Shown: positions 1-64,000 of the stretch, one piece after another
Layout of the letters: every line of letters starts with the position of its first letter
Position numbering within the stretch: position 1 is the first letter of the stretch
IMG/VR virus record: IMGVR_UViG_3300032116_000001
Span: 1 to 64,000 of that record
DNA length: 64,000 nt
Strand: one strand, 5' to 3'
Made by a program: the position numbers and the translations under genes
The notes under the pieces: model-generated
The model's database searches: none
The model's input: only the letters and a program-made list of their open reading frames with translations
What the model was told of the DNA's origin: nothing

Positions 1-27
1 GACCCTAAAACACTCCAGTTTTACTCT

Positions 28-507
28 GTGGATTTTGAAGATGACGACACATTGCGCACATTACAAGGCATCGGATCAGTTGTTGTCCGCACGCACCCGA
101 AAACTGAATTGATTTCTTTTTATTCTGATTTTCGAAACAGAGAAATGCAATATGCGCTCGGAGTTAAAATGCTCGGGGCTAATTTTGCCACGATCAGAGA
201 ACTAACTCCCAATTGCAGCTTTTTTGATGATGAATGTGCGTTCTATTTTCATGCCGAAAATCCAGATAAATTAGGAGATGTATATTTCCAAGAATATAGA
301 CGATATCACAATCTTAGAGACAATTTAGCACAAACATCAAAGCTCAGTCGAAAGAAAATCGAACAAGAACTCGTACATTTTGATTCTTACGAAGAATATC
401 GATCTTTTCGGGCTGGGGCAATTTACTTCGTGATCTTTAACATTTGCCGAAAGTATAATATGACTTTTGTGCAAATCCCTTCATGCAGGCTGGATCGAGC
501 TTTTTAA
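28..507 (+). CDS. hypothetical protein
   Basis: 159-aa ORF, same strand as its neighbours. Confidence 0.55.
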   Translation: MDFEDDDTLRTLQGIGSVVVRTHPKTELISFYSDFRNREMQYALGVKMLGANFATIRELTPNCSFFDDECAFYFHAENPDKLGDVYFQEYRRYHNLRDNLAQTSKLSRKKIEQELVHFDSYEEYRSFRAGAIYFVIFNICRKYNMTFVQIPSCRLDRAF

Positions 508-508
508 A

Positions 509-937
509 ATGCAGACATTTCTTCCATATCCTGATTTTAAGAAGAGCGCACAGTCACTCGACTATAGACGATTACAAAAACAGATTGTCGAGTGCCAGCA
601 GCTCCTTAACGCTCTCACGAGCCCCGATGCAAAAGGGTGGCGAAACCACCCAGCTGCACTTATGTGGAAAGGGCATGAAAAGGCACTTGCGCAATATGCC
701 GAAGCATGCTGGGATGAATGGAAAAATCGAGGATACGGCCCCGATCACAAATCCATTGTTAAAATTCGAGAAATAATGCGCGACTTTCAAACGACAGACG
801 AGATGCCCCGATGGATTGGAGATGAAAACTTTCATGCTTCTCATCGGGGAAATCTACTAAGAAAAGATTTGGCTTATTATAGCCAATACAACTGGACAGA
901 AAGCCCCGACCTGGAGTATATCTGGCCAACACCATAA
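509..937 (+). CDS. pyrimidine dimer DNA glycosylase/endonuclease V-like protein (MSMEG_6728 family)
   Basis: MQTFLPYPDF...LDYRRLQKQ...GWRNHPAALMWKGHE...HASHRGNLLRKD family signature. Confidence 0.85.
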   Translation: MQTFLPYPDFKKSAQSLDYRRLQKQIVECQQLLNALTSPDAKGWRNHPAALMWKGHEKALAQYAEACWDEWKNRGYGPDHKSIVKIREIMRDFQTTDEMPRWIGDENFHASHRGNLLRKDLAYYSQYNWTESPDLEYIWPTP

Positions 938-952
938 AAGAGAACAAACATA

Positions 953-1144
953 ATGACTGATAACGAACGACAAGAACTCGAACTCTTCCTTAAAGACATT
1001 GAAGTGCTTCAGGAAACTTTCACCACATTGCCCGATAAGATGCAAAGCAATATCGGCAAGGACATGACGATTCAGATGAACGATATTATGCGAGAGATCA
1101 AGCGACTCAGAGCAGAAACGCTTGTTGAACTTGGGTTGATTTAA
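953..1144 (+). CDS. hypothetical protein
   Basis: 63-aa ORF in operon-like spacing. Confidence 0.6.
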   Translation: MTDNERQELELFLKDIEVLQETFTTLPDKMQSNIGKDMTIQMNDIMREIKRLRAETLVELGLI

Positions 1145-1149
1145 TTGAC

Positions 1150-1509
1150 ATGACAGAGAAACAACAAATCAAACTTTTTCAAGAAATAGTCAAGATGGCA
1201 GCCAGTAATCCAACTGATCATGAATTGGGTGAGTCCGTTGCTGAGTTGTTAAAAAAGAATAACGCGCTCGAATGGTGGGACAAAAAAACCAACCGCACCA
1301 CATTCACCAAAGAAGAACAAGAGGTTATTCACGCAGTAAAAAGTGGTTGGCAGTTTTATCGAATGGATGGTAAAAACTGGTATTGGATGAATGATGTGGA
1401 AGACCCATGGACATGCCCGCGCATGCCGAATATAAGATATGTTTCTACGCGAATGATAAACAGGCTAAAAGCCTGCGGGCAGTTTCCCAAAAACTACAAA
1501 TTCGCTTAA
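1150..1509 (+). CDS. hypothetical protein
   Basis: 119-aa ORF. Confidence 0.65.
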   Translation: MTEKQQIKLFQEIVKMAASNPTDHELGESVAELLKKNNALEWWDKKTNRTTFTKEEQEVIHAVKSGWQFYRMDGKNWYWMNDVEDPWTCPRMPNIRYVSTRMINRLKACGQFPKNYKFA

Positions 1510-1524
1510 AAATCAATTCATATC

Positions 1525-1932
1525 ATGATCCTGTATCACATTAGCCATCAATACCTCGGGGAAAATCCAACTTTTTCCCCGAAAATCCCCGATCACCCAA
1601 TGCCAGGGGAAAATGAAACCATCCCTCGAATTTGCACGGCTCCAACAATCTCGGGATGTTATCTTGCAATTTTGTCAGATTTCTATCTGCTCGCCAAAGA
1701 AGGACAAGACATCCCCGAATATTTCGTCTATGCAACTGAAACTGACAAAGCTGTTTTCGCAGGGGAAAATGTCCCCGATTCCAACATAACAGGAGAACAC
1801 TGGATTAAGGAGCCAACACAATTTCATCTAATAGGCAAAGCACCTAGAATCAAAATCACAATGAAAAGATATGCCCAGAAACCATTTCTTAACCAACTCA
1901 GAAAAACCGTGGATGAAACGATCACTTTCTAA
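1525..1932 (+). CDS. hypothetical phage protein
   Basis: MILYHIS...ENETIPRICTAPTISGC...VPDSNITGEHW, a motif typical of phage hypothetical proteins. Confidence 0.7.
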   Translation: MILYHISHQYLGENPTFSPKIPDHPMPGENETIPRICTAPTISGCYLAILSDFYLLAKEGQDIPEYFVYATETDKAVFAGENVPDSNITGEHWIKEPTQFHLIGKAPRIKITMKRYAQKPFLNQLRKTVDETITF

Positions 1933-1973
1933 AAAATCCCCCTTTTCATAAACTCTGATCGGATATATAAATC

Positions 1974-2276
1974 ATGCCGAAATTCAAAGTTGATTTCATT
2001 GTTCAGAACTTTCCCGATCCCGACGAGTCCGCATACCTAGCGACAAGAGAAGCTGTTCGCAATCAGCTCAAACATACTAAGGTCAAAACTAGGCAATGGA
2101 ATAGGAGCACTACAACTATTGTCTATACAGAATTTTGTGATGATGCTGTGATCGGATATGAAGACTGGAAAGAAAAGTATCTCGAAAGCCTGATCGAAGA
2201 AGTCAAAGAAAAGGGAGTCGTGATCCGAAGTGTTGAGATCACTGCCACATCTTACGAATACATTATCCAAGACTGA
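1974..2276 (+). CDS. hypothetical protein, paralog of 2594..2902
   Basis: Directly follows the promoter motif; shares DDxVIGYxD...EKYL with 2594..2902. Confidence 0.75.
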   Translation: MPKFKVDFIVQNFPDPDESAYLATREAVRNQLKHTKVKTRQWNRSTTTIVYTEFCDDAVIGYEDWKEKYLESLIEEVKEKGVVIRSVEITATSYEYIIQD

Positions 2277-2283
2277 AAACACT

Positions 2284-2586
2284 ATGCCTAAAACTAACAC
2301 TCAAGAACTGCTTGATCAAATCGTAGAACAGTGCTTTAATCATCTAACCCCAGGTAAAAACATTCATCTTATCTACAGAGAAGGCAACCCAGTTCCATGG
2401 GAATTAAGAATTGATGATTTTGAAAGCTGGACACATTTGAAAAAAGGTATGTCTTTTATGGGAATGATGATGAAGGTAGCGCAAATTCTAGATTGCGAAA
2501 ATGGCGACCAAGAAGTATACAAGACTTATGGATGCCCCACTTGTGGCTGCGGCGACAAAGACATGTATACGCTTAAATTCTGGTGA
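2284..2586 (+). CDS. hypothetical protein with C-terminal CxxC
   Basis: ORF from ATG 2284; CPTCGC motif. Confidence 0.65.
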   Translation: MPKTNTQELLDQIVEQCFNHLTPGKNIHLIYREGNPVPWELRIDDFESWTHLKKGMSFMGMMMKVAQILDCENGDQEVYKTYGCPTCGCGDKDMYTLKFW

Positions 2587-2593
2587 AAACACT

Positions 2594-2902
2594 ATGCCGA
2601 AAATCAAAATTGAACTCCAAATTAAAGACTCGCAAAATCATACTAATCCGCCGCATGTCCTGATTAGAAATGTCTTTCGCGATCATATCAAGCACGCCAA
2701 GATTCAAACAAGAAACTGGAGGGCATATGCTCGATGGGGCTACTACTGGATGATTCTGAAATTCAATGATGATACAGTGATCGGATATGATGATTTTAAC
2801 GAAAAGTATCTCCGCGAAATTTTGGATGAAATCGAACAAAATGGTGTATGTGTCCCGAAGGCGGAAGTCACTGTCAAATCCAAAGAAACGATCACTTTCT
2901 AA
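2594..2902 (+). CDS. hypothetical protein, paralog of 1974..2276
   Basis: Sequence similarity to 1974..2276. Confidence 0.75.
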   Translation: MPKIKIELQIKDSQNHTNPPHVLIRNVFRDHIKHAKIQTRNWRAYARWGYYWMILKFNDDTVIGYDDFNEKYLREILDEIEQNGVCVPKAEVTVKSKETITF

Positions 2903-2943
2903 AAAATCCCCCTTTTCATAAACACTGATCGGATATATAAATC

Positions 2944-3609
2944 ATGAAAAACATTATTGACGTACATGGAAACAAAACCAGAGCCATTTATCATATCACC
3001 ATACGCGGAACTGGTGCATGGGCTCAAATTGATGTTAGATCAACTGGCCCTAAAGCGATCCCAGAATATACGATTGCAGTGGATGAGCCAGATCAATTAG
3101 TTAGTTGTATGACCAATGCGATTAATGCCGCAGAATTTCTAGTGCAGAAGGAAAGAGAAAAGGGTACGCTGTGCGCCAACATTTCGCCCAACAATACTTT
3201 CATTGCAATTGACAACACATACCTTCGGGGCATTGATGTGAATACTATCGTTGAAATTTTGGAAACAGACTTCATTCACGCATGGATTGAAAAAACAAAC
3301 AATAGACTGTCAGCTAACATTAAAGTCAATGTAGAAATGCCCATTTTAGAGTTGCTGGGTTGCACTACAATTGATTATCGCTTTGTGAGCAATAAACACA
3401 CCTCAATCCCTAAGCGCCGAATCAACTTCCCCGAAGGATTTATGTTGCGAGAAAACTCAATCGGAGACTGCAAATACTCTCTTGAAAATCTCACAAGAAC
3501 GAGCATGGACGGTTGCTATATTGCCGATCTGCAAATTCCAGATTGGATGATGCCTCTCGTTGACGCATTCATGGACGAAAACGCAGATTGGGTTAACAAT
3601 CATCCCTAA
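2944..3609 (+). CDS. hypothetical protein, paralog of 3958..4614
   Basis: Promoter motif; shares PxNTFIxID, ILELL and LxENxxGxxKYSL with 3958..4614. Confidence 0.75.
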   Translation: MKNIIDVHGNKTRAIYHITIRGTGAWAQIDVRSTGPKAIPEYTIAVDEPDQLVSCMTNAINAAEFLVQKEREKGTLCANISPNNTFIAIDNTYLRGIDVNTIVEILETDFIHAWIEKTNNRLSANIKVNVEMPILELLGCTTIDYRFVSNKHTSIPKRRINFPEGFMLRENSIGDCKYSLENLTRTSMDGCYIADLQIPDWMMPLVDAFMDENADWVNNHP

Positions 3610-3649
3610 AAATCCCCCATTTCACAAACCCCAATCGGATATATAAATC

Positions 3650-3958
3650 ATGCCAAAAGTTAACCTTACTGAACACGATACCACAATTCTTAGAGAAGCC
3701 AAAGCCTCCTTAGAACGACTTGCTGAAATGATCGGGCCAACTGGGTTTTACCCCATCAACTTGGCTAATCAAATCCAAGGTATCTTGGACAAAGCCGAAC
3801 AAACCAAGACCGCAACCCCCGAGCTGATCGAACTTGCCCGACAACAATACCAGCAAGAAGGATATGTTGAAATTGATGACAACGCGGAAGTTTCCGAAGG
3901 CAAAGATCAAGGCGTCTATGTGCAAGCATGGGTGTGGGTAGGCAAAGGAGAAGAATAA
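3650..3958 (+). CDS. hypothetical phage protein
   Basis: Promoter motif; EIDDNAEVS...GVYVQAWVWV. Confidence 0.75.
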   Translation: MPKVNLTEHDTTILREAKASLERLAEMIGPTGFYPINLANQIQGILDKAEQTKTATPELIELARQQYQQEGYVEIDDNAEVSEGKDQGVYVQAWVWVGKGEE

Positions 3959-4614
3959 TGGAAAACCATCTCGTTTACGGTGAAAAAGGAAAGACATATA
4001 GCATCACTTTGACTTTGCCTCGTCAAGATTGGCGATACGCTGACATTCACGTTGTTAATAACGCAAACTTACATCAACTGAATATGAACGTTGACCACAT
4101 AGCAGAGCTTTCCGAAAAACTGATGTACGCCGTGAGGGCAATGAATCTTGTTGCGCAAAAAACCAGAAATGAAGCTCGTGACGAAGTGGCGAATGAATGG
4201 CCCGAAATGACCCCATACAATACTTTTATTGATATTGATTACGATGAAGATATGACGGTCAAAATTCTGAGAGAGATTGAATATGAAACGATCAGCACAT
4301 TCGTCCCCGAATGGCAAGCAAAACATCAAGAAAAAACCATGGGATCAAGACAGATCAAGCTGGATCAAACTATTGATATTCTTGAACTTTTGGACTTTAA
4401 TAACCAAGAATATGAATGGGAGAGAGATGTGCCCCCTTATAAACGATCAGTAATGATCGGACCCAAAATCTATCTTCAAGAAAATGAAAAGGGGGAATAT
4501 AAGTATTCATTAGTTAAATTTGTCTGGGTAGGAGAGCGCTCAGTTAAAAATCTCCCTATTCAAAAATGGCTTATGCCGATCATTGATAAATTCATGAATG
4601 AAAACGCAAAGTAA
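3958..4614 (+). CDS. hypothetical protein, paralog of 2944..3609
   Basis: TAATG overlap with the upstream gene; paralogy. Confidence 0.75.
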   Translation: MENHLVYGEKGKTYSITLTLPRQDWRYADIHVVNNANLHQLNMNVDHIAELSEKLMYAVRAMNLVAQKTRNEARDEVANEWPEMTPYNTFIDIDYDEDMTVKILREIEYETISTFVPEWQAKHQEKTMGSRQIKLDQTIDILELLDFNNQEYEWERDVPPYKRSVMIGPKIYLQENEKGEYKYSLVKFVWVGERSVKNLPIQKWLMPIIDKFMNENAK

Positions 4615-4639
4615 ACAAAAAATCATAGCCATTTGAAGC

Positions 4640-4673
4640 AATCCCCGATCTGAATTATGATCGGGGATTTTTT
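4640..4673 (+). terminator. intrinsic terminator
   Basis: AATCCCCGATC-loop-GATCGGGGATT followed by a T-run. Confidence 0.7.
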
Positions 4674-4785
4674 ATGACTTTCTATCACGATCTTTTTTAT
4701 GACTTTCTATCACGATCTTTTTTATGACTTTCTATCACGATCTTTTTTATGACTTTCTATCACGATCTTTTTTATGACTTTCTAT
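4668..4785. repeat. 25-bp tandem repeat (TTTTTTATGACTTTCTATCACGATC) x4 plus a partial copy
   Basis: Identical head-to-tail units with no spacers. Confidence 0.95.
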
Positions 4786-4884
4786 GATCGGGTGCCACGG
4801 CGGGCTTATTTTCTAAAAAAATCCCCTTTTTTCATCTGCTCGATATACTATATAAACTACCTTTAATCAGGAATCCACCAGATA

Positions 4885-6984
4885 ATGATTACTAACCAAA
4901 CTAACAAGCCTGTTGAATCTCTTGGGGTTCAATCTGAAGCATTTTTCAACGTCAAGCAAGAAAACCTCGCGTTTATCTTTGGTATCCTCCGCAATAACCT
5001 TTACTCTGATAAGCCCCTGGCTATTCTGCGAGAGTATTCTGCTAATGCCAAGGATGCTCATGCTGAAAATGGTTGCCCTGAGCGACCGTTTGTCGTCACG
5101 ATGCCCACGGCCTTGTCTCCGAATCTTAGCATCCGAGACTTTGGCAAGGGTCTGAGCGAAGAACAAGTCTATAATATTTTTGCATCGTATGGTGCGTCAA
5201 CCAAGCGCGAAACCAATGACCAGATTGGGGGCTTTGGCATTGGCTCCAAGTCGGCTTTCTGTTATGTTAATGGTTTTACGATTGTTAGCATCTTTGAAGG
5301 CAAGAAGTCTACTTATCGTGCCTACATTGATGAAACCAATATCGGTAAAATCTCTCGAATGGGCGAGCCTACTGACACCGATGAAGAAAGTGGCCTTGAA
5401 ATCATTGTTGAAATCAAGCAAAATGATATTCACTCTTTTGTTGCGGCTGGAAAGTCTCTCTTTAAGCACTTCAATCCCAAGCCGATTATTGTTTCTTGCC
5501 GCGATTTGAGCGAGTATATTGCTAACTATCGTCAGGGTGAAGTCTTGATCGAAGGCTCTGATTGGAGCATTGTGAAGCGTCAAAACTATGGTTCTTCCGA
5601 GGCTTATTGTGTTATGGGAGATATTCGCTATCCCATTCAGATCAACAAGATCACTTCTGATCGTAAGGGCTGGGTTGATTCACTTTATGGTAGCACAATC
5701 AACATTGTCACTCCGATTGGGTCTGTGAAGATGAGCGCAAGCCGTGAATCACTTGAGTATGACGAGGTTACAATTGACTTTCTTAACAAGTCTGTCGAAC
5801 GAATCTATGCCGAAGCCTGCCAAATGGTGACGAATGAACTCAAGAATTGCAAGACTCTTTGGGAAGCGCGAATTTACCTCAAGGAAATGGACAAAATTTA
5901 CGGTAGCCTTAATGTTAAGGCTGAGTGGAATGGCGAACCTATTAAACTACCGCACGTCCATCTTGGGCCGAATGGTTCTGTTGGCGCGATTGAAGGTATT
6001 AGCCTTATTCGACGAGCAGAAAAGACCCGTAACGGGGACCTAAAGTGGTGCCGATGTGCTGATATTGTGCCTTCTAAGAATGTCATTATCTTTACGGACA
6101 ATGGCACGGTGAAGCGAAACACGCTCTTTTCGCGAATTAACAAGTACGTTGCTGACAACAACTTCGGGGGAACCTGCGTGCTTGCTCAATTCACTACGGC
6201 TGAGGCCCAGAAGGAGTTTGAGACTCACGAAGAAATCATCGGCGCGAATATCATTGATGTTGAAACCCTGGCTTATGTGCCTCCGATTCGTGCGAAGCGC
6301 ATTAGCACTGGTGCGCGTGATAAGCAAAAGTGTTCGGCTTTCACTTACAATGGCAAGACCTATGCCAGCGTGAAGTCTCAAGCCTGGGACCCCGTGGAAG
6401 TGGACCTTGTTAATGATGGCGGGGTTTATGTTTACATTGACAAATTCTTGCCAGTCGGTTTTAGTGGCTTTGGACACCTGAAAAAGATCATTGAAGCATT
6501 GGGAGAATTAACTAATGAAACGATCATTGTTCACGGGTTCCGCGCAATGAAGAAAACCGAAAACCTTGGAAGCAATTGGGTTAGCCTTGAGGACAAAATC
6601 AAGAGTGTTATGCAAGATTGGGCCGCTGATGAGCAAACTAGCATGATGGTTGCTTCAAACTACGTCCATGATGAAACGGAAAGAATTTTTGATTATATTC
6701 AAGCGCACCGTGACTTACTTGATGATTCAAGTGTCGCCGCTGAGTTTGTAGACTTTATCAGTGAGTTTCCGACTGTGGTTGATGAAAATGCTCTGGATAA
6801 TCTGAAATACCTGTCTAATTATTCTTGTGATTTTTACAATACGTCTGATGTGGATGAGCATCGGAGTAAGTATAATGAACTCAAGAAAAAGGTCTGGGAA
6901 ACTTATCCTATGCTGATATGCATTGCCCATAAGCATGAAGATCGGCGAGCTTTAGACTACATTGCTCTGGTGGACAAAAAGTAG
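4885..6984 (+). CDS. rIIA: rIIA-like protein (N-terminal GHKL/HATPase domain)
   Basis: NLYSDKPLAILREYSANAKDAH, RDFGKGLS, YGASTKR, GGFGIGSKS; adjacent to an rIIB-like gene. Confidence 0.85.
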   Translation: MITNQTNKPVESLGVQSEAFFNVKQENLAFIFGILRNNLYSDKPLAILREYSANAKDAHAENGCPERPFVVTMPTALSPNLSIRDFGKGLSEEQVYNIFASYGASTKRETNDQIGGFGIGSKSAFCYVNGFTIVSIFEGKKSTYRAYIDETNIGKISRMGEPTDTDEESGLEIIVEIKQNDIHSFVAAGKSLFKHFNPKPIIVSCRDLSEYIANYRQGEVLIEGSDWSIVKRQNYGSSEAYCVMGDIRYPIQINKITSDRKGWVDSLYGSTINIVTPIGSVKMSASRESLEYDEVTIDFLNKSVERIYAEACQMVTNELKNCKTLWEARIYLKEMDKIYGSLNVKAEWNGEPIKLPHVHLGPNGSVGAIEGISLIRRAEKTRNGDLKWCRCADIVPSKNVIIFTDNGTVKRNTLFSRINKYVADNNFGGTCVLAQFTTAEAQKEFETHEEIIGANIIDVETLAYVPPIRAKRISTGARDKQKCSAFTYNGKTYASVKSQAWDPVEVDLVNDGGVYVYIDKFLPVGFSGFGHLKKIIEALGELTNETIIVHGFRAMKKTENLGSNWVSLEDKIKSVMQDWAADEQTSMMVASNYVHDETERIFDYIQAHRDLLDDSSVAAEFVDFISEFPTVVDENALDNLKYLSNYSCDFYNTSDVDEHRSKYNELKKKVWETYPMLICIAHKHEDRRALDYIALVDKK

Positions 6985-7132
6985 TCTAGCATCGGGGAGC
7001 GGGCATAATGCCTGTCTCCCCATTTTTATGACTTTCTGCGATTATGCAGCACGATTAATCTTTTTTTAAAAAAATCCCCTTTTTTCGCAGAGAAACTTGC
7101 TATAATAAAGTATCGGAGACGTAGAATAAGTA

Positions 7133-8386
7133 ATGAAGATCACCGCATGTATTTACCAAACTGGCGATAGCCTCACAATCGCTTTTGACAATGGAAGTCC
7201 GCTGACTATCCATAGTTACGATGGCAATTTTAACAAGGCCGTTGAAGCCTATCGCAATGGGGATGTTGAAGAACTTTATAGTTTGATGAACATCCTCACA
7301 TCTATCGAAAAGATGAGCGAATCTATTGATGACATTAAGGTTGTCGGCAATAGCGTTTATTATCGTGATGAAGAAATCCACAACGTTATTGTTGATCGGA
7401 TTTTGGACTTCCGTAATAATGGCTTTGACATTAAGCCGCTTGCGCGAATGTTGTCCAAGCTGATGCTGAACCCCTCTCGCCGCGCCGTGGAAGAACTCTA
7501 CAAGTTCCTTGCCCACAAGAACCTTCCCGTCACCGATAATGGTAATTTTCTTGCCTATAAGGGCGTGACTTCGGATTATTGGAGCATTACGAGTGGTGAT
7601 GCCAAGCTGATTAAGGGGACGGTTGATGATGGAGGCCGTATCTACAATGGTGTCGGTGAAGAAATCCAAATGCACCGCAATAAGGTGGATGACAATAAGG
7701 ACAATCACTGTTCTTATGGCCTTCATGCTGGTAGCCTTGAATACGCTGATAACTTCCGTAGTTACGGCGGCTACGGCGGAAAGCTGATGATCGTGGAAAT
7801 TGACCCCGCTGATGTAGTGTCGATTCCTAGCGATTGTGGTTGCCAAAAGCTCCGAACTTGCCGCTATAAGGTTGTTGGCGAGTATGACGGACCTCTGACT
7901 CAGCCTCTGTACGAATCTAATTTTTCCACCGAAAATGACGATCTTTATGATGAAGATATTTTTGACGAAGATGATTGCAACGAAGGTGACTACGACTATA
8001 CTGAGCCCGAGGATTTTGACAATGAAGATGATTTAGGTGTCGTCACCGACCAGTGTGGGAATGTTCTTAATGATGGCGATGTTTGTCTGTCTGATGACGG
8101 CAAGTTGTACGCCTGGAATGAAAATAACAAGACGTTTGTTGACCTTGACGATTCTGAAAATGAGCTTGATAGCGCGATGTGGGAGAAGATGACCTATCTC
8201 GACCCCGATGCCCGAAATGATAGTGACTTTTTGGTACTGATTGATGGCATGATCTACGAGGACTCTTTCGGCAATAAACTCAAGTGGAATGAGACGGCTG
8301 ACTTGTTTGAATATGTCAATACAACGTCGTGGCCCAAGCCTACTTATCTTCAGGCAATTCGCAATAAGATTGTTCGCGTTCAGTGA
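7133..8386 (+). CDS. rIIB: rIIB-like protein with acidic C-terminal extension
   Basis: NPSRRAVEELYKFL, GNFLAYKGV, CSYGLHAGSLEYA, VEIDPADVVSIPSD, KLRTCRYKVV. Confidence 0.85.
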   Translation: MKITACIYQTGDSLTIAFDNGSPLTIHSYDGNFNKAVEAYRNGDVEELYSLMNILTSIEKMSESIDDIKVVGNSVYYRDEEIHNVIVDRILDFRNNGFDIKPLARMLSKLMLNPSRRAVEELYKFLAHKNLPVTDNGNFLAYKGVTSDYWSITSGDAKLIKGTVDDGGRIYNGVGEEIQMHRNKVDDNKDNHCSYGLHAGSLEYADNFRSYGGYGGKLMIVEIDPADVVSIPSDCGCQKLRTCRYKVVGEYDGPLTQPLYESNFSTENDDLYDEDIFDEDDCNEGDYDYTEPEDFDNEDDLGVVTDQCGNVLNDGDVCLSDDGKLYAWNENNKTFVDLDDSENELDSAMWEKMTYLDPDARNDSDFLVLIDGMIYEDSFGNKLKWNETADLFEYVNTTSWPKPTYLQAIRNKIVRVQ

Positions 8387-8400
8387 ACAATCAAATAAGA

Positions 8401-8430
8401 AGAAAGGCCCCTAAAAGGGGCCTTTCTTTA
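8401..8430 (+). terminator. intrinsic terminator after rIIB
   Basis: AGAAAGGCCCC-TAAAA-GGGGCCTTTCT-TT. Confidence 0.75.
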
Positions 8431-8463
8431 TGACTTTCTACGATTATGCGACAGCACAGCCGA

Positions 8464-8503
8464 TCACTCTCCAAGTCACTCTCCAAGTCACTCTCCAAGT
8501 CAC
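8464..8503. repeat. 12-bp tandem repeat TCACTCTCCAAG x3
   Basis: Read directly from the sequence. Confidence 0.9.
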
Positions 8504-8548
8504 CAAAAATCCCCTTTTTTCTGGCAAGCAACACAATATATAGAAGTA

Positions 8549-8848
8549 ATGAAAGTCCGAGTTTATCACAACCCCGATGATGTTTTTGATTTCACCAGCA
8601 TTGAAGATATGATCGCTGTTGCAGACGTTGAGTGTGATGATATTGAGCACGCAATGGAATTGACCATGAGTATTGATGACGATTGGTGGAAGAACAGCGG
8701 TGTGACCAAGTTATTTGAGGATGAAATTTGTCGCAGCACGAATGCTGGCGATGCGATTGTGAACTTGGATACTAATAAGATTCATGTTGTTGAGTTGCTT
8801 GGTTTTCGCACGATTGAATCTGACGTAATCTTTACGGGGAAGGAATAA
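8549..8848 (+). CDS. hypothetical protein
   Basis: Promoter motif upstream. Confidence 0.7.
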   Translation: MKVRVYHNPDDVFDFTSIEDMIAVADVECDDIEHAMELTMSIDDDWWKNSGVTKLFEDEICRSTNAGDAIVNLDTNKIHVVELLGFRTIESDVIFTGKE

Positions 8849-8850
8849 CA

Positions 8851-9066
8851 ATGCACGGTATTTTGTTGCTTGGTTTTTTAATGATCGGCTTTGTGGTCAT
8901 GGCTTGCGGCGTGACTGGTTGGATGATGGCTGGCGTGTTAAGTGACACTATTTTCAATGAGAAGTCCGAGATTGATTTTCATAAGCGAATGGCTTTGATC
9001 GGTTTTATGATTATGGTGCTTACTGTTCTTATTGACTGGGCAATTGGAGGGTTCCCATGGGCGTGA
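8851..9066 (+). CDS. small membrane protein (2 TM)
   Basis: Two hydrophobic segments. Confidence 0.65.
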   Translation: MHGILLLGFLMIGFVVMACGVTGWMMAGVLSDTIFNEKSEIDFHKRMALIGFMIMVLTVLIDWAIGGFPWA

Positions 9067-9389
9067 CACTTGAGTGTCGGTATTTGACCGAAGAGCGGAA
9101 GGGAGGATATGTAAATTTCATAAACGACAATTGTTTTATTTTTGCCAAGTTGCCAATTAATGATACTGGGATTGACGCGATTGGTAAAATGATTGTCCTT
9201 GAGGGTGATATCAGTAAGGTTGAAGAAGATCAACTTTTTGATTGGATCACAGGTGATATGGGAAGCCGAAAATATCACGAAGTGAAGTTTGTTGGGTCTT
9301 TTCAGCCAATTATCGAAGTAAAATACGAACCTTTGGAATTAGATCGGGTAAAAGAATATTTAAGTCTTTTGGAGAAAATCAATGGATAA
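9057..9389 (+). CDS. hypothetical protein, paralog of 9465..9839
   Basis: Shares VTLEC, GGY, GKMI and EVK motifs with 9465..9839. Confidence 0.7.
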   Translation: MGVTLECRYLTEERKGGYVNFINDNCFIFAKLPINDTGIDAIGKMIVLEGDISKVEEDQLFDWITGDMGSRKYHEVKFVGSFQPIIEVKYEPLELDRVKEYLSLLEKING

Positions 9390-9464
9390 TCTTGAAGCCA
9401 TGACAGATTCACAAACGAATATTTGTGATCGGAATTCTTGTTTTCTAACTGGCAGGAGTTTAAC

Positions 9465-9839
9465 ATGAGTGTAACGCTTGAGTGCAGTTTTCTGGATTTT
9501 GGTTATCGTCACCCACTGCGATTCGGTGTGTTGATGCTTGGCGGATATGCAAAATACATCGAGGGCAATTATTTTGTTTTTGTCAAGGTTCCTCCGCACA
9601 TTGGATGTGAATTTGTCGGGAAAATGATTAGTGAGTCGCATTTTCCTGATGATATAAGTAGCATGCGTGATGATGCTTTTCTTCGGTTGTTTAAGAACGA
9701 TGCAGTTAAAGGTGAGTTTCGCGAAGTAAAGGTTACATCATCATCATGGCGTCATCAAACTATCGAAGTTGACGATGAGCCAATGCATCCCGATAAGCTA
9801 AAAAAATTCATAAAATTATTAAAGGAAAGAAATGGATAA
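9465..9839 (+). CDS. hypothetical protein, paralog of 9057..9389
   Basis: AGGAG Shine-Dalgarno before ATG 9465; paralogy. Confidence 0.7.
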   Translation: MSVTLECSFLDFGYRHPLRFGVLMLGGYAKYIEGNYFVFVKVPPHIGCEFVGKMISESHFPDDISSMRDDAFLRLFKNDAVKGEFREVKVTSSSWRHQTIEVDDEPMHPDKLKKFIKLLKERNG

Positions 9840-10212
9840 GTACGAACATCTTGAAACCATGACCGCGGAAGAATTGCGCTTCAGAATCCACTATTTGGAA
9901 TCTGAGGTTGAAATGTTCCGTAGGCTTGGAAGAGACTTGCTTGAGCAGCGATTAAACTATCGTAGCTTAGTCAAGCATGCTATAGAAACGGGCGAATTAG
10001 ATGAACTGGAGCGGGCCTTGTATGAAACTCAGAGAGATGTTTCTGCTGACCCGCATGCTCATAAAGTGCTGCCAAATTCTCAATCGACTGTTTACACAGA
10101 CGAAAAAGTCACAGTTCAATGGGACCCCGCTTGTTTCAATTACATCAAAGTGTATTTGCCCAGTGAGTTTTCAAAAAAGAAAGTTCATGTTCGTGTTCGC
10201 GCTGTAGAATAA
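9832..10212 (+). CDS. hypothetical protein
   Basis: 126-aa ORF overlapping the previous stop. Confidence 0.65.
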   Translation: MDKYEHLETMTAEELRFRIHYLESEVEMFRRLGRDLLEQRLNYRSLVKHAIETGELDELERALYETQRDVSADPHAHKVLPNSQSTVYTDEKVTVQWDPACFNYIKVYLPSEFSKKKVHVRVRAVE

Positions 10213-10248
10213 TCCCCTATTTTTTCACTCTGAGTTGATATAAAAGAC

Positions 10249-10581
10249 ATGGAAGAACTTTTGTTTAAGCATTATGACTCTTTGCTCGGGGAAGAAAAGG
10301 CAAAGGAAGCTCGTGCTATGGGCAATACTGAAGAAGCTCGGGGCTGGCTGGCTTCCGCGATTATTCTTAATGTTGAGGCCACGGACATTCACGAAAGTGA
10401 GCATGGGGACCCGAAGCGTCCCGAAAAGCTATTAAGTGCAGCCAAGTTACTGTATGATATAAAAGAATGGCGTCATGCAGAGCGACTTGCTGCTGAAGGC
10501 ATTTCTTTGAATGCAGATAGGGACACGTTGGTATCGCTTCGCTCGTTGATGTTGGCGTGCCAAATTATGCTAGGGGATTAA
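10249..10581 (+). CDS. hypothetical helical protein
   Basis: Promoter motif upstream. Confidence 0.7.
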   Translation: MEELLFKHYDSLLGEEKAKEARAMGNTEEARGWLASAIILNVEATDIHESEHGDPKRPEKLLSAAKLLYDIKEWRHAERLAAEGISLNADRDTLVSLRSLMLACQIMLGD

Positions 10582-10585
10582 TCCA

Positions 10586-10927
10586 GTGGAAAAACAAAGA
10601 ATAAAGCACGATCTTGTTCAGATGGAGTGGGGCAATTATTATGGCAGAGAAGTCATCAAGAATGCTTTGAAAATTGTCAATGACCCCGATCAGGCTGCGA
10701 GGAAAGAGGCCTCATGTTGTGTTCGTTGTTATTATGTTACTCAAGTCGGCGGTGCAGCTATGACAACTTGGTATTGTGGCATTTGTGGAGCGAAGGACAT
10801 GCATGGTAGCACCAATACACCTTGTTTGTGCAAGGCGTGTGCGAAAGATAATGGATTGTGTTTTCGCTGCGGAGCGGACATGGAATTAAAGAATCGGAGA
10901 AAACAAAAATGGACGATAACGGACTGA
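10586..10927 (+). CDS. Cys-rich putative zinc-binding protein
   Basis: Four CxxC pairs. Confidence 0.7.
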   Translation: MEKQRIKHDLVQMEWGNYYGREVIKNALKIVNDPDQAARKEASCCVRCYYVTQVGGAAMTTWYCGICGAKDMHGSTNTPCLCKACAKDNGLCFRCGADMELKNRRKQKWTITD

Positions 10928-11221
10928 CATTAAAGTTTTTTACAGTCGGGCGGTTTTCCAAAGCTGCTTGGAATGAAATGGCAACTAAGTTTTTTGACCC
11001 TGGGGTTCAAACTACTATCCCGTCTTACACTCGCGCTGAGGCTTTGCGAACGAAAAAAAGAATGGCTAACAAGAAGATCAACATCATCAATGGTGATGGT
11101 GAAGTAGTTGAGTCTGTCAACTTATACGATCACGTTGTCGTCAGGAATGCCAAGGGTAAGATCGTAGGCTAAGCCACTAAAAAATCCCCTATAAAATCGT
11201 GGGGATTTTCCTATATAAATT

Positions 11222-11485
11222 ATGATTGTTCATCAGAGTTCTTATCGGGGGTGGGACATCGAGATTCGTGAAGTTGATGGTGGGTTTACTGCTGTTTTCT
11301 CGAACGAGTTTGTTGAGAGTTCTTTCCCCGAAGGTGTTCAAAGTGTCAGTATTGAAGACTGCGTTCGGAAGGCACAGCGTTGCATTGATGTGAACGACTA
11401 TCACGAGCCTCAGTATCGTTCTGCTTCTTATCGCGACGTTGAGCCTCCTGATATTGATGATTGGTTGATAGGTAAAGAAAAATGA
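11222..11485 (+). CDS. hypothetical protein
   Basis: Promoter motif upstream. Confidence 0.65.
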   Translation: MIVHQSSYRGWDIEIREVDGGFTAVFSNEFVESSFPEGVQSVSIEDCVRKAQRCIDVNDYHEPQYRSASYRDVEPPDIDDWLIGKEK

Positions 11486-11904
11486 AATGGTTTCCTCGAT
11501 TTGCATGGCTGAAGAAGAATGGATTCACTTACAGGCAGGTCGAGGAATTTTCTATTCCTTTGATTGATGATTGTGTGGCGAAATTGTGTGCAGCTACGGG
11601 CACTCCGATTGTCATCAGTAGTGTTTTACTGGGCGGTAAGTTAAGTGTTCGTGGCCGCTTGATTCGTCAAGTTAGGGTTGATGCTCGCGAGATTGATGGC
11701 TTTGATCGAGATACTCTGCCTCAGAGCGCGATCAAGTATTTCGATCAGTACGTGAATAGTGCTTCACAATCGGAGTTGCGTTACTCTGGCGAGTTTAATT
11801 GGGCTTTAATTGATTTGGATAATCGGACTGTTCAGCATATTCTTGGGCAATATGCTGAACATCTTCGCGTCCTTCATCCTGGTTGCGAGTTTATTGTAAT
11901 TTAA
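11482..11904 (+). CDS. hypothetical protein, related to the C-terminal half of 21692..22321
   Basis: ELRYSGEFNWALI vs EIRYSGDYNWSLL; HPGCEF vs YPGYDI. Confidence 0.7.
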   Translation: MKWFPRFAWLKKNGFTYRQVEEFSIPLIDDCVAKLCAATGTPIVISSVLLGGKLSVRGRLIRQVRVDAREIDGFDRDTLPQSAIKYFDQYVNSASQSELRYSGEFNWALIDLDNRTVQHILGQYAEHLRVLHPGCEFIVI

Positions 11905-12265
11905 CCGCGAGTCCTTGTTCAACTTCTTTTACATATCTATCAAAGAAGTTGGCTGTGATTCTTTTCATAATCGCAGGAGTGATTTCTTGTCCATGTGCCA
12001 CTGCGTTATAAATCTCTGGCAATTCATTGAAATCCTTTTCATACATACTTGGCATAACCATATCTTCCGCTGTCGCTGATTGAATAATATTCACAATAAT
12101 GATTGGGTTTCTTTCTATTTCGTCGATCAGAAAGCGATAAGCATGCTTTTTGATATGATATAGAACTTGAATATAGTCATCTTCCTGGATGTTGTCTGTG
12201 GAGAGGTCACAAATGGTTCCCCCGATCAATTTAACCAAAACTTCGCTCATTTGCTGCATTTGCAT
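11891..12265 (-). CDS. hypothetical protein
   Basis: Reverse-strand promoter-like motif at ~12283-12304 precedes the ATG. Confidence 0.6.
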   Translation of the reverse strand: MQMQQMSEVLVKLIGGTICDLSTDNIQEDDYIQVLYHIKKHAYRFLIDEIERNPIIIVNIIQSATAEDMVMPSMYEKDFNELPEIYNAVAHGQEITPAIMKRITANFFDRYVKEVEQGLAVKLQ

Positions 12266-12337
12266 TATGTATTTGTTTGTGACAGGAAAAATAGGGGATT
12301 TTTTGGAATACATAGTGGAGAGGACAGGAGAAGAACA

Positions 12338-13057
12338 ATGGCTCTTACAACTGCAAGTACATTTCAACCTATCGCTGAGGCCATTGGCGCAGCTGATCAC
12401 AACATACAGAGCACTTTAGACTTGGGTTCTGCCAGCAGCGCGGCGTCTAAGATTACAGATGCTCGCGAAGCGATTGGGGCTGAATCCCTTTTGGCAGCCG
12501 TGGCTGACTTTGACGACATGAACACTTATGAGACGTCGATGCGCACATTGGAAAAGGACTTGGTTACACGTGTTCAACCAGCCGTGGCTGCTGCGATCAC
12601 AGCGACACAAGTCTATTTCCTTGCGGAAACGGGCGCAAATTTTAGAGATTATTTTAATGCAACTACTAGTGGGAAAACATTTACATTTAACACGGACTTC
12701 AATCGATTCCGCACTGCCTGGCGCAGAGTAAGAAATGAAGAGTTAATCGTTCCCATTGGTAGTGTTACTCGATCTGCTGGTGTTTGGCCGACGTCCTTGA
12801 CCACCGAGCAAACATTCTCTTTGCCCAGTTTGCTTGAAGTTCGTGCTGGTAGTTTGATCGGGGCTGCTGCGATCACTCTGAATTTGACTTGTGTGCGTGC
12901 TGATGGGACAAATGATCTGATCGTTTTGAGCATCCCTGCCGCTACGCCCGATGGAACTCGCTTTTCTATTGGTGGGACGCAGAAATACACGAGTGTTACA
13001 ACGGTCACTGCAACTGGTGGCACGAACGCTGATGTGCTCGAAGTCTGGATTCGTTAA
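12338..13057 (+). CDS. putative virion structural protein (Ala/Thr-rich, beta-rich C-terminus)
   Basis: Strong AGGAG SD, MALTTAS start, composition typical of virion proteins, followed by a terminator-like hairpin. Confidence 0.55.
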   Translation: MALTTASTFQPIAEAIGAADHNIQSTLDLGSASSAASKITDAREAIGAESLLAAVADFDDMNTYETSMRTLEKDLVTRVQPAVAAAITATQVYFLAETGANFRDYFNATTSGKTFTFNTDFNRFRTAWRRVRNEELIVPIGSVTRSAGVWPTSLTTEQTFSLPSLLEVRAGSLIGAAAITLNLTCVRADGTNDLIVLSIPAATPDGTRFSIGGTQKYTSVTTVTATGGTNADVLEVWIR

Positions 13058-13153
13058 TTTTCTTGATCATGAGTCGATAGCAGAAGGGCGGAGATTTTCT
13101 CCGTCCTTTTTAATTTTCCCCTATTTTTCTAGGCTTTATTTGATATATAAAAC

Positions 13154-13429
13154 ATGAACGAAGTTTCAGAAAATCAAATTATCGTAGATTGTTATGTTTA
13201 TGAACAGGACCCTAATATGTGGTGTGTTCAGGGGCATCTGGTGACTGGAGGATTGTCTATGATGTTTACGGATGGTCTTGTAGACTGCACTGAGCATTTT
13301 GACGTGTATGTTGACCATTTGCGCACAATGGCCGAAAGCCTTGGAATCCCTTTTGTTCTTGAAAAAGATGCCGTAGAGATTCGGCAAGAACTGGAAGAAG
13401 AAGAAATGGGAGAAGAAAATCATGATTAA
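13154..13429 (+). CDS. hypothetical protein
   Basis: Promoter motif upstream. Confidence 0.7.
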   Translation: MNEVSENQIIVDCYVYEQDPNMWCVQGHLVTGGLSMMFTDGLVDCTEHFDVYVDHLRTMAESLGIPFVLEKDAVEIRQELEEEEMGEENHD

Positions 13430-13619
13430 GGTCGGGCAAGTTGTTTACAACCGTGACAAATCTGAGGTTGGTGTTACCACTGGTTCTGGTCGTCGTTGTC
13501 AATCAAGTGGATGTTCTGGGTTTTGGATTATGGTTCGGTGGGATGATGGGAAAGTCACATGGCCTTGTCTAAAAGGAATGAAATTTGACCCTGATGCGAA
13601 CTCTTGGCAAATTCTGTAA
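13422..13619 (+). CDS. small SH3-like hypothetical protein
   Basis: KVGQVVY...VRWDDGKVTWPC. Confidence 0.6.
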   Translation: MIKVGQVVYNRDKSEVGVTTGSGRRCQSSGCSGFWIMVRWDDGKVTWPCLKGMKFDPDANSWQIL

Positions 13620-13822
13620 AAAATCCCCTTTCTTCTTGATTGTGATCGGATATATAAAGTATGCGATTTAAGATTATTGATTTCAAGCCGTACTTCATTT
13701 TCGATGATGAAGATGAAGCCTATGGTTTTTACAATCGGATTCCCCGTTCTTTGCGGCGATTCTTCTTCTTTCAGTGTGTGGGCGGATATTACAACGCGGT
13801 GACGCTTCGCTACTAAGAAAAT

Positions 13823-14434
13823 ATGACTTACATTGTTAAGCCTTTGTGGGAAATCATGGTCCCCTATGTTATGGGCGATCATGATGGAACAAATCCTGAT
13901 TTACCGAAAAGAAATCGCAACATTCCCGTTCCCTATCATCAAGAATGGGATGAGTTTGTTCGCAATGTGACAGGCGGCTTAACGATTCATCGCGCTGCTC
14001 GTGGTCAGTGGGAAGATCGTGACGGAAAACTTTACAAGGAAATTATGATTCCTGTGCGGATTGCTTGCACACAAGAGCAGATCGCGGAAATCGCGGAATT
14101 TACAATTCAGCATTACAAGCAGAAGGCAGTTTTCGTTACCCTTGTTAGCGAAAAGACTCTGATCTTTTATGCCGATGGTGAAGCTCCTGAGCCAGACCCC
14201 AACACTATCGTTGCCGTGGCGTTTTACTGGGATGACTTGGAAGATATTGGTGGTTGGTGCTCCGATCTCAGTAAGGAAAGCCTCGATTATGAACGCAAAG
14301 AGTCCCCTGGCTTACGCTTCAAGCCCATCTATGCCAGCGATAAAGGACGATGGGAAAACGACATGGAAGATTGGACGTCAGATTGGATAAATGAGCTTTG
14401 CTCTCGTCCTTTTGTATTTGATAAAAATGATTAA
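13823..14434 (+). CDS. hypothetical phage protein
   Basis: LWEIMVP...WDEFVRNVTGGLTI...GQW...MIPVRIAC...HYKQKAV. Confidence 0.7.
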   Translation: MTYIVKPLWEIMVPYVMGDHDGTNPDLPKRNRNIPVPYHQEWDEFVRNVTGGLTIHRAARGQWEDRDGKLYKEIMIPVRIACTQEQIAEIAEFTIQHYKQKAVFVTLVSEKTLIFYADGEAPEPDPNTIVAVAFYWDDLEDIGGWCSDLSKESLDYERKESPGLRFKPIYASDKGRWENDMEDWTSDWINELCSRPFVFDKND

Positions 14435-14909
14435 GCCTCAGAAACCAAGTGCCCGATTAGGATGGATAGCGCCGAATGGTGATTGGTATCCATGCGCTTA
14501 TACTGCTCATCGACATTTAGCCTCGATCATTGGGCAGAATCTATTCCCAGACACATACTTTCATGACGAACTTCTTTTAGAGCAAAATGGATGGGTTTCT
14601 GTTCGATCTGGTGGCATGATTAGTAATGGCAAAATGATCACGCCCGATCAGATGAATACATTAAGGCTAATCGTGGAAGAATTTGAATACATGGAAAGTG
14701 AAAATCCTAATATAAGTTGGGATGAAGAACTCTGTCGTAATCCAGAACTATATTTTCGCGTCCGCTGTTTCACTATGCCAACAGAAGGCATGAAGGCCAG
14801 CTTTGCCAAAACACTACGATCACGATTTGATTACTTATCGGGGAATGATCATTCCTTGGTTGAAGAATCAAGATTGTCACGAAGAAATAACGTTCATCCA
14901 GGGGATTAA
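14427..14909 (+). CDS. hypothetical phage protein
   Basis: GWIAPNGDWYPC...H...LEQNGWV motif. Confidence 0.7.
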   Translation: MIKPQKPSARLGWIAPNGDWYPCAYTAHRHLASIIGQNLFPDTYFHDELLLEQNGWVSVRSGGMISNGKMITPDQMNTLRLIVEEFEYMESENPNISWDEELCRNPELYFRVRCFTMPTEGMKASFAKTLRSRFDYLSGNDHSLVEESRLSRRNNVHPGD

Positions 14910-14950
14910 AATATCCCCTTTCTTTTTGATTGTGATCGGATATATAAACC

Positions 14951-15310
14951 ATGGACTACAAGATCGAATTAAATGAATATTCTGGAATGCTTGTGGGGAA
15001 TAGATGGTACGAGATTGACATCTTCTATTTAAGCGGCGGATGTTTCGTAGTTGCCATTAACTTTTTGGGATTTTATTCAAAAGGAACAAAATTGTCTCAG
15101 CACGGCAAAAAAGAAGTTGTTAAGAAGGCTTGTGGCTCGGTCAATGATGTGAAAGATTTTGTTTTGGCACATTTTGAAATGGAACAATCCACACATGGTG
15201 GTGATGTTGAATTCACTGGGGCGATGATTGATAATGAAGTCCTGACCAAAAGCAAAATCCTTGGTTTTTCGCGGCGCGAAATTGTTATCCCTTCTGCGAG
15301 CTGCTGTTAA
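14951..15310 (+). CDS. hypothetical protein
   Basis: Promoter motif upstream. Confidence 0.65.
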   Translation: MDYKIELNEYSGMLVGNRWYEIDIFYLSGGCFVVAINFLGFYSKGTKLSQHGKKEVVKKACGSVNDVKDFVLAHFEMEQSTHGGDVEFTGAMIDNEVLTKSKILGFSRREIVIPSASCC

Positions 15311-16233
15311 CTTTTTTGATTATCATCATTAGGGTTGGGATCGGGGAAGTTTTCTTGATCTTGAACAAAGTCTCTCAAATCTTCGGTTCGATTAAACCAT
15401 CCTGGGTTTGCTTTGGCATGAGGTCTCGTCTTCAAATAGGCCTCTCGAAGATTCGTGATTTTAATTGCCAGCTCTTGGTCTTTTTCAGGTGTACTTGCGT
15501 ATTCCCACGTAAGTTTCATCGTTGCAGGCCCAAGAACGCCTGTTTGTGGAGCCCCGACAATTCTTTGAAGCAGCCTTATAGCCCTTGTTGTTCCCCCATG
15601 ATATCCCCAGTCGGCGAGGGCCACAGCAGTTCTTTCAGGAAGTTCATTTCCTCGAATGGGGTTCCAATACATCTTTTCCATAATTTTATGGGCTTCATTC
15701 GGGGTCATTTTTCTCACGCTTTGTCTTGGTAAATCCATCGAATCTCGCCATTGATTGTATGTGTTTTGTGTGACGCCCATGTTTGTGGCCCCGCCTGGGT
15801 CAGCGGATTTCTTTCTGTGGACAAATCCGCCTTCTGCTGGCAGCGTGAATTGTTTGAATTTTTTCAGATCGCCACGATTTGGTTTAACTTGTTTTGCTGG
15901 AGCTGGTTTAGTTGCTTGTTGTGGTGCAATAGGCTTGGATGTCTCTTTTCTGATCGGTTCTGGTGCTTTGGCTGCTGGCTGAACAAATTCTGTCGTGATC
16001 TTAACTGGTTCTCGATTTGAATCATAAGCGGGCGTCATTAATGCTTGGCCTGCAAGCATTGCTGGCACGCCGTACATCAGCGCTTTTGCAAATGGGTTTG
16101 TTCGTTTTTTTCTTGATTGAGCAAGTTTAACTGCGATGTCGTCAAGATAGTCAGCCTCTGTATAATGCCCGATATTATCAAGATGGCTGGCTATTCTATT
16201 CAGCTCTCCGATCATAGCAGTAACGTCTCTCAT
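15307..16233 (-). CDS. glycoside hydrolase family 108 lysozyme with PG-binding region and N-terminal leader
   Basis: EGGFVH...DPGGATNMGVTQ...YW...LQRIVGAPQTGVLGPAT...GWFNR. Confidence 0.85.
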   Translation of the reverse strand: MRDVTAMIGELNRIASHLDNIGHYTEADYLDDIAVKLAQSRKKRTNPFAKALMYGVPAMLAGQALMTPAYDSNREPVKITTEFVQPAAKAPEPIRKETSKPIAPQQATKPAPAKQVKPNRGDLKKFKQFTLPAEGGFVHRKKSADPGGATNMGVTQNTYNQWRDSMDLPRQSVRKMTPNEAHKIMEKMYWNPIRGNELPERTAVALADWGYHGGTTRAIRLLQRIVGAPQTGVLGPATMKLTWEYASTPEKDQELAIKITNLREAYLKTRPHAKANPGWFNRTEDLRDFVQDQENFPDPNPNDDNQKS

Positions 16234-16345
16234 ATTGGGCAATCTCCAGAACTTATATTTGGCGAAAATTCTGGCTCTCACCTTTGAGGCTAGACGACAT
16301 TTGAAAAATCCCTTATTTTCGAGGTTCTGATCGGATATATGAGCT

Positions 16346-16519
16346 ATGGACATTTTGCGTTCGCCTATGACTCTCAAACAAATCATTTCCATGTCTGAGA
16401 ATGATGAAAATGGCTACGTTCATGGAATTGTGCCCTTTTCGCTTGATGAAATCATGAACAACGATTTCGAGGGTATGATGGATTTGTTTTCGGAAAGACT
16501 CACTGCCACTGATCTTTAA
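16346..16519 (+). CDS. small hypothetical protein (possibly the 5' part of a frameshifted gene continuing in 16519..16794)
   Basis: Follows the promoter motif; MDILRSPMTL...ERLTATDL; TAATG overlap. Confidence 0.5.
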   Translation: MDILRSPMTLKQIISMSENDENGYVHGIVPFSLDEIMNNDFEGMMDLFSERLTATDL

Positions 16520-16794
16520 TGGATATTCATTACGAGGCTGTTGGCTTTGCTAATGGAATGATCTTGATTAAAGTTACTGGCGACCCTGAAACGATCATTG
16601 AGGGTGAATTTGGTCTAAAGGATGAGTTTCCCTACAATCTTCAACCTGGCGACGAGGTTACTTGGAACGACCCCGATGATGGCCTTTGCAGTGTCACAGG
16701 TATTATTTCTGAGATTGAGTGGAATGGCGACTCTGCAACAATCATGTTTACCTCTGGTCAAGAGATTGAAGTATTGGCAGGAGAGCTTTCGTGA
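16519..16794 (+). CDS. hypothetical protein (SH3-like C-terminus)
   Basis: LQPGDEVTWNDPD. Confidence 0.65.
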   Translation: MDIHYEAVGFANGMILIKVTGDPETIIEGEFGLKDEFPYNLQPGDEVTWNDPDDGLCSVTGIISEIEWNGDSATIMFTSGQEIEVLAGELS

Positions 16795-17321
16795 AGATTA
16801 CTAAGTTTGCAGACATTCCTCAATACACCCGAGGGGCAAATTACGCAGTTAATGTTCCCTGGAGCCACTTGGAACGTGCGCTTGAAGCTTACAATGAGGG
16901 ATGCACTAATCTTTATCTGGACCCTGATTTCCAACGCGGTCATGTCTGGTCACTTGATAAGAAGATTGCTTATGTTACATACATTCTTCGCGGTGGTCAA
17001 GGCAGTCGTGAAATTAAGTTCAATCATCCTAATTGGTCAAATAGTGTCAAAGGAGATATGGTTCTTGTTGACGGTAAACAAAGACTTGAGGCTGTTCGTG
17101 GATTTCTTAGAGATGAATTCCCAATTTATGGTAGCTTGTTCAGTGAATTTACTGATGAATTGCGAATCATGCGATGCGATTTTGTTTTCCAAGTGAATGA
17201 TTTGAAAACCAGAGAGGAAGTTTTACAATGGTATCTTGACTTGAATAGCGGTGGTGTTGTTCACACCGAAGAAGAGCTTAATCGAGTCAGAGAAATGCTT
17301 GAAAAGGAAAAGGGGAATTAA
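16791..17321 (+). CDS. DUF262 (ParB/GmrSD N-terminal-like) domain protein
   Basis: LDPDFQRGHVWS and LVDGKQRL motifs; LNSGG. Confidence 0.85.
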   Translation: MKITKFADIPQYTRGANYAVNVPWSHLERALEAYNEGCTNLYLDPDFQRGHVWSLDKKIAYVTYILRGGQGSREIKFNHPNWSNSVKGDMVLVDGKQRLEAVRGFLRDEFPIYGSLFSEFTDELRIMRCDFVFQVNDLKTREEVLQWYLDLNSGGVVHTEEELNRVREMLEKEKGN

Positions 17322-17361
17322 AAAATCCCCTTTTTCAGAATAATGATCGGATATAAGAAGC

Positions 17362-17709
17362 ATGAGTGAAGATTTTTTGAACGGTTTTGCTATCGGTGCT
17401 GTTGCGATTATAGTTATTTGGGTTTGCTCGGCAATTAAGGCGAGTATTCCAAAACCTACAAACATGGGGTGGCTCGATGGATCGGGTGATTGGATTGAGG
17501 TGGTTCGTATCGGTCACTCAGGAGTGACTGTGCGACATTGTGGGTATAATTCACGTAATTCACACTGGACATTTAGGCGCTGTGCAGAAGATGCTGGCTG
17601 GCCTCTTTCCAAGATGCTTGATTACCTGGGCCTTCCCGATGAAAAGACACTCAAGGAAGCTGACATGACCATGGGTGAATGGCTTTCACAAAAAAATAAA
17701 AATTCTTGA
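17362..17709 (+). CDS. membrane-anchored protein, paralog of 18211..18567
   Basis: N-terminal TM; CAxDAGW...LGLPDExxLKExxMTxGEWL shared. Confidence 0.75.
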   Translation: MSEDFLNGFAIGAVAIIVIWVCSAIKASIPKPTNMGWLDGSGDWIEVVRIGHSGVTVRHCGYNSRNSHWTFRRCAEDAGWPLSKMLDYLGLPDEKTLKEADMTMGEWLSQKNKNS

Positions 17710-17777
17710 AACTTTTCAAAGGTGATCGCCGTATAACAAAAGAACATACACAAAGCAAAAGCTTTAAGGACACAATT

Positions 17778-17846
17778 ATGACTCGCCGATATCTTTCACT
17801 GCTAGGACTCTTATCGCTTTCTCTTGAGAAAGCGGCGATTAGCTGA
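17778..17846 (+). CDS. Leu-rich leader peptide MTRRYLSLLGLLSLSLEKAAIS
   Basis: AAGGAC SD; 7 Leu codons in 22 aa; upstream of a terminator and two tRNA-Leu genes. Confidence 0.8.
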   Translation: MTRRYLSLLGLLSLSLEKAAIS

Positions 17847-17908
17847 TAGATTTTGCGATCAGTGTTTAATCCCCGATTTCTCTCAAGGAGTCGGGGATTT
17901 TTGTTTTT
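17815..17908 (+). promoter_or_regulatory. transcription attenuator (1:2, 2:3 and 3:4 terminator helices)
   Basis: 1:2 CGCTTTCT/AGAAAGCG; 2:3 GAGAAAGCGGCGATTA/TAATCCCCGATTTCTC; 3:4 AATCCCCGATTTC/GGAGTCGGGGATT followed by TTTGTTTTT. Confidence 0.8.
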
Positions 17909-17919
17909 GCGTTTCACAT

Positions 17920-18004
17920 ACCGCTCTGGAGTAGCCAAACTTGCTACAGGCAACAGTCTTAGAAACTGTCTCTTTTCTGGGTTGGAATCCCAGGGGCGGT
18001 ACCA
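17920..18004 (+). tRNA. tRNA-Leu (anticodon TAG), atypical
   Basis: ACCGCTC/GGGCGGT-ACCA; ACAGT-CTTAGAA-ACTGT; T-loop TTGGAAT. Confidence 0.75.
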
Positions 18005-18055
18005 ATATTGACAATAGAATAGAGGAAAGAGAAAATAGATTTTCGAGTGATAAAT

Positions 18056-18142
18056 GCGGACGTGGCGGAATTGGTTTACGCGCTACTTTGAGATGGTAGT
18101 CCCCGATTGGGGGTGTGGGTTCGAGTCCCACCGTCCGCACCA
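18056..18142 (+). tRNA. tRNA-Leu (GAG)
   Basis: Full cloverleaf, long variable arm, CCA. Confidence 0.95.
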
Positions 18143-18210
18143 AAAATCCCTCAAATTTTCGAGCCGCGATTGTATATATGAATTATGAATGATTTTCATG
18201 GGAGTGCTCT

Positions 18211-18567
18211 TTGTCTAGTTGGCTGATCGGGTTGATTATCACGTTCTTTGTGATTTATTTTTTCTTCGGGAGTCAAAACCTTGATGATGAAGAAGAAGAT
18301 TTAGAGTACTTACATTCTTGGAAAGATGGAAATGGCTTTACGACTAAAGTAATCCAAATCGGTCACGATAAGATCGTTGTAGAAAATTTTAGCAGAAAGC
18401 GCGGGCGAAAAGTTCGGGTGTGGACTGTTGAAGAATGCGCCAAAGACGCAGGATGGTCAGTTGAAAAGATGAGAGATCATCTTGGCCTTCCCGATGAAAG
18501 CGCTTTAAAAGAAGTTGAAATGACTCTTGGCGAGTGGCTTCACGAAAAGAATCAACATCAAAGATAG
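18211..18567 (+). CDS. membrane-anchored protein, paralog of 17362..17709
   Basis: Paralogy; start uncertain. Confidence 0.7.
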   Translation: MSSWLIGLIITFFVIYFFFGSQNLDDEEEDLEYLHSWKDGNGFTTKVIQIGHDKIVVENFSRKRGRKVRVWTVEECAKDAGWSVEKMRDHLGLPDESALKEVEMTLGEWLHEKNQHQR

Positions 18568-18621
18568 AACCGATCAGTAAAAAATCCCCTGTTTTCGTGG
18601 GGGATTTTTGATAGATAAAGC

Positions 18622-19747
18622 ATGGCAACACGAGGCTGGGAGCCCACAGACTACAATCCGAACATTATTCGTGATGTTTCTAATCGAACCATTGAAGAAT
18701 TTGAAAACGATATTCGATTTTCTCGTGACTGGGGCTTCGTACAAAGTTATGGCCTTGAAAGAGCTACTCAGCTTCTGGGTCGAGCCCCAGATACCCGAGC
18801 AGTTGAATTCTTTAATGAGTTCATGTCTCAGTATTCCCGAGCCGTCGAGCTTATGGAACAGCTAGGCATCAAAAAGAAGATTCTGAAAAAATTCAAGCGA
18901 TATCCGATTGCTCCTTGTCTTTATGCTGATTTGAATGAAGAATGTAATGATGTATTGACGGGATCGAAAATCGGTGGAATTCCTGACCAGCGCCAAGCTG
19001 GAAGTGCGCTGTCTTCAAGGCAATATTGTTAGTCGCATCAAGGCAGCTTGGCCCAAGGATTCAAATGGTAAATATATGATATTCGTTGGCCAAATCAAAG
19101 TGCCTGGACACATCGTCGCTCCCTGGGATTATATCATGGGCGAGAAAATAGACAAGTATGGAAATTATGATCGACCTCTTAATGGGTTTAGCCACGGGCA
19201 GAACATTTTTGAACAAGAGCATACTTATTTAATTTTTCGCAGTGCGCATGCACCAAATTTTGGAGACATGTTCGATTGTGCGATGGTGCATTCTCGCTTC
19301 GATGCCAATGAATCGGTAAAGGAAGATAAATATATTGAGGCTGTGAAAAAAGCTATTCCGCAGTATCGCCGAAGCAACATGGAAGACAATTGTCCAATTT
19401 GGAGTGATCGGTGTCACACGCTAACTGATTACCGAGTTAGCATGACGCTTGATTTAATTCGCGACTTTGAATGGGCAGGTGGGTTTGAAGGCAATGTATT
19501 TGATTACATAGATTCGTGGAGAGAACACTTCGGTTCTTATGGCACAATTCAAATTTTTGGCGATCCAAGATCACAACAGACCCCACAGCGATTTGCTGAA
19601 ACACGCACTGTTTACCGTCCTCGAATGATGCGCCCGTGGCTTGGAATGACAGACCTAAAGCACGATTACACTTGGCAATATAATTTTTGTCACGAAGGTT
19701 TTCTGAGTGAATCAATTATGGGCAAAGTTGATGGAAGCTGTACCTAA
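18622..19747 (+). pseudogene. probable single gene split by a frameshift (18622..19032 + 18974..19747)
   Basis: One promoter, two overlapping ORFs in different frames, no clear start signal for the second. Confidence 0.45.
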
Positions 19748-19791
19748 TTAAAAATCCCCTGTTTTTCATGGGGGATTTTGATATATAAGGC

Positions 19792-20193
19792 ATGGCTGAT
19801 TATTACACCCATTTTTCCTTTGTCGTTGACGTTAAGAATCGTGAACAAGCAGACGGTTTGAAGAAAATGCTCACCCAGGCCAAAAATGAAGAGCTAAATG
19901 AAGAAACTTTGTACACTCCTTGGAGTTGTGAAACTAAGGACGATTTAACTAGCTTTTGGTTTCACTCTGATGATTGTGGTCAGGTTGATCTTATTGTTGA
20001 CATTTTGGCTAAATGGCAAGAAGACTTCAATTACGATCAGCCCATTTGTTTTGAGTGGGCGAATACTTGTAGTAAGCCCAAACTGGATGCTTTTGGTGGT
20101 GGGTCAGTTCTGATTTACAAGGGCGAAGCTCATTACACGAACACTTTTGATTGGTTGACTAAAAAGAAAGCCGAACTTGGAATCGTTGACTGA
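19792..20193 (+). CDS. hypothetical phage protein
   Basis: Promoter motif; MADYYTHFS...FEWANTCSKPKLDAFGGG. Confidence 0.75.
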   Translation: MADYYTHFSFVVDVKNREQADGLKKMLTQAKNEELNEETLYTPWSCETKDDLTSFWFHSDDCGQVDLIVDILAKWQEDFNYDQPICFEWANTCSKPKLDAFGGGSVLIYKGEAHYTNTFDWLTKKKAELGIVD

Positions 20194-20240
20194 CTAAAAA
20201 ATCCCCTGTTTTTCAATAGGGGATTTGATATATCAATTGT

Positions 20241-20375
20241 GCCAAGAAGCACTTGAAGTGCAGTCTACGGATATGCCTTATTAGGGCATGTGATTACTGC
20301 GTAGGAAGGACAGGGTGTAATGAAGTACGGTCGCGACGAAAAGTTACATCGGGTTAAAATCCCAACTTGGCACCA
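20241..20375 (+). ncRNA. 135-nt tRNA-like RNA
   Basis: GCCAAG/CTTGGC-ACCA acceptor, D-like and T-like hairpins, elongated internal arms, own promoter. Confidence 0.6.
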
Positions 20376-20397
20376 AATTGAAAAATGAGAATCTAAT

Positions 20398-20698
20398 CGG
20401 GGCGTGGCGAAATGGCAGACGCAGGGGACTTATAAAATGAGCACTTGTTTGTGAAAGCTGCAAGTGAATGCAATCAAATTCGGTGAAACCTTAACAGTTA
20501 GGCTGATGGCAATACCGAGCCAAGCTAACTCAAAACAGAGTTAGAAGGTGTAGAGACTAGATGGTTGCTGCCTAAGTCGAAAGATATGGCAAAGGTATAG
20601 TCCAGACCACAAAATCCTTTGGGATCGTAGTGAAAGCTATAGTGGTATGAAAATCCCTTAGTAGCAATACTGTGTGGGTTCGAGTCCCACCGCCCCGA
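20398..20698 (+). tRNA. tRNA-Leu (TAA) interrupted by a group I intron
   Basis: Exons 20398-20431 and 20650-20698; joining them restores GGGGA-CTT^AAAA-TCCCT. Confidence 0.92.
20432..20649 (+). mobile_element. group I intron (tRNA-Leu UAA type, IC3-like), 218 nt, no ORF
   Basis: Inserted after the U of the anticodon, ends in G; P AAATTCGGTGAAA, Q AATACCGAGC, R GTAGAGACTAGATGG, S AAGGTATAGTCC. Confidence 0.9.
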
Positions 20699-20748
20699 TT
20701 AGGTTATATATTGATTACTAATGCGCTTTGTGTGCTTTTAGTATAAGA

Positions 20749-21246
20749 ATGTTTGTGTCACGTTTGCAAAAATATACCCTAGAGGAGATAAAAGAAATAA
20801 TATCTAAATCAAAATCTTATGCTGAAGTAATTCGATCTATTGGTTTAATTCCTGCTGGTGGAAATTACAAAACATTGCAAAGTTTTGTACATGAATACCG
20901 AATTGATACTTCGCATTTTCTGGGCTCAGCTTGGGGGCGAGGAAACCAATTGGATTATCTCCACAATAGCAATAGAAAATCATTAGAAGATGTTTTTTCG
21001 GGAAAAGTAGCTTATAAATCAAGCCATAAATTAAGGCTTCGGCTGATTAAAGAAGGATATTTTGAGCATAAATGCTATAAATGTGGACTAAAAGAGTGGC
21101 AAGGACACGAAATACCCTTGGAATTAGAGCATATAAATGGAGATCATTGTGATAACAGTCTCGAAAACCTCATTATTCTTTGCCCCAACTGTCATGCTCA
21201 AACAGAAACTTATGCTGGTAAAAACAAAAAAAGACGATTAGGTTAA
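20749..21246 (+). CDS. HNH homing endonuclease
   Basis: CYKCG...LELEHINGDHCDNSLENLIILCPNCH. Confidence 0.9.
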   Translation: MFVSRLQKYTLEEIKEIISKSKSYAEVIRSIGLIPAGGNYKTLQSFVHEYRIDTSHFLGSAWGRGNQLDYLHNSNRKSLEDVFSGKVAYKSSHKLRLRLIKEGYFEHKCYKCGLKEWQGHEIPLELEHINGDHCDNSLENLIILCPNCHAQTETYAGKNKKRRLG

Positions 21247-21286
21247 AAATCCCCTAAATTTTTCTTCAGATTTCGATAAATTAATT

Positions 21287-21535
21287 ATGATCGATGACAA
21301 AAGAACTTCAGAATGTGTTATTCTTCATATTGAAGTTGATGTTGAGTACCCTGAAGGAATGCATCTTGGGGTTGTTCTATCTGGTTTGCAAAACAATGCG
21401 AAAATTGCCATTACTGAACTTGATGACGATAGGGTCCAAATCACAGCAAATAGAATCACAGCAGTTGAACATTTTGTTACTGGAGAAATTTTAGAAGATT
21501 ACCAGTGGAAAAAGAAAAAAGAATCTCCTCGATAA
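21287..21535 (+). CDS. hypothetical protein
   Basis: Promoter-like motif upstream. Confidence 0.6.
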   Translation: MIDDKRTSECVILHIEVDVEYPEGMHLGVVLSGLQNNAKIAITELDDDRVQITANRITAVEHFVTGEILEDYQWKKKKESPR

Positions 21536-21539
21536 ATGT

Positions 21540-21623
21540 GCCGCAGTGGTGGAATGGTAGACACGGCAAGCTCAAACCTTGCTGCCGAAAGGCGTGAAGG
21601 TTCGAATCCTTTTTGCGGCACCA
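21540..21623 (+). tRNA. tRNA-Leu (CAA)
   Basis: Cloverleaf, GCAAG-CTCAAAC-CTTGC, CCA. Confidence 0.95.
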
Positions 21624-21691
21624 TATTTTCACATATGCATGACTATGTGAAAAATCCCCTGTTTTCTCTTTCTTGATCGGATATATAAATC

Positions 21692-22321
21692 ATGTTTAAT
21701 ATGAATGTGATTCTTTTCAAGAACAATTCTATCGAAGAAAATTATCTTTTCTCTGGTGAAAATTCTGAAGATGTTGCGAAAAAGGCAGAAAGCAAAATGA
21801 TTGAAATTCTTCGTTCAGAAATGTCTAACTTTGACGAATACACGTCGGAAGATATTGACAACATTTTGGAAGATGGATATGAATCCTTTGGAAATGGAGC
21901 GGTTTTTATTACGTGGCCTGACATTGTTGATGTTGATAAGGAGATTGATTCGGAAAATAATTTTGTTTTTCGTGGCACTATTGAATACTCCATCCCGCAC
22001 ATTGATTCAGAAGTAGTTCGCCTGTGCGCCGCACTAAATGAGCCCATTGAAGTTGGTCTACAGTGGGAATCACATTATCGCAATGGTAATGGCTACGCTG
22101 TCCGCGTTAATGCAGATATCTACTCAGTTGATGAAGAACTTGCTGCCGAGGAATTTAGTGATTATTGGGATTCAGGATGCGATGATGAAATTCGCTATTC
22201 TGGGGACTACAATTGGTCCCTTTTGGGCAAAGACTATAAAGAGGCCATCAGTATTCTCCAAAAGTATGTTGATGAGCAAAAGCGTCGTTACCCAGGCTAC
22301 GATATTAGAATTAGCAAATAA
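21692..22321 (+). CDS. hypothetical two-domain protein
   Basis: Promoter motif; C-terminal half resembles 11482..11904. Confidence 0.75.
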   Translation: MFNMNVILFKNNSIEENYLFSGENSEDVAKKAESKMIEILRSEMSNFDEYTSEDIDNILEDGYESFGNGAVFITWPDIVDVDKEIDSENNFVFRGTIEYSIPHIDSEVVRLCAALNEPIEVGLQWESHYRNGNGYAVRVNADIYSVDEELAAEEFSDYWDSGCDDEIRYSGDYNWSLLGKDYKEAISILQKYVDEQKRRYPGYDIRISK

Positions 22322-22358
22322 TCCCCTGTTTTCTCTTTCTTGATCGAATATATAAATC

Positions 22359-22781
22359 ATGACAATTGACGGAAAGTTGCTTAAAAGACTAATGTGTAGC
22401 AACGAGGCTTTTGATATTTTGGGTGACATCGTAAGTTGGAATTCTGGAGGTTGCTGGATTCTTGCCGAAGCTCTGCGCCGATTCATTGGCGATCAGGCTA
22501 CTATCGTGGCCATCGCTGATGATCGCTGCCAACACCAACATATTGTCGTGAAAGTGGGGAATTTGTATTATGACGCCGACGGAGAGTCGAACGAAGGGCG
22601 TCTGCTGCATCGCTGGATGGATTATGAACGACTCCGTAATCCTCGAATCGTAGGTTTTGATCCAGAACTGGCCGCTGATTTAGAAATTCCTTGCGAAGAA
22701 GAACTTGTAACGCAAGTCTATAACTTGCTGAACTCGCGTCTGAAAAATCCCCTTTTTTCACAATCGGGAGCGCATATATAA
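22359..22781 (+). CDS. hypothetical protein, possible papain/transglutaminase-like Cys-His-Asp fold
   Basis: GGCWILAEAL...HIVV...YYDADG. Confidence 0.55.
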   Translation: MTIDGKLLKRLMCSNEAFDILGDIVSWNSGGCWILAEALRRFIGDQATIVAIADDRCQHQHIVVKVGNLYYDADGESNEGRLLHRWMDYERLRNPRIVGFDPELAADLEIPCEEELVTQVYNLLNSRLKNPLFSQSGAHI

Positions 22782-22784
22782 ATC

Positions 22785-22991
22785 ATGGACCCATTTCTTT
22801 TTTATTCTACCTATTTTATCTTGGGACTTGGTTTTATGTTCGCATTGATGGCAATCGGAGCGCATCACTATACCAATGGCCCATCTCGTGAACAAGAACA
22901 AAAACAAAGAATCAAGTTTATTATTCTATCAGTGCTTTTAATAGCTAGTGCAATTTTTCTGGGCCGTTATGCTGCGGGTCTGCTTTTTTGA
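22785..22991 (+). CDS. small membrane protein
   Basis: Promoter motif; 2 TM. Confidence 0.7.
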   Translation: MDPFLFYSTYFILGLGFMFALMAIGAHHYTNGPSREQEQKQRIKFIILSVLLIASAIFLGRYAAGLLF

Positions 22992-23057
22992 TTTCATTCT
23001 CTTGAAATGGTTTTAAAAAATCCCCTTTTTTCAGAAAACCAAATCAATATAAAAAAT

Positions 23058-23378
23058 ATGCGAATTCGACCGCAATCCGACCCGAACAAGGAATATCTCA
23101 TCGACTTTTACTACCCGTATGGGAAGCAAGGACACAAGAAGAAGGGCACCAAGACTGTCTGCACTATCTCTGTCGGCCCTGTGGGTAGTCTCGACAAGGA
23201 CAAGACCGAAGTCTCGACCACTACCGTTCGCCGACATAGTACCGATCAGGACAATCTTGTCGTAGCTCGTAATTATGCACTGGCCAAGGCCCTATCCCCG
23301 ATTGAAGCTAGTGTCCGACAAGAGATTTGGGAACAGGCTCCGATTCGACGAGCAGACATTTCCCTGGAACTCGACTAA
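23058..23378 (+). CDS. hypothetical phage protein
   Basis: Promoter motif; followed by an inverted repeat at 23391-23426. Confidence 0.7.
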   Translation: MRIRPQSDPNKEYLIDFYYPYGKQGHKKKGTKTVCTISVGPVGSLDKDKTEVSTTTVRRHSTDQDNLVVARNYALAKALSPIEASVRQEIWEQAPIRRADISLELD

Positions 23379-23505
23379 ACTCCAAAAACATTCTCATTGA
23401 GGGAGAATTTAATCCCTCAATGAGAAAAAACAAAAAACTGCTAACAAAAAGCAGGTGATCGTCGTATAATAAGAGAAGAAACTGAAAAGCACAAAGAGCT
23501 ATATT

Positions 23506-23628
23506 ATGAATCATCTCTTATCGACGACAATATGTGGAACAACAGGAACCTCAACAAGAGGAATCCTTTCCCTTGGCGTTATCGGCAAGGATAGTGATTC
23601 TGATTCAGGAGAACCCATCGAATCGTAG
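23506..23628 (+). CDS. Gly/Ser/Thr-rich leader peptide (40 aa)
   Basis: MNHLLSTTICGTTGTSTRGILSLGVIGKDSDSDSGEPIES; run of GGA/ACA/TCA codons; upstream of a terminator and tRNA-Gly/Ser/Thr. Confidence 0.8.
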   Translation: MNHLLSTTICGTTGTSTRGILSLGVIGKDSDSDSGEPIES

Positions 23629-23689
23629 CTTTACTGTGATTACAGAACAAAGAGGCTCGATTCGATAAGATCGAGCCTCTTTTCTTTTT
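23617..23689 (+). promoter_or_regulatory. transcription attenuator (antiterminator overlapping the leader stop, plus terminator)
   Basis: 2:3 ATCGAATCG(T)AGCTTT/GAGGCTCGATTCGAT; 3:4 AAAGAGGCTCGAT/ATCGAGCCTCTTT followed by TCTTTTT. Confidence 0.8.
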
Positions 23690-23818
23690 AGATATGATGT
23701 CTGGGAAGAGAAAGATCGAATATTGAAAATTTCATACAGGTATAGATATAAAAGTGTTAGGGGGTGTTGGATCGATCTTTGATCGCAGGCCTCACCCCCT
23801 TGATCGAGACACATTTTC

Positions 23819-23892
23819 GCGAGATTGGTATATGGGTTGTGCCCTAGCCTTCCAAGCTAGAGAAAAGGGTTCGAATCCCTTATCTCGCTCCA
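23819..23892 (+). tRNA. tRNA-Gly (TCC)
   Basis: GCGAGAT/ATCTCGC-TCCA; CTAGC-CTTCCAA-GCTAG. Confidence 0.95.
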
Positions 23893-23943
23893 ATTTAAGA
23901 CACATTTCTTTGTGCTGCCAATGGGCAGCTTTCAAAAGAAAAC

Positions 23944-24030
23944 GGATGGGTGACAGAGCGATCTATTGTAGCGGTCTTGAAAACCGCCGTGCCAAAAGCA
24001 CCGTGGGTTTGAATCCCACCCCATCCTCCA
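23944..24030 (+). tRNA. tRNA-Ser (TGA)
   Basis: GGATGGG/CCCATCC-TCCA; long variable arm. Confidence 0.92.
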
Positions 24031-24128
24031 TTTTGTAACAAAATCATAAAATTCAAAGCAGGTGTAGCTCAGTGGTAGAGCGCCCGCCGCGAAGGTTGAT
24101 GGTTGCAATATCGATAAATAGATTATGT

Positions 24129-24545
24129 ATGGCAATAACAAAATACAAAGGAGCCGTCGGGCTAACTAATGTAATGGCCTGTCTTGTCAATCAAAAAGCA
24201 AAAATCTTTGTTCCAATAGACGAAGACTGTCAATATGACCTGGTGGTAGATTATCAAAATTATCTTTACAGAGTGCAAGTTAAATATGCTGAGGCAAAAA
24301 ATGGCAAGATCGTTGTAAAGACGCGCTCAACGAATAACTATTGTGAAATTCGTTATACTAAAGATCATTTTGACGTGATTGCTGTTTGGGACAATGTTGG
24401 CAAAAAAGCATATTTTATTTCATCGAATTTAATCACAGAAGGAATGACGGAAATGACCTTGAGATTAGATGCACCAAAAAACAATCAAACTAAAAACATA
24501 AGATTGGCTCGTAATTATGAGCAATTTAATGCTGCGGTCGCATAG
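24129..24545 (+). CDS. PD-(D/E)XK homing endonuclease (I-Ssp6803I/PDDEXK_5-like)
   Basis: YDLVVD...RVQVK...YTKDHFD...LRLDAPKNNQ. Confidence 0.85.
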   Translation: MAITKYKGAVGLTNVMACLVNQKAKIFVPIDEDCQYDLVVDYQNYLYRVQVKYAEAKNGKIVVKTRSTNNYCEIRYTKDHFDVIAVWDNVGKKAYFISSNLITEGMTEMTLRLDAPKNNQTKNIRLARNYEQFNAAVA

Positions 24546-24613
24546 TGGTCGATTGCACCTCTCTTGTAAAGAGGAACTCCACACCGTGGGTTCGAATCCC
24601 ACCCGTAGCTCCA
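24531..24613 (+). tRNA. tRNA-Thr (TGT)
   Basis: GCTGCGG/CCGTAGC-TCCA; CCTCT-CTTGTAA-AGAGG; overlaps the endonuclease stop. Confidence 0.9.
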
Positions 24614-24725
24614 TTTTTCGCACATATGTGTCAGGGGTTCGAATCCCCTCTCCTGCTTTGAGTTGAGTGATGATATCCGATCATAAAAAATCCCCCTTTT
24701 TCTCAATAGTGATCGGATATATAAA

Positions 24726-25325
24726 GTATTGCTGTGAGCTAAATCAATTGACACAGCATGATGAAACCAAAATCATCTAAAAACAATAAGGTGCTCCATA
24801 TACGTCTGGGAAAGATAAATTAGACGTGGACACACTGTGATGTGGACTAATCACAGCGCACTGGGGCATGTGTGCAAGCCCGAAAAGCCTATCTTTACTG
24901 ATATAGTTAAAGAGAAAGAGCAGAGAGTTAAGGCTTAAAATAAACTCCATGCGTTCGTAAGGATGAACTCAAAGACGAGTTCAGTTATGACTAGGATACG
25001 AGAGGAGGGAGGCAATGAGTTTCTCTCCTCTCCCCGACAAAGCGATTTCCGACTGCTCATCGGAGAAGTGATCTAGTAAAACACTCAGAAAAACACTAGC
25101 GTAGGAAATGCGTTAATCCCTGATTTTTTATCGGTTTTTAGAGACAAAAAACTGTTCGTATAGGGCTTGCGGTAAGCCTCTTGTTTTAGCTAGGTGATCC
25201 TGTATGTAAAAACCAAGCGGATGGAACAAATCAATTTGTTTTCGCGAGCAAATGATCCATTGACTTTGGGGAACAGCGTAAGAACGTTTCGCCATGAGGC
25301 TTTGAGCAAAGTCTCGTTCCCCAAA
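24726..25325 (+). ncRNA. large structured ncRNA (~600 nt), ROOL/GOLLD-like
   Basis: No + strand ORF of 60 aa or more, own promoter, many helices, located between tRNAs. Confidence 0.65.
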
Positions 25326-25339
25326 AATAAAAAGATTCT

Positions 25340-25416
25340 GGGTATGTAGTTCAGTTGGTTAGAGCACCTGCCTGTCACGCAGGAAGTCGCGAGTTCAAGT
25401 CTCGTCATATCCGCCA
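25340..25416 (+). tRNA. tRNA-Asp (GTC)
   Basis: Canonical cloverleaf, CCA. Confidence 0.97.
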
Positions 25417-25436
25417 AAATTTCCAAAGGAGACAAA

Positions 25437-25652
25437 ATGAATAGACAAATAGAAAGCCTCGATCATCTGGTGTCTCTTGGGCTACTGACATCATATGAGT
25501 TTGTAAACGTGTCAGCCAATAACATTGAGGGCGAGATTTCAGAACATCATAATTCTGATCGATTGAAACTCATATTCCCGAATGGGTTGGAAGTGAAGAT
25601 CACTGCGATCACAACAGGCATGGAAGAAGATGCTCTTTTGAGATTGGAATAA
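25437..25652 (+). CDS. hypothetical protein
   Basis: AAGGAG SD. Confidence 0.65.
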   Translation: MNRQIESLDHLVSLGLLTSYEFVNVSANNIEGEISEHHNSDRLKLIFPNGLEVKITAITTGMEEDALLRLE

Positions 25653-25692
25653 AAATCCCCCATTTTCAGAAGAGTGATCGGATATAAGAAGT

Positions 25693-25950
25693 ATGGAAGC
25701 AAAGATTTATCGCCAGGCTCATCCCCAGGATGAAAATCGTCTTTCTGTTGCCGCTGATATTTTTGCACGGCGGCACCGCCTTGAGATTTCTCACCACAGC
25801 GATTTGAACTACACTGATCTAACTGGGGCAAACAATTTGGCTTTCCTTTGGGAACGCGCAAAGTGCCGAGCATTACTTATGCCCTTGAAGATCAGTGAAA
25901 AGCATCAAATTTGGCTTGAGAACGACAAAATTGTTCTGACTCCTTACTGA
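25693..25950 (+). CDS. hypothetical protein
   Basis: Promoter motif upstream. Confidence 0.7.
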   Translation: MEAKIYRQAHPQDENRLSVAADIFARRHRLEISHHSDLNYTDLTGANNLAFLWERAKCRALLMPLKISEKHQIWLENDKIVLTPY

Positions 25951-26000
25951 CAATGGTCCCGCTTGGGAACACTATCGGCAAGACCAATCGTAGAACAAGT

Positions 26001-26291
26001 ATGAATAGTTCAGACAACATTCTTCAGGAACAAGAAATCGAAAGAATTCTCACGTCATTTATCCAATCGCGAAATCGACAAGAAAGAGAATGCTCATTGG
26101 AGGAATGCCAAGGGATTATTAATTGGGCAGCTGAAGTTATTGTGAATTACACAGCCTTGCAGCTTTTATTAAAAGGTCATGCGGAAATCGAAGATTTTGA
26201 TGGTGATGATGTTCGTCTCACCACTCCCGAAAACATTCAGTTTCATACTCCGCTGATGAATCAAATCGCGAGGCAAATTGAAGAACTTTAA
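26001..26291 (+). CDS. hypothetical protein
   Basis: 96-aa ORF. Confidence 0.6.
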   Translation: MNSSDNILQEQEIERILTSFIQSRNRQERECSLEECQGIINWAAEVIVNYTALQLLLKGHAEIEDFDGDDVRLTTPENIQFHTPLMNQIARQIEEL

Positions 26292-26488
26292 TAATTGATT
26301 TTCCAACGAAGCACCTTGGCAAGAGCTTTTTCTAACAGTTTTGGCTCCATGCCAAGAAGGACACGTGCCCTGAAACCACGTGTTAATGCTGAAAATATGG
26401 GGACAATCGGGAGAGACCGATAAAAAATCCCTCTTTTTTGGGGAATGAAATTCATATAAGAAATGTGAAGTGAAAGAAAAGTAAAAAG

Positions 26489-26634
26489 TTCGCCCGAATT
26501 AAATATCGGAACAATCCTTTCCTGAAGAGGTTTAGCACTAATTAGGATTAAAGACACTTGGAGTGGGAACTCTGTTTGAAAGAAGTAACATATACCCCGC
26601 AATGGTAACAGACCTACCACCGAGGCGAAAAATT
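26489..26634 (+). ncRNA. putative structured ncRNA, copy A (related to 50739..50906)
   Basis: Identical 22-nt and 19-nt end blocks shared with 50739..50906; the ends pair (TTCGCC/GGCGAA). Confidence 0.55.
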
Positions 26635-26801
26635 GCTAGATAAATGGAAATCTAGCTCAACGAGCACAGACACCTTGTAGCTAAAAGCGTCGCATGTGAG
26701 AGCCATTGCGGAAGTGGTGTGACAATCGGGAGAGACCGATAAAAAATCCCCTTTTTTCGAGGGATAAAACAATATAAAAGATATCAGTGCAGTGCGGAGT
26801 G

Positions 26802-26934
26802 ATAGCTACACGAAGCACCTGGAAAAGCTAACCAGAGACACTGTGATGCTACGGTGGTGTATAGAGCACAGCAGAACGAATTGACCTCGGTCATGCAGGG
26901 ACGCAGGAGGCGACTTCGCTCGCCCCGTAGCTAT
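26802..26934 (+). ncRNA. putative structured ncRNA upstream of the tRNA-Ser pair
   Basis: Closing helix ATAGCTAC/GTAGCTAT; internal hairpins; motif shared with 24806-24857. Confidence 0.5.
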
Positions 26935-26942
26935 AATTTTTC

Positions 26943-27030
26943 GGAGAGTAAACCAGTCAAGGATTGGGGCATCCTGGAAAGATGATCGGATGTGCGAACA
27001 TCTACGGGGCAGGTCCGTTGCTCTCCTCCA
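26943..27030 (+). tRNA. tRNA-Ser (GGA), atypical T-loop
   Basis: GGAGAGT/GCTCTCC-TCCA; CATC-CTGGAAA-GATG; long variable arm. Confidence 0.75.
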
Positions 27031-27047
27031 TTTTCATTCAAAAGAAC

Positions 27048-27133
27048 GGAACGTAATCCCGACAGGTGCTGGGCGATGTTTGCTAAACAATCGGCTTTGT
27101 AAAAGAAGTGGGGTTCGAGTCCTCTGCGTTCCT
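27048..27133 (+). tRNA. tRNA-Ser (GCT)
   Basis: GGAACGT/GCGTTCC; anticodon loop TTGCTAA; GGTTCGAGTCC; no encoded CCA. Confidence 0.75.
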
Positions 27134-27178
27134 AAAAAAATCCCCCTTTCTTTTTGTTCCTGGAGTGATATATAAAAC

Positions 27179-27379
27179 ATGAAAGATTTTGAAGACGTGG
27201 TTTTTGGAAGTTCCGATGAATGGAATGGGGCAGCTGGTATTGTGCCTGAGGACAAGTTTTACGTTTCTTATCCCGATTGTTCCATTCAGATTTGCGACAC
27301 CGAAGGAGAGTGTGCGGCAATTCAAAGAGAATTCCGTGTTATGCACCGCCGAAACCCGATCACTGGCGAAGCAACTTAA
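27179..27379 (+). CDS. hypothetical protein
   Basis: Promoter motif upstream. Confidence 0.7.
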   Translation: MKDFEDVVFGSSDEWNGAAGIVPEDKFYVSYPDCSIQICDTEGECAAIQREFRVMHRRNPITGEAT

Positions 27380-27419
27380 AAATCCCCTTTCTTTCGTGGC
27401 CTAATCGGATATATAAGAT

Positions 27420-27602
27420 ATGGAACGAGACTACCAAGTTGATATTAGTGCCACGGCTGTGGTGCGAACCTGTGTTGAAGTTCGGGCTTCCAGCCCCGAA
27501 GAGGCCGTAGGCTTGGCCATCGAAGTTGCTGAAAGCGGCAACGTGATCTGGAAGTATGACGGCGTAAACGATGGGACTATGATCGTTTTTAACGTGGAAT
27601 AA
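27420..27602 (+). CDS. small hypothetical protein (VxAxSxEEA motif)
   Basis: Promoter motif; VEVRASSPEEAV. Confidence 0.7.
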   Translation: MERDYQVDISATAVVRTCVEVRASSPEEAVGLAIEVAESGNVIWKYDGVNDGTMIVFNVE

Positions 27603-27643
27603 AAAATCCCCTTTTTGTTCACAAGCAAAATCATATAAAAGAC

Positions 27644-27994
27644 ATGGGAAACACATCTTACAAACCCACGCTCGGATTCTATATCACTTTTGGTATTTTG
27701 AATCTTGTCACTTCGATTTTTTCAGGCTACGCCGTCTCGACTCTCTGGGAATGGTTTGTTGTTCCCCTTGGGGTTCCTAGCATCGGGCTTTTTCATGCGA
27801 TTGGGCTCGTTGTCTTGGGGACTGTGTTCACGATGGGAATCACCCAAGTTCTTGCGATTCTTAACATGAACACTAGCGAGAATGTTTCACCAGAAGAGAG
27901 TTACACTCGTTTGAATGTTGTCCTCGGGTTTGTTGGCATTATGCTTCCCGCAATTGCTCTTGGCTCGGGATACATCTGCAAGATTTTGATGTAA
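27644..27994 (+). CDS. membrane protein, paralog of 28819..29187
   Basis: LWxWFxxPxG...xFxAI shared; 3 TM. Confidence 0.75.
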   Translation: MGNTSYKPTLGFYITFGILNLVTSIFSGYAVSTLWEWFVVPLGVPSIGLFHAIGLVVLGTVFTMGITQVLAILNMNTSENVSPEESYTRLNVVLGFVGIMLPAIALGSGYICKILM

Positions 27995-28039
27995 AACATT
28001 ATCCAGGGGGAGTAATTCCCCCTGGAAGCGAGCATAAAC

Positions 28040-28306
28040 ATGAAATTCAAAGTTTGCAACATTCAACATGGCGAAGAAGATTTTTGTGTCATGGTGTCTA
28101 TTCATCAAGACCCGATCAGTGATCTGACCGTAGTGCAATGCTTGGATTATGATATTGCTTCACAAGGCAAAACCGAAGAAGCTGCGATGATTCGATTTGA
28201 GCGATGTTTTATTGTCGCTATCGAAGCCTTTGAAAAATACGGCGTGAACTTTCGAGAAAGTCTTGCTGAAGCTCCGCCCGAATACTGGAAAGGCTGCCCG
28301 ATTTAA
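28040..28306 (+). CDS. HicB-like N-terminal domain protein
   Basis: QCLDYDIASQGKTEEAA resembles the HicB xxGxTxEEA motif. Confidence 0.5.
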   Translation: MKFKVCNIQHGEEDFCVMVSIHQDPISDLTVVQCLDYDIASQGKTEEAAMIRFERCFIVAIEAFEKYGVNFRESLAEAPPEYWKGCPI

Positions 28307-28381
28307 GCTGATATGGCGCAGTGGTAGCGCATCTCCTTGGTAAGGAGAAGGCCGCGAGTTCAAATCTCGCTATCAGCTCCA
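28307..28381 (+). tRNA. tRNA-Thr (GGT)
   Basis: Canonical cloverleaf, CCA. Confidence 0.97.
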
Positions 28382-28423
28382 AAAAATCCCCCATTTTCTA
28401 AACTCTTATCGGATATATAAGAT

Positions 28424-28765
28424 ATGAGCAATTACATCAAGAAGGCAGATGAAATTTACAAAGCAATCGAAGACCTGAGCCGAAATGACGATGGAGTTGA
28501 ACGATTTAAGAAAGCCGAAGAAGATGATCTGATTGACGTTGAGGTTTATGGCAAGGACTTTCGTCACGCAAAGCATGGTGAAGGATGCTATGTTCTGCAA
28601 ATCACGATTTGCGATAAGGATTATTGCGCCGTTTGGTTCAACACTGTTGGCGGCGATTGGATTGAAATCAATCACTATGAATTTTCCGAATGGCGTCAGC
28701 TATACAAGAAGTATATTTCCAACACTTCTAATGATATTTTGGGCGATGATTTGGTGACCAATTGA
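28424..28765 (+). CDS. hypothetical protein
   Basis: Promoter motif upstream. Confidence 0.7.
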   Translation: MSNYIKKADEIYKAIEDLSRNDDGVERFKKAEEDDLIDVEVYGKDFRHAKHGEGCYVLQITICDKDYCAVWFNTVGGDWIEINHYEFSEWRQLYKKYISNTSNDILGDDLVTN

Positions 28766-28818
28766 AAATCGGGTAAAAAAATCCCCTTTTTTCATTCAAT
28801 CAGAATCATATAAGAAAT

Positions 28819-29187
28819 ATGGGTAATGATCCTGTAGTAATCAAAGTTCGGGCGTCGGCCTTTTTCGGATTTCTTTTCATGTCTGTTTTGGTGGGCATCT
28901 ATCGAGCCTTCGTACTGACTCAAATTTGGCTTTGGTTTGCCACCCCTCATGGAGCCACGCCTTTGACGATCTTCCAGGCTATTGTGATTATGCTTGTAAC
29001 CTCACTTCTGTCATATTCCAAGTCATTGTCAAATACTCAATATAAAGTCGAAGAAAAGACTGAGACTAAGCCGAATGAAAAGTTCAATGATTTTGTGAGT
29101 ATTCTTTACAGCAATCTCAACTCTTCCCTAGTGTTGATCACGTTCGTTTACATCACTTGTTTCGCCATCTACAAACTGGCCCCCTAA
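28819..29187 (+). CDS. membrane protein, paralog of 27644..27994
   Basis: Promoter motif; paralogy. Confidence 0.75.
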   Translation: MGNDPVVIKVRASAFFGFLFMSVLVGIYRAFVLTQIWLWFATPHGATPLTIFQAIVIMLVTSLLSYSKSLSNTQYKVEEKTETKPNEKFNDFVSILYSNLNSSLVLITFVYITCFAIYKLAP

Positions 29188-29235
29188 AAGATTTGTCCCC
29201 TGTAAACCAGGGGGCAAACTCCCCATAATATCACC

Positions 29236-29496
29236 ATGAATTCAGAAACCGAAAAGCAAGAAAGTATTCTTGTCGTGAAAGATCACAAGACGCTCAGAAA
29301 TCATCCCGTGCCCGTGCTGAAAGCCTGGTTGAATAGATTTGTTGAGAATGGAGATCAAGTGACAATCAAACAAGTGGACGATGACATTCTATTTACTTGT
29401 CCTAATCGATCACTTGAATTTTATGTTCTTAAACTTTGTGATGTGATCGATGAATTTGGATTTGCAAAAACACTCTTCCCCGAGGACACGATCTAA
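29236..29496 (+). CDS. hypothetical protein
   Basis: 86-aa ORF. Confidence 0.6.
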   Translation: MNSETEKQESILVVKDHKTLRNHPVPVLKAWLNRFVENGDQVTIKQVDDDILFTCPNRSLEFYVLKLCDVIDEFGFAKTLFPEDTI

Positions 29497-29540
29497 AAAA
29501 TCCCCCTTTTTTGCACGACGAAACAGATATATAAAAAGTA

Positions 29541-29735
29541 ATGGTAATTTTCAACAAAGGTGATCGAGTTCAAATCTCCGCAAAAGAATCCACTTCCGTG
29601 GATGAATGGGGTAGAATCTCCTCGACTGGAACCGTGGAAAGCAACATCCCAGACCAAAATGGCGAAATCTTAGTGCATGCTGATGGCCTTTTGGCTATGA
29701 TTAGTGTTCTGCCTACAGAATTGACGAAAATCTAA
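29541..29735 (+). CDS. small SH3-like protein
   Basis: FNKGDRVQI...GTV...ELTKI. Confidence 0.6.
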   Translation: MVIFNKGDRVQISAKESTSVDEWGRISSTGTVESNIPDQNGEILVHADGLLAMISVLPTELTKI

Positions 29736-29753
29736 AACAACGTAAAACACCTT

Positions 29754-29831
29754 GGGGGTGTAGCTTAGTTGGACTAAAGCAAACCGCTCATAACGGTTAG
29801 ATCGTGGGATCGTAGCCCACCGCCCCCACCA
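29754..29831 (+). tRNA. tRNA with CAT anticodon (Ile2 or elongator Met)
   Basis: G1-C72 paired, AACCG-CTCATAA-CGGTT, atypical T-loop ATCGTAG. Confidence 0.85.
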
Positions 29832-29873
29832 AATTTCCCCTTTTTTCACCCGATCAGAATCATATAATAGATA

Positions 29874-30353
29874 ATGAACATCTCAGTTAGAAACGCAAAG
29901 GTTGACGCACATAATTCCCAGGAAACTCTGTGCTTTTCGGCGCAAATAACCATTGATGACAAACTTGCTTTTTATGCCGAAAACAATGGCACTGGCGGAA
30001 CTAATACTTATTATCTCAACACTGATGAAGATCAATCCGCACAATTCCTTGAAGATGCAGAGGAATTTGCTAAGAATCTAACTGGAGAAAATTTTGAAGC
30101 ACTGGATTTGCTGATCGGGTCACTGGTAAGCGCATACACAACCGCGAACGAAAAGATTGACACGACCATTTTTATGATCGAAGATTCACAAGTTTACACC
30201 GTGGATTTTGGAAAGAATCTTACCCTGTTGGATATTGTAGGCTTTGTTAAAGACAATCCCAACGCAAAGGTTCTGAATATGCTGAATTTTTCAGACGCAG
30301 TTCGCGAAATCGCCCTGGCAGATTTGAAGAACCAGGATTTTTCCCAAGTTTAA
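29874..30353 (+). CDS. hypothetical phage protein
   Basis: SQETLCFSA...AENNGTGG. Confidence 0.75.
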   Translation: MNISVRNAKVDAHNSQETLCFSAQITIDDKLAFYAENNGTGGTNTYYLNTDEDQSAQFLEDAEEFAKNLTGENFEALDLLIGSLVSAYTTANEKIDTTIFMIEDSQVYTVDFGKNLTLLDIVGFVKDNPNAKVLNMLNFSDAVREIALADLKNQDFSQV

Positions 30354-30398
30354 GAGAAAAATCCCCTAAGTTTTGGAAATCAAAAGGATATATAAAAC

Positions 30399-30980
30399 AT
30401 GAACCAGCTGCTTTCGGAAGAAGAACAACAAGATCGCGCAAGCTTCTTGAAGAAACAAAAGTTATCTCAAATCAAGACAATCGCGATCATTATGGTGATC
30501 GTGTTCACTGGAATCTGGGGCACGACTAGTATCATCAAGAACCATCAAAACATGATTGCACAACAAAAAGCCGCGCAAGAACGACAAGCAAAGAAAGATC
30601 AAGAAGCTGCACGGCTCGCAGAACAATCGAAGGCTGAACAAGATTTTATCGAATCCTATAAAGGACGACTTGAAGCATGGGAGAACATTCTCGGCAATGA
30701 CAACCCCATTAAGGGCTGGCCCGTGCGCCGACGAGAATACATCATTCAAGACATTGCCAATAAAGAAGCAGAGATCACAAATATCTTGAGCAAAATTGGT
30801 TCAGCCACAACTAGGACTGAACACAATAACGGAAACACATCGCTTGCTTACAACGTAGAACAGATGAGCGAACTGCAAAGTCAACTCAAAAAGGCTGAAT
30901 ACGAGCTTTATCTACTGAATACAGAACTCCGCCGCGATGAATACTTTGAAGGACGAATCGCTGGATACGATCTAAAATGA
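30399..30980 (+). CDS. membrane-anchored coiled-coil protein
   Basis: One TM followed by a Q/E/K-rich helix. Confidence 0.75.
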   Translation: MNQLLSEEEQQDRASFLKKQKLSQIKTIAIIMVIVFTGIWGTTSIIKNHQNMIAQQKAAQERQAKKDQEAARLAEQSKAEQDFIESYKGRLEAWENILGNDNPIKGWPVRRREYIIQDIANKEAEITNILSKIGSATTRTEHNNGNTSLAYNVEQMSELQSQLKKAEYELYLLNTELRRDEYFEGRIAGYDLK

Positions 30981-31083
30981 TTAGCTTTTTCTATGTCATG
31001 TCGTTTGTAACGATCATAGCCATTGTTCTGATCGTAGCGTGGATTAAAGAAGTGATTCATCACTTCAAAAAGTAAAACAAAAT

Positions 31084-31159
31084 GCCCCAGTAGCTCAGTG
31101 GATAGAGCAGCGGCCTTCTAAGCCGTTTGTCGGAGGTTCGAGTCCTCTCTGGGGCACCA
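31084..31159 (+). tRNA. tRNA-Arg (TCT)
   Basis: Canonical cloverleaf, CCA. Confidence 0.97.
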
Positions 31160-31202
31160 AATTTTCCCCTTATTTCAAAACACTTTTATACTATATCAAA
31201 GT

Positions 31203-31913
31203 ATGAAGCTCTACACCACGCAACCAATTGAAGTGTGGAACAAACTCCAAGAACAAAAGATTCTGATCGCAGATGCGATGCTGGGAGAACACATCGATCA
31301 AGAATACGCAGAAAAGAATGGGTTTTCTATCGAAGATGATAGCTTCTATGCCGCCTATTCGTGGATGAAAGAGCAAATGGAACATCGAATTCCAGGCTAC
31401 CAAGGTAACTGGCCGTGGTGGGCATGGACGCATAAAATTGACATCCGATCAGAACGACATCTGTACCCAAAGGGAGAAGAATTTGTTATGATCGAACTCG
31501 AAATCCCCGATGAGAAAGTATTATGTTCTTGCTTCCAGGGATGGCACTCCGTTTTGAATCGACGCTATCTAGCGAAAACTATGATCGAAGAAGCCAAAGC
31601 CGATCAAGAATGGATGGAGATTACGAACATGGACACAGACCCCGAGAAACCCAAAATCTCACTCTACCAATTACGAAAGTATGCCAAGGGCGAAGAACCA
31701 TGGCCCGAAACAATCGAAGATTCCCCCGAAAAAGCACGAAAGAAGCAAGAATATAAAGAAAAGCAAAAACGAACATGGGAAAATATCTTCGACATTGAAT
31801 GGATGAAGAAATCACAGTACGAAGGCGGGGACCAGATTCAAGCCTGCTTTGAAGAACTAAACATCAACCAAGTCATCAAAGCAAAGATGTTCAAAGGGGC
31901 GCGAAAGTCATAA
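31203..31913 (+). CDS. DUF3841 domain protein
   Basis: LYTTQ...AYSWMKEQM...WPWWAW...ELEIPDEKVLCS..WHSVLN...WENIFD...IQA. Confidence 0.8.
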   Translation: MKLYTTQPIEVWNKLQEQKILIADAMLGEHIDQEYAEKNGFSIEDDSFYAAYSWMKEQMEHRIPGYQGNWPWWAWTHKIDIRSERHLYPKGEEFVMIELEIPDEKVLCSCFQGWHSVLNRRYLAKTMIEEAKADQEWMEITNMDTDPEKPKISLYQLRKYAKGEEPWPETIEDSPEKARKKQEYKEKQKRTWENIFDIEWMKKSQYEGGDQIQACFEELNINQVIKAKMFKGARKS

Positions 31914-31953
31914 AAATCCCCCTTTTGTTTACGATCAAATTCATATAATAGAT

Positions 31954-32163
31954 ATGAACGATTCAAATCGCTTTGAAGTAATCAGCTCAGGTCCATACAA
32001 TTTGAAGATTGTTGCGCAAACTATGACTGAGTGCATGGATATGATTCGACGAAACTCTGACATGGTGGACTTCTGGGCAGTTTTAGACCATTCTACGAAA
32101 ACCGTGGTCGCTTTAAGCCAGGACTGGAAAGTCTTGCCAACATTCAAACCCGCAGTAAACTAA
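31954..32163 (+). CDS. hypothetical protein
   Basis: Promoter motif upstream. Confidence 0.6.
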   Translation: MNDSNRFEVISSGPYNLKIVAQTMTECMDMIRRNSDMVDFWAVLDHSTKTVVALSQDWKVLPTFKPAVN

Positions 32164-33443
32164 TGAAAGAATCTCGATATATTTTCGCTGACGTGAGCGC
32201 GAATAATAACAAGTTTTGGAACATCAAAATTGAACCAAACTTCACGGTCGTAACTTCGTGGGGCCGAGTCGGAGATAACGCACAATCAAAGGAATTTCCC
32301 CACGGAAGCCTTGCAGACGCAGAAAAGTTCTTCGATAGGAAATGCCGCGAAAAGGAACGAAAAGGATACGTTAAGCAAAGAGTTCTGATCGGAGAATACA
32401 CCACGCAAGATAACACTTCGCTTGCGTCAGTTGCCAAACAACAAATCAACACAAATAGCCCCGAATTAGATGAACTAATTGCCTTCCTGACTAAAGCAAA
32501 CGTTCATAACATTCTAACAGCAACAGCTATGGAATACGACACTTCAAAGGGAGTTTTTACAACGCCCCTCGGAGTTGTCACGAACGATGCCATTCAAGAT
32601 GCACGAAGCATCTTGGCATCAATGGGCCTTCTTGTGCATAATCAAGATTGGAACTCCCCCGATTGGAATTCGCTCTTGTCTATGTACCTTACTGCCATCC
32701 CTCAAAAGATTGGACGCAGAAAGCCAGACCCAAGAGAACTCTTCCCGAGCCTTCAAGCTATTCAAAATCAAAGCAAAATTCTTGACGACCTGGAAGCATC
32801 ATTCCAATCTGTCGTGAGCGCACCACTGACGCAGAAAGGGGATGACACAAACACGCCACAAGTGTTTGATGTGAAATTGCATCTTGTAGACGATCAAAGC
32901 ATAATTCGACGAATCAAAAACAAATACGACTCCACACGAAAGACCATGCACGCATCATATCATCTGGGGGTGAAACGAGTCTTTTCTGTCGAAATTAACG
33001 CGATGGCAAAGGCATATGGTGATCGGGGAAAGAACGTCGGCAACGTGATGGAACTCTGGCATGGGACACGAGCGGGGAACCTTTTGAGCATCCTTAAAGG
33101 CGGACTGCAAGTCCCACCCGCATCGAGCCCTCATGTGACGGGGAGAATGTTCGGGGATGGATTGTATTTTTCAGATCAGTCCACGAAAAGCCTCAATTAT
33201 GCCTATGGAGCAGCACCAGGACAAAGAGGAGGAATTGAATCGTCCACGTTCATGTTTCTCGCAGATGTAGCAATGGGACGCCCATTTGTCCCAACGTCCT
33301 ATACACGACCGTCAAAGTACCCCGTGCAAGGACATGATTCAATATTTGCAAAAGCAGGACAATCAGGCGTACACAATAATGAAATGATCGTATACACCAC
33401 CGATCAATGCAACCTCACCTACCTGGTTGAATTCGGAAACTAA
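32163..33443 (+). CDS. WGR-domain poly(ADP-ribose) polymerase (PARP)
   Basis: WGRVG; helical regulatory domain; LWHGT, GRMFGDGLYF, KSLNY, NEMIVY (H-Y-E triad). Confidence 0.92.
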   Translation: MKESRYIFADVSANNNKFWNIKIEPNFTVVTSWGRVGDNAQSKEFPHGSLADAEKFFDRKCREKERKGYVKQRVLIGEYTTQDNTSLASVAKQQINTNSPELDELIAFLTKANVHNILTATAMEYDTSKGVFTTPLGVVTNDAIQDARSILASMGLLVHNQDWNSPDWNSLLSMYLTAIPQKIGRRKPDPRELFPSLQAIQNQSKILDDLEASFQSVVSAPLTQKGDDTNTPQVFDVKLHLVDDQSIIRRIKNKYDSTRKTMHASYHLGVKRVFSVEINAMAKAYGDRGKNVGNVMELWHGTRAGNLLSILKGGLQVPPASSPHVTGRMFGDGLYFSDQSTKSLNYAYGAAPGQRGGIESSTFMFLADVAMGRPFVPTSYTRPSKYPVQGHDSIFAKAGQSGVHNNEMIVYTTDQCNLTYLVEFGN

Positions 33444-33492
33444 AAAAATCCCCCGTTATCAAAAGGGGGATTTGATATAATAAAATACCACA

Positions 33493-33786
33493 ATGACCGT
33501 TAAACAAGCATTTGAAAAGGCCTTTGGACCAATCCCCGAAGGGGCTACTTGCCATATCGGGTGCCGCGACATGTACAAGAACATCGAAGTGGACGCTTGC
33601 TATCGCCACATTGGTGAGACGTTCTTTTTGAACGTTCATAACAAGTTTGTTAGGTTCTGCGACCATTTTGCGTTTGGACCCGACATTAGCCACCGACCCG
33701 CGTCAGCGTTCCTCGGCTTCTTTGGGGGTGAGTATGATCGTGTGGTCGAAGAATGGATCGAATCTCAAAACGAAAAGCATAACTAA
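33493..33786 (+). CDS. hypothetical protein
   Basis: Promoter-like motif upstream. Confidence 0.65.
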   Translation: MTVKQAFEKAFGPIPEGATCHIGCRDMYKNIEVDACYRHIGETFFLNVHNKFVRFCDHFAFGPDISHRPASAFLGFFGGEYDRVVEEWIESQNEKHN

Positions 33787-33831
33787 AAAAAATCCCCCTT
33801 TTTTCAAAAGGGGATTGAATATATAGAAGAG

Positions 33832-34506
33832 ATGAGCATTTCTCAATCGCAAACCAATAGCATCAAGAACATCGTAAACGAGCTTGTGAAGAAGGGGACT
33901 TCCTTCACCGCCCATGACATCACCCTGATTATGCGCGGCTCTGGCAATGACGTTACGCATAATTCCGTCAAGCCCGTTGTGCATGATTATATGCAGAGCG
34001 TAGGAAAGTATTCCAGTAAGCTGCGCACCTTCGGCCTCGCCGTGTTCGGCACGCTCGTCGCCATCCGCGCCATTGTCTATGGCCCGACTTCCACGGACAT
34101 TGCCAATTATGACCCGAATTCCATTCGGAATATTCTTGCCAATAATCAGGCACCCGTGACCTCCAACACGAATCAGCCCACGACTAGTTCTGCTCGTGGA
34201 ACTAAGACCACCAACACTCAAAACAAGGGAGTGATTAAGGTGGGTAGTGGTGGCCGTGTCCGCGTCCCGACCAAGTATGTAAACGCCCTTGGAGTGAACT
34301 GGCAAGGCAAGGAAGTTGGACCTTACGTTTACTACTCGAAAACCAGTGACGGCTTTATCGTCGCCAAGAATGACCAAGGTCAAGGATGGAAGTCCATCAC
34401 CGTCGATCAATACGGAAACGTTCTGCTCCGAACCAATCTCAACGTAAGTAACTTTACGATTGAACAAGTTGGCTCCGACAAGATTGAAATTCGCGCAAGT
34501 CAATAA
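33832..34506 (+). CDS. putative DNA-binding protein with AbrB/MraZ-like C-terminal repeats
   Basis: KVGSGGRVRVPTKY and TVDQYGNVLL. Confidence 0.5.
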   Translation: MSISQSQTNSIKNIVNELVKKGTSFTAHDITLIMRGSGNDVTHNSVKPVVHDYMQSVGKYSSKLRTFGLAVFGTLVAIRAIVYGPTSTDIANYDPNSIRNILANNQAPVTSNTNQPTTSSARGTKTTNTQNKGVIKVGSGGRVRVPTKYVNALGVNWQGKEVGPYVYYSKTSDGFIVAKNDQGQGWKSITVDQYGNVLLRTNLNVSNFTIEQVGSDKIEIRASQ

Positions 34507-34682
34507 ACTGACTTAACACAATCGGCTATAGGCGGAAGTGATTTTATCACTTCCGCTTTTCTTTTATGAACACGATTTTTTATGACTTTATATCATGATC
34601 TTTTTTATGACTTTCTATGATCGGGTGGCACGATTATAATAAAAATCCCCTTTCTTTTGTGGTCCAATCGGATATATAAATT

Positions 34683-35264
34683 GTGATTAATATCAGTAAT
34701 TTCCGCGGTCCTATCGTCCAAATCGAACTTCGCCAGGGGAGTCTTTTGGAAGCAAAAGACTTAGACATCATTGTTAATGCTGCGAACTGTAAGATGCGCG
34801 GTGGCGGAGGATTAGACGGCGCGGTTCATGATGCTGCAGGCCCTAACCTTCTTGAAAAGCTGAAAGAACTTGCCCCCTACGGCAGCCCGACTTCCCATCC
34901 CGTTGTTACAGATGGCTTTGAAACTGGATTTAAGAAAATCATTCACACTCCTGGTCCTGTGTGGGCTGATGGTGTTTCAGGCGAGCGCATTGCACTTCGG
35001 GCAACATATGATTATGCTCTTGATGCCGCTAATGCGATCTGCAAAAACAAGAATTATAAATCAGTGGGGTTTGGTTCTATTAGCACAGGAATCTTTGGAT
35101 TTCCTCTTGACCTTGCAATGCCCATCGCTCTTGGTGCCGTATCTGAATGGGTGCGGGTTGCGCAAAATGTTTATTTCAACAAAATTGTCTTTGTGATGTA
35201 CGGGGAAGAAGAATACAACAAGTATAAAACAGCTTTTGACGCTATTAAAGCGTGGAACCCGTAA
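34683..35264 (+). CDS. macrodomain ADP-ribose hydrolase (MacroD/YmdB-like)
   Basis: IVNAAN..MRGGGGLDGAVHDAAG, IIHTPGP, ISTGIFGFP. Confidence 0.92.
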   Translation: MINISNFRGPIVQIELRQGSLLEAKDLDIIVNAANCKMRGGGGLDGAVHDAAGPNLLEKLKELAPYGSPTSHPVVTDGFETGFKKIIHTPGPVWADGVSGERIALRATYDYALDAANAICKNKNYKSVGFGSISTGIFGFPLDLAMPIALGAVSEWVRVAQNVYFNKIVFVMYGEEEYNKYKTAFDAIKAWNP

Positions 35265-35412
35265 AATATCGCCAAAATCAAAAGAACTCTAATATGGGTT
35301 CTTTTGATTTTATAACGCTCTTCCATCGTGACGCATAAAAATAGAAAGTCATAAAAATCCCCGATTTTCGAGCGAAAACCTACTATAATAATTAAGGAAA
35401 ATCGAGGAAACA

Positions 35413-35961
35413 ATGAAAACCCTGAGTGAATGGAAATCTTTCCTGAAGACAAATCCCTGCATGAACTCTCGATTTGCCAAGGCACGAGAAGAATGTCCCG
35501 ATTTAATTAACAAAGAATTAAATCAATTGCCTGTCCCACCATTGGATTTGATTTTCGAGGCTGTAAGTCGTGCGTCTTGCGATCCAAACTTTGATCCTTA
35601 CGAGCCTTTCGAGGCCCTTTTGCACGAAGACCCGATGCGGCGCATGCGGGCACTTTCAGAGGTTAACATGCGCATGGATCATATTTACACTCTGGTTCAC
35701 AAAACACATTGTCGAGGATGCTTAGCGAGAGGCAATTTTGAATACATTTGGCAAATCATCAAGCATTACTGCCCCGATCACGATATTGACTGGCCCGACA
35801 TTGAATATAAAAAATTCTCATTGAGTGATTATGTTCGTGACGTAACTAAAACGCTTAATAGTCGCATGTGTTACGATATTGGCTGCATGGATTCCATGAG
35901 TGAAGATTATGGTCGAGAAGGCAAAGCGCAGCTTTTGCCACATGTGCTTGACGAGGGATAA
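35413..35961 (+). CDS. hypothetical protein
   Basis: 182-aa ORF with GAGG SD. Confidence 0.7.
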   Translation: MKTLSEWKSFLKTNPCMNSRFAKAREECPDLINKELNQLPVPPLDLIFEAVSRASCDPNFDPYEPFEALLHEDPMRRMRALSEVNMRMDHIYTLVHKTHCRGCLARGNFEYIWQIIKHYCPDHDIDWPDIEYKKFSLSDYVRDVTKTLNSRMCYDIGCMDSMSEDYGREGKAQLLPHVLDEG

Positions 35962-36002
35962 AAATCCCCTTATTTTCGAGGTTCTGATCGGATATATAAG
36001 CC

Positions 36003-36251
36003 ATGAAGTCTTGTGATTTCGAGCTTAGTGGCCAGTTATTGATCGACGAAAATCTTGCCCCCCAACACGATTTTGAAGGAAAGTGCTTTGGATTCAAGCT
36101 GCCTGATGGTCGTATTGTTCGAATGGTAATGGCCTTGGAGATTGAAAACCCAGACACGGGGAATTTCGAGTATTTTTCTGATTGTTCCAAGATGGAATCC
36201 ATCGGGATGACTCTTCTCGATTACTTTAAGTCTAATTTTACTTTGATCTGA
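36003..36251 (+). CDS. hypothetical protein
   Basis: Promoter motif upstream. Confidence 0.7.
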   Translation: MKSCDFELSGQLLIDENLAPQHDFEGKCFGFKLPDGRIVRMVMALEIENPDTGNFEYFSDCSKMESIGMTLLDYFKSNFTLI

Positions 36252-36268
36252 AGTGGAGAAGAATAAAA

Positions 36269-36658
36269 ATGTCTAAGTGGACCAAAGAAATTCCGACGGA
36301 ACCTGGGTATTATTGGTTCTACGGATGGTTTGAAAAAAACAGCTCTTACTACAAAAAAGACGGAAGTATGTATTTTGTCGAGGTTAGTAAAGCGGCAAAT
36401 TCTCTTGTCTTCGTAACGAAAGGTACGTTTCTTTATCCCACAATGGCCCTTGGACAATGGTCTAAAGCTGATGTCCCCGATGTGCCCGATCTTGGTCCGC
36501 ATTTTTATGAGGGTTGTGAAGCATTGTTGATTGAAGATCAAGAGCGCCATATAGTCGCAAAAATAGATGCCCCCACCACCCGTGTGAAAACCCACCCGAT
36601 TGGTGTTGACCCAATTCATGCGGTGTGGCGGGCAATGGATGATCTTGAATTCATCTAA
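36269..36658 (+). CDS. hypothetical phage protein (WTxExPTEPGxYW)
   Basis: Common phage N-terminal motif. Confidence 0.7.
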   Translation: MSKWTKEIPTEPGYYWFYGWFEKNSSYYKKDGSMYFVEVSKAANSLVFVTKGTFLYPTMALGQWSKADVPDVPDLGPHFYEGCEALLIEDQERHIVAKIDAPTTRVKTHPIGVDPIHAVWRAMDDLEFI

Positions 36659-36989
36659 AAATCCCCTTTCTATCGTTGCAGAAAATAATATAAAACCGAG
36701 GATACACATTTTGATTTCAAAGCAACAAGCACTTGATTATAATACGAAAGAGTCTTTATTGATGCGTTACATTGATTCAAAGATTCTTCTCTATCGCGGT
36801 CGTATATTAGAGTTTTCGGTTGAGGGTCATTCTCAAGAATTGCTTGATAAGTTGATGCCATTGTATCAAGAAAATGGGTGGGATATCAAGCAAATTAATC
36901 GAAAAAAGACAGGTGGACACAGCAAACATCGGTATTGGCGCGTAAAATAATCCCCCATTTTCCATAGCCGAAAATAATATAAAAAGAAC

Positions 36990-37065
36990 GGGTCAGTAGC
37001 TCAGCAGGTAGAGCAGCGGTCTTTTAAACCGCGGGTCGTGGGTTCGAGTCCCACCTGGCCCACCA
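36990..37065 (+). tRNA. tRNA-Lys (TTT)
   Basis: Canonical cloverleaf, CCA. Confidence 0.97.
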
Positions 37066-37081
37066 AATTTCCATCACTCTC

Positions 37082-37306
37082 ATGAACATATATTCAACCA
37101 GCGCAGAAGAAATCGTTTCGGCGATTGTCAAGCAGCAAAAGAACAAGCCGACATTTGTGCATGTTCAAGGTGATGACAGTTATGAATTTTACATGACTGA
37201 TGCCAATGTGTTCCTGTGCTACGATTGGAATATTAACAAGGAATTTAAGGTCGAAACGATTGAAGAACTGATCGACGAAATCAATCGACTCAAGTCGTAC
37301 ACCTAA
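37082..37306 (+). CDS. hypothetical protein
   Basis: 74-aa ORF. Confidence 0.6.
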   Translation: MNIYSTSAEEIVSAIVKQQKNKPTFVHVQGDDSYEFYMTDANVFLCYDWNINKEFKVETIEELIDEINRLKSYT

Positions 37307-37351
37307 TTTTCCCCCGTTTTTACACGATCAGAATCAATATATAAAGGTATC

Positions 37352-38260
37352 ATGGACGAATCGCAGATCATCTTTTATTCTGTTTTTCTGGGGTTGATTT
37401 TCTTGAGCATTGCGATTTACGCATTGTGCCAACACCTAGACAAGAAAAAGAAAGTAGAAAGAGTAGAGCTTTATTCATTTATCAAAACTGGTCTGGCACA
37501 GACGGTTGATATCAAAGTGTTTTTTTCTACAATTGAAACAATGGCTCATAAGCAGCGCTGGAGTTGTTATCAGGTATCTAGGGCGATTGCTGAAGTTACT
37601 TGCACTTCGATGCTTAATAAACCAATAGGATCAGCATTATTTTCCTGGATTGATATACCCCGCTTTGCTGTGTGGTATGCAGTAAATGTTTTTGCCAGCG
37701 AAAACACAAGAAAAATGGCATGCATCAATCCACTTACTGCAATTGACTACGCTCTATATGTTGACAAAATGCCTCACCACACAACCAGATCAGCAGCATG
37801 TAGACTAGGCGTTGTCCCGAACTATCTCGAAGCCCCATACAATACTTTTTTTGCTATTGATCGCAGCTTTGGTTACACTAATGTTGAAAAACAACATAAT
37901 TATAGTTTGCCTTGGAAGGTTTTAGTGTCATCTGGCAGGTTCGCAATAGATTATGCATTAAAGGTTGATAAATCCCCCAACGAAGAAACTAGAGAGGCGG
38001 CATGCAGGCATTTTGTAACGGCGATGGAGTATGCTATTCAGATTGATCGAGGTCCTAATGAAAAAACTCGGAAGGCCTGTTGTGAAGATGCACGCTGCGC
38101 CTTTGAATATGCTTTTAATATAGATAAGTCGGCGCATCCTGATACGTATAGATCAGTTTGCGGTTTGCAGCTCCATCACGGCCTTGTTAGGTGGAAGCAT
38201 GTTAAATTCAATGATTTAGTTAGACAATATGAAGCTTCGTTGGGTAAACCAAAGATTTAA
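37352..38260 (+). CDS. membrane-anchored helical-repeat protein
   Basis: N-terminal TM; ~25-aa repeats AxxYAxxVDKxPxxxTRxAAC x4-5. Confidence 0.75.
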   Translation: MDESQIIFYSVFLGLIFLSIAIYALCQHLDKKKKVERVELYSFIKTGLAQTVDIKVFFSTIETMAHKQRWSCYQVSRAIAEVTCTSMLNKPIGSALFSWIDIPRFAVWYAVNVFASENTRKMACINPLTAIDYALYVDKMPHHTTRSAACRLGVVPNYLEAPYNTFFAIDRSFGYTNVEKQHNYSLPWKVLVSSGRFAIDYALKVDKSPNEETREAACRHFVTAMEYAIQIDRGPNEKTRKACCEDARCAFEYAFNIDKSAHPDTYRSVCGLQLHHGLVRWKHVKFNDLVRQYEASLGKPKI

Positions 38261-38305
38261 CTTAATTTTCCCCGTTTTTGCACGATCAGAATCAATATAT
38301 AAAGT

Positions 38306-38633
38306 ATGAGCAAAATCACAATTGGAATCTACAAGTCCGATGGCACTCTACTTGGTTACAAGGCAAGCCCCAAGTGGACACTCACTTCTGACAAAAGTGA
38401 TGCCGAACGCTACGTTTACAATCCAAGCGGGGATGGTTACAATTACAACATTGAGAAAGTGTTCCATATTGTCACGCGCAATCATGGGGCCTCTAAATTT
38501 CGTTTTCGATGAAATCTTCAACATACTAAAGTCTCACAAAGGTTTGAGAATCGGATATGAGTTTGAGGATTCTGACGAGCCTGTAATCACACACATGATT
38601 GAAAGCTCGGGTGTCTACCAAATTTCCCCTTAA
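38306..38633 (+). pseudogene. frameshifted paralog of 38663..38992
   Basis: Extra C at ~38483 (CGCAATCATGGG vs CGCAATATGGG in the paralog). Confidence 0.75.
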
Positions 38634-38662
38634 TTTCTAAAAAGCAATCAATATATAAAGCA

Positions 38663-38992
38663 ATGAAGGACACAATTGCTATTGGCATTTACCACTCTGA
38701 CGGAAAACTTCTCGGATACAAAGTAGACACGTTTTGGTCACTTTCTCAAGACAAAGCTGATGCCAAGCCTCACATTTTTGATGAAAAAGGAGAAATCCCC
38801 GATAATATTATTGGTAATCTAAGTCAGATTGTCACGCGCAATATGGGTCCTCTAGCCTTCTTCTCCGCAGAAACCGTGAACAAGATCAGTTCTCATAAGG
38901 GTCTCCGAGTGGGCTATGAACAAGATGGCTCCGACAAGCCTGTGATCACACACATGATCGAGGCTACAGGGGTTCATAAAATTTCCCCTTAA
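38663..38992 (+). CDS. hypothetical protein
   Basis: Intact paralog; promoter motif upstream. Confidence 0.75.
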   Translation: MKDTIAIGIYHSDGKLLGYKVDTFWSLSQDKADAKPHIFDEKGEIPDNIIGNLSQIVTRNMGPLAFFSAETVNKISSHKGLRVGYEQDGSDKPVITHMIEATGVHKISP

Positions 38993-39020
38993 TTCCAAAC
39001 AAAACTCCCTATATAAAGAC

Positions 39021-39917
39021 ATGAGTAGAGTAAAGAGAGTTATTGATAATGGTCTGGTATCGAAAAACTCAGTGCCAAAGCACTTCCCCGATTCGATTCA
39101 ATACGAGACGATCATGGGAAGTGTGGCCTACGGAGTGTCTTCTGATACGTCGGATATGGATATTTATGGATTTTGTATCCCGCCCAAGCACATTGTCTTT
39201 CCTCACTTAGCGGGACATATCCCTGGCTTTGGTCAACAGCCTGAGAAATTCGAGCAATGGTCGGTGCATCATATCAAAGATGAAGAAAAAAATACCGAGT
39301 ACGATTTTTGCATTTACAATATCGTCAAGTATTTTAGTTTGGTTATGGAAAACAATCCCAACATGGTGGATTCTCTTTTCACTCCACAAAACGCGATTTT
39401 GCACTGCTCTCCAATCGCTCAAATGGTGCGTGACGAACGTCATATCTTCTTGCATAAGGGAGCGTGGCACAAGTTCAAGGGCTATGCCTACTCGCAGATG
39501 CACAAAATTCGATCAAAGGAGGCTCCGCAAGGCAAGCGAAAAGAGCTGGTGGAACAGTTTGGATTCGACGTGAAGTTTGCTTATCATGTTGTAAGATTGA
39601 TTGACGAAGTTGAGCAAATTCTTGTTGAGGGCACTCTTGATCTTCAAAGAAATCGAGAACAGCTTAAATCTATTCGGAGAGGTGAATGGACTTTAGAGGA
39701 AATCGAGGAATACTTTACTCGTCGAGAAAAAGAACTTGAGCTGGCTTATGCTAACTCAAAGCTGCCTCACACGCCCGATGAAAAGCGAATCCGCCAGCTT
39801 TTGATGAATTGCCTTGAGCATCATTACGGAAACCTATCAGACGCCGTAGTGGATGTTGACGCGGCCACGAGAACACTTCAGCAAGTTGCGCATCTAATTC
39901 GACAAGGGGGATTCTAA
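39021..39917 (+). CDS. DNA polymerase beta-superfamily nucleotidyltransferase (YcgL-like)
   Basis: GSVAYGVSSDTSDMDIYG; NPNMVDSL; DVKFAYHVVRL. Confidence 0.88.
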   Translation: MSRVKRVIDNGLVSKNSVPKHFPDSIQYETIMGSVAYGVSSDTSDMDIYGFCIPPKHIVFPHLAGHIPGFGQQPEKFEQWSVHHIKDEEKNTEYDFCIYNIVKYFSLVMENNPNMVDSLFTPQNAILHCSPIAQMVRDERHIFLHKGAWHKFKGYAYSQMHKIRSKEAPQGKRKELVEQFGFDVKFAYHVVRLIDEVEQILVEGTLDLQRNREQLKSIRRGEWTLEEIEEYFTRREKELELAYANSKLPHTPDEKRIRQLLMNCLEHHYGNLSDAVVDVDAATRTLQQVAHLIRQGGF

Positions 39918-39957
39918 AAATCCCCCGTTTTTTCTTTTTTGATCAATATATAATTCC

Positions 39958-40308
39958 GTGAGCATCAACAGATTGCAGCTATCACCATCGGTTCTCGAAA
40001 AGCTCGATTCTCTAATTAATCGAGCTAAGGAAATTGAGAAGAACGCTCCTGATGACTATGACGAAAATGGAGTCATCATTGATTTTTTGGGAGACAACAC
40101 AAAGACCAAGGCCCAATCAGCGATCAGTTTTTTCCGCGATTCTATTACAGAACGAGCAACACGCCTTTCTGAAAATCTTGTTGAAGCTATTGAGCAACAG
40201 GTTCCGCAATTACCAGATCATCCTCTTGAAGCCTTTGATATCGCGAATCAACCCAAAAGCCCAATGAGAAACATGATGATTCGGAATGAAATTGATCTTC
40301 TTGATTGA
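39958..40308 (+). CDS. hypothetical protein
   Basis: GTG start after the promoter motif. Confidence 0.65.
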   Translation: MSINRLQLSPSVLEKLDSLINRAKEIEKNAPDDYDENGVIIDFLGDNTKTKAQSAISFFRDSITERATRLSENLVEAIEQQVPQLPDHPLEAFDIANQPKSPMRNMMIRNEIDLLD

Positions 40309-40351
40309 TAAAATTCCCCTTTGTTTTTGAATCCAATCGGATATATAAGAA

Positions 40352-40708
40352 GTGAAGTTCAATCAAGAAGCGCCTGGTGAATTTGTTTCGTCCTGTGGCA
40401 ATTGGTGCATTCAAGCATCCAATTCTAAGTTCCGCGCATTTAAGGTTTTCACTCAAATCAACCTTGGGCCTTTTGACACTTTTGAATTAGCAGTCGCGGG
40501 CATCGGCGATTATGACCCCAGCACTTGCAGCCGCGATGAAGAATTCGATGTTGATGACCGTGTGCAAGTTCCCGCGCCCGTAGAGGGCGATTTGCACAAT
40601 CATGAATTTGTTGGTACAATTGTGGGTTTTCGTGAAGATTATGCCCAGGTCGAAGATATGGAAGGTAATGTTTTCGATATTGAACCATGCAGACTCGAAA
40701 AGATTTAG
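40352..40708 (+). CDS. hypothetical protein (SH3-like C-terminus)
   Basis: GTG start after the promoter motif. Confidence 0.7.
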   Translation: MKFNQEAPGEFVSSCGNWCIQASNSKFRAFKVFTQINLGPFDTFELAVAGIGDYDPSTCSRDEEFDVDDRVQVPAPVEGDLHNHEFVGTIVGFREDYAQVEDMEGNVFDIEPCRLEKI

Positions 40709-40753
40709 TCAAAAAATCCCCTTAGTTCATGGTGCAAAAATCATATATTAAGG

Positions 40754-41065
40754 GTGGACAAGCGAGAACCCAGTAACCTTTTTGACGCTTTTAGCATTTG
40801 TGCAGAAATTATTAAGCAAATGCTAGCAGGACGTTCGACTGCCGAAATCATCGACAGCATTGACGTGAATGAAGAACATCTTGCCAACATTGCCGCCGAC
40901 ATGATTGTTGTTTGTGGGTTGAATAATGATTTGGCGATGGTTCTTAATGATGGAGAAACTTACACAAACATCTCAGGGTGTTCTATTCGGCAAATGACCG
41001 AAGAGTTTGACGAAGATGGGGAGTTCGTTGAAGATACGTTCGGTGACCCTATCATCGTAATGTGA
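40754..41065 (+). CDS. hypothetical protein
   Basis: GTG start after the promoter motif. Confidence 0.65.
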   Translation: MDKREPSNLFDAFSICAEIIKQMLAGRSTAEIIDSIDVNEEHLANIAADMIVVCGLNNDLAMVLNDGETYTNISGCSIRQMTEEFDEDGEFVEDTFGDPIIVM

Positions 41066-41188
41066 GTAAATTGACAGGAAACTAATCGGGGCAATGAAGC
41101 CCTGATTTTTTATAACTTTCTACGATTGTGCGGCACGATCATTATAAAAATCCCCCTTATTAATCGGCTCAATTTACTATAATGATAT

Positions 41189-41527
41189 ATGTACCACGTA
41201 GACGATTGCGTTATCGGAAAAGAAATTGCAAGTCAGGCTGAATATCATATCAATGTTTATGACTATGACGTTCGGTTATGTTCCGATGGCTGTTGCATTG
41301 AGGCGCGGACGGCAGCTGAACTTTGGAGCAACGACTGTAAAACTTTTCTAACCGAAGATGTGGATGGGTTTTGCAATAGTGGCGAGGCCGCTCAGAAGGT
41401 AATCAATTTGGCCAAGGCGCGTGGCCTCAATGTTCATCGAGGTAATACGGCGATCTATGTGGACGGCGATAGAGATTGTTCTAACGAATTGATTTACGGA
41501 TTGAAAAAATTTCCCCTAGATTACTGA
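41189..41527 (+). CDS. hypothetical protein
   Basis: Promoter-like motif upstream. Confidence 0.65.
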   Translation: MYHVDDCVIGKEIASQAEYHINVYDYDVRLCSDGCCIEARTAAELWSNDCKTFLTEDVDGFCNSGEAAQKVINLAKARGLNVHRGNTAIYVDGDRDCSNELIYGLKKFPLDY

Positions 41528-41551
41528 GACAAGAGGCATATATAAACTACC

Positions 41552-42292
41552 ATGACAATCGAACACGATAACATCGAAGAGCGAGTTGGAAAGGGAACTT
41601 TAATTCGTATTTCCAAGCTGCTTACCATGGCGAAGGATAAGCGCACGAACGAGAATGAAGCCCATAGCGCTATGCAATCGGCTCTTGCGCTTTTGTCTCG
41701 GTATAACATTACGGCTTCTGATGTTGAGAATTCGGGCATTTTCGAGGAAGCAGTGGGTTCTGAATCTTTTAATCCAACTGAAAATCGAAATCACTCCACA
41801 TGGCGATCCCAGCTAATCAATTCCATCGCAAGCACTCACTTCTGTCATGTCTATCGACGAAACGGGGGCGAGTTTATTCTGACTGGTAAGGAAACTAATC
41901 GTGCCGCCGCGATGATGCTTTTTCAGTATCTTTCCGTCGTGATTGAAGAAAATGCCCTTCAGGCTGTCCGCGAATACGACGGATGGGAATCGAAAAAGAC
42001 TTATGGCAATGCCTATCGGCTTGGAATGGTGACTCGAATTAATGAACGACTTATTGACCAAAAGCGCCAAATTATTCAAGAGGCTTCATCCAATAACACT
42101 GAAATTGTTGCTGTCAATCCTTATGAACAGGCCGAAAAAGAAAATCAAGCCTATGTCAAATCGAAGGGCGTAAAACTGTCGTCACACGCCTCAAGCAGTA
42201 ATCTTGGAAGTGGCGCGGGTTGGCATCGAGGGCGCAAAGATGGCGAGCGCGTTGGGCTTACCGCTGGGCGAGCACTAGGATATAAAAAGTGA
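41552..42292 (+). CDS. DUF2786 domain protein
   Basis: RISKLLTMA...NENEAHSAMQSALALLSRYNI; AYRLGMV; GWHRGRKDG. Confidence 0.8.
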   Translation: MTIEHDNIEERVGKGTLIRISKLLTMAKDKRTNENEAHSAMQSALALLSRYNITASDVENSGIFEEAVGSESFNPTENRNHSTWRSQLINSIASTHFCHVYRRNGGEFILTGKETNRAAAMMLFQYLSVVIEENALQAVREYDGWESKKTYGNAYRLGMVTRINERLIDQKRQIIQEASSNNTEIVAVNPYEQAEKENQAYVKSKGVKLSSHASSSNLGSGAGWHRGRKDGERVGLTAGRALGYKK

Positions 42293-42717
42293 GAGATACG
42301 CAAAAAGCCAAATTTTACAAATTCGAGGACTATATCATCAAGCGATTCCTCCAAAAAGAACTACATGATGGACTTGAATTTCGAGAAATCGAAGGGCTTG
42401 TTGGAAGAATCTGCCATTCTTATAATGTCCGCCCGCCAAAGATAAAGGTCGGTCGGCAGAATTCGAGCAAAGCCTACTACAAAACGATTGACCATAGTAT
42501 CACGCTTCCGCCATGGGCTCAGAGAACATGGACGGTAGTCCATGAAACAGCTCATGCAATTACTTATGGGAAAGGATATAAGGACCCTGGGCACGATGGT
42601 GATTTTGTTGGAGTATGGGTAGAGCTTTTTTCAAGAATGTATGACATCCCCAAGGAAACTCTTGAGTCGGAAGTTAAGCTGGCGGGATTGAGATATGTCA
42701 AATTTTCCCCCAAATAA
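42289..42717 (+). CDS. SprT-like HExxH zinc metallopeptidase
   Basis: ITLPPWA...VVHETAH...GHDGDF. Confidence 0.75.
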   Translation: MRDTQKAKFYKFEDYIIKRFLQKELHDGLEFREIEGLVGRICHSYNVRPPKIKVGRQNSSKAYYKTIDHSITLPPWAQRTWTVVHETAHAITYGKGYKDPGHDGDFVGVWVELFSRMYDIPKETLESEVKLAGLRYVKFSPK

Positions 42718-42742
42718 ATCAGAAAGAAATCATATATAAGAC

Positions 42743-42958
42743 ATGAACACCAAGCAAAATCAGGTCGCAGATGACATTTATAATCGGCTTTCCAGTTCCG
42801 CGCCTGGGTTTTATCGATATTGGTCTGATACGGTTGACCGATCAGTGGCCCAAGCACTAATCAAAAAGGGACCATTTTTCAGTTACGGCAATTCTTGGCG
42901 ATTCAAGGCCGAAAGTCTCGGGGCTGGAATGTATCGTGTCAAGATCATTGAAGCCTAG
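42743..42958 (+). CDS. hypothetical protein
   Basis: Promoter motif upstream. Confidence 0.65.
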   Translation: MNTKQNQVADDIYNRLSSSAPGFYRYWSDTVDRSVAQALIKKGPFFSYGNSWRFKAESLGAGMYRVKIIEA

Positions 42959-43029
42959 TCCCGATCAGGCCATCTTCATAAAAATCCCTTATTTTTATCG
43001 TTTCGATTCGATATAAAAAGGGAGGCTAA

Positions 43030-43482
43030 ATGATTACCCTTTTCAAGTTCGAGACCGAAGATGACGGCACGATTATCATTCCGATGGAGAAAATCGGAGT
43101 CACTATCAAGGACCTACAAGATGCCTTCAAGGAGGCAAAAGAACACGCCCAAGACGAATATGATGTAGAGCTGACCAAAGACACGATTTTCACAGTCGAA
43201 GAAGTCCACGGCCTGAAAGATTTTCTTGAGAAATACACTCTAATCGAGCGTCCGACGGCGAAGGCTGGCAAACCGTTCTCTAAAGCCGTTTTTGACCCTG
43301 ATTTGCATACCCTTCCCGAAGTTGCAGACCAGAACCAAGTCTGGACCTGGACCGATTGTGATGATGGCGGAAGTTATCTGATTCAAGGATACCATCATGC
43401 CAATCGCTTGGGCTATATCTTTACTGAAAACAAAGATGGAGAACCAGTGCCGATTGATGGAAACTCCTACTTTGTAGACTAG
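43030..43482 (+). CDS. hypothetical phage protein
   Basis: GGAGG SD; VWT...GYHHANRLGY. Confidence 0.7.
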   Translation: MITLFKFETEDDGTIIIPMEKIGVTIKDLQDAFKEAKEHAQDEYDVELTKDTIFTVEEVHGLKDFLEKYTLIERPTAKAGKPFSKAVFDPDLHTLPEVADQNQVWTWTDCDDGGSYLIQGYHHANRLGYIFTENKDGEPVPIDGNSYFVD

Positions 43483-43850
43483 GTGACTGGGAACAAGAAA
43501 GGGGGAAGTAACTCCCTCTTTCTTTATGACTTTCCGTGATTATGCGCCACGATCATTAAAAATCCCCTATATCTTATATTCCAATCGGATATATAAGATA
43601 TAATGAAAACCAAACATGTTTTTCGAGTTTACCCCAAGAATGCAACATCTTCCGAGGATGCTTTGGTAATTGAGAAAACCATAAGCCCGAAATCTGTCCT
43701 TCGAGTAATGGGAAACCTTCTTGGCAAGTATAATGCTTCAGAAGTGGCTTTATTGAAATCCGAGGACAAATAAGACTTTTTTAACAAAAAGTCCCAAAAT
43801 CATAGGACGATTTTGTTTTTTGATCGTATAATAGATAAGGACACTTTATT

Positions 43851-43943
43851 ATGAAGACCCACACCACATCAAATACGAATATGGTCTTCACCCGACGCAA
43901 TTCCGCGACGGGCGTCCAACAACGCTGTCGGCGTTCCGCTTAA
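43851..43943 (+). CDS. Gln/Arg/Cys leader peptide MKTHTTSNTNMVFTRRNSATGVQQRCRRSA
   Basis: AAGGAC SD; CAA CAA CGC TGT CGG CGT codon run; upstream of tRNA-Gln x2, tRNA-Arg x2 and tRNA-Cys. Confidence 0.75.
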   Translation: MKTHTTSNTNMVFTRRNSATGVQQRCRRSA

Positions 43944-44032
43944 GTCGGGCTGACACGTTACCACCTGCAAGTAACTTCTTTTTCGAAGAATTAGCCCGCT
44001 CTCTGAGCGAGACGTCGATTATCATCTCGTGC

Positions 44033-44106
44033 TCGGGGATCGTCTAGAGGCAGGACTCTGGTCTCTGGAACCAGAAGCGGTGGTTCGAATCCATCTCTCC
44101 GAGCCA
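44033..44106 (+). tRNA. tRNA-Gln (CTG)
   Basis: TCGGGGA/TCTCCGA-GCCA; CTGGT-CTCTGGA-ACCAG. Confidence 0.93.
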
Positions 44107-44113
44107 GCTTCAC

Positions 44114-44199
44114 TGGGTCTTAGGCGAATTGGTAGAGCCGCCTGTCTTTGGAACAGGACTCCTGAAAAGGTGGAGGTTCGAATCCTCCCGACCCAGCCA
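44114..44199 (+). tRNA. tRNA-Gln (TTG) with enlarged variable arm
   Basis: CCTGT-CTTTGGA-ACAGG; GCCA end. Confidence 0.88.
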
Positions 44200-44271
44200 A
44201 TTAAAGGCTTTATGCATTTTGAAAAAATAATTAAAAAAGGCTTTCTTAACAGAAGTACATAATTAAAACGA

Positions 44272-45057
44272 GTGATTCAAACTTCCAATAAGAAAACAAG
44301 AGTAAAGCGCAGTCGAATTTGGACGATGCCTAAAGACGAGTTCGCTCAACTAGTGGCCTCAAGTCAAACTTATGTCGAAATTCTCCGAGCCATTAACTAC
44401 ACCATACGAGGAGGAGCTTTTCGAATTTTAAAAGAACGAATTGCGACAGAAATGATCGACGATTCACATATATTAAAGAATGGAAGGCAAACCATTTATG
44501 CCCATAGATTCAATACTCGGTCAGATGACGATATATTTTGCGAAAATTCTACATACAATAGTGGCCCTGCCCTGAAAAAGAGAATGATTAAGCTAGGCTT
44601 ACCTGAAGAATGCACAAAATGTGGGCTTGGTGCAACATGGAATGATGAACCTCTATCTCTGCAAGTAGACCATATCAATGGGGTGCGCAACGATAACAGA
44701 TTAGAGAATTTGAGGCTTCTGTGCCCAAATTGTCATTCTCAAACCGAAAATTTTGCTGGCAGAAAGTTGAACGCAAAAAACAAATCATGTCCAGAATGCT
44801 GCGCTAAGATCAGTGGATACCGTAAAGATCAGAGATGCCAATCTTGTGCCAATAAGATCAGGTCTAGAGAAATGCAACTAATATCAAAACCATCAAAAGA
44901 CGAGCTTCAAGATATGTTGTGGAAAATGCCCGCGACTAGGATTGCTAAGATATACAATGTGTCCGATAAAACAGTTGGTAATTGGGCTAAATCCTACAAA
45001 ATTGACAAACCGAGCCGTGGACACTGGGTCAAAAAAAATACTCCCCCCCCCTTGTAG
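44272..45057 (+). CDS. HNH homing endonuclease with C-terminal zinc-finger/HTH
   Basis: LQVDHINGVRNDNRLENLRLLCPNCHSQT; ATRIAKIYNVSDKTVGNW. Confidence 0.9.
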   Translation: MIQTSNKKTRVKRSRIWTMPKDEFAQLVASSQTYVEILRAINYTIRGGAFRILKERIATEMIDDSHILKNGRQTIYAHRFNTRSDDDIFCENSTYNSGPALKKRMIKLGLPEECTKCGLGATWNDEPLSLQVDHINGVRNDNRLENLRLLCPNCHSQTENFAGRKLNAKNKSCPECCAKISGYRKDQRCQSCANKIRSREMQLISKPSKDELQDMLWKMPATRIAKIYNVSDKTVGNWAKSYKIDKPSRGHWVKKNTPPPL

Positions 45058-45123
45058 CTTAATGGATAGAGCGCAGCACTTCGGATGCTGATGTTATGGG
45101 TTCGAGTCCTATCGAGGGGGCCA
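45048..45123 (+). tRNA. tRNA-Arg (TCG)
   Basis: CAGCA-CTTCGGA-TGCTG; overlaps the HNH stop. Confidence 0.9.
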
Positions 45124-45134
45124 AAATTTAAAAC

Positions 45135-45210
45135 ACGCCTGTAGCTCAGTGGATAGAGCATCAGCTTGCGGAGCTGAGGGTCGGAGGTTCGAACCCTCTC
45201 AGGCGTGCCA
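45135..45210 (+). tRNA. tRNA-Arg (GCG)
   Basis: TCAGC-TTGCGGA-GCTGA; GCCA end. Confidence 0.92.
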
Positions 45211-45216
45211 ATATAC

Positions 45217-45291
45217 GGCCACGTACCCAAATGGTTAAGGGCTCCCTCTGCAAAAGGGATGTTGCGAGTTCGATTCTCGCCGTGGCCTCCA
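45217..45291 (+). tRNA. tRNA-Cys (GCA)
   Basis: GGCCACG/CGTGGCC-TCCA; U73 discriminator. Confidence 0.95.
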
Positions 45292-45335
45292 AAAATCCCC
45301 TATATTTTTGTCACAATCGGATATATAGTTAGAGA

Positions 45336-45902
45336 ATGACCCAGATTCAAATCGAAGCCGCGAAGCAAATGAAAAAGGCCTGCTATCGGAGTCGCGGGAC
45401 CTTAATCAAAGCAATTCTGGCTTATGTCGAATACCTGATGCGATGTTCGGATTGCCCGCGCAATTGGCCCAAGCACAATCAAGTGAACGTTTCTGCCGAA
45501 ACTCTAAAGTCTCTTGCGTGGCTTTACGGCAATTATCATACTGCGGTTTTAGGACAGAAGTTAAACAACCTTCAGTTTTGGATTGAAGAAAGTGGTCGTC
45601 AAATCCCGAGCGAATCTATCGAAGACTATCATGTAAACTCTCTTGACAATAGGATGCTTACCCGAAGAGAGATTTGGGCTGGTGAGATTTTGAGTCACTT
45701 GGTTTTTGCGATTGTCTTTCCCGAAGAAATGGCTCAGACGGGGCTGACTGCTGATGGAATGAATCAAAGATTCGCGGAACTTGATTATGATTTTAACTTG
45801 GTGCTTGAAGATGCTTCAGAAGGCTACGGGACGATTTGCGCATGGATGTCTAAATCAACATCGGTTGAAGTCTTGCGAGACATCTGGCACTTAAACAAGT
45901 AA
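45336..45902 (+). CDS. hypothetical protein
   Basis: Promoter motif; terminator at 45910-45942. Confidence 0.7.
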   Translation: MTQIQIEAAKQMKKACYRSRGTLIKAILAYVEYLMRCSDCPRNWPKHNQVNVSAETLKSLAWLYGNYHTAVLGQKLNNLQFWIEESGRQIPSESIEDYHVNSLDNRMLTRREIWAGEILSHLVFAIVFPEEMAQTGLTADGMNQRFAELDYDFNLVLEDASEGYGTICAWMSKSTSVEVLRDIWHLNK

Positions 45903-46021
45903 GTTGATAAAAATACCCCTGTCCACCAAGGGGTATTTTTTATTACTTTCTACGATTATGGTTCACGATCATTATAAAAAATCCCCTGTTTTCGAGAAAT
46001 CAAAACAATATATAAAATAGA

Positions 46022-46261
46022 ATGTTGATTCAAGTGTATGACAGTCTTGACGGCAATTATGTCGGCGGCATCTACAAAGTCACTCGCAATGATGGCGGAG
46101 ACCAATCGCAACACCAATTCATTGATGCTTGGGCTCGTGCTGTGGAACAAGCGAAAAGCATTGGAGAGGATTGGGGAGAAGATGACATTTTCGAGGCTCT
46201 GAAAGAGTTTGGTTGGGAAGTCGTGCTTCCAGCCATTGACATTTTGCCAGTACAATACTAA
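46022..46261 (+). CDS. hypothetical protein
   Basis: Promoter motif upstream. Confidence 0.65.
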   Translation: MLIQVYDSLDGNYVGGIYKVTRNDGGDQSQHQFIDAWARAVEQAKSIGEDWGEDDIFEALKEFGWEVVLPAIDILPVQY

Positions 46262-46262
46262 A

Positions 46263-46592
46263 ATGACCGCAAAACAAGCAAAAGAAATTCAACAAGAAGT
46301 CATTGTGAAGCAAAACAATGATAACGCAAGCATCATCGACAATCTTCTTGAAAAGGGTATTTTTAAGAAGATTGAAGACGCGGCTAGGGATGGTAGAAAT
46401 TCAACTCGTATTGGGCGTCCTTACCACGATACTGGTTTTGAAACTCCAGAATTCCGTTGTGGCGACTTTAGCCTAAATTATGTTTTGGGCTTCATTGACA
46501 ACAATGCGATGCGCGAGATTATCATTCAAAAACTCAAAAACCTGGGATATACTGTGTCTGTTGAGGCCTCTAGTTTGATAATTGAGTGGTAA
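46263..46592 (+). CDS. hypothetical phage protein
   Basis: IEDAARDGRN...LKNLGYTV...IEW. Confidence 0.7.
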   Translation: MTAKQAKEIQQEVIVKQNNDNASIIDNLLEKGIFKKIEDAARDGRNSTRIGRPYHDTGFETPEFRCGDFSLNYVLGFIDNNAMREIIIQKLKNLGYTVSVEASSLIIEW

Positions 46593-46640
46593 AAATCCTT
46601 TCTTTTCATTGATGCAATCGGATATATGATTTAGGTCACG

Positions 46641-46925
46641 ATGAGAAACGAAGACGCCTCTAGCATTAATTTTGACATTGATAAGCCCTTTCATGTATTT
46701 ATTTGCGATGGATGTCGGGAGGCTGGCCCGTATACTCAATATGGCATAAGTCATCTTGACGCTGCTGGTCGCTTTGCAGAACGATGGAACAAGAATCTTA
46801 TGTCATGCTCTAAATCGCATTATGGCTATGGGAAACAATGGGAGGAAGCCCCCCGTAAACCTGAACAGTACGCAAACCATCACTATTTCCAAGACGAGCG
46901 AGGCAACAAACTCTTGATTATCTAA
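46641..46925 (+). CDS. hypothetical protein (Lar-like CxxC...WN motif)
   Basis: CDGCREAGP...AERWN. Confidence 0.55.
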   Translation: MRNEDASSINFDIDKPFHVFICDGCREAGPYTQYGISHLDAAGRFAERWNKNLMSCSKSHYGYGKQWEEAPRKPEQYANHHYFQDERGNKLLII

Positions 46926-47019
46926 CCAAGAGTTTGTTGCAATATAATTATTTTTCACGACAAAATGATCGTGCCGCATAACCATAGAAAGTTATAAAAA
47001 AGAAGGGGGCAGTGCCCCC

Positions 47020-47706
47020 TTAGTGTTTGAGAAAAGCAATATCTTTCTTATGCTTGGGATTGAAGCACAGACGACAGGCCGCGCAATTTGTTTTCTTATC
47101 ACTTCCTTTATGAAGTGCCAAGTCATAAGGGCAAAGAGTCGTATTATCGTCCTGGTCTGCAATCGTATCAATGACTTGCGCGGTTCGGAATCCGTTATCC
47201 TTCGCAATCTTGCGCTCAATCGGAGACTCTACAGAGGCCACAATATGTAGGTTTTCGGGGAAACTTCCCTTGGCATAACTGAAGCCCGCCGCAATCATAC
47301 AACGCACGTCATGAGTATACGTCCATACCGTCACGTCGGGATTCTGCTTGCACCATTCAATAACTTCCGTTAGATACGGCACGTCTAGCGCATGAACACC
47401 GTTCCCGTCAGAAGTAAAGAAGTCGCCAGAAGTATGCAAACGAACCAATCTGGCACCTTTTGAAGTCAGGCGGTCAAGGTCATCATGCCGCGCCGCAGAC
47501 TTTTTTTGTTGCTGATTTACAAGAAACTTCCGAGTGTAACACCCTCCGCCCTTACTCGGCAAGTGAGGACAGGTGCCAGGACAGGTGCCTTCACCCTTGC
47601 CAGCATCCCCGACAGGGCGATAAGTCGTCGCCACCTTATTGAGTTTATCCTTGGGGTCGCTCAGTTTGGAGTTCTGCGACCAAGGAGAAATCAAAGTCGT
47701 GTTCAT
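47020..47706 (-). CDS. gene product 88-like (radical-SAM-related Fe-S) protein
   Basis: NSKL; TCPGTCP...CY; VRLHTSGDF; WTYT; CP...CAACRLC...IAFLKH. Confidence 0.75.
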   Translation of the reverse strand: MNTTLISPWSQNSKLSDPKDKLNKVATTYRPVGDAGKGEGTCPGTCPHLPSKGGGCYTRKFLVNQQQKKSAARHDDLDRLTSKGARLVRLHTSGDFFTSDGNGVHALDVPYLTEVIEWCKQNPDVTVWTYTHDVRCMIAAGFSYAKGSFPENLHIVASVESPIERKIAKDNGFRTAQVIDTIADQDDNTTLCPYDLALHKGSDKKTNCAACRLCFNPKHKKDIAFLKH

Positions 47707-47823
47707 GCTTTATATATCCGATTGTGCTACGGCAGAAAGGGGATTTTTTATGACTTTCTAAGGTTATGTGCCACGATCATAAAAAATCCCTTGCTTTTTG
47801 TGTTTCAAGCGGATATATAAGAT

Positions 47824-48300
47824 ATGTTGATTTTGCCTAAGTTTCACAGCCGATTTGGTGATAAGGGTTTTGCACGCACGCTAGGCAGGCTTATCAGATT
47901 TTATTTTTGGCCTGTTGCCTTTTTTGTCATTTCTCTTGTCTGCCGATTTCAGACTAACCATCATGCAGCGTTTATCTTTAGTGTAGCCACACTGGGAGTG
48001 GTAATCGTTCTGTGCGTTTTATCGGGGTTCGTTGCAAAACTTTCTGAGTCAAGCAATGAACAAGTAGATGCTTTTTGGGCTTTTCTTTCGCATACGGCAA
48101 AGGGCATTTCTGTTGGGTTTTCGCTTTCTGTTTTGAGTTTCATCTTGTGCGTGGCAAGCGTTGTAATTTATAACACCCAAGTCAATGACTTGGTGTCTAT
48201 AACTCTATCGTCTCTTATCGTGGCAAATCTTGTGGTAATGGGCTCTATCGTAAAAGAAACCTTTGAAGACATCGTGCTTGCTTTTAGGGAGCAAAAATAA
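47824..48300 (+). CDS. multi-pass membrane protein
   Basis: 4 TM; promoter motif. Confidence 0.7.
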   Translation: MLILPKFHSRFGDKGFARTLGRLIRFYFWPVAFFVISLVCRFQTNHHAAFIFSVATLGVVIVLCVLSGFVAKLSESSNEQVDAFWAFLSHTAKGISVGFSLSVLSFILCVASVVIYNTQVNDLVSITLSSLIVANLVVMGSIVKETFEDIVLAFREQK

Positions 48301-48394
48301 TGCGACACTATATCATTTTTATGACTTTCTACGATTGTGTGGCACGATCATAAAAAATCCCCCTAATAAAGCTGAGTAATCGGATATATAATGT

Positions 48395-48474
48395 GGGGCA
48401 AATAGCTCAGTAAAGACATATGGGAATGTAACAGTAGAGGTTTCCGCGTATGTTCAAATCCTGTTGCTCCACCA
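48395..48474 (+). ncRNA. tRNA-Ala-like mini RNA lacking an anticodon arm
   Basis: GGGGCAA/TTGCTCC-ACCA with G3:U70; own promoter. Confidence 0.55.
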
Positions 48475-48515
48475 AAAATCCCCTATATTTTCCGCGTTCA
48501 TGCCATATATAAACT

Positions 48516-48698
48516 ATGGCAAAATACACTGTCACCTGCTACAATCCTCACTGCGGCCAAAATGGTCAAGTCATCAATAAAATTGACGTTGACGAGGCTA
48601 ACGAAAATCTACTCGTAGAAAACTTTGGTCAAGGAGGAGAAGATGAAGAAGATTTTTGTGAAGAGTGCGGAATGTTAGGGGTTTTGGAAGAAGCCTAA
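48516..48698 (+). CDS. small Cys-containing protein
   Basis: Promoter motif; CxxxxC...CxxC. Confidence 0.65.
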   Translation: MAKYTVTCYNPHCGQNGQVINKIDVDEANENLLVENFGQGGEDEEDFCEECGMLGVLEEA

Positions 48699-48737
48699 AA
48701 CCATTTTTTGAGGAAAAAATCGAAGGAGAAAATCGAA

Positions 48738-49055
48738 GTGAACAACCAAACCGTAACAATCCCGCAGGTGGGCATGGGAGCCACTCAATGCGTCGGCTCT
48801 GACCGACGAGCGTATACAGTCGTTGAAATTATCAATGACCGAAAAATTGTCCTCCAGCGAGACAAGGTAAAGCGCATCGACTCGAACGGTTTTAGCACAG
48901 AACAAAAGTACTCTTATGAACCAAACCCCAATGGTCACGAAGTTGTTGTGACTTTACGCAAGAATGGACGATGGTGCGAGGTTGGAGAGGCCATCGACAA
49001 CGGAGTTCAATATGTAGTTGGGCATCGAAAAGAATACGACGACCCGCACTTCTAA
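48738..49055 (+). CDS. hypothetical phage protein
   Basis: AGGAG SD with GTG start; PQVGMGAT...SDRRAYTV...YDDPHF. Confidence 0.7.
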   Translation: MNNQTVTIPQVGMGATQCVGSDRRAYTVVEIINDRKIVLQRDKVKRIDSNGFSTEQKYSYEPNPNGHEVVVTLRKNGRWCEVGEAIDNGVQYVVGHRKEYDDPHF

Positions 49056-49192
49056 AACAAAAGCAAAAGACAATGGTATCTAAGAAAATGATGCCATTGT
49101 CTTTTGCGAAAAAATCGAAAAATCGTGGCACACAATCGCAGAAAGTCATAAAAAATCCCTTATCTTTGAGATTCTAATCGGATATATAAATT

Positions 49193-49405
49193 ATGAAGAA
49201 GTTTCTCCTTTTCGCTGGCGAATATACTCCCGAGGGAGGAATGAAAGATTTTCAGGCCTCTGATGACAATGTCGATGCTCTTTACAGAATTTTGTCTTAC
49301 GAAATGGTCAAGCATGATTGGCGATGGTGGCATATTGTTGATAGAGACACTATGAACATTGTTTCAGACAGCAAGTTCCCCGAAGATGGTCCGACCCGAG
49401 TGTAA
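49193..49405 (+). CDS. hypothetical protein, paralog of 49407..49604
   Basis: MKKFLLFAG...WWHIV shared. Confidence 0.75.
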   Translation: MKKFLLFAGEYTPEGGMKDFQASDDNVDALYRILSYEMVKHDWRWWHIVDRDTMNIVSDSKFPEDGPTRV

Positions 49406-49406
49406 A

Positions 49407-49604
49407 ATGAAGAAGTTTCTCCTTTTCGCTGGCTCTTTCCCAAATGAGGGGCAAGGCTGGCGAGATTATAAGTTCACAGCAGATACGATAGGGGAGGTTC
49501 ACGCCTTCCTTGCCAACTACATGGTAAACGAAATGGTGGGCTGGTGGCATATTGTATCTGCGGAAACGATGGAAATTGTAGATAATAACAAGCCGATTCA
49601 TTGA
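49407..49604 (+). CDS. hypothetical protein, paralog of 49193..49405
   Basis: Paralogy. Confidence 0.75.
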   Translation: MKKFLLFAGSFPNEGQGWRDYKFTADTIGEVHAFLANYMVNEMVGWWHIVSAETMEIVDNNKPIH

Positions 49605-49723
49605 TAAGGGCAATTCGTTGAAAAGCGAAAAGTCCTTTTTTCACGCCTTAATGATCGTGCCGCACAATCGTAGAAAGTCATAAAAAATGGGGGCCAATCC
49701 CCCATTTTTTATCTTAGTCCTTT

Positions 49724-50599
49724 TTAGGCCGTCGCCAGTTCTTTCTTTGCTTCCAGGCTCTTGGCCTTGCCTCGGCCCATAATGAAGTTTGCGGCTTTCC
49801 CCGCAAGTCCTGCGGCCTGCACGACCATTTTGGGGTCGTCATTCAGAACCTTGAGCCAGCCCTGAATATAGGCCTGGGTGTTCTCGGTGTCATTGTCGAT
49901 GCCGATTTCTTGGCAGAGAAAGGCGGCTGTGAGTTCTGCTACCAGTTCCTCGCGGCTGTAACCTTCCTTGTCAAGCGTTGAGATTTGCATGACTTCGGGT
50001 CGAGCCAATCGGGATTCGTGGCCCGTCGCGTGACCAAGTTCATGGAATAAGGTCGCGTAATAGGCTTCGGAACTGACAAAAGATTCGATAATAGGCATTT
50101 GGACCCAATCGCCATAAGGCGAATAACAGGCACGATTTCCACCGTGACGAATCTCAGGCACCAGCGGCATTTCTTGGACCACTTCCTCACAACGTTCGAT
50201 GCGGCGATTGTCTTTCAGTTCCTCAATCGGCGGCAGGTCGAGCCCTTCGGTTTGCTCCACATTGAAAACATAAAATTGCTTCAATACGGGGTAGGAACCT
50301 GTCTTGCCAGTCTTATCATCCTCATAACTCACCTGCTTCCAGAACACAATCGGTGTGCCCTTCTCGCCCTTCTTGATTCGCCCGCCCATCTTGTTGATTT
50401 GATTGCAAGTCATCCAGCGCGGGTCGGCAAAGGTAGACATTGACAAAAGCAGAAGGTTGAGCCCGCTATACTTGGTTCCGCTACTGGGGTTGCAGGGTCG
50501 AATCACCGACCAGGGTCGCTTCCAAGCAACGTTTCCGCTCTTTAGGCCCTCGATGATGGTGTTGGTTACGATTTCGTAGACTTCGGACTTCTTCTTCAT
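49724..50599 (-). CDS. ardC: ArdC-like antirestriction protein (ssDNA-binding + zincin-like)
   Basis: WKRPW, YSGLN, IKKGEKG, VFNVEQ, YYATLFHELGHATGH, YSREELVAEL, AYIQGW. Confidence 0.92.
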   Translation of the reverse strand: MKKKSEVYEIVTNTIIEGLKSGNVAWKRPWSVIRPCNPSSGTKYSGLNLLLLSMSTFADPRWMTCNQINKMGGRIKKGEKGTPIVFWKQVSYEDDKTGKTGSYPVLKQFYVFNVEQTEGLDLPPIEELKDNRRIERCEEVVQEMPLVPEIRHGGNRACYSPYGDWVQMPIIESFVSSEAYYATLFHELGHATGHESRLARPEVMQISTLDKEGYSREELVAELTAAFLCQEIGIDNDTENTQAYIQGWLKVLNDDPKMVVQAAGLAGKAANFIMGRGKAKSLEAKKELATA

Positions 50600-50738
50600 T
50601 AGTCTGCCTCTCTTTATATATCCGATTAGACTACGATAGAAAGGGGATTTTTTATGGCTTTCTGAGATTATGGGCCACGATCATTAAAAATCCCCTTTTC
50701 AAGTAAATTCATATAATATAATAGAAAGAAAGGCAAAA

Positions 50739-50906
50739 TTCGCCCGAATTAAATATCGGATTAATGAAGCGAACACATGAATAAATCATGTGGTGACATT
50801 GAAAATAAAGAGGCCGTAAAGATAAGACTTGGCATCCAAGTCAATGCCGTGAAGCCAAGGGCCAACGACATCTGGTGGAGCCTTACCACCACCGAGGCGA
50901 AAAATT
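50739..50906 (+). ncRNA. putative structured ncRNA, copy B (related to 26489..26634)
   Basis: Shared end blocks with copy A. Confidence 0.55.
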
Positions 50907-50960
50907 ACTTGACAATCGGAAAAATCCCCCTTTTCCACTAACACAATCGGATATATAAGC

Positions 50961-51064
50961 AGGTGTCCAGGGGGCGGTGAAAGTCCGCAAGGCGGCTGCA
51001 GAGTCATGAATCTGCAGTGCGGCTGGTTTCCTCTGCGCTTGCGCAAGACCACCCTGGCGAGCCT
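50961..51064 (+). ncRNA. GC-rich structured RNA / 5' leader
   Basis: CCAGGG/CCCTGG, GCGG/CCGC, CTGCAGA/TCTGCAG and TGCGC/GCGCA helices directly after a promoter. Confidence 0.5.
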
Positions 51065-51079
51065 TCACAAGAGAGAAAT

Positions 51080-51292
51080 ATGCACGAGTTTGGTATAACT
51101 TTCCAAAACATCCATGGCGAAACATATGACAGCCCCGAATATGTTGGTCTTACGCTGCCGTTTCGCCCAAATGTTGGTGATGAAATCCTGATTGTGGGGG
51201 CAGGAGGAAAATCCTACAGAGTCTTGAAAGTTGAATATTGCGCTGGGCCATCGTTTGGTGACTTTCTTCTCACCGTCGAACCCGTGGTGTAA
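51080..51292 (+). CDS. hypothetical protein
   Basis: LPFRPNVGDEI. Confidence 0.6.
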   Translation: MHEFGITFQNIHGETYDSPEYVGLTLPFRPNVGDEILIVGAGGKSYRVLKVEYCAGPSFGDFLLTVEPVV

Positions 51293-51333
51293 AAAATCCC
51301 CTATATCTTTTCATCACAAAAGATATAACAAGT

Positions 51334-51570
51334 ATGCTGGAACAGCTGACTCTTGAACATCACGGCGACTTTCATTGCGTGCGTGAGTTTTGGGATTGTG
51401 AATGTGATGATGATTACATTCGGGGCAATGATGACCACAAGTGCGAAAAGTGCGGCATTGAACGCGATGATGCGCCAAACTCTCGACTGACCGAAGTGAT
51501 TGAACGCTATCCCGATTTGGAGAACGTTCCCTGGGTCATTGACCAAGCGTCCAAGAGCTTCATTCACTAA
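51334..51570 (+). CDS. small zinc-binding protein
   Basis: FWDCEC...CEKCG...PNSR. Confidence 0.7.
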   Translation: MLEQLTLEHHGDFHCVREFWDCECDDDYIRGNDDHKCEKCGIERDDAPNSRLTEVIERYPDLENVPWVIDQASKSFIH

Positions 51571-51665
51571 AGGTTCAAACAAAAAAGAGGGCATTGCCCT
51601 CTTTTTTATAACTTTCCATGATTATGGGCCACGATCATTAAAAATGGAAACAAAAAAATGAGACC

Positions 51666-51848
51666 CTATAAGGGCCTCTCGGAGATTTCTTTCTTCCATT
51701 CGGTAATGGTTCGATACCATCCTGGGTACGTATCGGTTTTCCATCCGCCTTGGTATCTAAAGATATTACAAACCGCCACCCAGCCGTGACCATTGTGATA
51801 GCCAATTTGCTTCGAGCCGTCTGACAAAACCGTGGTTTGGATTCTCAT
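51666..51848 (-). CDS. hypothetical protein
   Basis: Coupled to 51845..52057. Confidence 0.55.
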   Translation of the reverse strand: MRIQTTVLSDGSKQIGYHNGHGWVAVCNIFRYQGGWKTDTYPGWYRTITEWKKEISERPL

Positions 51849-52057
51849 TGCGACTTTGCATTGCTGCGAACTTGGCAGCAGTGACAGGGAAAAAACATGT
51901 TATTCACCAAAATCATAAGAATGGCGACATTAAGCCAATCTTGAGTATCAAGTGGAATGCCCAGCGAGAAAACAGAATTACACAGCACAAGAAGAGCCAA
52001 CGGGATGAGAGTGATTGTGTTATTGATGATATTGTTCTTGATGGTCGAAAAACTCAC
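51845..52057 (-). CDS. small membrane protein
   Basis: Reverse promoter motif, GTG start. Confidence 0.65.
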   Translation of the reverse strand: MSFSTIKNNIINNTITLIPLALLVLCNSVFSLGIPLDTQDWLNVAILMILVNNMFFPCHCCQVRSNAKSQ

Positions 52058-52146
52058 ACTTTATATATCCGATTAGACCACGAAAAACAAGGGATTTTTC
52101 AATAATCGTGACACATAATCTCAGAAAGTTATAAAAAATCCGCTTC

Positions 52147-52587
52147 CTAAAAGGAAACGGATTTGAGTGTGTCTAGTATGGCTTCGTTCGATTTGATTTC
52201 GGCTTCCATTTCTTTAAGTCTTTGTTTAGCCCGAGGTATCGAATCCGATAAACGCCTAATTCTATCCTTTCTCCACTTTTCAAGATTCCCCCGCAAAATG
52301 TCATTGTCCAAAATCGCTTTCACCACCAAGTCCTGAAGTTCTTGAGGCACTTGAAACGACTGGCGTCCAGGTCCATGTTTATTGGGCTCCCATCCTTTGA
52401 AACGCCATTCACCGTTATCAAAAGTTGCGCTAATAACATGGCTCATTTGCCTAAAGTGAATAATAGGGGCATTTGAAAGAAGAGTTCCATAACCGACTTC
52501 AAACTGATTGTTATAGTGTCCTTCACCCATGAAACACACCCCATATTTGCCCAAATCACCTTGGTGGTTATAACATCTTGTGTTCAC
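52147..52587 (-). CDS. hypothetical protein
   Basis: Reverse promoter motif. Confidence 0.7.
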   Translation of the reverse strand: MNTRCYNHQGDLGKYGVCFMGEGHYNNQFEVGYGTLLSNAPIIHFRQMSHVISATFDNGEWRFKGWEPNKHGPGRQSFQVPQELQDLVVKAILDNDILRGNLEKWRKDRIRRLSDSIPRAKQRLKEMEAEIKSNEAILDTLKSVSF

Positions 52588-52627
52588 ACTTTATATATCC
52601 GATTAGGCCATGAAAAACAAGGGATTT

Positions 52628-52972
52628 TTATCGAACCCAGTGAATTGCCACGGTTCGCTCACCCTGTTGAAGCCCCAGCCCGTGAACACTTGGCTTGCTT
52701 ACAGCAATTTCACGCGCTTCCTCGAAAGTCTTAGTTACTAGGTCGCCAGTCAAATCATAAATGGCACTCCACGCTTCTGCATCTTGCTCAGACGCGAAAG
52801 TAGCCAAAAGACCAACCGTCATAGGGTCTGGCGCAGGAGTCGTTGCATTTACAGCCGCAAAACGACCACTACCAAGTGAAATCATCACTACAGCATCGGG
52901 GAAAGATTCATCCCCGCCAAGAACATCATTGACTTCAATGTCCAAATCACTCAGAATATCTTCGAGGGGCAC
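52628..52972 (-). CDS. hypothetical protein
   Basis: Reverse promoter motif. Confidence 0.7.
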   Translation of the reverse strand: MPLEDILSDLDIEVNDVLGGDESFPDAVVMISLGSGRFAAVNATTPAPDPMTVGLLATFASEQDAEAWSAIYDLTGDLVTKTFEEAREIAVSKPSVHGLGLQQGERTVAIHWVR

Positions 52973-53646
52973 CCTTTATATATCCGATTAGAACAAGAAA
53001 AACAAGGGATTTTTATGACTTTCTACAATCATGTGCCACACCCAAAGAACACACCAAAATCTCGGATGGAGCGAACACACTTTTGTGCGCCGCTCAAGCC
53101 GAGAAACATACAGAAAACAGAAAATGCCAGAATACTTAGATGCTACATGGTTTTGTTCTCCTCGATGGTGTTTCGCATATTGATTTGATTTTCCTTCGAG
53201 TTTAGAGCTGTTGCCAACTCTTCTTTATATATCCGATTAGAGCCATGCAAAAAGGGGATTTTTTATATAATGATCGTATCACATAATCTCGGAAAGTCAT
53301 AAAGAAAGGCCCCATTTTAGGGGCCTTGTTTTCTTAGACGCTAGTCGTCATAATCGTCATTCCGACGTTCTTTTCCTCGGCGGCGAGACCAATTTAGGTC
53401 CTCACGAGCATGCTTCCCCGCCTTTTCTTTCTTTCTCTTGTTTTTGATGTCTTTGGGCACTAGCCCCCAGTGTTTTTCTGGCCAATCCGAGTTTCGGTTG
53501 GGATTCATCATTACCCTCCTTTTTATATATCCGATTGAAACCATTCAAAAAGGGGATTTTTATAATGATCGTGGCGCATAATCGCAGAAAGTTATAAAGA
53601 AAGGGGCATTAGCCCCTAGTCTTTACTTATGCCCCAGAAGGCAACT

Positions 53647-53841
53647 TCACTTAGCCGTCGGCTTGAGATAAAACATTCCGTCAGTGGCGTCCACACGTTC
53701 AAGAGGTAATTGTTCAGTCACCCCAAGTGACTCCGCAAAACCAAGAAGCGAATAATACGCACTTTCCACCACGCCCATGTCGTTGTCAAGAAGCTCATTG
53801 AAGAGTAGAAGGAATTGCTTTTGTATGAGTCCCTTATTCAC
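53647..53841 (-). CDS. hypothetical protein
   Basis: Reverse promoter motif. Confidence 0.65.
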   Translation of the reverse strand: MNKGLIQKQFLLLFNELLDNDMGVVESAYYSLLGFAESLGVTEQLPLERVDATDGMFYLKPTAK

Positions 53842-53881
53842 TCTTTATATATCCGATTAGAACACGAAAGAAAAGGGATTT

Positions 53882-54277
53882 TTATGAAGCCCACTCGAAG
53901 CGATTCCGCTCAATATGATTCTGAAACACGCGGACAACGGCATCAATGTCCGTGAGTTTTTCATACTCCATATGAGTGTTGAGGCCACCACGGTAGTCCT
54001 TTTGCCCCTTAACGCATCGATAGTAGAACTCAGGTCGCGGAATGCTTCCACCCAGGTGAACATAAAGATTGTCCGAGTGCAAAATCACTTCACCAAGACA
54101 AGCCACGCCAGCCTTGTTTGAGCGAATAGAATACTGCCCGTCTCTCAGGCCAAGACCGTGAGCAATTTCTTCAAGATACTGCTTTGCAAGACGATGAAAA
54201 GTTCGCTTAGCCCTATCATTATAGCCACTATGGGTGGAAGCGATATGAGCCATCATCCTAATGTCTTTAACGTCCAT
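53882..54277 (-). CDS. hypothetical protein of mobile elements
   Basis: IRSNKAGVACLGEVILHSDNLYV...YYRCVKGQKDY. Confidence 0.7.
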   Translation of the reverse strand: MDVKDIRMMAHIASTHSGYNDRAKRTFHRLAKQYLEEIAHGLGLRDGQYSIRSNKAGVACLGEVILHSDNLYVHLGGSIPRPEFYYRCVKGQKDYRGGLNTHMEYEKLTDIDAVVRVFQNHIERNRFEWAS

Positions 54278-54408
54278 GGTTTGTTCCTACATTATATATC
54301 TGATTGAAATACAAAAGAAAAGGGATTTTTTATAATGATCGTGGCGCATAATCTCAGAAAGTTATAAAGAAAGCCCCGTTTTCAGGGGCATTTCTTTGAA
54401 GTCAGTTA

Positions 54409-54870
54409 TTAGAACCCAAAAGACGGGGTTTTCAGCAAGGTGGGCAGTTCTTGAATCGGCACCAACTTCACCTTCCCGTTGGTCTTTTGGTGGACCAAAT
54501 CCGCCCACTTTTCATCCAAGTGCGTGTTAGCGTTGTAAACGATGAGCCCGCCGTCGTAATTCCCGATAATGCTCATCAATCGGGCCACATTGTTCTTCAC
54601 CATAGACCCGATGTAAAGTTGCTGGGTGGCGAAGATTTCAACGGCAATTTTCTTGCCGTTAGTCACCACTTCAAGGTCAATGGTGTGTTCAAATCCAGGC
54701 CGCTCAACGACCGCTTGCGGAACAACCATACCCTTTCCAACGACGGCCTCGAAGGCCTGTTGGACAACAAGTTCGAGCTGAGAGTGCTCGTTGCTGGTGG
54801 AGCGGAAAAGCTTTAGGGGCCAATTGTCGGGGATTTGAAGAAGGGCGACGATGGTTGCAATCTCAGTCAT
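54409..54870 (-). CDS. possible PD-(D/E)XK nuclease-fold protein
   Basis: TIDLEV...KIAVEIF; GAGG SD; reverse promoter. Confidence 0.5.
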   Translation of the reverse strand: MTEIATIVALLQIPDNWPLKLFRSTSNEHSQLELVVQQAFEAVVGKGMVVPQAVVERPGFEHTIDLEVVTNGKKIAVEIFATQQLYIGSMVKNNVARLMSIIGNYDGGLIVYNANTHLDEKWADLVHQKTNGKVKLVPIQELPTLLKTPSFGF

Positions 54871-55275
54871 GATTGTTTTCCTCTCCTTATATATCAGATT
54901 GGGCTACGAAAGAAAGAGGATTTTTTATGACTTTCTGCGATTGTGTGACACAATTCAATGCAAGCCAAATATAAACAAAATCCCTGGCCACGGAGCCTCA
55001 TGCTCATGCGCGACCAGGGTGCCGTCAGTTTTTGGATAATCTCTATACTGTTTGCAACCAATATAGAACCACGTAATCGCGTCCTGAGACTGACCGTTGC
55101 ATTTTCACGCTCTGCAACTAGAGGGGAAGCGGATACTCTTTGGTGTGCAGTCCACTTCTCAGCACTAGCGAGGTTGAGGCCTCGTTCTTCTTATATATCC
55201 GATTAGGCCAATGTAAAAAGGGGATTGTTTATAAAAAAACCCCCGCATTTTCAAACACAATCGGATATATAAAAT

Positions 55276-55674
55276 ATGACCGAAGTCTTTGGACAGACCA
55301 CAGTCGCCGAGGCACTGCACTCGTCAGTTCACGAAGTCGCAAATCTCATTCTTGACAAAGGTTACCAAATCTTTACAGCTGACTGCCGCCCCGACATTCA
55401 CTTCGCATGGCCCAATCGTGACTTTTACTTCACTGACGGGAAGCGCGTTGGATATTGCCAGTATGACAATCTCAATGGACTTGTATTTTGTCAAGTGTTG
55501 AAGGGTCATGGGTTTGGGAATGTCTACGATTATAAAAGCCCCCTGAGCGATTTAGTAGAAAAGACCCTAAACGAAATGCATGAACGACAATATCAAGACT
55601 TTGCAGAGTTTTTGGAATACAGAAAGCAAATTGGTGTACTGTATGAAGTGAAGTCTTTTGAAGTGAAGTTGTAA
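55276..55674 (+). CDS. hypothetical protein
   Basis: Promoter motif upstream. Confidence 0.7.
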   Translation: MTEVFGQTTVAEALHSSVHEVANLILDKGYQIFTADCRPDIHFAWPNRDFYFTDGKRVGYCQYDNLNGLVFCQVLKGHGFGNVYDYKSPLSDLVEKTLNEMHERQYQDFAEFLEYRKQIGVLYEVKSFEVKL

Positions 55675-55771
55675 ATCTCAGGGGCAAAATAAGCCCTTGA
55701 TATTTACTTTTATAACCAAAATGATCGTGCCACACAATCGTAGAAAGTTATAAAAAAGACTAGGGCAAGCC

Positions 55772-55960
55772 CTAGTCCAAATCCTCAAGAAGTTCAGCGT
55801 CGCCTTCATCCATCTCGTTGTCAGAATACCATCGAGAAAATGGGATACTGGCTTTGAAATCTTCCCATGCTTGCCCCAATTCATCTGCTGAATTTACAGA
55901 GAATGATGCCGTATAAGCGGCACTACTGTCTTTATCACAAGCCCGAAAGATTCCAGTCAT
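55772..55960 (-). CDS. hypothetical protein
   Basis: Reverse promoter motif. Confidence 0.65.
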   Translation of the reverse strand: MTGIFRACDKDSSAAYTASFSVNSADELGQAWEDFKASIPFSRWYSDNEMDEGDAELLEDLD

Positions 55961-56000
55961 GCCTTATATATCCGATTGGGACAAAACAAACGGGGGATTT

Positions 56001-56396
56001 TTAGATTTGACTCTCTCGAACAGGAATCCAGTTCTTTTGACGTTCAACTCTTTGGCCAAACTTACCAACCGTGGAAATCAACTCACGAAGTGAAGCGTAT
56101 CCCTTCTCTCGCTCATTGCCCTCGACAATCCCGTAAAACAGGAAGTCATGAGCCTCGGACTGGCGGGCAGTCGAATCTTCGGGGTGAATCATCACACCAT
56201 TTTCGTCCACGGGGCTGCCCTCGATTATAAACCATCGCCAAGTAGGAGCAACAAAGAACAGTTTCAAAACCACCATCGGATTCGGATTCGAGTCTTGAGA
56301 GTAGAGCGGAGGAAGAATGTCCAAAATCTCATCGGGGAGCAAGTGAGAAGCCTGCTTCATGAGTTCAGAGTAGGAAAGTTCAGCGGTGGTGGACAT
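56001..56396 (-). CDS. DUF2958 domain protein
   Basis: LPPLYSQ...VVLKLF...WRWFIIE...FYGIV.G.E.E.GY.SL.EL...VER. Confidence 0.8.
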   Translation of the reverse strand: MSTTAELSYSELMKQASHLLPDEILDILPPLYSQDSNPNPMVVLKLFFVAPTWRWFIIEGSPVDENGVMIHPEDSTARQSEAHDFLFYGIVEGNEREKGYASLRELISTVGKFGQRVERQKNWIPVRESQI

Positions 56397-56451
56397 TTTC
56401 TGTTAACCTCTGTCTTATATATCCGATTAGAATACGAAAGAAAGGGGTTTT

Positions 56452-56676
56452 TTATAATGAGCTTGGCCTATACTCACGGACCACAGGTGCATCATAGACA
56501 TCGTTGGAAATGTCACTCTGAAGGTCACCACAATCCATTATTTTGCTGCACTTATCAAAAAAAGATTTATCAATGCTTTCACCAAGAAGTTCAGCACACA
56601 AAGCCGCGACCTGAAAGTTGTATTCGCTCGGAACACCAGATTCAGCCATGAGCTTTAGGTTTCGCATTTTATCCAT
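56452..56676 (-). CDS. hypothetical protein
   Basis: Reverse promoter motif. Confidence 0.65.
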   Translation of the reverse strand: MDKMRNLKLMAESGVPSEYNFQVAALCAELLGESIDKSFFDKCSKIMDCGDLQSDISNDVYDAPVVREYRPSSL

Positions 56677-57152
56677 ATTTTCATATATCCGATTAGAACA
56701 CGAAAAACAAGGGTTTTTTTATAATGATCGTGTCACACAATCGTAGAAAGCCATAAAGAAAAAGACCCGTCCATCCATGACGGGCCTTTCTTCCTCTTCT
56801 TTTTGTACTTGTATTTTTTTATTCTGGATTTTTGATAGAGTGTGACTTGGGAAACCCAAACAAGATACAAATGAAAATGGTTAATTACTCCATCCTCATA
56901 ATCTCTTGCATCTGATATACGCCCATCGTATACTTCGACACCGCTAAGTTTCAAGACAACGCGCCCGCCTTGCAAGGGACTCGAACCCAAGCTTCGATGT
57001 TAAACGTTTCTCAGATTGTGAAACTTAATTCACTATCACACTCTTCTTTATATATCCGATTAGAGCCATGCAAAAAGGGGATTTTTTAATGATCGTGGCG
57101 CACAATCGTAGAAAGTCATAAAAAAGACGGATGCTCATATTGAGCATCCAAT

Positions 57153-57353
57153 TTAGAGTCTGCGGTATACCGTTACCCCATTGCGATTATGAGACTTCAT
57201 ATAGCCTAGATTTTCCAGTTTTTCAAGTCTCTCAGCCAAAATCACATCATCAAAAGACACTTTAAGGGACAATTGATAGAGCGTTTTTCGCTCGTTGGTG
57301 CCACCGAATTGTCTCAGAATGGCATGGTCGTATGCGGTCAGATTCTTATCCAT
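57153..57353 (-). CDS. small winged-helix protein
   Basis: LTAYDHAIL...LEKLENLGYM...VYR. Confidence 0.6.
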   Translation of the reverse strand: MDKNLTAYDHAILRQFGGTNERKTLYQLSLKVSFDDVILAERLEKLENLGYMKSHNRNGVTVYRRL

Positions 57354-57571
57354 TAGGACACTCGCTCAAGCCGAATCACACCCGCATCATCGAGTTGCAT
57401 AAGTGCTGGGCAAACGACGTAAGACCTATTGCAGTAATAGCCGTCAGCAGGAAATGCAACACAATCCCCATGAACATCATGGTTTTGTTCGCGCCAAGGC
57501 ATCATATCCATGCCTTTCAGAAGTTCCTTGATGGCTTGCTTGAGAATGTCATTTTCTTCTTGAACCGTCAT
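57353..57571 (-). CDS. hypothetical protein
   Basis: Reverse promoter motif. Confidence 0.65.
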   Translation of the reverse strand: MTVQEENDILKQAIKELLKGMDMMPWREQNHDVHGDCVAFPADGYYCNRSYVVCPALMQLDDAGVIRLERVS

Positions 57572-57923
57572 ATCTTATATATCCGATTAGACCACGAAAG
57601 AAAGGGGATTTTTAATCAACGGCGTAAACAGAAAAGTTTAGCCCCAACAAATAATTGTTGGGGCTAACGACATGCCTATCTTGTCTTGGTTTTTGAGTTT
57701 TCAGTTACACTTTCTTTCTCATGCTGGTAAGGTTCGTCCAGCTACTATAAGGGCTACAGGGCCTGGTCATCGAGCACAATCTGAGTCTCGCGCTTTCCTC
57801 AGTCTTGTTACTTTATATATCCGATTAGAGCCATGCAAAAAGGGGATTTTTTAATGATCGTGCCACATGATCACGGAAAGTCATAAAGAAAGACAGATAA
57901 CTTGTATCTGCCTTTCCAAGTTT

Positions 57924-58328
57924 TCAATCCCCGATGGAGTAGTATTGTTTGAACACCACTACTTGAATGTTCGCCATTATGCAGTGAACAGAAATGTCCC
58001 CGCCCTGCCATGCATTGCCAATGTCATAAAGAACATTTGCAAGTTCGGAGTTTTCAAGCCCAGCCGTGGTGAAGAGATTGTATCTGACCGCACTGTAAGA
58101 CGCATTGCCCCAGGCCTCTTCAACATTTTGGATTCGATTGAACGCATTGTCGCTTGAAATGTCAATCCAAAGCCGCTCTCCATTTGACAAATCGGCGATA
58201 TAGTATTCTCCCCGATTGGTTACAACCTTGCGAATGGCATGATTCAGAAAGTGTTCGCCCGACCGCGTGGGAAGGATTTTTTCAGGCTGAGTAGGATACT
58301 CGGCTGTGATTGTGGGGACTTTGATCAT
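57924..58328 (-). CDS. hypothetical protein
   Basis: Reverse promoter motif. Confidence 0.65.
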   Translation of the reverse strand: MIKVPTITAEYPTQPEKILPTRSGEHFLNHAIRKVVTNRGEYYIADLSNGERLWIDISSDNAFNRIQNVEEAWGNASYSAVRYNLFTTAGLENSELANVLYDIGNAWQGGDISVHCIMANIQVVVFKQYYSIGD

Positions 58329-58470
58329 CTTGACTTTCCACCTAGTTTATATATCCGATTAGAATACAAAAGACAAGGGATTTTTTTAATGATCGTGCCA
58401 CATAAAAACAGAAAGCCATAAAAAATCCCCTTTCTGCATGGCTCCAATCGAATATATAAAGAGAGGAACA

Positions 58471-58953
58471 ATGACTACTGAACAAGTCGCCGCCGCCCTC
58501 GCCACCAAGCGCAAGGGAACAATATTCACCCTTCGCGTTGCACGTCCCGCCAAACTTCGCGCTGGTTCGCGAGATATGGATATTGTCAAGGCTTCCGTTA
58601 TGCAAGGCATGGCGAACACTGACTATGCCAGCCGTGGCCCCGTTCGCGAAGCCGTGGCCCTGGGAGAACGTGATGCCCCTGCCCTGCCCAAGCATATTGA
58701 AAAGACATTCACGGAAAACGACGTGAAGTTTTGGAAAGGCCACAATGGCGAAATCTACTTGCCCGTTTGCCTTACGGGGAATCATGCCGAAGTCACCTGG
58801 CTTCAGGATGGCGAGGAAGTCAGCCTGGACGAAATCAAGGACCATCTGCTTGCTTCCGAATATGCAAGCCGCACCGATAAGGATGACCTTGCAGAACGCG
58901 GCCAAGTGCCCTTTATCGGCGTAAATGTCAAGCACATCGAATCGGTAAACTAA
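58471..58953 (+). CDS. hypothetical phage protein
   Basis: Promoter plus GAGG SD; terminator at 58970-58993. Confidence 0.75.
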   Translation: MTTEQVAAALATKRKGTIFTLRVARPAKLRAGSRDMDIVKASVMQGMANTDYASRGPVREAVALGERDAPALPKHIEKTFTENDVKFWKGHNGEIYLPVCLTGNHAEVTWLQDGEEVSLDEIKDHLLASEYASRTDKDDLAERGQVPFIGVNVKHIESVN

Positions 58954-59068
58954 GCCAGACCATAAAGACTAGGGGCGCAAGCCCCTTTCTTTATAACTTT
59001 CTATGATTGTGTGCCACGATCATTATAAAAATCCCCTTTCTTTTGTGTTCTAATCGGATATATAAAAC

Positions 59069-59176
59069 ATGAACAAAGGATTTACGCTCCCAGAACTTGT
59101 TTTCCTCATGCTTGGAGTTATTATCTTTGTCATCTTGACCCTTGCTGCTATTTACATCGGGATGCGAGTCTTTTGA
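59069..59176 (+). CDS. 35-aa type IV prepilin-like peptide
   Basis: MNKG|FTLPELVFLMLGVIIFVILTLAAIYIGMRVF directly after the promoter motif. Confidence 0.7.
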   Translation: MNKGFTLPELVFLMLGVIIFVILTLAAIYIGMRVF

Positions 59177-59502
59177 TGCCAGAAGTTATCAATGCAGAAA
59201 AATGGCTAAAGGCACCCAATAGACAGGGTAAATGGCTTTGCCTGACCGTGGGCTTCCAAAATTACGACCCACAAACAATCCGAGATTACGATGTCAATAA
59301 TGAACGTGATGGCGCAAGGGTGGTCAAAGCCGATTTCATCTACGTCCATTGGGCATATGACCAAAAGACCAAATCAAAGATTTTGCTCCAGGTGTATGCA
59401 CCGTTCACTTCCCGATGCCCGTCTATGCCACTGCCCGAAGATACCGATGCGGTAAAGTATTTCTATATCGGGCCTTTTGAACTTCCTTTTGACCAGCGAT
59501 AA
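59173..59502 (+). CDS. hypothetical protein
   Basis: Overlaps the stop of the pilin-like ORF (ATG at 59176 also possible). Confidence 0.6.
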   Translation: MMPEVINAEKWLKAPNRQGKWLCLTVGFQNYDPQTIRDYDVNNERDGARVVKADFIYVHWAYDQKTKSKILLQVYAPFTSRCPSMPLPEDTDAVKYFYIGPFELPFDQR

Positions 59503-59964
59503 AAATCCCCTGTATTTTCAAACACAATCGGATATATAAGATATGCAGAACGTAGAAGGAACAAACACCTGGGTGGGCGAGACTGTGCCAATGCAGTTCG
59601 GACGCATGGCTGATGAATGTGGCGAACCGATTGACCATACCGCTGTCACTATCGTTGTCCCCGATTGCCTTGAACACAAAAATGTTCGCATCACCATTGA
59701 AGTCATTGAATGATGGGCAGGCAGTGACCACAATAAAAATCCCCCGTTTCTTATAAGGCAAAACCATATATAAGAGGAGGGGGCAAAAACCCCTACCCAC
59801 ATCCGACCACCAAGACCCTGTACCACGATCAACAACGATGATGATTATGATCGGGCACCCATGTGTCATGATCGCTGCTATAGTAGAGGGGGGGGTACTA
59901 AAACTTTTAGGTACCATAAGGAAGCGGTACGCCACCCCGTCATTTTTTCGATCATGCCAAAAAA

Positions 59965-60225
59965 ATGGCCCCGATAGTTTCCCCGATCATAACTAATATT
60001 GTAGTTTACCCGATAGTTTTCTCGATCATAACCGATCAGAATCCACCCCGATAGTTTTCCCGATCATCTCGCCAGAGTAAGAAAAATAATTTGCGCTTAC
60101 TTTGCCCCCTATGATTATTTTTGTGATAGCAGGGGGGGTGGTAAAATTTTCGAGTAAGGTATCCCCCACCATTTCGGGAATCTTTCTATATATGTATATA
60201 ATTCTTTTCCCCGATCATAATTCTG
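59965..60225. repeat. iteron-like direct repeats CCCGATAGTTT(T)CCCGATCAT
   Basis: Copies near 59969, 60009 and 60046, and a partial copy at 60209. Confidence 0.7.
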
Positions 60226-60438
60226 ATAGTGTATGGGGGGTATTGAAATTTTTCTTAAGGTATCCCTGGTGGGGCCTTGAGTATACGTGAGGAGATTAGA
60301 GTGTTTATTCTCCTCATTTTTTGATGCGAATAACTACGCTATTCGCATCAAGATATTTTGGGCTTTTAAAATGGCTTGTCCATTTTAAAATTTGTTTGCG
60401 ATAAAAATGGTTTTCTTTTCGTAGTATTGTTTGTAGTT

Positions 60439-60975
60439 ATGTTTAAAATAGAAAGTCATTTATCTAAGTTGGCCGAGCATTTTTCTCGGCGCGTTCACAG
60501 TGAGACGGGCTGCACTTATGATGGTGTTGCTTATGACAAGCATTTGGATCATGTTTATGAAGTTTATTATAGATATTCTTATTTGCTTGATGATTCTGTT
60601 AAGACTTTCGTAGAGTGTGGAATTTGGCTTCATGATGTGATGGAAGACTGTCGTATTTCTTACGAGGAGTTATCTATTATGTTTGGTGTTGAAGTTGCTG
60701 ATTTGGTGTATGCGTTGACGAATGAGTTGGGTAAAACTCGATCTGATATTGTGAAGCGTACATATCCGAAAATCCGCGATCATGGTGATTTGGCTATTTT
60801 CGTAAAGCTTTGTGATCGTATTGCGAATACAGAGGCTTCTTTACGTGATGGTAATGAAAAGTACCGATCATTATATTTTCTTGAGTATTTTTATTTTAAG
60901 CAAGCTTTAAAGACTGATGCTTGGGATATCATGTGGCTACATTTGGATTCTTTGCATACGAGGCTTTGCGAATAA
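60439..60975 (+). CDS. HD-domain hydrolase, (p)ppGpp hydrolase/Mesh1-like
   Basis: H...Y..HL, WLHDVMED, VADLVYALT, VKLCDRIAN. Confidence 0.85.
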   Translation: MFKIESHLSKLAEHFSRRVHSETGCTYDGVAYDKHLDHVYEVYYRYSYLLDDSVKTFVECGIWLHDVMEDCRISYEELSIMFGVEVADLVYALTNELGKTRSDIVKRTYPKIRDHGDLAIFVKLCDRIANTEASLRDGNEKYRSLYFLEYFYFKQALKTDAWDIMWLHLDSLHTRLCE

Positions 60976-60978
60976 TTT

Positions 60979-61524
60979 ATGCGTTATTTTTTTGACACTG
61001 AGTTTTTCGAAGACGGCAAGACTATTGATTTAATTTCCATTGGTGTTGTTGCTGAAGATGGCCGCACCTTTTACGCAATTTCTTCTGAATTTGATGTTGA
61101 TCGTGTATTAGATGATCCGTGGATGCGCGATCATGTTTGGTCTTTTATCAAGGATGATTACGAGCATGGAAATACTTTAAGCCGCGAGGAAATAGCTGTT
61201 AAGTTTTTAGATTTCGTTGCTCCTCACCATCACTGGGATATTTTGCATATGAATATTCTGCCATTTGATTCCCCTTATGATTCGGAGTTATGGGGATATT
61301 ACTGTGCTTATGATTGGGTGGCTGTTCGCCAACTATATGGCAAGATGATTAACGGTCCACGAGGATTACCTCATTATTGCAATGATATTATGCAATATCG
61401 CGGCAAGTTGGGTGAGATTGCTTTGCCTCGCATACCCGAAAAGGATCGGCATCATGCTTTAGCAGATGCTGAAGAAGTAAAGCTGATGTTCGAATATTTG
61501 CGTGAAATTGAGGCGAATAAATAA
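60979..61524 (+). CDS. DEDDh 3'-5' exoribonuclease, Rv2179c-like
   Basis: MRYFFDTEF...LISIGVVAEDGRTFYA...AYDWV...HHALADA. Confidence 0.88.
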   Translation: MRYFFDTEFFEDGKTIDLISIGVVAEDGRTFYAISSEFDVDRVLDDPWMRDHVWSFIKDDYEHGNTLSREEIAVKFLDFVAPHHHWDILHMNILPFDSPYDSELWGYYCAYDWVAVRQLYGKMINGPRGLPHYCNDIMQYRGKLGEIALPRIPEKDRHHALADAEEVKLMFEYLREIEANK

Positions 61525-61544
61525 GTTAAAATCTTCAAGAGAAT

Positions 61545-61991
61545 TTATTTATTTCTCTTGAAGATTTTCTTCCACCACGGTTGTGGATCATCAATTTTTG
61601 GTTTTGTGTTTTGTATAGGATCGGGGAATTTTGGATGAAAGATTTGTCTTTCATTTTCGATCATTGTTGCGTTATTAATTTGGTTAATCGCCCAGTTTGC
61701 TTTTTGTATGAGAAAGTCTTCAACTTTTGTTTTTTCTCTTTTTCTCTTACCCATTTCATCGATCATTTTAAAGTATGCTTCTTCGGCTTCTTCTGGCGTT
61801 GCGTTTGGAGAAATTCCTAATACATAGAATGGATTTTCTATAACTTGTGCCAATCTTTTCATTACATCCGTGGATGCTGTTTTAATAGCAAGTTGTTTTG
61901 TAATTTCGTCGGCCAATTTATAAAGCCCCATTGAATCCGCGATTTGTGCGAGTTCACAGTATTCATTTATAGAATTCAATGGGTTCATCAT
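61545..61991 (-). CDS. protein with N-terminal AQ-leader and degenerate J-domain
   Basis: NPFYVLGISPNATPEEAEEAY but no HPD. Confidence 0.65.
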   Translation of the reverse strand: MMNPLNSINEYCELAQIADSMGLYKLADEITKQLAIKTASTDVMKRLAQVIENPFYVLGISPNATPEEAEEAYFKMIDEMGKRKREKTKVEDFLIQKANWAINQINNATMIENERQIFHPKFPDPIQNTKPKIDDPQPWWKKIFKRNK

Positions 61992-62521
61992 TACTGTCGA
62001 TTTTGGAGCGCCTTTTGGCTAGCAATTTGTGCATCAAATGCGCTAAGTGTTTTGATACCAAATTCGAGTGATTGTTTGCTTGATTTCAGATGTTGTTCAA
62101 GCGCGGCTCTTGTTTCTGATACGTTCTTGCCTTTTCTTGTGATCGCGTCGAATGCCCAGCCAAGATATCTTTTAATAAGTTCATTTTCTGGAGTAGTGGC
62201 TTGTGCTGGTTGCTGTGCATTGGGATTTTGCATAAAGTTCTGCAAAGACTGAGGGGCTTGTACATTTGCTGGCAATGTGTATACGGGACTGGCTAGAGCA
62301 GGAGTTTGAGGAATATTCACCGATCTTAAATCAACTGGTGCCAATGGATTGTAGGAATTTTGCTGTGGCATTTGTTGTGTAAACGGCATGGGGCTAAATT
62401 GCGCCACTCTTTTCATAACATCCGTGACTACATCTGCTTCTTTGGTCATATTTTGATTATCGAGATCAGATGCGATCCCTGCCAGAGTTTCGAGAATATC
62501 TTTGTTTTCCATTTTTATCAC
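61991..62521 (-). CDS. hypothetical protein with N-terminal AQ-leader
   Basis: LAGIASDLDNQNMTKEADVVTDVMKRVAQ. Confidence 0.7.
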   Translation of the reverse strand: MIKMENKDILETLAGIASDLDNQNMTKEADVVTDVMKRVAQFSPMPFTQQMPQQNSYNPLAPVDLRSVNIPQTPALASPVYTLPANVQAPQSLQNFMQNPNAQQPAQATTPENELIKRYLGWAFDAITRKGKNVSETRAALEQHLKSSKQSLEFGIKTLSAFDAQIASQKALQNRQ

Positions 62522-62548
62522 CGTGGAGAAGTTATTATATATTTTCTT

Positions 62549-63859
62549 TTATTGATTATGAATCCCTTCTTTATTTGGTCTTCCGATAGAATAATATTCA
62601 TATCCGATTCGTTTCATTTCTTCTTCTTCGAACATATTTCTTCCGTCAAAAATCCGCGGATTTCTCATTTTCTGTTTAATTTCGCGCCATTTAATGTCTT
62701 TGAATTCTTTCCATTCTGTAATGATCAGTATCGCGTCTGTGTTTTCGGCTAGTTCTTCGATAGTGTTAGTCCATTGCACATTCGTTAATATTTTTTCAGC
62801 ATTATGTTTGGCCACGGGATCATATACTTTAACGATGGCTCCTTCCTTGACAAGTTTTTGAATAATTGGAATTGACCTAGCGTCTCTCATATCATCAGTA
62901 TCGGGTTTAAATGCAACTCCGAGCACTCCGATAATTTTGTCATTGACTCCATTGAGATTCGTTTGAATTTTTTGGATAAATTCTTTAGGCATTTGTTCAT
63001 TAATTTCTTTAGTTGCTTTAAGCATTTTGAAATCATATCCGATTTGATCGGCGATATGGATAAGTGCGCTTGTATCTTTCCCGAAGCAGCTTCCACCCCA
63101 TCCTATTCCAGCCCCGAGGAATTTATCTCCGATTCTATGATCGAGTCCCATTCCTCTTGCCACTTCTTTTACATCGGCCCCGACTTGTTCGCATATTTGT
63201 GCAATGGCGTTGATAAAGCTAATTTTCGTGGCGAGGAATGCGTTTGATGCATATTTAATCATTTCGGCGCTAATTGTATCTGTGAGGAAAACTTGTGTTT
63301 GTAGTTCTTGATATGCTTCGATCAATTTCTCCGCGGTTTTCCAGTTATCTGTTCCGATCACGATTCTATCTCCATTCATAGCGTCATGGATTGCGCATCC
63401 TTCTCTAAGGAATTCTGGATTACTTACGACATCGAATGTTGTTGGAAATTTTTGATATTTTTGAATAATTTCTTTGACTCTATGTGCTGTTCCAGGGGGT
63501 ACTGTGGATTTATTCACCACGATGATATGTTCTCTCATGGACTCTCCGATTTCTTTCGCAACATTATCAATATATTGCAGATCGGGGCTGCCGTCTTCTT
63601 TTTCTGGAGTTCCCACGCACACAAAGACAATTTCGCCCCAGTTTGCGGCTTGTTCCACCGTGTTTCCGTAGAATATTTGTGCTTTAGCGTCTTCGATCAT
63701 ATCTTGGAGTTCTGGCTCATAGATAGGGCATTCTCCATTTTTGAGTTTTTTAATTTTTTCTGGATCACTATCTACGCACATAACATCGTGCCCGATGTTT
63801 GCCATGATTGCTGTTTGCACGAGTCCCACATATCCTGCTCCGATCACGCTAATTCTCAT
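62549..63859 (-). CDS. ugd: UDP-glucose 6-dehydrogenase
   Basis: GAGYVG, VCVGTP, NKSTVPPG, SNPEFLREG, KYASNAFLA, GGSCFGKD, AFKPDTDDMRD, DGRN. Confidence 0.96.
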   Translation of the reverse strand: MRISVIGAGYVGLVQTAIMANIGHDVMCVDSDPEKIKKLKNGECPIYEPELQDMIEDAKAQIFYGNTVEQAANWGEIVFVCVGTPEKEDGSPDLQYIDNVAKEIGESMREHIIVVNKSTVPPGTAHRVKEIIQKYQKFPTTFDVVSNPEFLREGCAIHDAMNGDRIVIGTDNWKTAEKLIEAYQELQTQVFLTDTISAEMIKYASNAFLATKISFINAIAQICEQVGADVKEVARGMGLDHRIGDKFLGAGIGWGGSCFGKDTSALIHIADQIGYDFKMLKATKEINEQMPKEFIQKIQTNLNGVNDKIIGVLGVAFKPDTDDMRDARSIPIIQKLVKEGAIVKVYDPVAKHNAEKILTNVQWTNTIEELAENTDAILIITEWKEFKDIKWREIKQKMRNPRIFDGRNMFEEEEMKRIGYEYYSIGRPNKEGIHNQ

Positions 63860-64000
63860 ATTTACTACTTATACCTTATAATTGCTTATTTTTCCTAATT
63901 GATTATCGTATTACATTTAGTTATGGACATGAAAACATTTATTAGTGAGTTGTCTGATGGCGAGGCTCTTTTTATTGATGGTTTTGACAATGCTTTATTG

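What the first reader, a model, noticed from the sequence alone, without database searches (positions are those of the whole stretch)
24058..24657. Russian-doll locus: a tRNA split by an insert carrying a PD-(D/E)XK endonuclease and an intact tRNA-Thr
Seen: a canonical tRNA 5' half (acceptor + D arm) at 24058 and a canonical 3' half (T arm + acceptor) ending at 24657 pair with each other. The ~520-nt insert is bracketed by a possible helix GCGAAGG/TTTTCGC. It contains an I-Ssp6803I-family endonuclease whose stop lies inside tRNA-Thr(TGT). Established: this family usually sits in group I introns of tRNA genes, but no group I core is visible here. Inference: either an intron-less homing element that destroyed one tRNA (its ends look Thr-like) while supplying a cleavage-resistant replacement, or a tRNA-like scaffold processed to release the nested tRNA.
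Basis: partly seen in the sequence, partly recalled or inferred. Interest (0 to 1): 0.75.

Follow-up and report, generated by a model that had tools for sequence, protein, structure and literature searches.

The report
Homing-nuclease-plus-tRNA cassette inside a dead tRNA
In a 379-kb freshwater phage, a 0.5-kb selfish cassette (a homing endonuclease gene fused to its own odd tRNA-Thr) sits inside a former ordinary tRNA gene. The ordinary gene is now a dead relic and not a new kind of intron, and the same cassette moves between unrelated phages.

Summary
At 24058-24657 two pieces of one tRNA gene flank an intact PDDEXK_5 (I-Ssp6803I-family) endonuclease ORF (24129-24545). Its last 15 nt are the first 15 nt of a complete tRNA-Thr(UGU) (24531-24613). 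Rfam finds no group I core, although it detects the real tRNA-Leu intron 4 kb upstream.

The outer tRNA cannot be restored by any excision, because neither flank holds an anticodon loop. It is a pseudogene.

The decisive evidence is that an unrelated phage (L012/L013) shares only window 24121-24613 (endonuclease plus tRNA-Thr) at 96% identity. There it lies between tRNA-Leu and tRNA-Lys, with no outer halves. A homolog at 49% identity (L054) has the same ORF overlap with an atypical tRNA-Thr.

Of 13 homolog lineages examined, 11 sit in phage tRNA arrays, and 5 overlap the downstream tRNA.

Best reading: a free-standing homing endonuclease carrying its own, probably cleavage-resistant, tRNA-Thr landed in a canonical Thr(UGU)-type tRNA gene and replaced it. 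This works like T4 SegB but uses a PD-(D/E)XK enzyme. That the endonuclease's target is the canonical tRNA-Thr gene is inferred and untested.

Verdict: a new variant of a known kind, of moderate interest.

The parts
24058..24088 (+). Outer (relic) tRNA, positions 1-32: acceptor 5' strand 24058-24064, D arm 24067-24081, 5' strand of the anticodon stem 24083-24087, C32 at 24088.
   Evidence: Sequence. Rfam truncated tRNA match to model positions 1-31, 21.7 bits, E 0.0047. The 22-nt D arm plus stem string occurs in 38 genome contigs, 31 of them tRNA-Thr(UGU).
24089..24096 (+). GCGAAGGT: probable remnant of the 3' strand of the anticodon stem plus the start of the variable loop. It directly abuts C32, so the 6-7 nt anticodon loop is missing.
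   Evidence: Compared with canonical Thr(UGU), which reads CCCGCC-TTGTAA-GCGGAAGGTC in the hits. That the loop was lost by deletion is an inference.
24097..24120 (+). Left filler of unknown origin, between the relic and the shared cassette.
   Evidence: It does not align with L012/L013. No informative k-mer matches elsewhere.
24121..24613 (+). Mobile cassette: the endonuclease gene plus tRNA-Thr(UGU), shared with an unrelated phage.
   Evidence: 493 bp at 96.8% (L012) and 95.9% (L013) identity, with sharp boundaries and unalignable flanks. L012's nine other genes have no tblastx match in the 379-kb genome.
24129..24545 (+). Free-standing PD-(D/E)XK homing endonuclease gene, 138 aa, from ATG to TAG.
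   Evidence: Pfam PF11645, E 4e-23. A profile of 20 homologs matches PDB 2OST at E 4e-13. The YDLV...VQVK motif aligns with 2OST. pN/pS is 0.13 against L012. It is the only copy in the genome.
24531..24613 (+). Nested tRNA-Thr(UGU), here called Thr*: 83 nt, an 11-nt variable region, encoded CCA. Its first 15 nt are the last 5 codons (4 sense codons plus the stop) of the endonuclease ORF.
   Evidence: ARAGORN. Rfam 57.3 bits. The cloverleaf is kept, with 7 of 20 pairs changed on both sides across the window, L012 and L054. It is the only Thr(UGU) among the genome's 35 tRNAs.
24614..24629 (+). Right filler of unknown origin, between the cassette and the relic's 3' part.
   Evidence: It is absent from L012/L013, where tRNA-Lys follows after 4 nt.
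24630..24657 (+). Outer (relic) tRNA 3' part: end of the variable loop (GTC), T arm 24633-24649, acceptor 3' strand 24650-24656, discriminator T at 24657. No CCA is encoded.
   Evidence: Sequence. It is the only orphan, perfectly paired GGTTCGAATCC-type T arm in the window. Rfam tRNA-clan T-arm match, E 0.0017.
23819..24030 (+). Context: tRNA-Gly(UCC) at 23819-23892 and tRNA-Ser(UGA) at 23944-24030, immediately upstream in the same tRNA array.
   Evidence: ARAGORN and Rfam. A strong terminator-like hairpin at 23649-23682 precedes the array.

Best explanation
The locus is the footprint of a homing-type insertion, not a gene that gets spliced.

The cassette. A 0.5-kb selfish cassette consists of a free-standing PD-(D/E)XK (PDDEXK_5, I-Ssp6803I-like) endonuclease gene. 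Its 3' end is fused to, and overlaps by 15 nt, its own atypical tRNA-Thr(UGU).

Where it sits. The cassette lies inside what was a canonical, Thr(UGU)-type tRNA gene of this phage's tRNA array.
- The old gene is split at about its variable loop.
- The old gene has also lost its anticodon loop, so it is a dead relic.
- The cassette's tRNA is now the phage's only Thr(UGU) isoacceptor.

Shown by the data:
- the anatomy of the locus;
- the absence of any intron core;
- the cassette as a discrete unit exchanged between unrelated phages;
- purifying selection on the nuclease and covariation in the nested tRNA;
- the residence of this nuclease clade in phage tRNA arrays, repeatedly overlapping the downstream tRNA.

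Inferred:
- During co-infection the nuclease cuts the DNA of canonical tRNA-Thr(UGU) genes in genomes that lack it. By analogy with I-Ssp6803I the cut would be in or near the palindromic anticodon-arm region.
- Repair copies the nuclease together with its divergent tRNA, which is not cut.
- In this genome, which lacked flanking homology, repair was illegitimate. It left both ends of the old gene and two short fillers.
- A side inference: RNase P maturation of the nested tRNA would cut the nuclease mRNA 13 nt before its stop codon. tRNA processing would then limit nuclease expression.
For: 1. No group I core at E<=10, with a positive control at 20421-20624.
2. Neither flank has an anticodon loop, and C32 abuts GCGAAGGT.
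3. Only window 24121-24613 is shared with L012/L013, at 96-97% identity. There it lies between tRNA-Leu(UAA) and tRNA-Lys(UUU) with no outer halves. L012's other genes have no similarity to this genome.
4. The 49%-identical homolog P0006 (L054/L055) also ends 15 nt inside a long-variable-arm tRNA-Thr(UGU). P0007 and P0009 also adjoin tRNA-Thr(UGU).
5. Of 13 lineages, 11 are in phage tRNA arrays. The ORF overlaps the downstream tRNA in the window/L012, L054, L058, L059 and Synechococcus phage Sf-FR1.
6. The nuclease is intact: Pfam E 4e-23, match to 2OST at E 4e-13, pN/pS 0.13.
7. The nested tRNA is under selection: 7 of 20 pairs are compensatory.
8. The outer D arm plus stem string is Thr(UGU) in 31 of 38 genome hits and Gly in none. 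An intact phage Thr(UGU) has the same acceptor and D arm.
9. RNA contigs cross the right junction unspliced, and no joined form of this locus was seen.
Against: - No uninterrupted allele of the outer tRNA was found in a relative of this phage. The 'before' state is therefore reconstructed, not observed.
- The nuclease's target is untested. In free-standing homing endonucleases the cut site can lie away from the insertion site.
- Here the break point (variable loop) and the missing anticodon loop are two separate lesions. A single clean homing event does not explain both.
- The acceptor and D arm also match phage tRNA-Gly(GCC).
- P0007 sits next to a canonical-looking Thr(UGU) that it evidently tolerates.
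- All copies of the split locus are identical, so there is no evolutionary signal on whether the outer halves are neutral.
- The RNA evidence comes from low-depth assembled contigs, which can miss rare joined forms.
Confidence: 0.7

Rival explanations
1. The cassette is a mobile endonuclease-plus-tRNA unit, but the outer tRNA is not its cleavage target. It landed there by illegitimate recombination inside a tRNA array. The true target would lie elsewhere, for example at inter-tRNA spacers or the 5' boundary of tRNA genes. That could also explain why the ORF so often abuts or overlaps a tRNA.
For: - Homologs sit next to many isotypes (Lys, Arg, Phe, Val, Met, Thr-GGU), not only Thr(UGU).
- The break point is in the variable loop, and fillers of unknown origin flank the cassette.
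- T4 SegB, the closest functional analogue, cuts in the tRNA intergenic region (PMC2988022, Table 1).
Against: - Four independent lineages adjoin Thr(UGU) specifically.
- The destroyed gene has a Thr(UGU)-type anticodon stem, and it is the loop that is missing.
- The family's type enzyme is described as specific for a tRNA anticodon region (Bonocora and Shub 2001, title in the reference list of PMC3984707).
Confidence: 0.22
2. The outer halves are a functional split gene. The roughly 530-nt insert would be removed as a new, non-group-I intron, or the outer acceptor and T arm would act as a tRNA-like scaffold or processing handle for the nuclease mRNA and the nested tRNA.
For: - The acceptor strands pair 6 of 7 and the T arm is perfect.
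- The minimum-free-energy fold of 24058-24660 pairs the first 5 nt with the last 5 nt of the acceptor strands.
- The 5' part is undecayed.
Against: - No anticodon loop exists in either flank, so no excision gives a decoding tRNA.
- There is no ribozyme core.
- The fold energy is ordinary, z -1.28.
- The outer halves are absent from all other copies and homologs of the cassette.
- No CCA is encoded, unlike most of the tRNAs ARAGORN calls in this phage.
- There are no joined RNA contigs, and unspliced contigs cross the junction.
- RNase P and RNase Z release of the nested tRNA would break any scaffold.
Confidence: 0.03
3. The destroyed outer gene was a tRNA-Gly(GCC), or some other isotype, rather than tRNA-Thr(UGU). 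In that case the cassette did not replace a like-for-like tRNA.
For: - Three of the five metagenomic tRNAs with the identical acceptor pair, D arm and U73 are Gly(GCC) (also L014).
- This phage has no Gly(GCC) gene.
Against: - The retained stem strand CCCGC plus C32 and the following GCG-AAGGT match Thr(UGU): 31 of 38 genome hits are Thr and none is Gly.
- The Gly(GCC) examples have U32 and different stems.
Confidence: 0.12
4. The pattern is a chance resemblance or an assembly chimera formed at conserved tRNA motifs.
For: tRNA D-arm and T-arm motifs are conserved, and they do cause false joins in the RNA contigs (table 5c).
Against: - Identical 4.8-6.5-kb contigs come from many independent ENA, JGI and Logan samples.
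- Both pieces score as tRNA fragments.
- The acceptor strands pair 6 of 7.
Confidence: 0.01

Closest known systems
I-Ssp6803I (PDB 2OST), the PD-(D/E)XK homing endonuclease of the Synechocystis tRNA-fMet group I intron
   Same: It belongs to the same Pfam family (PF11645). The profile matches 2OST at E 4e-13 and the YDLV...VQVK active-site block aligns. Both are associated with a tRNA gene. [quoted passage not shown]
   Different: The type enzyme is intron-encoded, so its tRNA stays functional through splicing. Here there is no intron, the gene is free-standing, the interrupted tRNA is dead, and function is supplied by a second tRNA carried in the cassette. Direct pairwise similarity is weak (E 0.005).
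T4/T6 SegB, a free-standing GIY-YIG homing endonuclease in the phage tRNA gene cluster
   Same: It is a free-standing nuclease gene lying between phage tRNA genes, and it drives preferential inheritance or amplification of neighbouring tRNA genes. Its homologs are statistically associated with tRNAs (PMC2988022; PMC13096335).
   Different: It has an unrelated fold (GIY-YIG against PD-(D/E)XK). SegB does not overlap a tRNA gene, is not tied to an aberrant tRNA, and is not reported to leave a split tRNA relic.
Stand-alone PDDEXK_5 genes annotated in jumbo phages (Jug phages) and in Synechococcus phage Sf-FR1
   Same: They have the same domain, are stand-alone, and occur in large phage genomes (PMC12880540; PMC12284385). 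The Sf-FR1 gene overlaps tRNA-Val by 21 nt.
   Different: Those reports only annotate the domain. In the passages I read they describe no tRNA overlap, no nuclease-plus-tRNA cassette and no split tRNA.
Integrase-borne elements that insert into tRNA genes and regenerate them
   Same: A mobile element sits inside a tRNA gene, and tRNA function is preserved by sequence the element brings with it.
   Different: There is no integrase and no direct repeat of the tRNA 3' part. A whole, different tRNA is supplied instead of a regenerated end, and the element is only about 0.5 kb. This comparison rests on my own knowledge.
Archaeal split or intron-containing tRNAs (bulge-helix-bulge type)
   Same: There is a superficial likeness: 5' and 3' tRNA parts are separated by other sequence, with a short helix at the junction.
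   Different: There is no bulge-helix-bulge geometry and no anticodon loop to restore. This is a bacterial-virus setting, and the junction helix is only 5 Watson-Crick plus 2 G-U pairs. This comparison rests on my own knowledge.

Membership tests
PDDEXK_5 / I-Ssp6803I-type homing endonucleases | Sequence membership: a Pfam PF11645 match above the curated cut-off. | tested here: met
   E 4.3e-23, 82.3 bits against a cut-off of 26.1, covering profile positions 3-136 of 138.
PDDEXK_5 / I-Ssp6803I-type homing endonucleases | A PD-(D/E)XK catalytic block alignable with the solved enzyme. | tested here: met
   YDLV...VQVK aligns with 2OST. D38, Q51 and K53 are invariant or nearly so in 20 homologs. 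The profile matches 2OST at E 4e-13.
PDDEXK_5 / I-Ssp6803I-type homing endonucleases | Encoded inside a self-splicing group I intron of a tRNA gene, as the type enzyme is. | tested here: not met
   There is no Intron_gpI match at E<=10 in 23600-25500, while the positive control at 20421-20624 scores 58.2 bits. Only about 40 nt and 16 nt of non-ORF, non-tRNA sequence remain in the insert.
PDDEXK_5 / I-Ssp6803I-type homing endonucleases | Cleaves the DNA of a tRNA gene's anticodon region. | not testable with these tools
   The evidence is only circumstantial. The relic lacks exactly its anticodon loop, and four lineages adjoin Thr(UGU).
Free-standing homing endonuclease gene (Seg/Mob-like behaviour) | Its own ORF outside any intron or intein, with patchy distribution: the same gene occurs in otherwise unrelated genomes with sharp homology boundaries. 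| tested here: met
   A 493-bp block at 96-97% identity has unalignable flanks. There is no protein-level similarity between the two phages elsewhere.
Free-standing homing endonuclease gene (Seg/Mob-like behaviour) | Co-conversion: neighbouring DNA travels with the nuclease gene. | tested here: met
   tRNA-Thr* is inside the shared block, which ends exactly at its CCA. The pairing persists at 49% protein identity.
Free-standing homing endonuclease gene (Seg/Mob-like behaviour) | Cuts the allele that lacks it, while its own genome is immune. | not testable with these tools
   This needs an enzyme assay or phage crosses.
Functional tRNA (the outer gene) | A complete cloverleaf with an anticodon loop, before or after removal of an insert. 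| tested here: not met
   No anticodon loop exists in either flank. The full-length Rfam tRNA model gives no hit. ARAGORN on 2,565 artificial joins returns arbitrary anticodons only.
Functional tRNA (the nested tRNA-Thr*) | A covariance-model score above gathering, structure kept by compensatory changes, and Thr anticodon and acceptor features. | tested here: met
   Rfam scores 57.3 bits against a gathering score of 29. 7 of 20 pairs changed on both sides. The anticodon is UGU, with G1-C72, C2-G71 and an encoded CCA. Aminoacylation was not tested.
Archaeal-type split or BHB-intron tRNA | A bulge-helix-bulge at the exon-intron junctions and a restored anticodon arm after excision. | tested here: not met
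   The junction helix is 5 Watson-Crick plus 2 G-U pairs with no bulges. Excision leaves CCCGCC joined to ACATATG..., which has no anticodon arm.

The most novel reading that the evidence does not exclude
This would be one instance of an undescribed class of phage selfish element: PD-(D/E)XK homing endonucleases whose ORF ends inside a structurally aberrant tRNA.

The aberrant tRNAs seen so far are:
- a long-variable-arm Thr(UGU) in two lineages that are only 49% identical;
- an Arg(UCU)-like tRNA with almost no D arm in L058.

Under this reading:
- The element spreads by cutting canonical tRNA genes of competing phages, or of the host, and replacing them with its own nuclease-resistant version.
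- The obligatory overlap makes tRNA 5' maturation by RNase P truncate the nuclease mRNA. That produces a non-stop message for tmRNA, which this phage also encodes. The result is a built-in brake on nuclease dosage.
Probability: 0.25. Interest if true: 0.7.

Novelty: new variant of a known kind. Interest (0 to 1): 0.5.

Why it matters
Phage tRNA arrays are increasingly seen as weapons against host tRNA-cleaving defences. GIY-YIG SegB was recently shown to mobilise and amplify phage tRNA genes (PMC13096335).

This locus shows a second, unrelated nuclease fold doing comparable work, and with tighter coupling. The nuclease and a tRNA form one overlapping cassette that moves between unrelated phages.

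The split relic is a rare natural 'after' picture of such an event. It points to a concrete, testable target, a canonical tRNA-Thr(UGU) gene, for an enzyme family with only one characterised member.

It also has a practical consequence for annotation. Half-tRNAs that flank an ORF are not necessarily introns. The 157-aa ORF call that begins inside the relic is an artefact.

Tried and rejected
- **Group I, other ribozyme or any Rfam family in the insert:** nothing at E<=10.
- **Whole-locus fold:** ordinary energy, z -1.28.
- **ARAGORN on 2,565 artificial joins of the two flanks:** 751 'tRNAs' with arbitrary anticodons. This is uninformative because the intact arms satisfy the program whatever the middle is.
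- **Search for an uninterrupted allele:**
  - Both halves with a normal spacer gave no hits in IMG/VR or in genome contigs.
  - The 3' half alone gave none.
  - The left-flank junction gave none.
  - The metagenome scan found only unrelated phage arrays.
- **Diverged relatives of this phage through flanking proteins:** none.
- **Nuclease homologs by back-translated patterns:** the single protein found none, the 20-sequence alignment was too diverse, and the 4-sequence alignment gave 2 loci.
- **Metatranscriptome contigs:** the apparent 'joints' at 24082->24585 carry 21 foreign letters (in three of the four an Asn-GTT anticodon loop). They are other organisms' tRNAs laid on conserved arms, not splicing.
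- **Origin of the two fillers:** only chance 11-14-nt matches.
- **TAG recoding:** the genome has two tRNA-CUA genes, but ORF statistics give no sign of recoding, so code 11 was kept.
- **Structure prediction of the nuclease:** There is therefore no fold search.
- **Complex prediction (tetramer):** not used, because the report does not rest on oligomeric state.
- **Paper on I-Ssp6803I specificity (PMC3008403):** not held.
Full report
**Setting.** The window is the first 64 kb of a 378,848-bp virus record that CheckV rates as complete. The genome is 40.6% G+C. It carries 35 ARAGORN tRNA calls, a tmRNA and two tRNA-CUA genes. The locus lies in a tRNA array in this order: tRNA-Gly(UCC) 23819-23892, tRNA-Ser(UGA) 23944-24030, the finding at 24058-24657, then tRNA-Asp 25340-25416. 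Contigs identical over 4.8-6.5 kb occur in many independent ENA, JGI and Logan freshwater samples. The arrangement is therefore not an assembly artefact.

- Positions 24058-24088 read as tRNA positions 1-32. They comprise the acceptor strand GCAGGTG, a canonical D arm, the stem strand CCCGC and C32. Cut off at 24088, this stretch scores as a 3'-truncated tRNA (21.7 bits, E 0.0047).
- Positions 24633-24649 form a perfect T arm. The acceptor strand CTCCTGC and discriminator T follow. Rfam matches this T arm to the tRNA clan.
- The two acceptor strands make 6 of 7 Watson-Crick pairs.
- Intact phage-array tRNAs with exactly this acceptor pair, D arm and discriminator exist in metagenomes. The two pieces therefore come from one tRNA.
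- The ORF is PF11645 PDDEXK_5 (E 4e-23). Its real start is ATG 24129. Homologs and the second phage's copy align from there, and the 157-aa gene call from GTG 24072 simply translates the relic.
- The ORF's TAG at 24543-24545 lies in the D loop of tRNA-Thr(UGU) 24531-24613, an overlap of 15 nt.
- Rfam finds no group I intron or any other family in the insert at E<=10. It does detect the genuine group I intron of tRNA-Leu(UAA) at 20421-20624 (58.2 bits).

**The outer tRNA cannot be rescued.** C32 (24088) is followed directly by GCGAAGGT. I searched genome contigs for the retained 22-nt D-arm-plus-stem string. Of the 38 hits, 31 are tRNA-Thr(UGU) and none is Gly. Those genes read CCCGCC, then TTGTAA, then GCGGAAGGTC.

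The window therefore looks like that gene with its anticodon loop removed and one G lost. It runs on to about position 46-47 of the variable loop. The right-hand piece resumes at GTC plus the T arm.

No excision of the intervening roughly 530 nt produces an anticodon arm. ARAGORN on 2,565 artificial joins returned only arbitrary anticodons. The outer gene also lacks the encoded CCA that most of this phage's called tRNAs have. It is a pseudogene.

**The decisive comparison.** Two contigs of another phage, L012 and L013, carry the nuclease at 96-97% protein identity. Nucleotide homology to the window covers only 24121-24613. It starts 8 nt before the ATG and ends exactly at the CCA of the nested tRNA, at 96.8% and 95.9% identity.

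In those contigs the block lies between tRNA-Leu(UAA) and tRNA-Lys(UUU) in a different array, with no outer halves. L012's nine other ORFs, including an SSB, have no tblastx match anywhere in this 379-kb genome. Nuclease plus tRNA-Thr is thus one unit that was exchanged recently between unrelated phages.

Both parts of the unit are under selection.
- The nuclease shows 8 synonymous against 4 non-synonymous differences, giving pN/pS 0.13.
- The tRNA differences keep the pairing. For example, G4-U69 becomes A4-U69.

**The association is old and general.** An exhaustive HMMER search found 1,267 homologs.

- The closest, P0006 at 49% identity (L054/L055), again ends 15 nt inside a tRNA-Thr(UGU). 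That tRNA has the same unusual D loop and an even longer variable arm.
- Across the window, L012 and L054, the cloverleaf is preserved, with 7 of 20 pairs changed on both sides.
- P0007 (44% identity) lies about 70 nt downstream of a tRNA-Thr(UGU).
- P0009 ends 3 nt before a tRNA-Thr(UGU).
- P0010's ORF overlaps tRNA-Phe by 21 nt.
- In IMG/VR locus L058 the ORF overlaps, by 10 nt, a tRNA that ARAGORN missed. It is an Arg(UCU)-like tRNA with almost no D arm and a 20-nt variable insertion (Rfam 39.2 bits).
- In the cultured Synechococcus phage Sf-FR1 the annotated PD-(D/E)XK gene overlaps tRNA-Val by 21 nt.
- In Acinetobacter phage Herod it lies between tRNA-Arg and tRNA-Met.

In total, 11 of 13 lineages are in phage tRNA arrays and 5 overlap the downstream tRNA. 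Only P0008 and P0012 have no tRNA nearby. In phages, then, this clade is typically free-standing among tRNA genes. The intron-borne Synechocystis enzyme is not the typical case.

**Family assignment.** The protein matches Pfam above the cut-off. The YDLV...VQVK block aligns with PDB 2OST, the I-Ssp6803I structure. A profile of 20 homologs hits 2OST at E 4e-13. PHROGs places it in phrog_5018, of unknown function. The defining 'inside a group I intron' feature of the type enzyme was tested and is not met. I file it as a member of the protein family but not of the intron-encoded arrangement.

**RNA evidence.** Four freshwater metatranscriptomes hold parts of the locus.

- Low-depth contigs run colinearly with the genome across the nuclease (24328-24478), across the ORF-to-tRNA junction, and across the right junction (24498-24648 and 24543-24693).
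- No contig joins the outer halves.
- The listed 'joints' at 24082->24585 carry 21 foreign letters (in three of the four an Asn-GTT anticodon loop). They are other organisms' tRNAs aligned on conserved arms.
- This is weak negative evidence only. Contigs drop rare forms, and DNA carry-over cannot be excluded.

**Mechanism, shown and inferred.**

Shown:
- a mobile nuclease-plus-tRNA cassette;
- its position inside a dead Thr(UGU)-type tRNA gene;
- no intron;
- selection on both cassette genes.

Inferred:
- The nuclease cuts canonical tRNA-Thr(UGU) gene DNA. [quoted passage not shown] An anticodon arm is a natural palindrome for an oligomeric PD-(D/E)XK enzyme; that last point is my own knowledge.
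- The nested tRNA differs from the canonical gene in the D stem, the anticodon stem, the variable region and the T stem. It is therefore a plausible resistant replacement, and it is the phage's only Thr(UGU).
- Without flanking homology, repair was illegitimate. This left both ends of the old gene plus fillers at 24097-24120 and 24614-24629, whose origin I could not trace.

Two lesions need explaining, the missing loop and the insertion in the variable loop. One possibility is that the left filler plus GCGAAGGT is the decayed 3' part of a tRNA that preceded the nuclease in the donor, since nearly all homologs have a tRNA just upstream. I consider this unproven.

A further inference concerns expression. 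RNase P cleavage at 24531 would remove the last codons and the stop of the nuclease message. tRNA maturation and nuclease translation would then compete.

**Comparison with known systems.** Functionally the closest system is T4/T6 SegB. It is a free-standing GIY-YIG endonuclease in the tRNA cluster, and it promotes inheritance and amplification of phage tRNA genes (PMC2988022; PMC13096335). Stand-alone PDDEXK_5 genes have been counted in jumbo phages (PMC12880540) and noted in Sf-FR1 (PMC12284385). In the passages I read, neither report mentions tRNA overlap or cargo. What appears to be new is:
- the physical fusion of this nuclease fold with a tRNA;
- the aberrant structure of the tRNAs it carries;
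- the preserved relic of the gene it displaced.

**Verdict.** This is a new variant of a known kind, a free-standing homing endonuclease mobilising phage tRNA genes. It is moderately interesting mainly because it yields a testable target and a recurrent, previously unremarked gene architecture.

Noticed in passing
window 24738-25217 (up to 24645-25288): This stretch has no ORF over 57 aa, yet it is the most abundant RNA of the neighbourhood in three metatranscriptomes (contig depths 53, 142 and 61). A promoter-like site lies at 24748-24776 and a terminator-like hairpin at 25163-25179. The fold z-score is -3.55 and there is no Rfam match. It is a candidate structured non-coding RNA between the relic and tRNA-Asp.
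   Followed up: partly
window 20397-20699: tRNA-Leu(UAA) is interrupted by a genuine group I intron (Rfam Intron_gpI at 20421-20624, 58.2 bits) and has no encoded CCA. This cyanobacterial-type arrangement is carried by a phage.
   Followed up: partly
window 24684-24729; copies near 1930, 2900, 13617, 17319 and 25651: A hairpin element of about 45 nt (inverted repeat ATATCCGATCA...TGATCGGATAT) recurs at 83-89% identity at several intergenic sites of the window. One copy lies just downstream of the relic.
   Followed up: no
window 27376-27422; copies at about 34640, 47710, 50614, 52061, 52591, 53225, 53845, 54886, 55189, 56413, 56672, 57048, 57569, 57813 and 59026: A second dispersed repeat of about 40-47 nt has at least 15 copies, mostly on the minus strand between 47 and 59 kb. 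It may be a regulatory or terminator element.
   Followed up: no
own genome outside the window: 294065-294858: The phage encodes a tmRNA (tag AENNFAFAA) next to two tRNAs with anticodon CUA, which are amber suppressors that ARAGORN labels 'Pyl'. ORF statistics give no sign that TAG is recoded. The nuclease ORF itself ends in TAG.
   Followed up: partly
window 44114-44199 and 24531-24613; own genome 312947-313033: Several tRNAs of isotypes that normally have short variable loops carry long variable regions: Gln(UUG) is 86 nt, Thr(UGU) 83 nt and Trp(CCA) 87 nt. The same trait appears in the Thr and Arg tRNAs overlapped by the nuclease in L054 and L058.
   Followed up: partly
own genome outside the window: 313247-313263, 313421-313437, 316600-316616: Three more well-paired T arms in the second tRNA array are not part of any ARAGORN call. 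They are either further aberrant tRNAs or further relics.
   Followed up: no
L058 1914-1993: An Arg(UCU)-like tRNA has its D arm reduced to 3 nt and carries a 20-nt variable insertion. ARAGORN missed it, but it scores 39.2 bits with Rfam. It is overlapped by a PDDEXK_5 ORF.
   Followed up: yes
window 24072-24128: Public gene calls give the nuclease 157 aa by starting at GTG 24072. The extra 19 residues are a translation of the tRNA relic and are absent from every homolog.
   Followed up: yes

What the first reader, a model, noticed from the sequence alone, without database searches (positions are those of the whole stretch)
24726..25325. ~600-nt ornate non-coding RNA between tRNA genes (ROOL/GOLLD-like or a new class)
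This stretch has no sense-strand ORF of 60 aa or more in a very gene-dense genome and starts right after a standard promoter. It contains many helices: TGCTGTG/CACAGCA, ACGTCT/AGACGT, CTGTGAT/ATCACAG, TGAACTC/GAGTTCA, GAGAGGAG/CTCCTCTC, GAGGCTTTG/CAAAGTCTC and terminal TTTGGGGAAC/GTTCCCCAAA. Size and tRNA-cluster context fit the ROOL and GOLLD RNAs of phages; the family assignment is from memory only.
Basis: partly seen in the sequence, partly recalled or inferred. Interest (0 to 1): 0.7.

Follow-up and report, generated by a model that had tools for sequence, protein, structure and literature searches.

The report
Abundant orphan noncoding RNA, phage tRNA island
A freshwater jumbo phage makes a discrete, highly abundant noncoding RNA of about 550-610 nt from one of its own promoters just upstream of a tRNA gene; it is not ROOL or GOLLD (the phage has a GOLLD elsewhere), no relative was found, and so whether it is a new structured-RNA class stays open.

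Summary
Window 24728-25339 has no plausible ORF, even if one stop codon is recoded.

A phage-specific promoter lies directly upstream. This promoter class has 39 copies in the genome, and 24 of them put a start codon at exactly +16. At this copy the +16 position reads ATT.

In seven of eight metatranscriptome runs, contigs cover only about 24738-25288, at depth 4-142. Flanking genes are at 0-7, and ORF71 downstream is at 0. It is therefore a real, discrete, abundant RNA.

It is not ROOL or GOLLD: no Rfam family matches at E≤10. The same 379-kb phage does encode a GOLLD RNA, 310 kb away (127.9 bits, E 3e-36).

No homologue was found anywhere. All same-phage contigs fetched are identical, so covariation cannot be tested. 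Related phages have a different noncoding RNA, conserved among themselves, in the same promoter-to-tRNA-Asp slot.

Best reading: a stable noncoding RNA co-transcribed with tRNA-Asp and released by RNase P. That is the same kind as T4 RNAC/RNAD, GOLLD and ROOL, but it is an orphan. Its function and any ornate fold are unproven.

The parts
24686..24724 (+). Phage-specific promoter: upstream element AAAAATCCCCC (24686-24696) and ATCGGATATATAA (24712-24724)
   Evidence: The motif occurs 33 times in the window against 1.45 expected. There are 39 copies genome-wide, all in the first 64 kb, and 24 have a start codon at exactly +16 with an ORF of 40 aa or more, which suggests leaderless mRNAs. That it works as a promoter is inferred, not shown.
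24728..25339 (+). Maximal extent of the noncoding RNA ('W'), from the predicted start to the base before tRNA-Asp
   Evidence: Position +16 of this promoter reads ATT (24728-24730) where 24 other copies have a start codon. There is no ORF. The 3' limit is the 5' end of tRNA-Asp; RNase P cleavage there is inferred.
24738..25288 (+). Core covered by metatranscriptome contigs
   Evidence: Contigs and depths: X16 24645-25288 (53), X17 24738-25278 (34), X19 24738-25217 (61); X18 24742-25247 (10), X20 24743-25219 (85), X25 24742-24995 and 25059-25282, X28 24861-25213 (142). All have zero mismatches. Flanking genes are at depth 0-7. Contigs carry no strand; the + strand is inferred from the promoter and from the 5' ends clustering at 24738-24743.
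24731..24757 (+). Hairpin 1 (GCUGUG/CACAGC)
   Evidence: Mean pairing probability 0.99.
24803..24826 (+). Hairpin 3 (CGUCUGG/UUAGACG), extended by GUG.UCC/GGA.CAC to 24791-24833 in the MFE
   Evidence: P 0.96.
24835..24856 (+). Hairpin 4 (CUGUGAU/AUCACAG)
   Evidence: P 0.92.
24863..24881 (+). 5' strand of a predicted long-range helix that closes a central domain of about 300 nt
   Evidence: 24873-24881 pairs with 25163-25171 (9 bp, P 0.98) and 24863-24867 with 25176-25180 (P 0.87). This is a prediction only. By my own estimate (not computed with a tool) an 8-9 bp match somewhere in 613 nt is not rare by chance.
24964..24983 (+). Hairpin 5 (UGAACUC/GAGUUCA)
   Evidence: P 0.97.
25000..25032 (+). 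Hairpin 6, the most stable (14 bp, GAGAGGAGGGAGGC/GUUUCUCUCCUCUC). It sequesters a Shine-Dalgarno-like run and an AUG that opens an 18-codon ORF.
   Evidence: P 1.00; sequence read.
25097..25115 (+). Hairpin 8 (UAGCGUA/UGCGUUA)
   Evidence: P 0.88.
25163..25180 (+). 3' strand of the long-range helix. Alternatively a local terminator-like hairpin followed by CUUGUUUUAG.
   Evidence: Contigs run 25-100 nt past it, so it is not the main 3' end.
25221..25260 (+). Hairpin 9 (AUGGA/UCCAU with an inner UUUGUUU/GAGCAAA)
   Evidence: P 0.86-0.93. Three contig 3' ends (25213-25219) fall just before it.
25266..25324 (+). Terminal hairpin (UUGGGGAAC/GUUCCCCAA with an inner GAGGCUUU/AAAGUCUC), followed by the A-rich AAAAAUAAAAAG
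   Evidence: P 0.95-0.98. The contigs stop at or before 25288, so whether this hairpin is in the abundant species is open.
25340..25416 (+). tRNA-Asp(gtc), in the same transcription unit
   Evidence: ARAGORN; Rfam 67.1 bits. No copy of this promoter motif lies between 24712 and 25677.
25437..25652 (+). ORF71, a conserved hypothetical protein with its own Shine-Dalgarno sequence; last gene of the unit
   Evidence: Homologues at 65-70% identity in related phages. RNA-seq depth is 0 in all 8 runs.
24630..24657 (+). Remnant of a tRNA 3' half (T arm plus 3' acceptor strand) between tRNA-Thr and the promoter
   Evidence: Sequence read. Relatives carry an unusual but complete tRNA at this position (Rfam 49.5 bits in L016/L017).

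Best explanation
The stretch encodes a discrete noncoding RNA of about 550-610 nt. It is the first product of a phage transcription unit: phage-specific promoter, then the RNA, then tRNA-Asp, then ORF71.

Transcription is inferred to start at about 24728. That is the position where 24 other copies of the same promoter place the AUG of a leaderless mRNA; here it reads AUU.

RNase P cleavage at the 5' end of tRNA-Asp (25339/25340) would free the RNA's 3' end. Trimming back to the 3' hairpins would then give the heterogeneous 3' ends seen at about 25213-25288. Both steps are inferred.

The RNA accumulates 10-40 fold above the neighbouring mRNAs (shown). This is presumably because its stable hairpins, and possibly a long-range helix closing a central domain of about 300 nt, protect it (predicted).

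It belongs to the known kind 'abundant phage noncoding RNAs of tRNA regions' (T4 RNAC/RNAD, GOLLD, ROOL, phage K lncRNAs). It is not a member of any described family. Its trans-acting function, if any, is unknown. My guess is a stable RNA that binds or sequesters a host or phage factor, rather than a regulator of the downstream tRNA.
For: Expression:
- Seven of eight metatranscriptome runs from different studies give zero-mismatch contigs over 24738-25288 only, at depth 4-142. Flanking genes are at 0-7 and ORF71 at 0.
- With a 2.5-kb query, RNA runs hold only about 0.2 of the sampled words. With the RNA alone they hold 0.26-0.94, across 14 runs.
- Five contig 5' ends cluster at 24738-24743, 10-15 nt after the predicted start.

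Promoter:
- A consensus-quality copy lies at 24686-24724. The class has 39 copies, 24 with a start codon at +16.

Noncoding:
-. tblastn of six-frame pieces found no protein remnant.

Structure:
- More hairpins than chance and MFE z of -3.2 to -4.4.

Slot conservation:
- Three related phage lineages share the order tRNA, promoter, noncoding stretch, tRNA-Asp, ORF71.
- Their noncoding RNA has a 55-60-nt core that is 70-85% identical, while ORF71 third-codon positions are only 43-54% identical.
- 11 predicted pairs in it show changes on both sides.
- So the slot carries a selected RNA in the relatives.

Precedent:
- T4 RNAC and RNAD come from the tRNA region and have unknown roles (PMC3014915, PMC9697503).
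- GOLLD and ROOL are abundant and lie near tRNA islands (10.1101/2024.12.08.627333).
- Phage K has abundant lncRNAs next to tRNA genes (PMC9241854).
Against: - No homologue of this RNA exists in any collection searched, so conservation and covariation are untested.
- All same-phage contigs fetched, from several samples, are 100% identical over 3-6 kb, so there is no signal of selection either way.
- The RNA in the relatives' slot is not detectably homologous to it.
- Local folding z-scores are not exceptional for this genome, and only 34% of bases pair with high probability.
- The promoter is needed for tRNA-Asp and ORF71 anyway, so its quality says nothing about the RNA itself.
- The RNA-seq data are assembled contigs: no strand, no exact ends, flat depths. 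One run (X15) showed no laid contig over the RNA although it holds 87% of its words.
- RNase P release is inferred.
Confidence: 0.6

Rival explanations
1. It is an inert but stable leader or spacer of the tRNA-Asp precursor, possibly the decayed remains of a former leaderless early gene. It is transcribed because the promoter serves tRNA-Asp and ORF71, and it accumulates only because its hairpins slow decay.
For: - It occupies the place where other units of this promoter class have a leaderless ORF, and ATT is one change away from ATG.
- The slot's content is not conserved between this phage and its relatives.
- Local folding is moderate.
- No homologues were found.
Against: - Stops are dense in all frames and no protein remnant is detectable.
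- Accumulation is 10-40 fold over neighbouring mRNAs in many independent samples.
- 612 nt of junk would be unusual in a genome 95% covered by ORFs of 60 aa or more.
- The relatives' slot RNA is under purifying selection.
Confidence: 0.27
2. It is a cis-acting regulatory leader (attenuator) that controls read-through into tRNA-Asp and ORF71. It would do so through the alternative pairing of 25163-25171, either with 24873-24881 or within the local terminator-like hairpin.
For: - A terminator-like hairpin at 25163-25179 is followed by CUUGUUUUAG.
- Its 5' arm can instead pair with 24873-24881.
- ORF71 depth is 0 while the leader is abundant.
Against: - All contigs run 25-100 nt beyond the U-rich tract.
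- No known riboswitch or leader family matches.
- From general knowledge, a leader of about 450 nt ahead of the switch is far longer than known attenuators.
- An mRNA segment downstream of a tRNA is expected to be unstable after processing anyway.
Confidence: 0.07
3. It is a divergent member of the ROOL or GOLLD family.
For: Its size, tRNA-island position, abundance and lake origin match what is described for these RNAs (10.1101/2024.12.08.627333).
Against: - There is no match to RF03087 or RF02032 at E<=10 in the region.
- ROOL is absent from the whole genome.
- The genome's GOLLD match is at 334582-335043 and is unrelated in sequence to this RNA.
Confidence: 0.02
4. It is an mRNA for one or more micro-proteins, for example the 18-codon ORF that starts at the AUG inside hairpin 6 behind a GGAGG run.
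For: A Shine-Dalgarno-like GAGGAGGGAGG lies just upstream of that AUG. Small ORFs of 21-51 aa exist.
Against: - The Shine-Dalgarno run and the AUG are buried in the most stable helix (P 1.00).
- The other small ORFs have no ribosome-binding site.
- Nothing comparable is present in the relatives.
- Micro-ORFs this short are expected by chance.
Confidence: 0.04

Closest known systems
GOLLD RNA (Rfam RF02032)
   Same: It is a large phage-encoded RNA of unknown function, found in or next to tRNA genes and first seen in lake metagenomes (10.1101/2024.12.08.627333). This very phage encodes one.
   Different: There is no covariance-model match in the region and no sequence similarity to the phage's own GOLLD locus. 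The RNA here is shorter, its predicted fold is less densely paired, and no conserved 3' domain is present.
ROOL RNA (Rfam RF03087)
   Same: It has a similar length (model of 574 positions), is encoded by phages and prophages near tRNA islands, and can be extremely abundant (10.1101/2024.12.08.627333).
   Different: There is no match at E<=10 in the region or anywhere in the genome. ROOL's pseudoknotted consensus could not be compared further because this RNA has no homologues.
Phage T4 RNAC and RNAD
   Same: They are stable RNAs of unknown role transcribed from the phage tRNA region (PMC3014915, PMC9697503). This is the nearest match to the co-transcription-and-processing logic proposed here.
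   Different: From memory, the T4 RNAs are only about 120-140 nt. blastn against the phage GenBank collection matched only the tRNA-Asp part of the query.
Kayvirus (phage K) lncRNAs
   Same: They are abundant long noncoding transcripts next to tRNA genes, and their authors compared them with GOLLD and ROOL (PMC9241854).
   Different: The phage and host are unrelated, and blastn found no similarity.
Noncoding RNA in the same slot of related phages
   Same: It has the same position: phage promoter, noncoding RNA, tRNA-Asp, ORF71. It also has no conserved ORF (ATG-TAA, ATG-TGA or 34 codons).
   Different: It is not alignable to this RNA. Smith-Waterman scores fall within the null, the profile finds nothing, and the core alignment gives p of about 0.7. 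Its lengths are about 215, 300 and 500 nt.

Membership tests
ROOL (RF03087) | Match to the family covariance model (gathering score 99.1 bits) | tested here: not met
   There is no hit at E<=10 in 24500-25500 and none in the whole 378,848-bp genome. The control genomes do not contain ROOL, so that search's sensitivity was not demonstrated.
ROOL (RF03087) | Conserved multi-pseudoknot secondary structure supported by covariation | not testable with these tools
   No homologue of this RNA was found, so no alignment exists.
ROOL / GOLLD (shared, non-defining traits) | Phage-encoded, beside tRNA genes, highly abundant transcript | tested here: met
   It lies between tRNA-Thr and tRNA-Asp in a 379-kb virus record, and RNA contigs reach depth 4-142 against flanks at 0-7.
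GOLLD (RF02032) | Match to the family covariance model, including the conserved 3' domain (gathering score 150 bits) | tested here: not met
   The region has no hit at E<=10. In the same genome the model does detect 334582-335043 at 127.9 bits (E 3e-36), so the search was sensitive.
GOLLD (RF02032) | Sequence relation to a bona fide GOLLD locus | tested here: not met
   Smith-Waterman scores against genome 333868-335310, on both strands, fall within the shuffle null.
Any other Rfam 15 family (OLE, HEARO, raiA, tmRNA, RNase P, 6S, group I/II introns, riboswitches) | Covariance-model match | tested here: not met
   Only chance-level hits (E 6.7-9.3) to unrelated eukaryotic snoRNA and miRNA models touch the RNA. 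Nothing reaches a gathering score.
Stable RNAs of phage tRNA operons (T4 RNAC/RNAD type; a functional grouping, not a sequence family) | Transcribed together with tRNA genes and accumulating as a discrete stable species | tested here: inconclusive
   Discrete accumulation is shown. Co-transcription with tRNA-Asp is inferred, because no promoter motif lies between 24712 and 25677. No read-level data span the junction.
   nhmmer with the three-sequence profile finds nothing in the region. The best local alignments of the core give p of 0.65-0.76.

The most novel reading that the evidence does not exclude
The RNA is the first known member of a new class of large, structured, trans-acting phage RNA. 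It would coexist with a GOLLD RNA in one jumbo phage and accumulate to high levels during infection in lakes. The 'promoter to tRNA-Asp' slot of this phage group would then be a hot spot where different functional RNAs are swapped in.
Probability: 0.3. Interest if true: 0.65.

Novelty: new variant of a known kind. Interest (0 to 1): 0.5.

Why it matters
Large phage RNAs beside tRNA genes (GOLLD, ROOL) are among the most striking RNAs of unknown function, and both were recently shown to form RNA-only nanocages.

This case gives a jumbo phage that carries a GOLLD and also a second, unrelated RNA of about 0.6 kb. That second RNA is the dominant phage signal from this 5-kb neighbourhood in seven of the eight lake metatranscriptomes laid.

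If it is functional, phages carry more kinds of large RNA than the two or three known classes, and tRNA islands are where to look. The related phages suggest the same slot can hold different RNAs.

If it is only a stable leader, it is a useful warning: abundance and hairpins alone do not make an 'ornate' RNA.

Tried and rejected
Searches for homologues that found nothing useful:
- blastn against phage GenBank hit only tRNA-Asp.
- BLAST against three distant kin found through the PARP-like gene gave only chance hits.
- Relatives found through ORF71 have a non-homologous RNA in the slot.
- Nine same-phage contigs, and a strain variant reached through the 112-aa neighbour, are 100% identical.
- One 1,879-nt variant contig that should contain the RNA could not be fetched.
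- Two 16-mer seeds in IMG/VR gave only seed-level chance matches.
- The promoter motif is absent from other IMG/VR contigs. The relatives' promoter pattern gave single chance hits.
- The relatives' core motif is absent from IMG/VR and gives only chance hits in 185,579 reference genomes.
- No paralogue exists in the phage's own genome.

Readings considered and rejected:
- A recoded or decayed gene.
- A duplicated GOLLD 5' domain.
- A DNA-level element such as an origin or packaging site. There are no iterons or direct repeats and no skew inflection, and the RNA is abundant.
- A second promoter, noncoding stretch, tRNA unit at 43584-44033. It contains a 56-aa ORF and is not comparable.
- Antisense targeting. 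The only 14-nt complementarity, 25122-25135 against 26416-26429 and 26735-26748, falls in a repeated promoter-upstream element and has E of 0.7.

Errors and limits:
- My remembered accession for GOLLD (RF01998) was wrong and was corrected to RF02032.
- The records behind the relatives' loci are not held.

Full report
WHAT THE WINDOW IS. The window is the first 64 kb of a 378,848-bp IMG/VR virus record rated 100% complete, that is, a jumbo phage. Near-identical DNA is present in many freshwater metagenomes from 2017-2024. The genome is 40.6% G+C, and 95% of it is covered by ORFs of 60 aa or more. The window holds 15 tRNA genes and a group I intron.

CHECK OF THE OBSERVATION. The stretch lies between tRNA-Thr(tgt) at 24531-24613 and tRNA-Asp(gtc) at 25340-25416.

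The longest sense-strand ORFs are 51, 37 and 33 aa. Every sense frame holds 11-23 stop codons, of all three kinds. Recoding any one stop lengthens only minus-strand frames, to 84-118 codons. tblastn with all six-frame pieces matched only the repeated promoter motif.

The stretch is among the three longest in the genome that are free of an ORF of 60 aa or more on either strand. The other two are 43483-44028 and the group I intron region.

Perfect 7-mers with a reverse complement within 60 nt number 10, against 2.2±1.8 in 500 shuffles. The MFE z-score is -3.2 to -4.4 with 100 dinucleotide shuffles, and is similar on both strands.

The thermodynamic signal should not be over-read.
- In 150-nt windows the values across the RNA are -1.5, -1.3, -3.4, -2.9, -0.3 and +0.1.
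- The background from 18-32 kb has mean -0.58 and sd 1.3, with 14% of windows below -2.
- Only 34% of bases pair with p of 0.7 or more.

So the helices are real and exceed chance, but 'ornate' is not shown.

THE PROMOTER. Directly upstream, at 24686-24724, lies AAAAATCCCCC..N..ATCGGATATATAA. It is not a sigma-70 consensus. It is one copy of a motif found 33 times in the window against 1.45 expected.

Aligned, the copies share about 40 nt. Genome-wide there are 39 copies with the upstream element, all within the first 64 kb. In 24 of them a start codon sits exactly 16 nt after the A of ATCGG and opens an ORF of 40 aa or more. This fixed spacing suggests that transcription starts at or next to that codon, giving leaderless mRNAs. 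That is an inference.

At the copy in front of the finding the +16 position reads ATT (24728-24730). No ORF of 40 aa or more starts within 200 nt, which is true of only three of the 39 copies. No further copy of this motif occurs before 25677. The unit is therefore promoter, RNA, tRNA-Asp, ORF71 (25437-25652, with its own Shine-Dalgarno sequence).

TRANSCRIPTION. Public RNA runs were found with the sequence. With a 2.5-kb query the metatranscriptomes held only 0.17-0.26 of the sampled words. With the 614-nt RNA alone, 14 RNA runs held 0.26-0.94.

Logan contigs from eight RNA runs of different studies were laid on 3.6-5.5 kb around the site.

| Run | Contig over the RNA | Depth |
|---|---|---|
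| X16 | 24645-25288 | 53 |
| X17 | 24738-25278 | 34 |
| X19 | 24738-25217 | 61 |
| X18 | 24742-25247 | 10 |
| X20 | 24743-25219 | 85 |
| X25 | 24742-24995 and 25059-25282 | 4-6 |
| X28 | 24861-25213 | 142 |

- All of these contigs have zero mismatches.
- In X18 this contig was the only phage piece laid.
- Flanking coding DNA is at depth 0-7 in the same runs, and ORF71 is at 0 in all eight.
- The pattern rules out DNA carry-over and shows a discrete, abundant RNA.
- Five independent 5' ends fall at 24738-24743, 10-15 nt after the predicted start. That is what assembled ends of a transcript starting at about 24728 would look like.
- The 3' ends are heterogeneous: 25213-25219 in three runs, 25247 in one, and 25278-25288 in three.

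Limits of this evidence:
- Contigs carry no strand. The + strand is inferred from the promoter and from the 5' ends.
- Depths are flat per contig.
- X15 showed no contig over the RNA although it holds 87% of its words; the tool warns that a filter can hide records.

KNOWN FAMILIES. No Rfam 15 family reaches its gathering score in the window other than tRNAs and one group I intron. With permissive filters and E<=10 on 24500-25500, nothing credible touches the RNA.

The ROOL model (RF03087) finds nothing in the entire genome at E<=10.

The GOLLD model (RF02032) does find a full-length match, model positions 1-416, at genome 334582-335043. It scores 127.9 bits with E 3e-36, below the curated 150 bits. 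A tRNA is embedded in the linker, as described for some GOLLD RNAs (10.1101/2024.12.08.627333).

So this phage does own a GOLLD RNA, 310 kb from the finding. The RNA studied here has no similarity to that locus on either strand. Membership in ROOL or GOLLD is therefore tested and not met. What remains is a resemblance in kind: large, phage-encoded, beside tRNAs and abundant.

SEARCH FOR HOMOLOGUES. None was found.
- blastn against 50,697 phage records matched only the tRNA-Asp part.
- Three distant kin found through the PARP-like protein gave only chance hits.
- The downstream ORF71 has homologues at 65-70% identity. Their contigs define three related lineages: A = L013-L015, B = L016-L017, C = L018-L019.
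- These lineages share the gene order: tRNA-Gly/Thr, an unusual tRNA, a phage promoter (AAAACTTTCCCCC..CCCTATAG), a noncoding stretch, tRNA-Asp, ORF71.
- Their noncoding stretch is about 500 nt in A and about 215 nt in B. In C it is about 300 nt followed by a 101-aa ORF.
- It is conserved among the three, with Smith-Waterman scores of 78-126 against a null of 31-41.
- It is not alignable to the RNA of this window. Pairwise scores fall within the null, an nhmmer profile finds nothing, and the conserved core aligns with p of 0.65-0.76. An apparent match that MAFFT suggested is therefore chance.
- Nine contigs of the same phage from other samples, and a strain variant reached through the 112-aa neighbour, are 100% identical across the RNA or the part of it they contain. 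One variant contig that should contain the RNA could not be fetched.
- Exact-word scans of IMG/VR with two 16-mers gave only seed-level chance matches. The phage's promoter motif is absent from other IMG/VR contigs.

WHAT THE RELATIVES ADD. Between lineages A, B and C, the third-codon positions of ORF71 are only 43-54% identical. A 55-60-nt core of their slot RNA (ATCCCTWAGCTGGAGGGT..AAAATCGAGCRGC) is 70-85% identical. RNAalifold finds 11 pairs with changes on both sides (only three sequences).

The leaderless-position ATG is followed at once by TAA in A and by TGA in C, and by 34 codons in B. So that RNA is noncoding too.

The slot therefore carries a selected noncoding RNA in the relatives. 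This phage is more distant from them: its tRNA-Asp is only about 70% identical to theirs, while theirs are 97-100% identical to each other. It carries a different, longer RNA in the same place. Whether that reflects replacement or divergence beyond recognition cannot be decided.

HOW IT MOST LIKELY WORKS.

Shown:
- A discrete noncoding RNA covering at least 24738-25288.
- It accumulates far above its neighbours in natural infections.

Inferred:
- It starts at about 24728 from the phage promoter and is made as one transcript with tRNA-Asp and ORF71.
- RNase P cutting at 25339/25340 releases it.
- Exonucleolytic trimming stops at the 3' hairpins (25221-25260 and 25266-25324). This would explain the two clusters of 3' ends.
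- Its stability comes from its hairpins, notably the 14-bp helix at 25000-25032, and perhaps from a long-range helix (24873-24881 with 25163-25171) that closes a domain of about 300 nt.

Function is unknown. I put about 0.6 on a functional, stable, probably trans-acting RNA of the tRNA-region kind. Precedents are T4 RNAC and RNAD (PMC3014915, PMC9697503), GOLLD and ROOL, and the phage K lncRNAs (PMC9241854).

I put about 0.27 on an inert stable leader or decayed gene, about 0.07 on a cis-acting attenuator, and a few percent each on a micro-protein mRNA or a divergent ROOL/GOLLD.

NOVELTY AND SCORE. This is not a member of any described family, but it is of a known kind. It is an orphan, and its strongest support is expression rather than conservation. 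I rate it a new variant of a known kind, with interest 0.5. The score is lifted by the unusually clear environmental RNA-seq signal and by coexistence with a GOLLD RNA. It is held down by the lack of any homologue and by only moderate evidence for an elaborate fold.

Noticed in passing
outside the window: genome G000 334582-335043 (+), locus L040 1501-1962: A full-length GOLLD RNA match (RF02032, model positions 1-416, 127.9 bits, E 3e-36, below the curated 150 bits) with a tRNA embedded in its linker (L040 1571-1641). It lies in the longest stretch of the genome free of ORFs of 80 aa or more (333868-335310).
   Followed up: partly
window, 39 sites, e.g. 1958, 13645, 24712, 25677, 57825(-): A phage-specific promoter class, AAAAATCCCC..N..ATCGGATATATAA, is confined to the first 64 kb of the 379-kb genome. 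In 24 of 39 copies a start codon sits exactly at +16, which suggests leaderless mRNAs. Several copies begin right after the 3' end of a tRNA gene.
   Followed up: partly
window 26402-26470 and 26721-26790; RNA contigs 26470-26794: Two copies, 319 nt apart, of a variant promoter-like repeat (GACAATCGGGAGAGACCGATAAAAAATCCC..) lie in an ORF-poor stretch. The first is followed by ATG-TGA. The stretch shows low but consistent coverage (depth 2-6) in seven of the eight RNA runs laid, so it may be another small noncoding transcription unit.
   Followed up: no
window 57812-57630 (-) and 53222-52990 (-): Two further copies of the promoter have no ORF of 40 aa or more within 200 nt. The first unit (about 190 nt) ends in a clear hairpin plus U-run (57668-57630), which makes it a candidate small RNA.
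   Followed up: no
window 48394-48476 (+): Directly after a promoter copy lies a tRNA-like sequence with a 7-bp acceptor stem and an encoded CCA end. Neither ARAGORN nor Rfam calls it a tRNA, even at E<=1. It is followed at once by another promoter-like element.
   Followed up: partly
window 24072-24545 (+) and 24531-24613: A PD-(D/E)XK endonuclease ORF (Pfam PDDEXK_5, E 6.6e-23), possibly a homing endonuclease, overlaps the first 15 nt of tRNA-Thr(tgt). This tRNA is 83 nt long with a long variable region, whereas the relatives' copy is 75-76 nt.
   Followed up: no
window 32163-33443 (+): A phage protein with the full eukaryote-like PARP architecture: WGR, PARP regulatory and PARP catalytic domains (E 1.9e-27 for the catalytic domain). 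Homologues at 38-47% identity occur in three other large IMG/VR phage contigs.
   Followed up: no
L013 4399-4900, L016 4689-4904, L018 600 to about 900: Related phages carry a small family of noncoding RNAs upstream of tRNA-Asp. It has a strongly conserved core (ATCCCTWAGCTGGAGGGT..AAAATCGAGCRGC), a start-stop (ATG-TAA or ATG-TGA) at the leaderless position in two of three lineages, and no Rfam match. No members were found in IMG/VR or in reference genomes.
   Followed up: partly
L016 4574-4646, L017 281-353, and the aligned stretches of L013 and L018: An unusual tRNA (anticodon loop reads GTC, encoded CCA, atypical D region) is missed by ARAGORN but scores 49.5 bits with Rfam tRNA. In the window only a 3'-half remnant is left at the same position (24630-24657).
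   Followed up: no
window 23487-23763: Low but reproducible RNA coverage in six of the eight runs laid falls around a strong 14-bp terminator hairpin (23649-23682). It is probably a stable 3' end fragment of the upstream operon.
   Followed up: no
runs X2-X6; protein P0008: Five runs labelled 'fungus metagenome' hold 100% of the 2.5-kb stretch, which may point to a culture or co-culture that contains the host. The window's 112-aa neighbour protein also occurs on a 420,993-bp contig, longer than this 378,848-bp record.
   Followed up: no
window 20421-20624 (+): A group I intron (RF00028, 58.2 bits) lies in an ORF-free gap of 534 nt between ORFs 19792-20193 and 20728-21246. The interrupted gene was not identified.
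   Followed up: no

What the first reader, a model, noticed from the sequence alone, without database searches (positions are those of the whole stretch)
26489..26634. Two-copy orphan RNA family with identical ends and variable middle (second copy at 50739-50906)
Both copies follow an AATTCATATA promoter variant. Both begin TTCGCCCGAATTAAATATCGGA (22 nt identical) and end ACCACCGAGGCGAAAAATT (19 nt identical). The termini pair (TTCGCC/GGCGAA; CTTGG/CCGAG), while the interiors differ. A constant scaffold with variable interior is the layout of guide, decoy or sponge RNAs.
Basis: partly seen in the sequence, partly recalled or inferred. Interest (0 to 1): 0.65.

Follow-up and report, generated by a model that had tools for sequence, protein, structure and literature searches.

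The report
Two-copy phage small RNA, shared ends
An uncultivated 379-kb freshwater phage carries two small non-coding RNA genes with letter-identical first 22 and last 19 bases and unrelated middles. At least one is transcribed in lake metatranscriptomes; it matches no described RNA family and its function is unknown.

Summary
Copies A (26489-26634) and B (50739-50906) share an identical 22-nt start and 19-nt end. No other copy exists in the 378,848-bp phage genome, and the interiors (105 vs 127 nt) are no more alike than shuffled sequence.

Each copy sits behind the phage's own early promoter. About 54 copies of that promoter lie on the + strand in the first 60 kb, most driving leaderless mRNAs. 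A and B are among the few units with no start codon.

In four freshwater metatranscriptomes, contigs cover 26486-26701 (one reaches 26794), while the flanking protein genes have no coverage.

A close relative phage differs in copy B by three changes, all fitting the predicted fold: one in a loop, one repairing a mismatch, one lengthening a hairpin tip.

I found no Rfam family, tRNA/tmRNA call, Ro or reverse-transcriptase gene, conserved ORF, antisense target in the phage, or diverged homologue in any collection searched.

Best reading: a new, lineage-restricted pair of early structured sRNAs whose constant ends form a common terminal handle around a variable body. Guide, decoy or sponge roles remain untested.

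The parts
26402..26431 (+). 30-nt block GACAATCGGGAGAGACCGATAAAAAATCCC, upstream copy. It ends in the AAAATCCC box of copy A's promoter.
   Evidence: The same block recurs at 26721-26750. A shortened form (TGACAATCGG followed by AAAAATCCCC) follows copy B.
26424..26459 (+). Early promoter of copy A: AAAATCCC box (26424-26431) and -10-like AATTCATATAA (26449-26459).
   Evidence: It matches the promoter architecture seen about 54 times on the + strand in 1-60 kb. Function as a promoter is inferred from this recurrence and from gene starts 2-8 nt downstream elsewhere.
26463..26488 (+). Purine-rich leader of copy A. The predicted transcription start is near 26463, where leaderless ATGs sit at other promoters; here it reads ATG-TGA.
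   Evidence: The leader is similar to that of copy B. The start site is inferred, not mapped.
26489..26510 (+). 5' constant segment of copy A: 5' strand of terminal helix P1 (UUCGCC) and hairpin CCGA-AUUAAAUA-UCGG.
   Evidence: Identical to 50739-50760.
26511..26615 (+). Variable interior of copy A (105 nt), predicted as a multi-hairpin body.
   Evidence: No conserved ORF (my reading of the frames).
26616..26634 (+). 3' constant segment of copy A: 3' strand of a 7-nt-loop hairpin, CCGA, 3' strand of P1 (GGCGAA) and an A-rich tail.
   Evidence: Identical to 50888-50906. Fold.
26635..26701 (+). 3' extension specific to transcript A: hairpin GCUAGAU/AUCUAGC (26635-26656) and further sequence. Two RNA contigs end at 26700/26701.
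   Evidence: In the fold, UCGCAU (26690-26695) pairs with AUGUGA at the predicted start.
26721..26750 (+). Downstream copy of the 30-nt GACAATCGG...AAAAAATCCC block. It doubles as the box of the next promoter.
50687..50722 (+). Early promoter of copy B: AAAATCCC box (50687-50694) and AATTCATATAATATAAT (50706-50722). It diverges from the ArdC promoter on the - strand (box at 50643-50652).
50723..50738 (+). Purine-rich leader of copy B (start site inferred).
50739..50760 (+). 5' constant segment of copy B.
50761..50887 (+). Variable interior of copy B (127 nt). It holds three interior hairpins (CACAUGA/UCAUGUG, GACUUGG/CCAAGUC, AUGCCGU/ACGACAU) and the 5' strand and loop of a fourth (GGUGG/CCACC) whose 3' strand runs into the 3' constant segment.
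   Evidence: Fold z = -3.4. Pair probabilities are 0.5-1.0. All three differences in the relative phage fit these hairpins.
50888..50906 (+). 3' constant segment of copy B.
50910..50930 (+). TGACAATCGG followed directly by the AAAAATCCCC box of the next promoter. This bounds RNA B on its 3' side.

Best explanation
A and B are two paralogous, independently transcribed, early-expressed small non-coding RNA genes of a huge freshwater phage.

Proposed mechanism: each is made from its own early promoter. The constant 5' and 3' segments come together as a terminal helix (UUCGCC/GGCGAA) next to a constant hairpin. This gives both RNAs the same closed 'handle', which encloses a different multi-hairpin body in each. 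The handle probably stabilises the RNA and is probably read sequence-specifically by one common partner, most likely a protein. The different bodies would give the two RNAs different specificities in trans during host takeover.

Shown: the repeat layout, the promoter context, the lack of a conserved coding frame, the presence of RNA A in metatranscriptomes, and the absence from known families.

Inferred: the + strand, the transcript ends, the fold, expression of copy B, the existence of a common binding partner, and any trans function.
For: - The ends are exactly identical and the interiors are at shuffle level. All 41 constant positions are kept, including loop and tail bases. That is more than a helix alone needs and points to sequence-specific recognition.
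- Both copies lie behind the phage's early promoter. About 38 of about 54 such promoters are followed within 8 nt by a start codon. A and B are not, except for ATG-TGA in A.
- RNA contigs from four runs in four studies cover 26486-26655, 26500-26701, 26508-26700 and 26509-26794. The regions 25400-26400 and 26800-28200 have zero depth, so DNA carry-over is not the explanation.
- P1 is predicted at 0.73-1.0 for five of its six pairs in both copies (the sixth is 0.23 in A, 0.80 in B). The fold of B is better than all 200 shuffles, z = -3.4.
- A relative phage (ArdC 97% identical) has an ORF call across RNA B. Its three differences are AAA to ACA in a hairpin loop, GAC to GGC turning a C.A mismatch into C-G, and a 12-nt insertion at a hairpin tip that adds GCAU/AUGC pairs. 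The same global fold is kept for all 32 possible codon spellings, and is 7-10 kcal/mol more stable.
- No reading frame is shared by A and B across the constant 3' block (my reading; ORF list).
Against: - The fold of A is not better than shuffles (z = -1.7 for the core and -1.2 extended).
- P1 also forms with shuffled interiors, so the interiors are not tuned to it.
- There is no covariation for P1, because the ends never vary.
- Beyond P1 the two folds differ in detail (CUUGG/CCGAG in A only).
- Contigs give neither strand nor true ends. The X15 contig runs on across the next promoter.
- Expression of B was not examined (reads cap).
- The relative's changes are inferred from a protein, so third-codon positions are unseen.
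- No partner protein, target or paralogous neighbouring gene was found.
Confidence: 0.5

Rival explanations
1. They are cis-acting transcription-control RNA elements of the early region, like lambda nut or HK022 put sites. A constant hairpin just downstream of an early promoter would modify the polymerase or its termination behaviour; the RNA seen is merely the stable remnant.
For: There are two copies per genome, each directly behind an early promoter, with a constant hairpin near the 5' end. One RNA contig continues across the next promoter (26509-26794).
Against: Nearly every downstream gene has its own promoter, so long-range antitermination seems unnecessary. A second constant block 105-127 nt downstream that pairs with the first is not a nut/put feature. 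Three of four contigs stop at or before 26701.
Confidence: 0.12
2. The conserved blocks work as DNA: binding sites, recombination or cassette boundaries, or origin-like elements. Transcription would be incidental to their lying behind promoters.
For: Exact identity of short blocks beside unrelated interiors is also what recombination or gene conversion at cassette boundaries would give. A 30-nt block flanks copy A on both sides, and a short form follows B.
Against: RNA A accumulates where neighbouring early mRNAs are undetectable, which argues for a stable folded RNA. The relative's changes in B fit RNA helices. The RNA contigs that were laid on copy A showed no deletion or hybrid joint; these are RNA contigs, which drop rare variants, so they say little about DNA recombinants. 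The metagenome copies retrieved are identical.
Confidence: 0.1
3. They are processed stable RNAs tied to the phage's tRNA system, analogous to T4 RNA C and RNA D. They would be tRNA-like or processing-related molecules rather than regulators.
For: They lie within a region holding 15+ tRNA genes and several odd tRNA-like genes. The phage encodes RtcB. T4 makes two small stable RNAs of unknown role from its tRNA region (PMC3014915). Both copies have a hairpin with a 7-nt loop next to the terminal helix.
Against: ARAGORN and the Rfam tRNA/tmRNA models find nothing in A or B, even at low thresholds. There is no T-loop sequence. There is no similarity to T4 rnaC or rnaD, which also lack shared termini. 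Each RNA has its own promoter rather than being cut from a tRNA precursor.
Confidence: 0.1
4. Copy B encodes a small protein (the 54-aa ORF at 50777-50941), and the repeat blocks are shared untranslated or terminal parts of small genes.
For: Gene callers predict the ORF (P0122) and a 68-aa counterpart in the relative (P0130). The 12-nt insertion is in frame.
Against: Copy A has no + strand ORF of 20 codons or more. The constant 3' block would be read in different frames in A and B. The ORF in B has no Shine-Dalgarno sequence and no leaderless start. It runs on through the next promoter, and its C-terminus changes frame in the relative. There are no homologues beyond that one strain.
Confidence: 0.05
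5. The functional strand is the - strand. The constant hairpin followed by a T-rich run would act as a terminator or leader for leftward transcription, for example upstream of ardC.
For: The simple scan reports terminator-like sites on the - strand at 26510-26493 and 50745-50731, because the purine-rich leader reads as a T-run there. The contigs do not give strand.
Against: Around copy A every called gene in the 25.4-28.3 kb stretch examined runs on the + strand. ardC has its own complete early promoter between itself and B. The hairpins are weak (4-6 pairs). Both copies have a correctly spaced + strand promoter.
Confidence: 0.05

Closest known systems
Bacteriophage T4 RNA C and RNA D (species 1 and 2 RNAs)
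   Same: These are small stable RNAs of 139 and 119 nt, encoded among phage tRNA genes, two per genome. Their function is still unknown (PMC3014915, PMC9697503; annotation).
   Different: There is no sequence similarity. T4 rnaC carries a tRNA-like T-arm, which A and B lack. rnaC and rnaD do not share constant termini. They lie directly beside tRNA-Arg in the T4 tRNA gene cluster and are transcribed from that region (PMC3014915), whereas A and B each have their own early promoter.
Lambda nut and HK022 put sites (my own knowledge of these systems)
   Same: Two copies per phage genome, each just downstream of an early promoter, with a conserved hairpin in the nascent RNA.
   Different: Nut and put elements are compact cis elements within long operons. 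Here a second constant block 105-127 nt away pairs with the first, the unit appears as a short stable RNA, and downstream genes have their own promoters.
Y RNAs / bacterial YrlA (Ro-associated RNAs)
   Same: Paired 5' and 3' ends form a conserved stem that serves as a protein handle, with a variable interior. They also occur in phages.
   Different: There is no TROVE/Ro gene in the phage, no Rfam Y_RNA or YrlA match and no tRNA-like module.
Scaffold-plus-variable-part RNAs (box C/D sRNAs, crRNAs, bridge/omega RNAs)
   Same: The layout is the same: constant terminal parts with a variable middle.
   Different: There are no C/D boxes. The interiors (105-127 nt) are folded and far longer than guides. 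No cognate protein gene (Cas, IS110, IscB/TnpB-type) was noticed nearby, and no paralogous neighbour genes exist. No complementary target was found in the phage.
Diversity-generating retroelement TR/VR pairs and retron msr-msd
   Same: Two related blocks with conserved ends (DGR), or an RNA whose ends pair (retron a1/a2).
   Different: There is no reverse transcriptase in the genome. The interiors differ in length and are unrelated, rather than differing at adenines.

Membership tests
Any Rfam 15 family | Covariance-model match at or near the family's gathering score | tested here: not met
   No match over A or B at gathering thresholds. At E up to 5 the only overlapping hits are chance-level ones in B (ToxI, E = 4.6, 16 bits against a cut-off of 50; snR82 on the opposite strand, E = 3.4, 12.5 bits against 60) and none in A.
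tRNA / tmRNA / tRNA-like | Cloverleaf or acceptor-T-arm module with a T-loop, detectable by ARAGORN or Rfam tRNA/tmRNA models | tested here: not met
   ARAGORN at default settings, with introns allowed and at lowered thresholds, finds nothing inside A or B proper. No tRNA-clan hit appears.
Y RNA / YrlA | Ro (TROVE) protein partner gene and a Ro-binding stem with a tRNA-like domain | tested here: not met
   PF05731 is absent from the genome. There is no Rfam match. A host Ro cannot be excluded.
Retron ncRNA / DGR template repeat | Adjacent or genomic reverse transcriptase; for DGR, equal-length TR/VR differing at A positions | tested here: not met
   PF00078 is absent. The interiors are 105 vs 127 nt and alike only at shuffle level.
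T4 RNA C / RNA D | Sequence or structural homology to T4 rnaC or rnaD | tested here: not met
   The alignment shows no shared blocks. The rnaC T-arm is absent from A and B.
Base-pairing (antisense/guide) sRNA | Extended complementarity of the variable part to a target RNA or DNA | tested here: inconclusive
   In the phage genome the longest complementary matches are 13 nt, at E of 0.9 or more, which is chance level. The host genome is unknown, so host targets and CRISPR repeats are untested.
Small protein gene | ORF conserved between copies, with start signals and homologues | tested here: not met
   There is no ORF in A. The reading frames differ across the shared 3' block. The only homologue of the B ORF is the near-identical strain, and its C-terminus is frame-shifted.
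Genuine transcribed RNA gene (generic) | Promoter and detectable discrete transcript | tested here: met
   The promoter context is shown. RNA contigs appear in four metatranscriptomes over copy A only, with silent flanks. Copy B was not tested. Strand and exact ends could not be determined from contigs.

The most novel reading that the evidence does not exclude
The constant ends are a portable protein-binding handle. The phage uses this handle to display interchangeable RNA 'cargo' domains early in infection: a modular RNA system (decoy, sponge or guide) aimed at host factors or defences, with each paralogue aimed at a different target. This would be a new class of phage host-takeover RNA. Its position among early genes and next to the anti-restriction gene ardC is compatible with this reading but does not demonstrate it.
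Probability: 0.15. Interest if true: 0.75.

Novelty: new variant of a known kind. Interest (0 to 1): 0.45.

Why it matters
Few small RNAs are known from virulent phages, and their functions are mostly unknown (PMC8244752, PMC3014915). Here an uncultivated huge phage gives two dedicated early promoters to non-coding RNAs that share an exactly conserved terminal module, and at least one of them accumulates in natural communities.

If the handle binds a defined partner, this would be a compact, testable example of modular RNA design in phage host takeover. It would also be a possible source of a stabilising RNA scaffold.

If not, it still adds an expressed orphan RNA family. Together with the neighbouring ~480-nt RNA, it shows that the early region of this phage is unusually rich in non-coding transcripts.

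Tried and rejected
**Searches for relatives**
- Megablast and blastn of both loci against 50,697 phage records gave nothing relevant.
- An exact 21-mer scan of IMG/VR gave none.
- A 16-mer of the 3' block gave 17 hits, all chance: none has TTCGCC upstream.
- A promoter-pattern scan for kin phages gave one stray hit.
- The two-anchor pattern found nothing in viral contigs.
- In metagenome contigs it gave 34 hits: identical copies of the same phage plus GC-rich coding chance hits.
- In 185,579 species genomes it gave 25 hits, all GC-rich chance hits.
- Kin phages sought through a 697-aa phage protein and through ArdC in IMG/VR gave none.
- More distant ArdC-bearing phage contigs (L076-L081, 55-65% identity, GC 46-56%) have neither the promoter motif nor the RNA.
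- The one close relative (JGI sample 3300059473) could not be read as DNA. Only its ORF call across RNA B was usable.

**Hypotheses rejected**
- DGR or retron: no reverse transcriptase.
- Y RNA with a phage Ro: no TROVE gene.
- Hammerhead or other ribozymes: no Rfam hit. A CUGAAGA box occurs in A only.
- MITE or BOX-like repeat: only two copies, unrelated interiors, very weak terminal inverted repeat.
- Paralogous partner genes next to A and B: none.
- Similarity between the RNAs downstream of A and of B: none beyond the promoter block.
- Circular form: no permuted joints or loose ends over A in the RNA contigs. This is weak evidence.

**Not done**
- I did not build a covariance model. With two sequences and unrelated interiors it would add nothing to the 3-mismatch scans.

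- Read laying was given exactly 6,000 letters.
- No alternative genetic code was used.
- The big representative-protein search was not used.

Full report
**Context.** The window is the first 64 kb of a 378,848-bp IMG/VR virus record that CheckV rates complete. It is a huge phage found in several freshwater metagenome studies. It encodes DnaK, GroEL, RtcB, a DnaB-like helicase and at least 15 tRNAs. It has no close relative among 50,697 deposited phage genomes or in IMG/VR.

The 22-mer at 26489-26510 and 50739-50760 and the 19-mer at 26616-26634 and 50888-50906 are exact + strand repeats.
- Allowing three mismatches, each occurs only twice in the window, against chance expectations of 0.00 and 0.04.
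- The 22-mer occurs only twice in the whole genome.
- The interiors between them (105 and 127 nt) are no more similar than shuffled sequence: global z = 1.1, local z = -0.6.

The layout 'identical ends, unrelated middle' is therefore real and sharp-edged.

**Promoter context.**
- An AAAATCCC box, typically followed after 17 nt by ATCGGATATATAA, occurs about 54 times on the + strand in the first 60 kb and rarely elsewhere.
- At about 38 of these sites a start codon follows the -10-like box within 8 nt, so most early mRNAs are leaderless or nearly so.
- A and B are among the few units without a gene start. A has only ATG-TGA at that position and B has nothing.
- Both continue with a similar purine-rich leader before the constant 22-mer.
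- A sigma-70 consensus scan does not see these promoters. Their function is inferred from recurrence and position.
- A 30-nt block (GACAATCGG...AAAAAATCCC) brackets copy A, and a shortened form follows copy B.

**Coding is unlikely.**
- Copy A has no + strand ORF.
- The constant 3' block would be read in different frames in the short ORFs that cross it in A and B.
- The 54-aa ORF in B lacks start signals and runs through the next promoter.
- Its only homologue is the counterpart in a near-identical strain, where the C-terminus is in another frame.

**Expression.** Six freshwater metatranscriptome runs hold 7-10% of the sampled words of 25600-28000. I laid four of them, from four studies, on 24000-29999.
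- Contigs cover 26486-26655, 26500-26701, 26508-26700 and 26509-26794, all at 99% identity or better and lying wholly on the stretch.
- The regions 25400-26400 and 26800-28200 have no coverage in any run.
- This selective presence rules out DNA carry-over and shows that copy A is part of a comparatively stable transcript.
- Contigs cannot give strand, true ends or abundance. I assign the + strand from the promoter.

**Structure.**
- The terminal helix UUCGCC/GGCGAA is predicted at 0.73-1.0 for five of its six pairs in both RNAs; the sixth (innermost) pair scores 0.23 in A and 0.80 in B. It also forms when the interiors are shuffled, so it is a property of the constant ends themselves.
- The constant 5' segment can also form the hairpin CCGA-AUUAAAUA-UCGG. 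Alternatively its UCGG can pair with the CCGA of the 3' segment. The balance differs between A and B.
- B folds better than all 200 shuffles (z = -3.4). A does not (z = -1.7).
- Both have a short hairpin with a 7-nt loop immediately before ACCGAGGCGAA.

**Comparative evidence is thin but points the same way.** One close relative exists in JGI sample 3300059473: its ArdC is 97% identical and its 112-aa neighbour of copy A is 91% identical. Its DNA could not be retrieved, but a gene caller's ORF across its RNA B is on record (P0130). Read back onto the nucleotides, it differs from ours in three ways:
- AAA to ACA in the loop of the CACAUGA/UCAUGUG hairpin;
- GAC to GGC, which converts the single C.A mismatch of helix AUGCCGU/ACGACAU into C-G;
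- a 12-nt insertion at the tip of the GACUUGG/CCAAGUC hairpin that adds GCAU/AUGC pairs.

For all 32 possible codon spellings the same global fold is predicted, and it is 7-10 kcal/mol more stable. All visible changes are thus helix-neutral or helix-improving. Third-codon positions are invisible, so this is supportive, not conclusive.

A low-coverage ENA contig of the same phage shows two A-to-C changes in the A-rich tail after GGCGA; the first of them falls on the outermost U-A pair of P1.

**What it is not.**
- No Rfam family matches.
- No tRNA or tmRNA is called inside A or B, even with introns allowed or at low thresholds.
- The genome has no Ro/TROVE gene and no reverse transcriptase, so a phage Y-RNA system, a retron and a DGR are out.
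- No complementarity beyond chance links A or B to any place in the phage genome.
- No paralogous protein genes accompany the two copies.
- Pattern scans of viral, metagenome and genome collections returned only identical copies of this phage plus GC-rich chance hits.
- More distant ArdC-bearing phage contigs lack both the promoter and the RNA.

**Closest known.** By context, the nearest precedent is T4 RNA C and RNA D: two small stable RNAs in the T4 tRNA region whose roles remain unknown (PMC3014915, PMC9697503).
- I fetched them. They show no similarity to A or B and do not share termini with each other. rnaC has a tRNA-like T-arm, which A and B lack.
- By layout, nut/put sites, Y RNAs and scaffold-plus-guide RNAs are analogies only. 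Each fails a defining feature tested here.
- For comparison, no leaderless transcripts and only one doubtful sRNA were found in phiKZ (PMC8244752).

**Interpretation.** I am fairly confident (about 0.8) that these are genuine non-coding RNA genes.
- The specific mechanism rests on the perfect conservation of all 41 constant positions, on the predicted terminal helix, and on the independence of the two bodies. That mechanism is a shared terminal handle, read sequence-specifically by one partner, which stabilises and presents two different structured bodies that act in trans early in infection. I rate it at about 0.35-0.5.
- Rivals are a cis-acting nut/put-like element, DNA-level sites or cassette boundaries, a tRNA-system-related stable RNA, a small protein in B, and a - strand function. 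None is excluded, but each fits fewer of the observations.
- Guide, decoy or sponge functions are untested, because the host is unknown.

**Verdict.** This is a real, expressed, orphan two-member RNA family of a huge phage. It is a new family within the known but poorly understood kind 'small stable RNAs of virulent phages'. Interest is moderate.

Noticed in passing
window 1-60000, + strand (e.g. 1933, 2903, 13620, 21651, 59028): A phage-specific early promoter, AAAATCCC-N17-ATCGGATATATAA, occurs about 54 times. About 38 copies have ATG/GTG/TTG within 8 nt of the -10-like box, implying mostly leaderless early mRNAs. Stop codons and tRNA CCA ends abut the next promoter box. PhiKZ, by contrast, showed no leaderless transcripts (PMC8244752).
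   Followed up: partly
window 24738-25219 (promoter box at 24687): A non-coding RNA of about 480 nt with no + strand ORF. It is covered at depth 53-85 in three metatranscriptomes, about 15-fold above RNA A. Fold z = -3.4. No Rfam match and no similar phage sequence. It may be the more abundant novelty in this region.
   Followed up: partly
window 27047-27133 and 26848-26938: An odd tRNA that matches the tRNA-Sec model (35.6 bits, below the cut-off) but has anticodon GCU. ARAGORN calls it Ser only at a lowered threshold. A second weak Ser(UGA)-like call lies just upstream. These could be allo-tRNA-like genes with unusual cloverleaves (compare PMC5389517).
   Followed up: partly
window 48395-48474: A tRNA-like gene directly at a promoter's start position, ending in CCACCA. 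Neither ARAGORN nor Rfam calls it.
   Followed up: partly
window 50962-51079: A GC-rich, apparently structured leader of about 120 nt lies between an early promoter and the 70-aa ORF 51080-51292. This is unusual among the otherwise leaderless early genes. No Rfam match.
   Followed up: no
window 41117-41146, 43529-43558, 45948-45977, 47753-47782, 48324-48353, 50657-50686, 58998-59027 and others: A repeated hairpin element (about CTTTCTAYGATTGTG..CACGATCATTAT) lies immediately upstream of the AAAAATCCCC box of a subset of early promoters. It may be a terminator or regulator site.
   Followed up: no
window 20421-20624: A group I intron match (58 bits, above the cut-off) lies behind a promoter at 20198, with a tRNA-like T-arm sequence just after it at about 20670-20700.
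   Followed up: no
window 24632-24649: An isolated T-arm-like sequence (GGGGTTCGAATCCCC) lies just after tRNA-Thr. It weakly matches the 3' end of the tmRNA model. Abundant foreign tRNA contigs also align there.
   Followed up: no
window 49724-50599 (- strand) and 50610-50652: An ArdC-type anti-restriction gene (ArdcN plus zincin peptidase domains) with its own early promoter, divergent from RNA B's promoter. A graded series of ArdC homologues at 55-65% identity lies on other phage-like metagenome contigs beside Macro-domain, RNA-ligase and GP88 genes.
   Followed up: partly
G000:C1:223423-225168, 290577-292217, 282643-283749, 297854-299659: Outside the window the phage encodes DnaK, GroEL, RtcB and an NAD synthetase homologue.
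   Followed up: no
L082:3250-3615 (ENA contig, coverage 3.3): A near-identical copy of the RNA B locus reads GGCGACACATT instead of GGCGAAAAATT. This may be a strain variant or a low-coverage error.
   Followed up: no
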